From Promethearchaeota archaeon (GTDB lineage Archaea; Asgardarchaeota; Odinarchaeia; Odinarchaeales; JBHLKK01): 7,415 bases of DNA. The stretch lies in the NCBI GenBank assembly GCA_048939465.1, contig JBHLPL010000096.1:1-7415 (forward strand), given 5' to 3'. Made by a program: the position numbers and the translations under genes. The notes under the pieces are model-generated. The model had not been told where the DNA came from and did not search any database. It was given only the letters and a program-made list of their open reading frames with translations. Below are positions 1-7,415 of the stretch, in pieces. How positions within the stretch are numbered: the stretch's first letter is position 1; each line of letters begins with the position of its first letter.

Positions 1-2
1 AA

Positions 3-1151
3 ACATACGACTACTGGTGGTGGAACGAAAACGTAAGCATTGTTGAATATCACAGGGAACAGGTGATGAATCCTCAGGGTGAACATACGTATTCTGTGCA
101 GAAGTATTCAGGCGGTAGCGACGCAATAGCCTATTACATAGTTAACGATCCTTCCTTACGTGAAGAAATGGTCTGGGATCATATTTACAACTTGTGGGGT
201 GAACTCGACTATACTTGGCGACAAAACGTAACATTCTCTTTCAACAACTTCGAATCAGACGAGGGTGATATTCTACACCAAGGCTACTACGACAGCATAA
301 GTGGGGTTATACTTGAAGTTGATCTAAACTGGGTCAATTCTTCCTGGTATGATCTTGATGACTTATTTGACCACTGGATAGATACATCTCTTGGCACGAA
401 CGATACTTTTTCAGTCACAGTTTCAGGAGGGAGCAACGGAACTCATCATACAATCCTTTCGACCGAGAGTGTGGCTGGAGCACCGAATGCCACAGTAGAT
501 GATCCTGACGGCAACCTATTAACAGCATATTGGTACAACACAACACCCGATGAACTCAGCGGGTTATTATTCAGTGTTGCTGGGGGTGGTGTCTCTGGTG
601 GTTACATCGATCCGAATGTCATTTCTGAGAACAACCCCTTCATATTGCATGACCCATACCTGGGGGTCCGATTCGAGATAACAGGCATCTCCAATCCAAC
701 TGGCATAACTGTGGGCGTGGCTACCGATCCAGCGGCACCTGGTGGAGGATTGACACCTGTCGGATTCTACGTAAACGTAACTACTACGTCGCCTGTAACC
801 TCCGTGGAGGGCTGGATAACATTCTTCTATACGGACGCAATGATTGAGGACCTGGGTCTTAATGAGGAAACGCTGGAAGTATACTGGTACAACACATCTA
901 CCAGTTCATACGAGGCTCTTTCGCCAGTCATAAGAAACACAGAGGAAAACTGGGTTTCAGGATACCTGACCCACTTCAGTGTGTTTGTGCTTCTAGGGTT
1001 GCCGACCGGACTTCCACTCTGGCTCATTTTGACCGTCGTTGCAGTAGTAGTTGTTGCAGCTCTTGCAGTAGGTTTCGTCTTACTTAGGAGAAGGACAGCT
1101 CCTGTCAAAGGAAAACCATCAACTGAGACTGAAGGCTGGAAAGAAACCTAA
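3..1151 (+). CDS. Large cell-surface (S-layer-like) glycoprotein with C-terminal transmembrane anchor, 5'-truncated by the window edge
   Basis: Frame is open from base 3 (TYDYWWWNENVSIVEYHREQV...), so the GTG at 63 is not the real start. Nine N-x-S/T sequons are visible (NVS, NVT, NSS, NDT, NGT, NAT, NTT, NVT, NTS). The membrane-proximal beta domain ends in ...LEVYWYN...NWVSGYLTHFSVFVLLG, a pattern common in archaeal surface proteins. It is followed by a hydrophobic helix LWLILTVVAVVVVAALAVGFVLL, an RRR stop-transfer and a short tail. Confidence 0.85.
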   Translation, partial: TYDYWWWNENVSIVEYHREQVMNPQGEHTYSVQKYSGGSDAIAYYIVNDPSLREEMVWDHIYNLWGELDYTWRQNVTFSFNNFESDEGDILHQGYYDSISGVILEVDLNWVNSSWYDLDDLFDHWIDTSLGTNDTFSVTVSGGSNGTHHTILSTESVAGAPNATVDDPDGNLLTAYWYNTTPDELSGLLFSVAGGGVSGGYIDPNVISENNPFILHDPYLGVRFEITGISNPTGITVGVATDPAAPGGGLTPVGFYVNVTTTSPVTSVEGWITFFYTDAMIEDLGLNEETLEVYWYNTSTSSYEALSPVIRNTEENWVSGYLTHFSVFVLLGLPTGLPLWLILTVVAVVVVAALAVGFVLLRRRTAPVKGKPSTETEGWKET

Positions 1152-1160
1152 ATCTCCTCA

Positions 1161-1177
1161 TTTTTTTTCTTCGTTTT
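1161..1177 (+). terminator. Archaeal-type oligo-T terminator
   Basis: T8 run (1161-1168) then CTTCGTTTT, starting 10 nt after the TAA of the surface protein, in a convergent intergenic gap. Confidence 0.55.
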
Positions 1178-1292
1178 CGCAGTGACAAATGCAACGAAGA
1201 ATGAGCTAAGCTTCGGGAATTTTCTCACAATGGATTTCTATCTTTCCGTGCTTGTTAAGTCTGCTTACGACCCTGTTTCGGATCTAAGCGTA

Positions 1293-2429
1293 CTAGTGGC
1301 CCCTGAGGATTTCTACTGGTGACGTTTTTGATACTTTATAGGCAGGATATAGCCCGCCGACTACTCCCATCGCTACAACGAATACAGTTATCTGAAGAAA
1401 CACCGAAAGCCGTAAGGGGTTGAGAACAATGGTGAAGAGCATCTGCACGAGCTGAAGGAATACTATTCCCAAAATAAATCCGATCATCCCGCCTATGATC
1501 GTGATAATCAGCGACTCGTAGATTATATCTTTGATAACATCGCTATTCTGCCATCCAGTTGCTTTGAGCGTAGCAAACTCCTTCATACGTTCTATTACAC
1601 TCATCAGCATGGCTACGGCAATGCTCATACCGCCAGAAATCCCTGCTATCAGCGATATGGAGAGCACAATGACATTCATGGTTTCTGTAAACTCAGTTAC
1701 GGTTTCCAGTTGCTCCTCAAACAAGAACACTTCAAGTCCAAGATTCTCCTCTTCCGAAATTCTATTTATTTCACTCCTGATAAAATCAACGTTGTCCGGT
1801 ATATCCGATTTAATCTGTAGAACGCTATAGGTATCATTTGTGAAATCAGTCTTAAGCTCCCTTACGGTCTCTGGAAATGCATATATGCTTACTCCAAGAA
1901 TAATAGAGGCGGGCTCGTATAATCCTACTATGGTAAGATTGACCCAGTATAGAGATGGTGTTATGAAGGGAAGTTCATCTCCGATCTTCAAATCGACATA
2001 ATTCGCCGTAGTTTCAGACATAATGCATTCTCTGTTGGTCTCAAATAGTCTTCCTTTGGTTAGCTCTGAAGTAGGTCCATCTATTGCGGTATCATTTTCA
2101 ATAACGACGCCAACGAGTTGTGGGTTTATAGGAGAACCTGCTACAGATACCTGATGGATCACTTCAGCGGAGTAAGATTCAACATGGGCAATCTGAGTTA
2201 TGCTTTCTACGTCGGATAGATTGAATTTACTCGCGTGAGCTAGCTGGCCCTTTTGCCTGACTGTTATGGAATCGAGGTTTTTTAGCGCAAATTTGTTTGT
2301 CTCTTCGGTAATGGTTGCGCTTAATGATCCCATAACTGTCATTAGACTGACCCCAACGGTTATCCCTATCAAAGCCAGGATTGCAATACTCTTCCTTCTA
2401 AAGGCGTTCTTGGCGGCAAATCTGAGCAT
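1293..2429 (-). CDS. ABC transporter permease, MacB/FtsX (SalY-like) family
   Basis: N-terminal KNAFRRKSIAILALIGITVGV + TM1, a large extracytoplasmic domain with GRLF motif, SVIERMKEFATLKATGW coupling motif, three C-terminal TMs and GGLYPAYKVSKTSPVEILR end. ATG preceded by GGGAGG. Confidence 0.9.
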   Translation of the reverse strand: MLRFAAKNAFRRKSIAILALIGITVGVSLMTVMGSLSATITEETNKFALKNLDSITVRQKGQLAHASKFNLSDVESITQIAHVESYSAEVIHQVSVAGSPINPQLVGVVIENDTAIDGPTSELTKGRLFETNRECIMSETTANYVDLKIGDELPFITPSLYWVNLTIVGLYEPASIILGVSIYAFPETVRELKTDFTNDTYSVLQIKSDIPDNVDFIRSEINRISEEENLGLEVFLFEEQLETVTEFTETMNVIVLSISLIAGISGGMSIAVAMLMSVIERMKEFATLKATGWQNSDVIKDIIYESLIITIIGGMIGFILGIVFLQLVQMLFTIVLNPLRLSVFLQITVFVVAMGVVGGLYPAYKVSKTSPVEILRGH

Positions 2430-2436
2430 CTGATGT

Positions 2437-2442
2437 CCTCCC
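2437..2442 (-). promoter_or_regulatory. Shine-Dalgarno site of the permease
   Basis: GGGAGG 7 nt upstream of the ATG at 2429. Confidence 0.6.
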
Positions 2443-2474
2443 GTTTAAGCTGCTGTCAGCTATTCACTTGATAA

Positions 2475-2603
2475 ATGAGAGTTGGATTAATCGTAACTAT
2501 CATATCGGTGATATGTCTTCTGGCACTCGTTATATATGTATCTATTCCCCCTGACTTGGAAAATGGGAAAAAAAGGAGCACGATGCTCGCTTCGAGAAGA
2601 TGA
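2475..2603 (+). CDS. Possible 42-aa single-pass membrane protein (below ORF-track cutoff)
   Basis: ATG 2475 to TGA 2601-2603 reads MRVGLIVTIISVICLLALVIYVSIPPDLENGKKRSTMLASRR, about 22 hydrophobic residues then a basic tail. No SD. TTTAAG at 2444-2449 lies about 26 nt upstream, as expected for a leaderless archaeal mRNA. Confidence 0.35.
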   Translation: MRVGLIVTIISVICLLALVIYVSIPPDLENGKKRSTMLASRR

Positions 2604-2688
2604 CCAGTTCTAAAGGTCGCAAATGATTTCTGCCAATTCTTGCAATAGCTTATTCTGAGTCCCGATTCCTACGAATTCTAAGGGATTG

Positions 2689-3141
2689 TCATAACTTGGA
2701 AGCCAATTTCTTTCCGTATTCAAAGCACTCAGCAACAGCTCCTTCTACCAAAGGGCCCCTCATCCCTTCGACCTTTACGGAAAGACCTTGGTCAATCAAT
2801 TTAATACCTCTAACTTTTTCGTCGATTATTCTTCGCATGCTTATCACTGCCTTCATATGGTCACCGCCCGCGTATGTATCGAATAGAAATCCCTTCTTCT
2901 CTTTTAGACCTTGCTTTCCAACTTTATCTATGAATTTTCGCATTCCCCTGGTTGCTTTTCCAACGTGATTCGGAGATCCGAAAGCAATTAGGTCGTATTT
3001 GGCAACATATTCCGGTTTTGTCTCTTTTGGTGTCCTTAGGTCGATTTCCATCGCCTTCACAGCTTTTATGCCTTCGATTATCTTCTCTGCCACGATTCTG
3101 GTGTTTCCATATTTGGATTCATAGACGATAATCCCAGCCAA
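2689..3141 (-). CDS. Flavodoxin-like protein (short-chain, FMN-binding)
   Basis: IIVYESKYGNTRIVAEKI phosphate-binding loop, AFGSPNHVG and LFDTYAG motifs, VEGMRGPL C-terminal loop, 150 aa. TTG start with GGAGGG 8 nt upstream. Confidence 0.88.
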   Translation of the reverse strand: MAGIIVYESKYGNTRIVAEKIIEGIKAVKAMEIDLRTPKETKPEYVAKYDLIAFGSPNHVGKATRGMRKFIDKVGKQGLKEKKGFLFDTYAGGDHMKAVISMRRIIDEKVRGIKLIDQGLSVKVEGMRGPLVEGAVAECFEYGKKLASKL

Positions 3142-3149
3142 GGAGCAAA

Positions 3150-3155
3150 CCCTCC
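3150..3155 (-). promoter_or_regulatory. Shine-Dalgarno site of the flavodoxin-like gene
   Basis: GGAGGG 8 nt upstream of the TTG start at 3141. Confidence 0.6.
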
Positions 3156-3190
3156 ATAGTTATTACAACGAGGATATCAAATTCCCCTTG

Positions 3191-3205
3191 TTTTAAATGC
3201 TTCGG
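3191..3205 (-). promoter_or_regulatory. Putative archaeal BRE-TATA promoter for the flavodoxin-like gene
   Basis: Minus strand reads CCGAAG-C-ATTTAAAA. This would put the start site near 3165-3170, just upstream of the SD. Confidence 0.45.
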
Positions 3206-3317
3206 TTGTTTTCAGGAACCCCACGTTTTCTTTGGATGAATATTCACAGAGTAATAATCACGTATTAGTCAATGATAAGAAGAATCCAACACGACATCAT
3301 TATTGAGGTATGCTTCT

Positions 3318-3509
3318 ATGATAACGTTAACAAAGAAGGAGATATTAGAATTCCTGAAGAATACAAAGAACAACTTCTCGAAACTTCCGAAGGAAATTAG
3401 AGAATCTCTGATTAGCAATATGATTCAATGTACAACACAAGCCATAAATGAAGTTATCAGGAAAAGGCTAGTCAAAATAGAAGAGGTGCTAGTGGGCGCA
3501 GCCGGATAG
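3318..3509 (+). CDS. Small basic helical hypothetical protein (63 aa)
   Basis: GAGGT at 3305-3309 lies 8 nt before the in-frame ATG 3318, favouring it over the TTG at 3303. The sequence MITLTKKEILEFLKNTKNNFSKLPKEIRESLISNMIQCTTQAINEVIRKRLVKIEEVLVGAAG has amphipathic helical periodicity. A hairpin and T tract follow. Confidence 0.6.
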   Translation: MITLTKKEILEFLKNTKNNFSKLPKEIRESLISNMIQCTTQAINEVIRKRLVKIEEVLVGAAG

Positions 3510-3515
3510 ACATCT

Positions 3516-3560
3516 GTGGTTTTGAGACCACCCACACTCCTTTATTCTTGTTGTTTTTTC
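3516..3560 (+). terminator. Putative terminator of the small ORF
   Basis: Short hairpin GTGGT-TTTGAG-ACCAC (3516-3531) followed by T-rich TTTATTCTTGTTGTTTTTTC (3541-3560). Confidence 0.4.
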
Positions 3561-3637
3561 ACTGAATTCACCAATTGGTATGTATCCATTTTAAATCCTT
3601 AGACGCCAATACAAAAACTACAGACGGGAGGGTGAAA

Positions 3638-3806
3638 ATGGCGATGCTCCTGAAAGGCCCTCCAGGGCATTAGGATATCTCAAGCAAAGCTTTTTGAGTC
3701 TTCTTTTCCTTCGGTTATCCTTGGAATTGGATACGATAATGATTTAAATGGTTCTGACGATATAACTACTAAGCTGGAGGAGGTCAAGGGAAAAGGGGAT
3801 TCTTAA
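3638..3806 (+). pseudogene. Possible frameshifted small ORF
   Basis: Strong SD GGAGGGTGA then ATG 3638 gives only MAMLLKGPPGH*. Removing one G from CCAGGG (3662-3667) joins it to an open frame ending at TAA 3804-3806, giving 55 aa. No recognisable domain. Confidence 0.2.
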
Positions 3807-4168
3807 CCCCCAGCATATCTAGGTAAACAGCTCACTCATGTTTGCGGGATAATGGATGAGTTGATTTAGCAGTAAACCACTCCTGCCTTGCAGAAGGAGC
3901 ATACTACCATGGTTGACCGCAATTCCCTTCCGAGCTTTGGTTTCATCACGCGTCAAACCAGAGGTGGGTTTACAGCGCCCCAGTCTAGCAATCCGCGTAC
4001 AGCGTCAGCCTACTGGGTTTATTCCATCCATCCTCCCCGCAGGTCATTAACCGTTTCCACATTGAAGAGACCTATGCCTTTGGACCTTCGGAGGCTACCA
4101 CAGATTCATTCAAGAACCGCTCAATTTCTCTCCGCCCTTTCAGGCAGAGTCACCTTGAGGTGGTCTAG
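3791..4168 (-). ncRNA. Putative large structured RNA (~380 nt) of unassigned family
   Basis: Nested helices found by eye (plus coordinates): 3843-3848/4036-4041, 3851-3858/4025-4032, 3872-3878/3967-3973, 3910-3923/3945-3960, 3979-3984/4012-4017, 3880-3884/3895-3899, 4042-4045/4069-4072, 4130-4137/4142-4149. Minus-strand loops are GAAA, GGAA, GGAA, GCAA. Several G-U pairs on the minus strand would be A-C mismatches on plus. Confidence 0.7.
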
Positions 4169-4172
4169 ATGA
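4120..4172 (-). mobile_element. IS200/IS605-family left-end-like sequence (non-autonomous or relic) with TCAT/ATGA target motif
   Basis: Minus strand reads TCAT|CTAGACCACCTCAAG-GTGA-CTCTGCCT-GAAA-GGGCGGAG-AGAAATTGAG. This resembles the CAAGGAGACCCCGCCC-N4-GGGCGGGGAGGAATTG end hairpin I recognise from IS200/IS605 (IscB/TnpB) elements. The tetranucleotide at the hairpin foot sits at +16..+19 from TCAT, the same spacing as the IS608 left-end guide. No tnpA, tnpB or iscB ORF is nearby. Confidence 0.6.
4157..4162 (+). promoter_or_regulatory. Shine-Dalgarno site of the glycyl radical enzyme
   Basis: GAGGTG 6 nt upstream of ATG 4169. It lies inside the IS-end-like sequence. Confidence 0.6.
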
Positions 4173-6562
4173 GAAAAGATGCTAGGGATAAGAATTTTCC
4201 GTCAAGAATTGAACCTCTTAGAGAGAGAATGCTGAGAACCAAACCCAGCATAGGCGTCGAAAGAGCTAGATTGTATACAGAGTCAATGAAGCAGACCGAG
4301 ACAGAACCCATGGTGATAAGACAGGCTAAAGCCTTTGCACATATGATGGATAACATTCCCGTCACTATATTCCCGCAGGAGTTGATAGTGGGAACCATGG
4401 TTCGCAAACCCCCGGGAGCCATCGTATTTCCCGAGGGTGTAGGTCTGAGAGCTTTTCCAGAGCTAGACGACATCGGGGACCGTGACGTGAATCCGTTTGA
4501 AGTTTCGGATGAGGAACTAAGGATTCTGAAGGATGAAATAGAACCCTACTGGTCTACAAGATCAATACCGGAATATGCCGAGCACGTCACTCCAAGTAAG
4601 ATTATTGACCGGCTTTATGAAGGTGCTTTCTTCGTTCTCACTGAATTGGCAGGCATCTCACACGTTAGTATAAACTATCCGTATCTCATCTCGGTAGGAT
4701 TTGAGAAGATTAAGAATATGGCTAACAAGAGAATTGGTGAGTATGAGCAAGCCGAGAGAACAGATCCGGATTCAACAGACAAGAGTCTGTTCTACAGAAG
4801 CGCAGAGCTGGTCGCCGAAGGCGTGATAAGATTTGCCCAAAGATACTCCAGAAAGGCCAGAGAGCTCGCCAAAATGGAGAAAAAAGCGACTAGAAGGGAA
4901 GAATTGCTGAGAATCGCAGATAATTGCAAAAACGTTCCAGCCAAACCCCCTAAAACCTTTTACGAGGCACTTCAGTTCATATGGTTCGTTCAGCTCGCCC
5001 TGCATCAGGAGAACTACGAACAAGGGATCTCGATGGGGAGAATGGATCAATATCTATATGAATACTATAAGAGAGATTTGGAAGCAGGATTCTTGGATTT
5101 TGAGAAAGCTGTGGAACTTGTCTCGTGCTTATGGATAAAGACCTGTGAAATACTGCCACTTTTCGATTCCTTCCTAACTATGTATTTTAGTGGATTATTA
5201 ACCAACCAAGCGGTCACACTAAGCGGTGTTAATGAGAATGGCGAAGATGCAACAAATGAGCTAACGTATGTGATGATTGAGGCCAATAGGAGAGTTGCCT
5301 TACGACAGCCGAACGTTCATGTAAGGCTTCACAGGAAGAGCCCGGACAAGCTTTGGAATCTGCTAACAGAGATAGTAGCAAGCGGTACAAACAATATAGC
5401 GCTGTTCAACGATGATGTCGTTATCGAGGCACTATCACGGAAAGGTATTCCACTAAGGGATGCCAAGGATTATGCAACCGTAGGTTGTGTTGAGCTTGCT
5501 CCCTTTGGAAAAGCATTCACTTCTTCGGACGCAGCTCTCTTTAATCTGCCCACCTGTTTGGATCTGGCACTGAACAACGGCGTTAGTACTGCTTCTGGTG
5601 AATTGGTAGGAGTGCAGACAGGGGATTCTGCGGACTTCAAGTCCATAAATGATGTGCTGACTTCGTTCAGGAGTCAGCTCTCATATCTCATCAAAGAGAT
5701 GATTATCGGGTCGAATTCCTTTGAAATCGCAAACCGGGACCTCAAGCCAACACCATTCCTTTCCCTTTGTGTCGAGGGTTGTTTTGAGAAAGGCAAGGAT
5801 ATCACAACAGGATCCGCAACCTATAATTTCACCGGTGTTCAAGGCGTGGGGCTTGCTGATGTGGCTGACTCTTTGGCTGCACTGGATCGAGTGGTATTTG
5901 CAAATGGAAAGGTAAGTATGGGCGAACTTACGGAGGCCCTGAGAAACAATTTTGAAGGAGACGGAGATTTGAGACAGCTGCTCATTAACAAATCCCCGAA
6001 ATATGGCAACGATAACGATATTGCTGATAAATATGCAGAACTTGTGGCAAGAATGTACAGCGAGGAGATAGGGAAATACAGGAATGTGAGAGATGGGGAC
6101 TTCACGCCCGGCATATACTCACTATCTACTCAAATTGGATTGGGGTTCCAGACATCAGCGCTTCCAAGCGGCAGAAAGCATGGTGAGCCCCTCAGCAACG
6201 GTATTTCGCCCTGCATAGGGTCAGAGAGAAAGGGAGTAACAGCGGCCATGAGATCTGTAACGAAGATCGATCATGCTCTTTTTCCAAATGGAGTTTCTTA
6301 CACAGTGACACTGTCGCCGACTCTTTTTGAGGGGGGGCAGGGCTTGAATAACCTGAAAGCTCTGATTAAGACCTATATGGAACTCGGCGGTATGCATATT
6401 CATTTTAACATAGTTAATGTAAAAGAGCTTCTGGACGCGCAGAAGAATCCTGAGAGGTATAGACATCTGATGGTAAGAGTGGGGGGATTCAGCGCCTACT
6501 TCGTGGATCTCACCAGAGAGATGCAGAATGAAATAATTAGCAAGTGTCTTGAGGACCTCTAA
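4169..6562 (+). CDS. Glycyl radical enzyme, PFL2/PflD-like (probable eliminase/dehydratase class, substrate unknown)
   Basis: 797 aa. N-terminal RIEPLRERML..KPSIGVERA and IFPQELIVG motifs, Cys loop GCVE (Cys440 at 5486-5488, Glu442), Gly loop LMVRVGGFSAYFVDL (radical Gly773 at 6485-6487). It lacks the adjacent Cys-Cys of true pyruvate formate-lyase. Confidence 0.95.
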   Translation: MRKDARDKNFPSRIEPLRERMLRTKPSIGVERARLYTESMKQTETEPMVIRQAKAFAHMMDNIPVTIFPQELIVGTMVRKPPGAIVFPEGVGLRAFPELDDIGDRDVNPFEVSDEELRILKDEIEPYWSTRSIPEYAEHVTPSKIIDRLYEGAFFVLTELAGISHVSINYPYLISVGFEKIKNMANKRIGEYEQAERTDPDSTDKSLFYRSAELVAEGVIRFAQRYSRKARELAKMEKKATRREELLRIADNCKNVPAKPPKTFYEALQFIWFVQLALHQENYEQGISMGRMDQYLYEYYKRDLEAGFLDFEKAVELVSCLWIKTCEILPLFDSFLTMYFSGLLTNQAVTLSGVNENGEDATNELTYVMIEANRRVALRQPNVHVRLHRKSPDKLWNLLTEIVASGTNNIALFNDDVVIEALSRKGIPLRDAKDYATVGCVELAPFGKAFTSSDAALFNLPTCLDLALNNGVSTASGELVGVQTGDSADFKSINDVLTSFRSQLSYLIKEMIIGSNSFEIANRDLKPTPFLSLCVEGCFEKGKDITTGSATYNFTGVQGVGLADVADSLAALDRVVFANGKVSMGELTEALRNNFEGDGDLRQLLINKSPKYGNDNDIADKYAELVARMYSEEIGKYRNVRDGDFTPGIYSLSTQIGLGFQTSALPSGRKHGEPLSNGISPCIGSERKGVTAAMRSVTKIDHALFPNGVSYTVTLSPTLFEGGQGLNNLKALIKTYMELGGMHIHFNIVNVKELLDAQKNPERYRHLMVRVGGFSAYFVDLTREMQNEIISKCLEDL

Positions 6563-7415
6563 TGACCAAAAGAGACGTTCAGATCAAGGGTCTAATATTC
6601 AATGTTCAGAGGTGTTCAGTACATGACGGACCCGGTATTAGGACCACTGTTTTCTTCAAAGGGTGCCCCCTCAGGTGTCTCTGGTGTGATAATCCAGAGT
6701 CCATTAACCCAGTCCCAGAGATTATGTTTGATAACTCGAAGTGCACTAGCTGCTACAAATGCCTTAGCGCATGTCCTCAGAATGCCATAACGGCGTCTTC
6801 AGACGGAATCAAGATCGATCGCGAAGCTTGTGACAACTGTGGAGAGTGTACAAAAGTATGTAATAGCAAAGCTCTCGATATCTGCGGATCTTATTCTAAG
6901 CTTGATGATCTTCTATATGAGATCAAAAGAGACATTCCTTTTTTTGGGACATCAGGCGGAGGGATAACAGCCACTGGCGGGGAACCAGTTCTACAACATG
7001 AGTTTCTTAAGGAGCTCTTCAAGAGTGCCCACGGAAGTGCAATACATACCGCCTTGGAAACGAGTGGCTACGCTCCGTGGAAAGCTCTAAAAAATACCCT
7101 GAGAGAAACAGACCTCGTTCTCTATGATATTAAGACTATTGATCCAGAGCTTCATAGAGAAATGACTGGCGTATCAAACGAGTTGATTCTTCAGAATCTT
7201 GAGAGAATGACGCTTTCGGACATCAATTTGATTGTTAGAGTACCAGTAATTCCGGGTCATAATATTGTTTCTGAAAGAGACATACACAAGATCGGGGTTT
7301 TTTTGGCAGAACTTGGAGGGATCGATAGGATCGATCTTATGCCGTACCACAAATTTGGAATAAGCAAATATAAAATGCTGGATCGCCAATATAGCTTCGA
7401 GGCCAATCCTCCGAG
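6562..7415 (+). CDS. Glycyl-radical enzyme activating enzyme (radical SAM with 2x[4Fe-4S] ferredoxin-like insert), 3'-truncated
   Basis: Translated by hand from ATG 6562, which overlaps the GRE stop (TAATG), and open to the window end (284 codons). Motifs: FNVQRCSVHDGPGIRTTVFFKGCPLRCLWCDNPES (CxxxCxxC), CTSCYKCLSACP, CDNCGECTKVC, TATGGEP, LETSG, LYDIK, VRVPVIPG, LMPYHKFG. GAGGA SD at 6551-6555. Confidence 0.95.
   Translation, partial: MTKRDVQIKGLIFNVQRCSVHDGPGIRTTVFFKGCPLRCLWCDNPESINPVPEIMFDNSKCTSCYKCLSACPQNAITASSDGIKIDREACDNCGECTKVCNSKALDICGSYSKLDDLLYEIKRDIPFFGTSGGGITATGGEPVLQHEFLKELFKSAHGSAIHTALETSGYAPWKALKNTLRETDLVLYDIKTIDPELHREMTGVSNELILQNLERMTLSDINLIVRVPVIPGHNIVSERDIHKIGVFLAELGGIDRIDLMPYHKFGISKYKMLDRQYSFEANPP

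What the first reader, a model, noticed from the sequence alone, without database searches (positions are those of the whole stretch)
3791..4168. Large, strand-specific structured RNA of no recognisable family upstream of and antisense-oriented to the GRE operon
Seen (minus strand, 5' to 3'): hairpin CUCUGCCU-GAAA-GGGCGGAG, then stem GGUC/GACC capped by UGU-GGAA-ACG. A roughly 200-nt domain follows, closed by UGCGGG/CCCGCA and GAUGGAUG/CAUCCAUU. It contains arm CCCAGU/ACUGGG and a junction closed by GUAAACC/GGUUUAC, which holds a long arm (UGGUUUGAC..CGUGAU/AUUGCG.GUCAACCA with a CUC-GGAA-GGG tip) and a CUCCU..GCAA..AGGAG arm. Then come AAACA/UGUUU, a final GGGGGUU-AAG-AAUCCCC hairpin and UUUU. 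Four GNRA tetraloops and at least six G-U pairs all favour the minus strand, which argues for selection on RNA structure. I could not match it to SRP, RNase P, common riboswitches or IscB/IsrB omega-RNA consensus. Inference: a candidate new large ncRNA class carried by, or derived from, an IS200/IS605-type element, possibly a ribozyme, a trans-acting guide scaffold or a domesticated regulator.
Basis: partly seen in the sequence, partly recalled or inferred. Interest (0 to 1): 0.85.

Follow-up and report, generated by a model that had tools for sequence, protein, structure and literature searches.

The report
Gene-less transposon carrying a guide-RNA scaffold
The "new structured RNA" is one of about 18 copies of a 297-base, gene-less IS200/IS605-type mobile element in an Asgard archaeon that has kept the guide-RNA (omega RNA) scaffold of the TnpB nuclease: a known kind of element, with one unexplained extra feature.

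Summary
The structure is real and strand-specific, and it matches no Rfam family. It is not a new RNA class.

**What it is.** Window 4168-3872 (minus strand) is a 297-nt element without an ORF. It has at least 18 full copies in this genome. More copies occur in same-genus genomes and in Borrarchaeum-type Asgard MAGs.

**Evidence for a mobile element.**
- Two orthologous empty sites show precise insertion after TCAT with no target duplication.
- A 1246-nt parent IS carries a 380-aa TnpB. It shares the left end, an internal block and the last ~155 nt with this element.

**Evidence for an omega-RNA scaffold.** The 3' ~116 nt reproduce omega-RNA architecture:
- a stem whose loop (GUAAAC) pairs with the terminal GUUUAC as a pseudoknot;
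- a long arm;
- the right-end hairpin.

Across 34 copies, 93% of cells at 42 pairs are canonical, against 80% on the other strand. Twenty-one pairs show compensatory changes.

**Conclusion.** This is a palindrome-associated transposable element (PATE) carrying an orphan TnpB omega RNA. Its position next to the GRE operon is incidental. The left end happens to supply the GRE Shine-Dalgarno sequence.

**Unexplained.** A hypervariable internal segment is complementary to each copy's own 3' flank.

First-stage notes had already read other copies in this genome the same way. No expression data were available.

The parts
4169..4172 (-). Target / transposon-adjacent motif TCAT, immediately 5' of the element. 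Its complement holds the GRE start codon ATG (4169-4171, plus strand).
   Evidence: Two empty-versus-filled orthologous sites place the insertion directly after TCAT with no duplication. By my count from the flank listing, about 16 of 26 Hod-lineage copies keep TCAT.
3872..4168 (-). The whole 297-nt non-autonomous IS200/IS605 (IS1341-type) element, a PATE with no ORF.
   Evidence: There are 15 copies at 67-79% identity plus 3 more diverged ones in the own genome. It is not coding: no 3-base periodicity, and stop codons in nearly every frame of every copy. Boundaries come from the empty sites.
4150..4168 (-). 19-nt left-end spacer (CTAGACCACCTCAAGGTGA). Its complement gives GAGGTG (4157-4162, plus strand), a 6-nt spacer and the GRE ATG, so it acts as a Shine-Dalgarno for the displaced gene.
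   Evidence: Read from the sequence. The block CACCTC is conserved at 0.84 pairwise identity. In 10 of 26 Hod-lineage copies (9 of 25 sites), the ATG complementary to TCAT opens an ORF of more than 150 aa.
4130..4149 (-). Left-end subterminal hairpin CUCUGCCU-GAAA-GGGCGGAG. This is the presumed TnpA recognition hairpin. It probably acts as DNA and lies upstream of the likely RNA start.
   Evidence: Of 6 pairs, 88% of cells are canonical and 3 pairs show double changes. It is homologous to the left end of the full-length IS.
4106..4114 (-). Degenerate copy (CTTGAATGA) of the conserved TTAAATA box, a candidate archaeal TATA element inherited from the tnpB promoter.
   Evidence: TTAAATA is kept in the Hod copies, the Borr-type copies and the parent IS. 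In the parent IS it lies about 22 nt before the tnpB ATG. Promoter function is inferred.
4042..4086 (-). Most conserved block (GGTCCAAAGGCA ... GTGGAAACGGTTAATGACC), derived from an internal tnpB coding segment.
   Evidence: It gives a weak nhmmer match (E = 1.4e-4) to the codons ..QAKGTPAS..GRWKRFMTW of the parent tnpB. Pairwise identity is 0.78-0.89.
4021..4041 (-). Hypervariable segment ('var', UGCGGGGAGGAUGGAUGGAAU).
   Evidence: Pairwise identity is 0.32-0.46 against about 0.8 elsewhere. It is complementary to its own copy's 3' flank.
3961..3981 (-). Stem 1 (GGGGCG/CCACCUC in this copy). Its loop holds GUAAAC (3973-3968), the 5' strand of the pseudoknot.
   Evidence: Of 5 pairs, 95% of cells are canonical and 4 pairs show double changes. 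For the pseudoknot, 94% of cells are canonical against 3-46% in slid controls. The geometry matches ISDra2 (PMC10097598).
3907..3960 (-). Long arm (stems 2/3) with a CUC-GGAA-GGG tip.
   Evidence: Of 13 pairs, 93% of cells are canonical and 8 pairs show double changes.
3880..3899 (-). Right-end subterminal hairpin CUCCUUCU-GCAA-GGCAGGAG. It corresponds to omega-RNA stem 4 and to the TnpA right-end hairpin.
   Evidence: Of 8 pairs, 95% of cells are canonical and 3 pairs show double changes. It is homologous to the right end of the TnpB-bearing IS.
3872..3877 (-). Terminal GUUUAC. It is the transposon-encoded motif and the 3' strand of the pseudoknot. The element ends at 3872.
   Evidence: It is almost invariant in all lineages. 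The empty sites fix the boundary.
3852..3871 (-). First 20 nt outside the right end. This would be the guide of a read-through omega RNA.
   Evidence: Inferred by analogy with TnpB systems (PMC10097598, PMC10055086). No transcript data exist.
3843..3860 (-). Flank segment CUCAUCCAUUAUCCCGCA, which pairs with var (16 pairs, -25.0 kcal/mol).
   Evidence: None of the non-cognate flanks reached this energy with this var.
3823..3869 (-). Probable degenerate 47-nt 'terminal-only' mini-PATE relic, two bases after the right end.
   Evidence: It matches 28 of 47 ungapped positions of the left-spacer + hairpin + right-end consensus. Genome-wide, 76 of 3.9 million windows reach 28 or more, and those listed (score 31 or more) are left ends of copies or mini-PATEs.
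3791..3811 (-). Hairpin GGGGGUU-AAG-AAUCCCC plus UUUU, in unique flank DNA. It is a possible 3' end of a read-through transcript.
   Evidence: It is present in the sequence. This flank is unique in the genome, so it has no comparative support.
4169..6562 (+). Glycyl radical enzyme gene. The insertion has lengthened its 5' leader by 297 nt.
   Evidence: Pfam PFL-like plus Gly_radical. The G001 orthologue aligns from residue 1, and its contig breaks 3 nt upstream of the ATG.

Best explanation
Window 4168-3872 (minus strand = transposon top strand) is a non-autonomous IS200/IS605-family element. It is a PATE made by internal deletions of an IS1341-type, TnpB-only insertion sequence.

At the DNA level (inferred), its two similar subterminal hairpins and its ends let a Y1 TnpA supplied in trans cut it out. 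TnpA then pastes it as single-stranded DNA immediately 3' of TCAT, without target duplication.

At the RNA level (inferred), the retained tnpB promoter would drive a transcript of about 210 nt that starts near 4085. This transcript would fold into the TnpB omega-RNA scaffold:
- stem 1, whose loop forms a pseudoknot with the terminal GUUUAC;
- the long arm;
- the right-end hairpin.

The transcript would read out into the flank, which would serve as its guide. TnpB made by full-length copies elsewhere in the genome would use it in trans to cut the vacated TCAT + flank site and so favour retention of the element.

Insertion here happened at the TCAT that is the complement of the GRE start codon. 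The left end supplies a replacement Shine-Dalgarno, so the insertion is tolerated.

Shown: mobility signature, parentage, lack of coding, covarying structure and strand.
Inferred: transcription, use by TnpB and current activity.
For: Multicopy and non-coding:
- At least 18 full copies in the own genome, with no codon periodicity.

Precise presence or absence at two orthologous loci:
- At aclA-icd, the element is present in G000 and G001 and absent in G002.
- At a second locus it is present in G002 and absent in G001 and G000.
- The junction reads TTCAT|element...GTTTAC|flank, with no duplication.

Parent IS:
- Contigs C70 and C55 overlap by exactly 77 nt to give a 1246-nt IS.
- An intact copy exists in G001 with a 380-aa TnpB. 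This protein matches Pfam OrfB_IS605 and Cas12f1-like TNB, and PDB Cas12f/TnpB chains at E down to 8e-20.
- Element positions 1-78 match the IS left end (E = 8e-11). Positions 155-302 match the tnpB 3' end plus right end (E = 3e-22).
- A deletion intermediate that still holds a TnpB remnant lies on C5.

Structure:
- 42 pairs are 93% canonical, against 80% on the other strand.
- G-U cells number 227 and A-C cells 41.
- 21 pairs have double changes, against 6-15 in slid controls.
- The pseudoknot partners lie at -102..-97 and -6..-1. In ISDra2 they lie at -105..-103 and -5..-3 (PMC10097598).
- Archaeal omega RNAs are described with a loop-TEM pseudoknot and a right-end hairpin (PMC12558985).

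Constraint:
- The G000/G001 orthologous copies are 86% identical. The 161 four-fold degenerate sites of the adjacent icd are 61% identical.

Other:
- A Y1 TnpA gene is present in the genome.
- The literature states that PATEs often encode omega RNAs used in trans (PMC10055086). Archaeal PATEs arise by core deletion of IS1341-type elements (PMC3119063).
Against: - No transcript data: no RNA run was listed, so the RNA start, the RNA end and expression itself are all untested.
- The TATA-like box is degenerate in this copy (CTTGAATGA against TTAAATA).
- All non-orthologous copies differ by at least 9%. Transposition is therefore old, and current activity is doubtful.
- The pseudoknot letters are almost invariant, so covariation hardly tests the pseudoknot.
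- The conserved mid block and the hypervariable segment have no counterpart in described omega RNAs. The simple homing model does not explain them.
- If the hypervariable segment pairs with the flank in the RNA, it would mask part of the presumed guide.
Confidence: 0.78

Rival explanations
1. Domesticated element. The copies are no longer mobile parasites. The host keeps them for a function at their present sites. One option is a structured spacer that supplies the ribosome-binding site and preserves expression of the downstream gene. Another is a set of guide RNAs for a TnpB-derived regulator.
For: - Orthologous copies are 86% identical, against 61% at neutral-proxy sites.
- 10 of 26 Hod-lineage copies abut a start codon opening more than 150 aa. 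Ten of 26 follow a long upstream frame that ends at the TAA inside GTAAAC. These copies supply GAGGTG plus a 6-nt spacer.
- No copy is younger than about 9% divergence.
- Only one TnpA gene was found in the genome.
Against: - G-U pairs favour the strand antisense to the neighbouring genes, so the conserved helices are not selected in the mRNA.
- Neighbouring genes are unrelated in function.
- Presence and absence vary among same-genus genomes.
- The TnpB of the parent IS appears to keep its RuvC and zinc-finger motifs, on my reading of the translation. It therefore does not look like a dead-nuclease repressor.
- Survivorship of copies that resist loss could mimic purifying selection.
Confidence: 0.12
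2. Purely DNA-level parasite. Only the two end hairpins matter, for TnpA. The internal RNA-like structure is an inherited relic with no present function.
For: - The end hairpins are a defining feature of IS200/IS605 elements.
- 47-nt terminal-only versions are abundant in this genome, so the interior is dispensable for persistence.
- No expression data exist.
Against: - Interior helices (stem 1, long arm) carry 12 pairs with compensatory changes and 93-95% canonical cells.
- The same deletion architecture is conserved between distant Asgard lineages.
- Interior identity of about 0.8 equals or exceeds that of the ends.
Confidence: 0.08
3. A new stand-alone structured ncRNA or ribozyme class that is unrelated in function to TnpB.
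For: - No Rfam match.
- Large size, GNRA loops and strong strand asymmetry.
- A conserved mid block and a variable segment that are not described for omega RNAs.
Against: - Direct sequence homology to the tnpB 3' end and right end of a full-length IS.
- Omega-RNA-like stem and pseudoknot layout.
- A transposon insertion signature.
- No ribozyme family motif was found.
Confidence: 0.03
4. A plus-strand feature of the GRE operon. This could be a 5' leader or riboswitch, or the 94-aa ORF at 3888-4172.
For: - It lies directly upstream of the GRE ATG.
- An ORF of 85-124 aa is open on that strand in about 7 of 15 copies.
Against: - No 3-base periodicity (power at period 3 is far below the mean). Stop codons occur in nearly every frame of every copy. 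Indels are not multiples of three.
- The ORF has no Pfam family.
- The plus strand folds worse, individually and as an alignment: -23.7 against -39.9 kcal/mol.
- The same element precedes unrelated genes and is absent from orthologous sites.
Confidence: 0.01

Closest known systems
TnpB omega RNA (reRNA) of IS200/IS605 elements, e.g. ISDra2 (Nakagawa et al. 2023, PMC10097598); archaeal sotRNAs/omega RNAs (PMC4615843, PMC12558985)
   Same: - It derives from the tnpB 3' end and the right end, on the tnpB strand.
- The scaffold is about 116 nt. A 5' hairpin loop pairs with the last bases before the guide to form a pseudoknot, with partners about 100 nt apart.
- It has a long middle arm, and a right-end hairpin with a tetraloop near -19..-16.
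- The guide would be the flank.
   Different: - No tnpB lies in cis.
- The RNA would carry about 95 extra 5' nucleotides (a tnpB-internal block plus a hypervariable segment) that are not described for omega RNAs.
- It has no detectable sequence similarity to any Rfam model.
- RNA production and TnpB binding are untested.
Palindrome-associated transposable elements (PATEs) of haloarchaea (Dyall-Smith et al. 2011, PMC3119063) and of Geobacillus (Meers et al. 2023, PMC10055086)
   Same: - It has no ORF and no terminal inverted repeats.
- It has near-terminal palindromes similar at both ends, and makes no target duplication.
- It arises by core deletion of IS1341-type elements.
- Terminal-only mini versions (47 nt here, 52 bp there) coexist with it.
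- PATEs are stated often to encode omega RNAs used in trans.
   Different: - The host is an Asgard archaeon.
- The same three-piece deletion architecture is conserved across distant lineages.
- Hod-lineage copies sit preferentially on the complement of start codons and bring a Shine-Dalgarno.
- The interior contains a segment matched to the flank.
IS110 bridge RNAs / TnpA DNA guide tetranucleotides of IS608
   Same: An element-encoded segment is complementary to DNA next to the insertion point.
   Different: - There is no IS110 recombinase.
- Complementarity is to the 3' side of the insertion point, 10-22 pairs long and imperfect, and present in only about half of the copies.
- No evidence shows that it directs integration.
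IscB/IsrB omega RNA (HEARO)
   Same: It is a large structured guide scaffold of an IS200/IS605 relative.
   Different: - No HEARO hit even at E<=10.
- The scaffold sits at the right end rather than the left end.
- The parent gene is tnpB.

Membership tests
IS200/IS605-family non-autonomous element (PATE) | Subterminal imperfect palindromes at both ends, in direct orientation, with no terminal inverted repeats | tested here: met
   The left-end hairpin is at 4149-4130 and the right-end hairpin at 3899-3880. Their sequences are similar (CUCYGYCY-GAAA-GGGCGGAG and CUCCUUCU-GCAA-GGSAGGAG). Both are conserved and covary.
IS200/IS605-family non-autonomous element (PATE) | Insertion 3' of a short specific target, without target-site duplication | tested here: met
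   Two orthologous pairs of empty and filled sites read TTCAT|element|flank. The Borr-type lineage uses TCAC instead. The fourth base 5' of its left-end hairpin changes with it, from GAGA to GAAG.
IS200/IS605-family non-autonomous element (PATE) | Too short to encode a transposase, and not protein-coding | tested here: met
   It is 297 nt long. Stop codons occur in nearly every frame of every copy, and there is no codon periodicity.
IS200/IS605-family non-autonomous element (PATE) | Ends homologous to those of a transposase- or TnpB-bearing IS | tested here: met
   nhmmer against the reconstructed 1246-nt IS gives E = 8e-11 for the left end and E = 3e-22 for the right end. An intact IS is present in G001.
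IS200/IS605-family non-autonomous element (PATE) | Mobilised in trans by a Y1 TnpA | not testable with these tools
   One Y1_Tnp gene is present on contig C105.
TnpB omega RNA | Encoded across the tnpB 3' end and the right end, on the tnpB strand | tested here: met
   Element positions 155-302 align to the parent tnpB, from the codons ..ARNIAQRYTRITGLG.. to the right end.
TnpB omega RNA | Pseudoknot between a 5' hairpin loop and the bases just before the guide | tested here: inconclusive
   GUAAAC (-102..-97) and GUUUAC (-6..-1) are complementary in 94% of cells, against 3-46% in slid controls. Both are almost invariant, and only 1 pair has a double change. The spacing matches ISDra2 (PMC10097598).
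TnpB omega RNA | Conserved stems supported by covariation on the tnpB strand | tested here: met
   In stem 1, the long arm and the right-end hairpin, 26 pairs are 93-95% canonical and 15 pairs have double changes. G-U cells outnumber A-C cells 227 to 41.
TnpB omega RNA | Transcribed, with a 3' guide read from the flank | not testable with these tools
   No RNA run was listed for this organism.
TnpB omega RNA | Bound by TnpB and directs TAM-dependent DNA cleavage | not testable with these tools
   TnpB genes that appear intact exist in the genome.
Any Rfam 15 family (including HEARO, riboswitches, RNase P, SRP, ribozymes) | Covariance-model match | tested here: not met
   There were no matches at gathering score over the whole window. 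At E<=10 over 3400-4500, only two chance-level hits appeared, to bxd_4 and sR14.
Archaeal bulge-helix-bulge processing stem | Two 3-nt bulges on opposite strands, separated by a 4-bp helix, in the var-flank duplex | tested here: not met
   The predicted duplexes have 1-3-nt internal loops without BHB geometry. This rests on inspection by eye only.

The most novel reading that the evidence does not exclude
The hypervariable 20-35-nt segment inside the element may be a site-matched 'address' kept complementary to the DNA or RNA just outside that copy's right end. That stretch overlaps the presumed omega-RNA guide.

If so, it could do one of three things:
- act as an anti-guide or closing helix that masks the guide, or defines the ends of, or circularises, orphan omega RNAs;
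- act as a DNA-level guide that steers an excised single-stranded circle back to its own vacated site;
- alternatively, it may simply be the neutral product of templated (quasi-palindrome) mutation.

Any selected function would be a new layer in IS200/IS605-TnpB biology.
Probability: 0.3. Interest if true: 0.7.

Novelty: new member of a known kind. Interest (0 to 1): 0.4.

Why it matters
- It removes a false lead. The structure is not a new RNA class and has no regulatory tie to the glycyl radical enzyme operon.
- It documents a TnpB/omega-RNA PATE family spread across Asgard archaea (Hodarchaeota-type, Borrarchaeum-type and Hermodarchaeota MAGs).
- The copies stay conserved well above neutral expectation.
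- The family shows how an element can live on the complement of start codons by bringing its own ribosome-binding site.
- The flank-matched hypervariable segment, if functional, would be of real interest to people working on OMEGA systems and compact RNA-guided nucleases.
- For annotators, these repeats break assemblies. They also create spurious ORFs of about 90 aa.

Tried and rejected
- **Rfam.** Searches at gathering score and at E<=10 found nothing.
- **Coding reading of the plus-strand 94-aa ORF.** Rejected.
- **Plus-strand leader or riboswitch.** Rejected.
- **tRNA or tmRNA.** None found.
- **IS200/IS605 genes inside the window.** None found. The neighbours are a flavodoxin and an FtsX/MacB-type permease.
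- **Expression.** No RNA holder was listed in either search of public runs.
- **Orthologous GRE locus in G001.** The contig ends 3 nt before the ATG, so no comparison of empty and filled sites was possible for this copy. The gene was not found in G002 with this query.
- **Metagenome scan for more Hod-type copies.** Only Borr-type copies were returned.
- **Canonical bulge-helix-bulge geometry in the var-flank duplex.** Not seen.
- **"The flank is part of the element".** Rejected for two loci, where the same flank is present at empty sites. For the window copy, however, the flank seems to hold a degenerate 47-nt mini-PATE.
- **SD/anti-SD composition as the sole cause of var-flank pairing.** Insufficient, because cognate pairs beat non-cognate ones.
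- **Covariance model.** Not built. At 300 columns, calibration would probably exceed the limit.
- **aclA four-fold-site estimate.** Failed on a frame error and was dropped.
- **Literature search for 'TnpB' plus 'anti-guide'.** No papers found.
Full report
**Observation**

The minus strand folds at -132.4 kcal/mol with z = -2.73, and no shuffle of 100 did as well. The plus strand gives z = -1.36. Rfam 15 gave no match at gathering score over the whole window. At E<=10 over 3400-4500 it gave only two chance-level hits. So the description and the "no known family" statement both hold.

**Surroundings**

The window is a whole contig of a 1.96-Mb, 43% GC genome. Its genes are:
- a glycyl radical enzyme (4169-6562, plus strand) and its activase;
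- a flavodoxin;
- an FtsX/MacB-type permease (both minus strand).

No transposase or nuclease gene is present. Earlier notes on this genome, and the organism names of matching public MAGs, place it among the Asgard archaea. The same-genus genome G001 is the MAG "Candidatus Hodarchaeota archaeon DZ1B.307".

**It is a repeat**

The first ~300 nt of the interval recur in the own genome. There are 15 copies at 67-79% identity, 3 more diverged full copies, and fragments.
- Conservation starts exactly at 4168, one base after the GRE ATG, and stops at 3872 after GGUUUAC.
- The copies are not coding. There is no three-base periodicity, stop codons occur in nearly every frame of every copy, and indels are not multiples of three.
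- The 94-aa plus-strand ORF (3888-4172) is therefore spurious.

**It is mobile DNA of the IS200/IS605 type**

Two orthologous comparisons give empty sites.
- At the aclA-icd junction, G000 and G001 carry the element and G002 does not.
- At a second locus, G002 carries it and both G001 and G000 are empty. The sequences read ...TTCAT|ATTAC... against ...TTCAT|C...GTTTAC|ATTAC....

Insertion is therefore precise, lies 3' of TCAT and makes no duplication. The ends carry two similar hairpins in direct orientation, 19 nt from the left end and 8 nt from the right end. A Borr-type lineage uses TCAC instead. In that lineage the four bases before the left hairpin change from GAGA to GAAG. From memory, this fits the base-pairing rule described for IS608 TnpA, and I did not check it here.

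**Parentage**

Several lines tie the element to a full-length IS.
- nhmmer with the copy profile hits the DNA just downstream of a TnpB zinc-ribbon on contig C55, and a left end followed by tnpB on C70.
- These two contigs overlap by exactly 77 nt and give one 1246-nt IS1341-type element.
- An intact copy with a 380-aa TnpB is in G001. That protein matches Pfam OrfB_IS605 and Cas12f1-like TNB, and PDB Cas12f/TnpB chains at E down to 8e-20.
- Element positions 1-78 equal the IS left end, through a TTAAATA box about 22 nt before the tnpB ATG.
- Positions ~90-135 resemble an internal tnpB segment.
- Positions 155-302 equal the last ~155 nt of the IS, beginning in the RuvC-III codons.
- Contig C5 holds a deletion intermediate.
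- One Y1 TnpA gene is present on C105.

This is what the literature calls a PATE. Archaeal PATEs arise by core deletion of IS1341-type elements (PMC3119063). PATEs "often encode omega RNAs" that TnpB must use in trans (PMC10055086).

**RNA structure**

I aligned 34 copies from G000, G001, G002 and the distant MAG G024 ("Promethearchaeota archaeon DZ3M.366").
- RNAalifold predicts 40 pairs, 20 of them with compensatory changes.
- My own count covers 42 pairs, including the GUAAAC/GUUUAC contact.
- G-U cells number 227 and A-C cells 41.
- Twenty-one pairs have double changes, against 6-15 when partners are slid.

The layout of the last ~116 nt is:
- a hairpin whose loop pairs with the last six bases (partners at -102..-97 and -6..-1);
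- a long arm;
- a terminal hairpin with a tetraloop.

In the ISDra2 omega RNA, -105..-103 pair with -5..-3, alongside stems 1-4 (PMC10097598). Archaeal omega RNAs are described with a pseudoknot between a hairpin loop and the transposon-encoded motif, plus a right-end hairpin (PMC12558985). The pseudoknot letters are nearly invariant here, so covariation cannot test that contact.

- "junction GUAAACC/GGUUUAC" is this pseudoknot;
- the "long arm" is stems 2/3;
- the "CUCCU..GCAA..AGGAG arm" is the right-end hairpin;
- the first hairpin is the left-end TnpA hairpin. It probably lies upstream of the RNA start, if the retained TATA-like box is used (inference).

**Distribution and constraint**

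- Full copies occur in G001, G002 and G024.
- They also occur in "Ca. Borrarchaeum yapensis" and in 15 metagenome contigs.
- A partial match occurs in "Ca. B. weybense".
- Matches limited to the 3' (omega-RNA) part occur in three further B. yapensis loci, in a Hermodarchaeota MAG and in G026. In G026 that part directly follows a long ORF.
- Single bacterial hits to the 17-base pattern are at the chance level I estimated, about 70.
- The G000/G001 orthologous copies are 86% identical, while 161 four-fold sites of the adjacent icd are 61% identical. The sequence is therefore constrained, or only constrained copies survive.

**Relation to host genes**

All flanking genes lie on the opposite strand.
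- In 10 of 26 Hod-lineage copies (9 of 25 sites), the ATG complementary to TCAT opens an ORF of more than 150 aa.
- In 10 of 26, a long upstream frame ends at the TAA inside GTAAAC.
- The complement of the left end reads GAGGTG, six bases, then ATG (4157-4171 here).

So the element supplies a Shine-Dalgarno to the gene it displaces, and the GRE is simply one such gene. The function of that Shine-Dalgarno is inferred.

**The unexplained part**

The segment between the mid block and the omega core (4041-4021) is hypervariable. Its pairwise identity is 0.32-0.46 against about 0.8 elsewhere. Nearest-neighbour copies that are 85-91% identical overall share only 30-67% there. Yet it is complementary to the DNA just beyond that copy's right end.

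- Hod lineage, 26 copies: cognate duplex energy averages -17.9 kcal/mol, against an all-pairs mean of -15.4. None of 20,000 permutations did as well. About ten copies are strongly specific.
- Borr-type lineage, 17 sites including metagenome copies: p = 0.0003.
- At two loci the partner is host coding DNA that is also present at empty sites.
- Each variable segment pairs at least as well with its own genome's flank as with an orthologue's, and better in three of five comparisons.
- Among the 12 strongest duplexes, pairs are mostly Watson-Crick (27 G-U of 215). The signal also exists on the other strand, more weakly (p = 0.002).
- The paired stretch usually starts at +1 to +15, so it overlaps the presumed guide.
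- No canonical bulge-helix-bulge was seen.

Possible readings are:
- a closing, processing or circularisation helix (circular archaeal omega RNAs exist, PMC12558985);
- an anti-guide;
- a DNA-level aid to re-integration;
- neutral templated mutation.

I cannot decide among these. In this particular copy the partner lies inside what looks like a degenerate 47-nt terminal-only mini-PATE (3869-3823, 28 of 47 matches). Such mini-elements are common in the genome.

**Verdict**

The interpretation as a new RNA class is not supported. This is a new Asgard member of a known kind, a PATE with an orphan TnpB omega-RNA scaffold. Other copies in this genome had already been read in the same way by first-stage notes, and I tested those readings here. 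Expression and use by TnpB remain untested.

Noticed in passing
G000 contigs C138:78807-78761, C69:17421-17467, C48:18923-18969, C25:4610-4656; second family e.g. C105:997-1043, C73:16331-16377, C23:2045-1999: There are abundant 47-nt 'terminal-only' mini-PATEs, made of a 19-nt left spacer, one hairpin and an 8-nt right end, in at least two sequence families. The second family ends in GTTCAC. They resemble the 52-bp core-deleted PATEs of Haloquadratum.
   Followed up: partly
window 3823-3869 (minus strand): A degenerate 47-nt mini-PATE relic (28 of 47 matches) lies two bases after the right end of the 297-nt element. This suggests repeated insertion at the same TCAT.
   Followed up: partly
G000 contigs C70 (1-1150) and C55 (5601-6043); G001 contig C17 end at 24998: The assembly breaks inside or at these repeats. 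C70 and C55 overlap by exactly 77 nt within one tnpB. The G001 contig that carries the GRE orthologue stops 3 nt before its ATG, where the element would begin.
   Followed up: yes
window 3888-4172 (plus strand): A 94-aa ORF overlaps the element and ends in ATGA with the GRE start. Similar ORFs of 85-124 aa are open in about 7 of 15 copies but are not conserved as protein. Gene callers are likely to produce them as artefacts.
   Followed up: yes
L009 = G000:C59, 25-30 nt beyond the right end of the copy at 1911-1616: A second, partial right end (half a hairpin plus TAGTTTAC) directly follows the element. It is a tandem right-end remnant.
   Followed up: no
G000:C139:2682-5569: Three copies of the element (one partial, one full, one diverged) lie within 3 kb. 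This is a local cluster of insertions.
   Followed up: no
own genome, about 40 sites: Many further hits match only the left ~80 nt of the element, for example on C137, C138, C141, C39 and C77. These are probably other PATE or IS families sharing the TnpA-recognised left end.
   Followed up: no
window 3142-3871: About 730 nt of ORF-poor DNA, unique in the genome, lies between the element and the divergent flavodoxin gene. No repeat, tRNA or Rfam match was found. It presumably holds the promoters of both operons.
   Followed up: partly
L028 (G002) and L173 (G001) empty sites: The native junctions are tightly coupled gene pairs (TGATGA and TAATATGAA). The element therefore splits operons between a stop codon and the next start codon, and must be read through in antisense by the host polymerase. 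Neither strand of the copies I read has a run of five or more T.
   Followed up: partly

What the first reader, a model, noticed from the sequence alone, without database searches (positions are those of the whole stretch)
4120..4172. IS200/IS605-like left end whose target motif is the GRE start codon, with no mobility or nuclease gene
Seen: the end hairpin, flanked by CTCAA/TTGAG, is followed on the plus strand by 19 nt and then ATGA (4169-4172), which is also the GRE ATG. The plus strand translates as QFLSALSGRVTLRWSR*, echoing the FLPxLKxGVS...* tail I recall at the 3' end of IscB-type elements. Established: Y1 TnpA cleaves after a tetranucleotide selected by pairing with a guide at the hairpin foot (IS608: TTAC with AAAG at +16..+19), and several IscB/IsrB nucleases use ATGA/NTGA TAMs. 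A TCAT target predicts guide GAxA. The sequence has GTGA at exactly +16..+19, so 2 of 3 pairs fit. Inference: a non-autonomous element that targets start codons, so it lands directly in front of genes without disrupting them, and may now be immobilised by the guide mismatch. The other end was not identified. GTCAA at 3783 is a candidate but lacks the expected guide and matching hairpin.
Basis: partly seen in the sequence, partly recalled or inferred. Interest (0 to 1): 0.75.

Follow-up and report, generated by a model that had tools for sequence, protein, structure and literature searches.

The report
Gene-less IS605 mini-transposon at GRE start
The hairpin in front of the glycyl-radical-enzyme gene is the left end of a 298-base, gene-less relic of an IS200/IS605 (TnpB-type) transposon that landed exactly at the ATG; copies of this family in this Asgard archaeon sit mostly at gene starts and stops, where their own ends read as a ribosome-binding site and a stop codon.

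Summary
Observation confirmed. The reading is supported in its main points and corrected in two details.

Window 3871-4168, read on the minus strand, is a 298-nt non-autonomous IS200/IS605 element:
- target TCAT (= ATGA of the GRE start)
- 19-nt linker
- left-end hairpin
- a TnpB guide-RNA (omegaRNA)-like scaffold
- right-end hairpin, ending ...GTTTAC at 3871

The genome holds about 19 full copies (61-86% identical) and one 1,250-nt TnpB-encoding copy with the same ends. It also holds one Y1 tnpA.

A congener has the GRE locus empty, which fixes both ends and shows no target duplication. The guide/target rule of IS608 fits the family consensus (GAGA/TCAT). It covaries in a sister family (AAGA/TTAT). 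The window copy has GTGA, one mismatch.

The element is TnpB-type, not IscB-type.

On the host-gene strand the left end reads GAGGTGG-N5-ATG and the right end reads G-TAA-AC. Copies are enriched at start codons, at TGA stops and at ATGA stop/start overlaps. Three copies sit in one pyruvate:ferredoxin oxidoreductase operon.

This scan had already reported other copies from this genome as PATE-like elements.

The parts
3871..4168 (-). Whole 298-nt non-autonomous IS200/IS605 (TnpB-derived, PATE/MITE-like) element
   Evidence: Sharp homology boundaries in 15-19 genomic copies. The orthologous GRE locus in congener G001 lacks exactly this stretch.
4169..4172 (-). Target/cleavage tetranucleotide TCAT (plus strand ATGA = GRE start codon + A)
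   Evidence: Present once in the empty site of G001. TCAT flanks 14 of the 24 aligned copies as read from A1; two more (C139b, C69b) show it shifted by one column, and several others carry variants such as TCGT, TTAT or ATAT.
4150..4168 (-). 19-nt left-end linker. Its last 4 nt (reverse complement of 4150-4153 = GTGA) are the guide G_L. On the plus strand 4157-4163 reads GAGGTGG, 5 nt before the ATG.
   Evidence: The 19-nt spacing matches IS608. Consensus G_L is GAGA. The GGTG core is kept in 13/14 copies followed by an ORF against 6/14 without one.
4130..4149 (-). Left-end subterminal hairpin (8-bp stem, GAAA loop on the minus strand)
   Evidence: 8/8 pairs on the minus strand, including 2 G.T wobbles. 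Conserved in all copies, with some compensatory changes.
4120..4159 (-). Outer stem CTCAA/TTGAG enclosing the hairpin and the guide
   Evidence: Pairs 14-18/49-53 of alignment A1 form in 19-24 of 24 copies. The CCTCAAGGA box is also kept in Hodarchaeota and Borrarchaeota relatives.
4107..4115 (-). Degenerate TATA-like box (TCTTGAATG; family consensus CCTTAAATA). This is the tnpB promoter position in the autonomous copy.
   Evidence: In the autonomous copy TTAAATA lies about 25-30 nt before the tnpB ATG. Per-copy comparison. Promoter function is inferred.
3871..4020 (-). omegaRNA-like scaffold: remnant of the tnpB 3' end plus the right end
   Evidence: Homologous to the right end of the TnpB-encoding copy (E 1e-22). 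A tblastn remnant of TnpB residues 332-363 lies at about 3936-4031. Folding favours the minus strand, with G.U 248 against A.C 80 cells.
3879..3898 (-). Right-end subterminal hairpin (6/7 pairs in this copy)
3871..3878 (-). Right-end tail ...TGGTTTAC| (cleavage after TTAC). On the plus strand it reads G-TAA-AC.
   Evidence: Boundary fixed by the empty site. In other copies a long upstream ORF ends on this TAA.
3851..3870 (-). Flank that would be the omegaRNA guide if this copy were transcribed past its right end
   Evidence: Inference from the TnpB/omegaRNA architecture. No RNA data are available.
4169..6562 (+). Glycyl radical enzyme gene whose start codon is the insertion target
   Evidence: Pfam PFL-like E 6e-196 and Gly_radical E 2e-28. 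The start codon is conserved in G001.

Best explanation
Window 3871-4168 is a 298-nt, protein-less, internally deleted derivative of an IS200/IS605-family (TnpB-only, IS1341-like) insertion sequence. Its active ('top') strand is the window's minus strand.

A Y1 TnpA supplied in trans once inserted it as single-stranded DNA directly 3' of TCAT. That places it between the native ribosome-binding region and the ATG of the glycyl-radical-enzyme gene. There is no target duplication.

The element keeps four features:
- the left-end hairpin with its 19-nt linker and 4-nt guide
- a decayed promoter box
- the omegaRNA scaffold that overlapped the lost tnpB 3' end
- the right-end hairpin

On the gene's strand the left-end linker reads GAGGTGG-N5-ATG. 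The element therefore now supplies the gene's Shine-Dalgarno sequence. The GRE mRNA must either read through the element or start inside it.

This copy is old. It is at most 77% identical to any other copy and is found in every population sampled. It has one mismatch in its guide, so it is probably no longer mobile.

What is shown: identity, both ends, the target, the empty site, homology to a TnpB copy, and strand-specific structure. What is inferred: past mobilisation by the genome's TnpA, use of the Shine-Dalgarno sequence, and loss of mobility.
For: Copy number and boundaries:
- About 15 full copies at 67-79% identity, and 4 more diverged ones, all with the same sharp boundaries.

Autonomous relative:
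- A 1,250-nt copy was rebuilt from C55 and C70, which share a 77-nt exact overlap. It has the same two ends and encodes a 381-aa TnpB with OrfB_IS605 and Cas12f1-like TNB domains. Its best PDB matches are TnpB and Cas12f.
- One intact Y1 tnpA is present in the genome (PF01797, E 7.5e-37).

Empty sites:
- G001 has the GRE locus empty...GATTTAATA|ATGAAG against window ...GATTTAGCA[element]ATGAGA.
- Three other G000 insertion sites are also empty in both G001 and G002.
- One site is filled in both G000 and G001.

Left-end anatomy:
- TCAT, a 19-nt linker, then the hairpin, as in IS608.
- The guide/target pairing is GAGA/TCAT here and AAGA/TTAT in sister family B. This is a coupled change that follows the IS608 rule.

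Strand:
- The structure favours the minus strand. Alifold gives -83 against -70 kcal/mol, 89% of cells are paired, and G.U cells outnumber A.C cells 248 to 80.

Population data:
- Contigs from four independent metagenome runs bridge both junctions. No empty-site joint was seen.
Against: - No transcript data exist, so neither the omegaRNA nor read-through of the GRE mRNA is shown.
- The right-end tail is 8 nt, not the 10 nt of IS608. The right-end guide fits the rule at only 2 of 3 positions (own reading).
- Compensatory changes in the stems are no more frequent than in slid controls. The structural support therefore rests on the paired fraction and on strand asymmetry.
- Whether the single TnpA on C105 recognises these ends was not tested.
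Confidence: 0.92

Rival explanations
1. Beyond being a relic, this family is adapted, or has been exapted, for seamless insertion at gene boundaries. The target ATGA holds both a stop (TGA) and a start (ATG). On the host strand the right end supplies G-TAA and the left end supplies a Shine-Dalgarno sequence. Insertions at start codons, at A|TGA stops and at ATGA overlaps then leave both neighbouring genes intact. Such copies become locked in as intercistronic spacers.
For: Start codons:
- 12-17 of 31 left-end copies, and 10-15 of 19 full copies, have the terminal ATG as the start of a long ORF. A crude null gives 11% (p < 1e-4).

Stop codons:
- Long upstream ORFs end exactly on the element's TAA/TAG in C66 (620 aa), C38, C96, C139a, C139b, C55/C70 and C5. 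The same is seen in 4 independent loci of relatives.

Overlaps:
- ATGA sites that are both a stop and a start make up about 1% of non-intragenic ATGA sites, but 5 of 21 copies.
- Three copies sit at cistron junctions of one four-subunit POR operon.

Selection on the SD:
- The GGTG core survives in 13/14 copies followed by an ORF against 6/14 without one. Hairpin identity is equal in the two groups.

Control:
- Family B (target TTAT) is equally diverged, yet 0 of 19 copies lie at stops and only about 1-3 lie at starts.
Against: - Gene calls were crude (an ORF heuristic). With generous definitions the null could reach about 32%.
- In G001 and G002 only 5 of 16 left-end copies lie at starts.
- The CCTCAAGGA box and the stop-containing right-end terminus are also kept in Borrarchaeota relatives that are not at gene starts. 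IS608's own right end reads TTGA on the opposite strand (CR TCAA; the reverse complement is my own reading). The signals may therefore be coincidental by-products of TnpA recognition.
- Purifying selection after random ATGA insertion could produce part of the pattern.
Confidence: 0.4
2. The copy is still a working guide-RNA gene. Its minus strand is transcribed into an omegaRNA whose 3' guide (the flank 3851-3870) directs a TnpB made elsewhere in the genome. That TnpB would either cut empty alleles (homing/retention) or act as a regulator near the GRE promoter.
For: - The scaffold is conserved and folds strand-specifically.
- Orthologous element pairs are 84-85% identical, whereas the GRE gene is 76% and its upstream flank 78% identical between G000 and G001.
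- A TnpB with the sequence stretches expected for the RuvC Asp/Glu/Asp triad (own reading of the translation) is encoded in the genome.
- PATEs that encode omegaRNAs used in trans are described (PMC10055086).
Against: - The promoter-like box of this copy is degenerate: TCTTGAATG against consensus CCTTAAATA.
- The window copy scores 12th of the 15 strongest full copies against the family profile.
- No RNA run holds the locus.
- No empty allele was seen in four populations.
Confidence: 0.15
3. It is a plus-strand cis-regulatory leader (riboswitch-like 5' UTR), or a small protein gene (ORF 3888-4172) translationally coupled to the GRE through the ATGA overlap.
For: - The stretch lies directly upstream of the gene on the same strand, and copies precede many genes.
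- A 94-aa ORF ends in the ATGA.
Against: - No Rfam family matches.
- Pairing favours the minus strand.
- The ORF has no Pfam hit and carries 1-7 stops in all 24 aligned copies.
- The stretch is absent from the orthologous locus in G001.
- It is homologous to the ends of a TnpB transposon.
Confidence: 0.02
4. It is the end of an IscB/IsrB-type element, as the reader's recalled peptide echo and ATGA TAM suggested.
For: IscB elements also belong to IS200/IS605 and place their omegaRNA at the left end.
Against: - The autonomous relatives with these ends, here and in other Asgard MAGs, encode TnpB.
- The structured scaffold lies at the right end and overlaps the tnpB 3' end.
- Rfam, which includes HEARO, gives no hit.
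- The 'peptide' is simply the hairpin translated.
Confidence: 0.02

Closest known systems
PATE-like gene-less IS200/IS605 elements that carry omegaRNAs (Geobacillus stearothermophilus ISGst families; Meers et al. 2023, PMC10055086)
   Same: - No protein-coding gene.
- Keeps the left and right ends of a TnpB-encoding IS, plus the guide-RNA scaffold.
- Many copies per genome, presumably moved in trans by a single tnpA and served in trans by TnpB.
   Different: - The host is an archaeon (Asgard).
- The target is TCAT.
- Copies are old (61-86% identical).
- Copies concentrate at start codons, TGA stops and ATGA overlaps, with the element ends reading as a Shine-Dalgarno sequence and a stop codon on the host-gene strand. 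I found no report of this in the papers searched.
IS608 of Helicobacter pylori (the reference IS200/IS605 element; PMC3597680)
   Same: - Subterminal hairpins at both ends.
- Cleavage site 19 nt 5' of the left hairpin.
- A 4-nt guide at the hairpin foot pairs with the cleavage tetranucleotide by the same positional rule.
- Insertion 3' of the tetranucleotide without duplication.
   Different: - IS608 targets TTAC and carries both tnpA and tnpB. Here the target is TCAT and there are no genes.
- The right-end tail is 8 nt here against 10 nt in IS608.
- The IS608 linker is described as unprotected and exposed in the transpososome. Here the left-end linker is predicted to lie in an outer stem.
ISDra2-type TnpB/omegaRNA (OMEGA) systems
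   Same: - TnpB with a RuvC domain and a zinc ribbon.
- The guide-RNA scaffold overlaps the tnpB 3' end and stops at the right end.
- The expected TAM equals the transposon target.
   Different: The TAM would be TCAT rather than TTGAT. Nuclease activity and RNA were not tested here.
IStrons (group I intron + IS605 chimeras)
   Same: Both are IS605 relatives that make their insertion phenotypically silent for the interrupted transcription unit.
   Different: Silencing there works by RNA self-splicing. Here no intron was found: no Rfam group I hit and no convincing bulge-helix-bulge motif. Instead the element's ends appear to replace the stop and ribosome-binding signals.

Membership tests
IS200/IS605 (Y1 TnpA-mobilised) element | Subterminal imperfect hairpins near both ends, on the same strand, without long terminal inverted repeats | tested here: met
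   Left-end hairpin 4130-4149 and right-end hairpin 3879-3898. They are paired in 19-23 of 24 copies.
IS200/IS605 (Y1 TnpA-mobilised) element | Asymmetric ends: the left cleavage site lies about 19 nt 5' of the left hairpin, and the right cleavage site a short distance (10 nt in IS608) 3' of the right hairpin | tested here: met
   The left linker is exactly 19 nt. The right tail is 8 nt. Reference values come from PMC3597680.
IS200/IS605 (Y1 TnpA-mobilised) element | A 4-nt guide at the hairpin foot is complementary to the cleavage tetranucleotide (IS608: AAAG/TTAC and GAAT/TCAA) | tested here: met
   The consensus GAGA/TCAT fits at 3 of 3 positions. Sister family AAGA/TTAT also fits at 3 of 3, a coupled change. 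The window copy GTGA fits at 2 of 3. The right-end guide fits at 2 of 3.
IS200/IS605 (Y1 TnpA-mobilised) element | Insertion 3' of the target tetranucleotide with no target-site duplication, with precise empty sites | tested here: met
   The GRE locus is empty in G001. The C23, C59 and C139a sites are empty in G001 and G002. The C139a site carries an extra 28-nt difference.
IS200/IS605 (Y1 TnpA-mobilised) element | A Y1 HUH transposase able to act on these ends | not testable with these tools
   One full-length PF01797 gene lies on C105 in a tnpA-tnpB element whose right-end hairpin and tail resemble the family's. Activity on these ends was not assayed.
TnpB/omegaRNA-bearing PATE | The ends are shared with an element that encodes TnpB (RuvC + zinc ribbon) | tested here: met
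   The joined C55+C70 element has both ends and a 381-aa TnpB. Relatives occur in Hodarchaeota and Borrarchaeota MAGs.
TnpB/omegaRNA-bearing PATE | A right-end-proximal scaffold derived from the tnpB 3' end, structured on the top strand | tested here: met
   nhmmer profile positions 2-154 match the TnpB copy's right end. A TnpB 332-363 remnant is present in shifting frames. G.U cells exceed A.C cells 248 to 80.
TnpB/omegaRNA-bearing PATE | The omegaRNA is expressed and used by TnpB, with TAM equal to the target | not testable with these tools
   No RNA run holds the locus.
IscB/IsrB element | An iscB/isrB gene, or a HEARO-type omegaRNA at the left end | tested here: not met
   No Rfam match. 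The autonomous relatives encode TnpB. The genome was not searched with an IscB profile.
Cis-regulatory leader RNA / riboswitch | Conserved at orthologous loci and structured on the mRNA strand | tested here: not met
   Absent from the G001 ortholog. The structure favours the opposite strand.

The most novel reading that the evidence does not exclude
This IS605 lineage may be a 'gene-boundary' transposon. Its target ATGA is the classic stop/start overlap of coupled genes. On the host strand its right end restores an in-frame stop (..NNA|TGA becomes ..NNG-TAA) and its left end brings a Shine-Dalgarno sequence 5 nt before the retained ATG. It can then sit between cistrons, with three copies in one POR operon, without breaking either gene. 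Once fixed, a copy cannot be lost except by precise excision. The excess of copies at such sites over other non-coding ATGA sites would then reflect an evolved property or targeting bias, and not only a selection filter.
Probability: 0.4. Interest if true: 0.65.

Novelty: new variant of a known kind. Interest (0 to 1): 0.5.

Why it matters
- It explains the odd 660-nt 'non-coding' stretch and the ATGA in front of the GRE operon. It also shows that the gene's present ribosome-binding site is transposon-derived.
- At family level it gives a clean natural test of the IS608 guide/target rule in archaea: two sister families with coupled guide and target changes.
- It points to a way for a transposon to be nearly harmless. 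It inserts at ATGA gene junctions while carrying replacement stop and translation-start signals.
- If real, this bears on three questions: how operons tolerate mobile DNA, how MITEs become fixed parts of transcripts, and which TAM (TCAT) an Asgard TnpB would use.
- The element type itself is already known, and this scan reported other copies from this genome before.

Tried and rejected
- **Rfam, whole window, both strands, E <= 1.** Only a sub-threshold C/D-box hit inside the GRE gene.
- **Folding of the hairpin alone.** Not better than shuffles.
- **RNAalifold on the whole element.** Gave an unconvincing global fold with covariation term -0.48. Sub-region folds with ribosum scoring were used instead. 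Counts of compensatory pairs did not exceed slid controls.
- **Plus-strand ORF 3888-4172 as a gene.** Rejected: no Pfam hit, and stops in all 24 aligned copies.
- **Bulge-helix-bulge (tRNA-type intron) removal of the element from the mRNA.** Only weak, G.U-rich candidates recurred, in 5-6 of 14 copies. Not convincing.
- **Expression.** No RNA holder is listed among public runs.
- **Empty allele in populations.** Contigs from four metagenome runs showed no empty-site joint. Contigs drop rare variants, so this is not proof of fixation.
- **Survivorship-only explanation of the gene-boundary bias.** Family B copies are as diverged as family A (70-79% against 76% mean identity) but are not at boundaries.
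- **Generality of start-codon association.** TnpB relatives in Borrarchaeota use a TCAC/TTCA-type flank and are not at gene starts. The association is therefore not general to the clade.
- **Literature.** Searches for start-codon or Shine-Dalgarno-linked IS605 insertion and for a TCAT TAM found nothing relevant. One search call failed on syntax.
- **ISfinder comparison.** Not possible with these tools.

Full report
**1. The observation**

- CTCAA (4120-4124) and TTGAG (4155-4159) enclose a hairpin: stem 4130-4137 / 4142-4149, loop 4138-4141.
- 19 nt follow (4150-4168), then ATGA (4169-4172).
- That ATG opens a 797-aa PFL-like/Gly_radical protein. A radical-SAM activase follows it.

Folded alone, the hairpin is not better than shuffled sequence. 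Its reality had to come from comparison with other copies.

**2. It is one end of a 298-nt repeat**

Searching the window's own genome (1.96 Mb, 152 contigs, 91% complete) with the 659-nt spacer upstream of the GRE showed that only 3871-4168 is repeated.
- About 15 full-length copies at 67-79% identity were found first. A profile search raised this to about 19 full copies plus many fragments.
- The copies share sharp boundaries. On the plus strand they begin GTAAAC... and end ...GAGGTGGTTTAG, followed by ATGA.

**3. It is a deleted TnpB transposon read on the minus strand**

- Contigs C55 (end) and C70 (start) overlap by 77 identical bases. Joined, they give a 1,250-nt element with the same two termini.
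- That element encodes, on the strand opposite to the GRE orientation, a 381-aa TnpB. It has OrfB_IS605 and Cas12f1-like TNB domains, and its best PDB matches are TnpB and Cas12f.
- The 298-nt unit consists of its left end (about 80 nt), a scrap of internal tnpB sequence, and the last about 150 nt (tnpB 3' end plus right end). A TnpB 332-363 remnant survives in shifting frames.
- The genome also has one intact Y1 tnpA next to a tnpB on C105, and further TnpB genes.
The 'IscB tail' echo is the hairpin translated. The family is TnpB-type.

**4. Both ends fixed by an empty site**

In congener G001, contigs C107 and C17 overlap by 77 bases and rebuild the orthologous locus.
- G001 reads ...GATTTAATA|ATGAAGAAAAATG.
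- The window reads ...GATTTAGCA[3871-4168]ATGAGAAAAGATG.
- The element therefore lies exactly between the upstream flank and ATGA, with nothing duplicated.
- Three further G000 insertion sites (before a nucleotidyltransferase, an aminotransferase and POR alpha) are empty in both G001 and G002.
- The site before isocitrate dehydrogenase is filled in both G000 and G001.
- Contigs from four independent metagenome runs bridge both junctions of the window copy. No empty form was seen.

**5. IS200/IS605 membership**

Read on the minus strand, the left end is TCAT | 19-nt linker | 8-bp hairpin.
- IS608 has the same 19-nt spacing. Its guides are AAAG for TTAC and GAAT for TCAA (PMC3597680).
- The family consensus guide is GAGA, a perfect partner for TCAT.
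- A second family in the same genome (family B, about 19-27 copies) has guide AAGA and flank TTAT. This is a coupled change at exactly the predicted positions.
- Its left hairpin is 8/8 paired on the minus strand, two of the pairs being G.T. These are C.A mismatches on the plus strand.
- Across 24 aligned copies, a structure predicted for the minus strand has 89% of cells paired, against 37-46% for slid controls. It has 248 G.U cells against 80 A.C cells.
- Consensus folding is 11-15 kcal/mol better for the minus strand.
- Compensatory changes are not more frequent than in the controls. The structural evidence is therefore strand asymmetry and conservation, not covariation.

**6. Position relative to host genes**

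*The left end and start codons.* On the plus strand the left-end linker reads GAGGTGG, 5 nt before the retained ATG.
- In G000 the terminal ATG, or an ATG within 4 nt where the target has mutated, opens a long ORF in 12-17 of 31 left-end copies and in 10-15 of 19 full copies.
- These ORFs include the GRE, isocitrate dehydrogenase, POR alpha and beta, a class-III aminotransferase, a nucleotidyltransferase and, probably, ribosomal protein S27ae by its sequence.
- With a crude ORF-based gene set, only 11% of ATGA sites outside genes are gene starts (p < 1e-4).
- Empty sites show that the genes had their own GGTG/GGAGG boxes. The element landed between that box and the ATG.
- Where an ORF follows, the GGTG core is kept in 13/14 left ends, against 6/14 where none follows (Fisher p = 0.013). 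Hairpin identity is the same in both groups. This suggests host selection on the borrowed ribosome-binding site.

*The right end and stop codons.* The right end reads G-TAA-AC on the plus strand.
- A long upstream ORF ends exactly on that TAA (or a TAG variant) in seven G000 copies: 620, 338, 200, 118, 418, 207 and 364 codons.
- The same holds at four independent loci of the relatives.
- Removing the element turns ..NNG-TAA back into ..NNA-TGA overlapping ATG, as the G002 POR locus shows.
- Sites where ATGA is both a stop and a start are about 1% of non-intragenic ATGA sites, but 5 of 21 copies.
- One four-subunit POR operon (gamma, delta, alpha, beta) carries copies before gamma, between delta and alpha, and between alpha and beta.

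*Control.* Family B is equally diverged. It has 0 of 19 copies at stops and at most a few at starts.

*Caveats.*
- The gene calls are heuristic. With generous definitions the null could reach about 32%.
- In G001 and G002 only 5 of 16 left ends are at starts.
- The CCTCAAGGA box is also conserved in Borrarchaeota relatives that are not at gene starts.
- The signals may therefore be by-products of TnpA recognition that selection then exploited.

For the window copy only the start-codon side applies. The frame ending on its TAA is one codon long.

**7. Age and state of the window copy**

- No two copies exceed 86% identity.
- Orthologous pairs are 84-85% identical, about the same as the closest paralogues.
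- The window copy is at most 77% identical to any other copy.
- It has a guide mismatch, one broken pair in the right hairpin and a degenerate promoter-like box.
- It ranks 12th of the 15 strongest full copies against the family profile.
- It is best seen as an old, probably immobile insertion whose left end now serves as the GRE ribosome-binding region.
- Whether it still yields a guide RNA is unknown. No RNA run holds the locus.

**8. Organism**

- The genome is archaeal by my reading of the 68-aa ORF at C69 as ribosomal protein S27ae (identified by eye, no search run).
- Congener G001's 3,807-nt contig is the record titled 'Candidatus Hodarchaeota archaeon isolate DZ1B.307'.
- The closest TnpB relatives (68-82% aa identity) are in Hodarchaeota and Borrarchaeota MAGs.
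- In 28 other genomes of the same order or phylum the element was not found.

**9. Comparison with what is known**

- Gene-less IS200/IS605 elements that keep both ends and an omegaRNA (PATE-like) are described (PMC10055086).
- This scan had already reported other copies from this same genome as such.
- The window copy is therefore a further member of a known kind.
- What goes beyond the descriptions I could find is the family-level pattern. Target ATGA, a stop codon in the right end and a Shine-Dalgarno sequence in the left end go together with a marked concentration at gene boundaries and inside operons.
- I rate that reading at about 0.4.

Noticed in passing
window 3595-3806 (and L030 1077-1337 in G001): G001 has an 86-aa ORF ending 13 nt before the GRE ATG. 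In the window its counterpart is split over two frames near 3725 and stops early at 3806. One metagenome contig (X6) lacks one base at 3725. This is either a polymorphic frameshift, a decaying small gene, or an assembly error.
   Followed up: partly
G000 C139:2697-5569 (L037 698-3570): A four-subunit pyruvate/2-oxoacid:ferredoxin oxidoreductase operon (gamma, delta, alpha, beta) carries three family-A copies: a partial one before gamma, and full ones between delta/alpha and alpha/beta. The delta/alpha site is empty in G001 and G002.
   Followed up: partly
G000, about 19-27 loci, e.g. C39, C137, C141, C68, C130: A sister family B of gene-less IS605 elements comes in two size classes (about 220 and about 350 nt). 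It has flank TTAT, guide AAGA and a right-end terminus that reads GTGAAC on the opposite strand. Its copies are not at gene starts or stops. C2 holds a 384-aa TnpB copy with this left end.
   Followed up: partly
G000 C105:995-1047 (L043): Just upstream of the tnpA-tnpB element lies a roughly 48-nt unit made of a family-B-type linker and hairpin followed directly by the right-end tail TAGTTTAC. It may be a minimal element or a solo end.
   Followed up: no
G000 C84:8667-8770 and C41:8642-8747: Two mini-elements of about 105 nt consist of the first about 60 nt and the last about 48 nt of the family-A unit, i.e. the right-end and left-end hairpin regions only.
   Followed up: no
G000 C59:1586-1615 (L032): A 30-nt fragment resembling the right-end terminus lies directly beside the full copy. 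It is absent from the empty sites of G001 and G002, which suggests two events or a rearrangement at this site.
   Followed up: no
G000 C118:3635-3933: The left-end side of this copy is degenerate. The sequence that follows resembles the 3' half of a tRNA gene on the opposite strand. This was not checked with ARAGORN.
   Followed up: no
window 4165: All four metagenome runs read T where the window has C. T is also the family consensus (GGTTTAG).
   Followed up: no
G001 C107 end / C17 start; G000 C55 end / C70 start: Contigs break with exact 77-nt overlaps at or inside element sites. In G001 the break lies at the empty GRE start, which could reflect a filled/empty polymorphism in that population's assembly graph.
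   Followed up: no
window 4505-4552: A sub-threshold match to the C/D-box sRNA family sR41 (19.8 bits against a gathering score of 54, E 0.28) lies inside the GRE coding region. It is probably chance.
   Followed up: no
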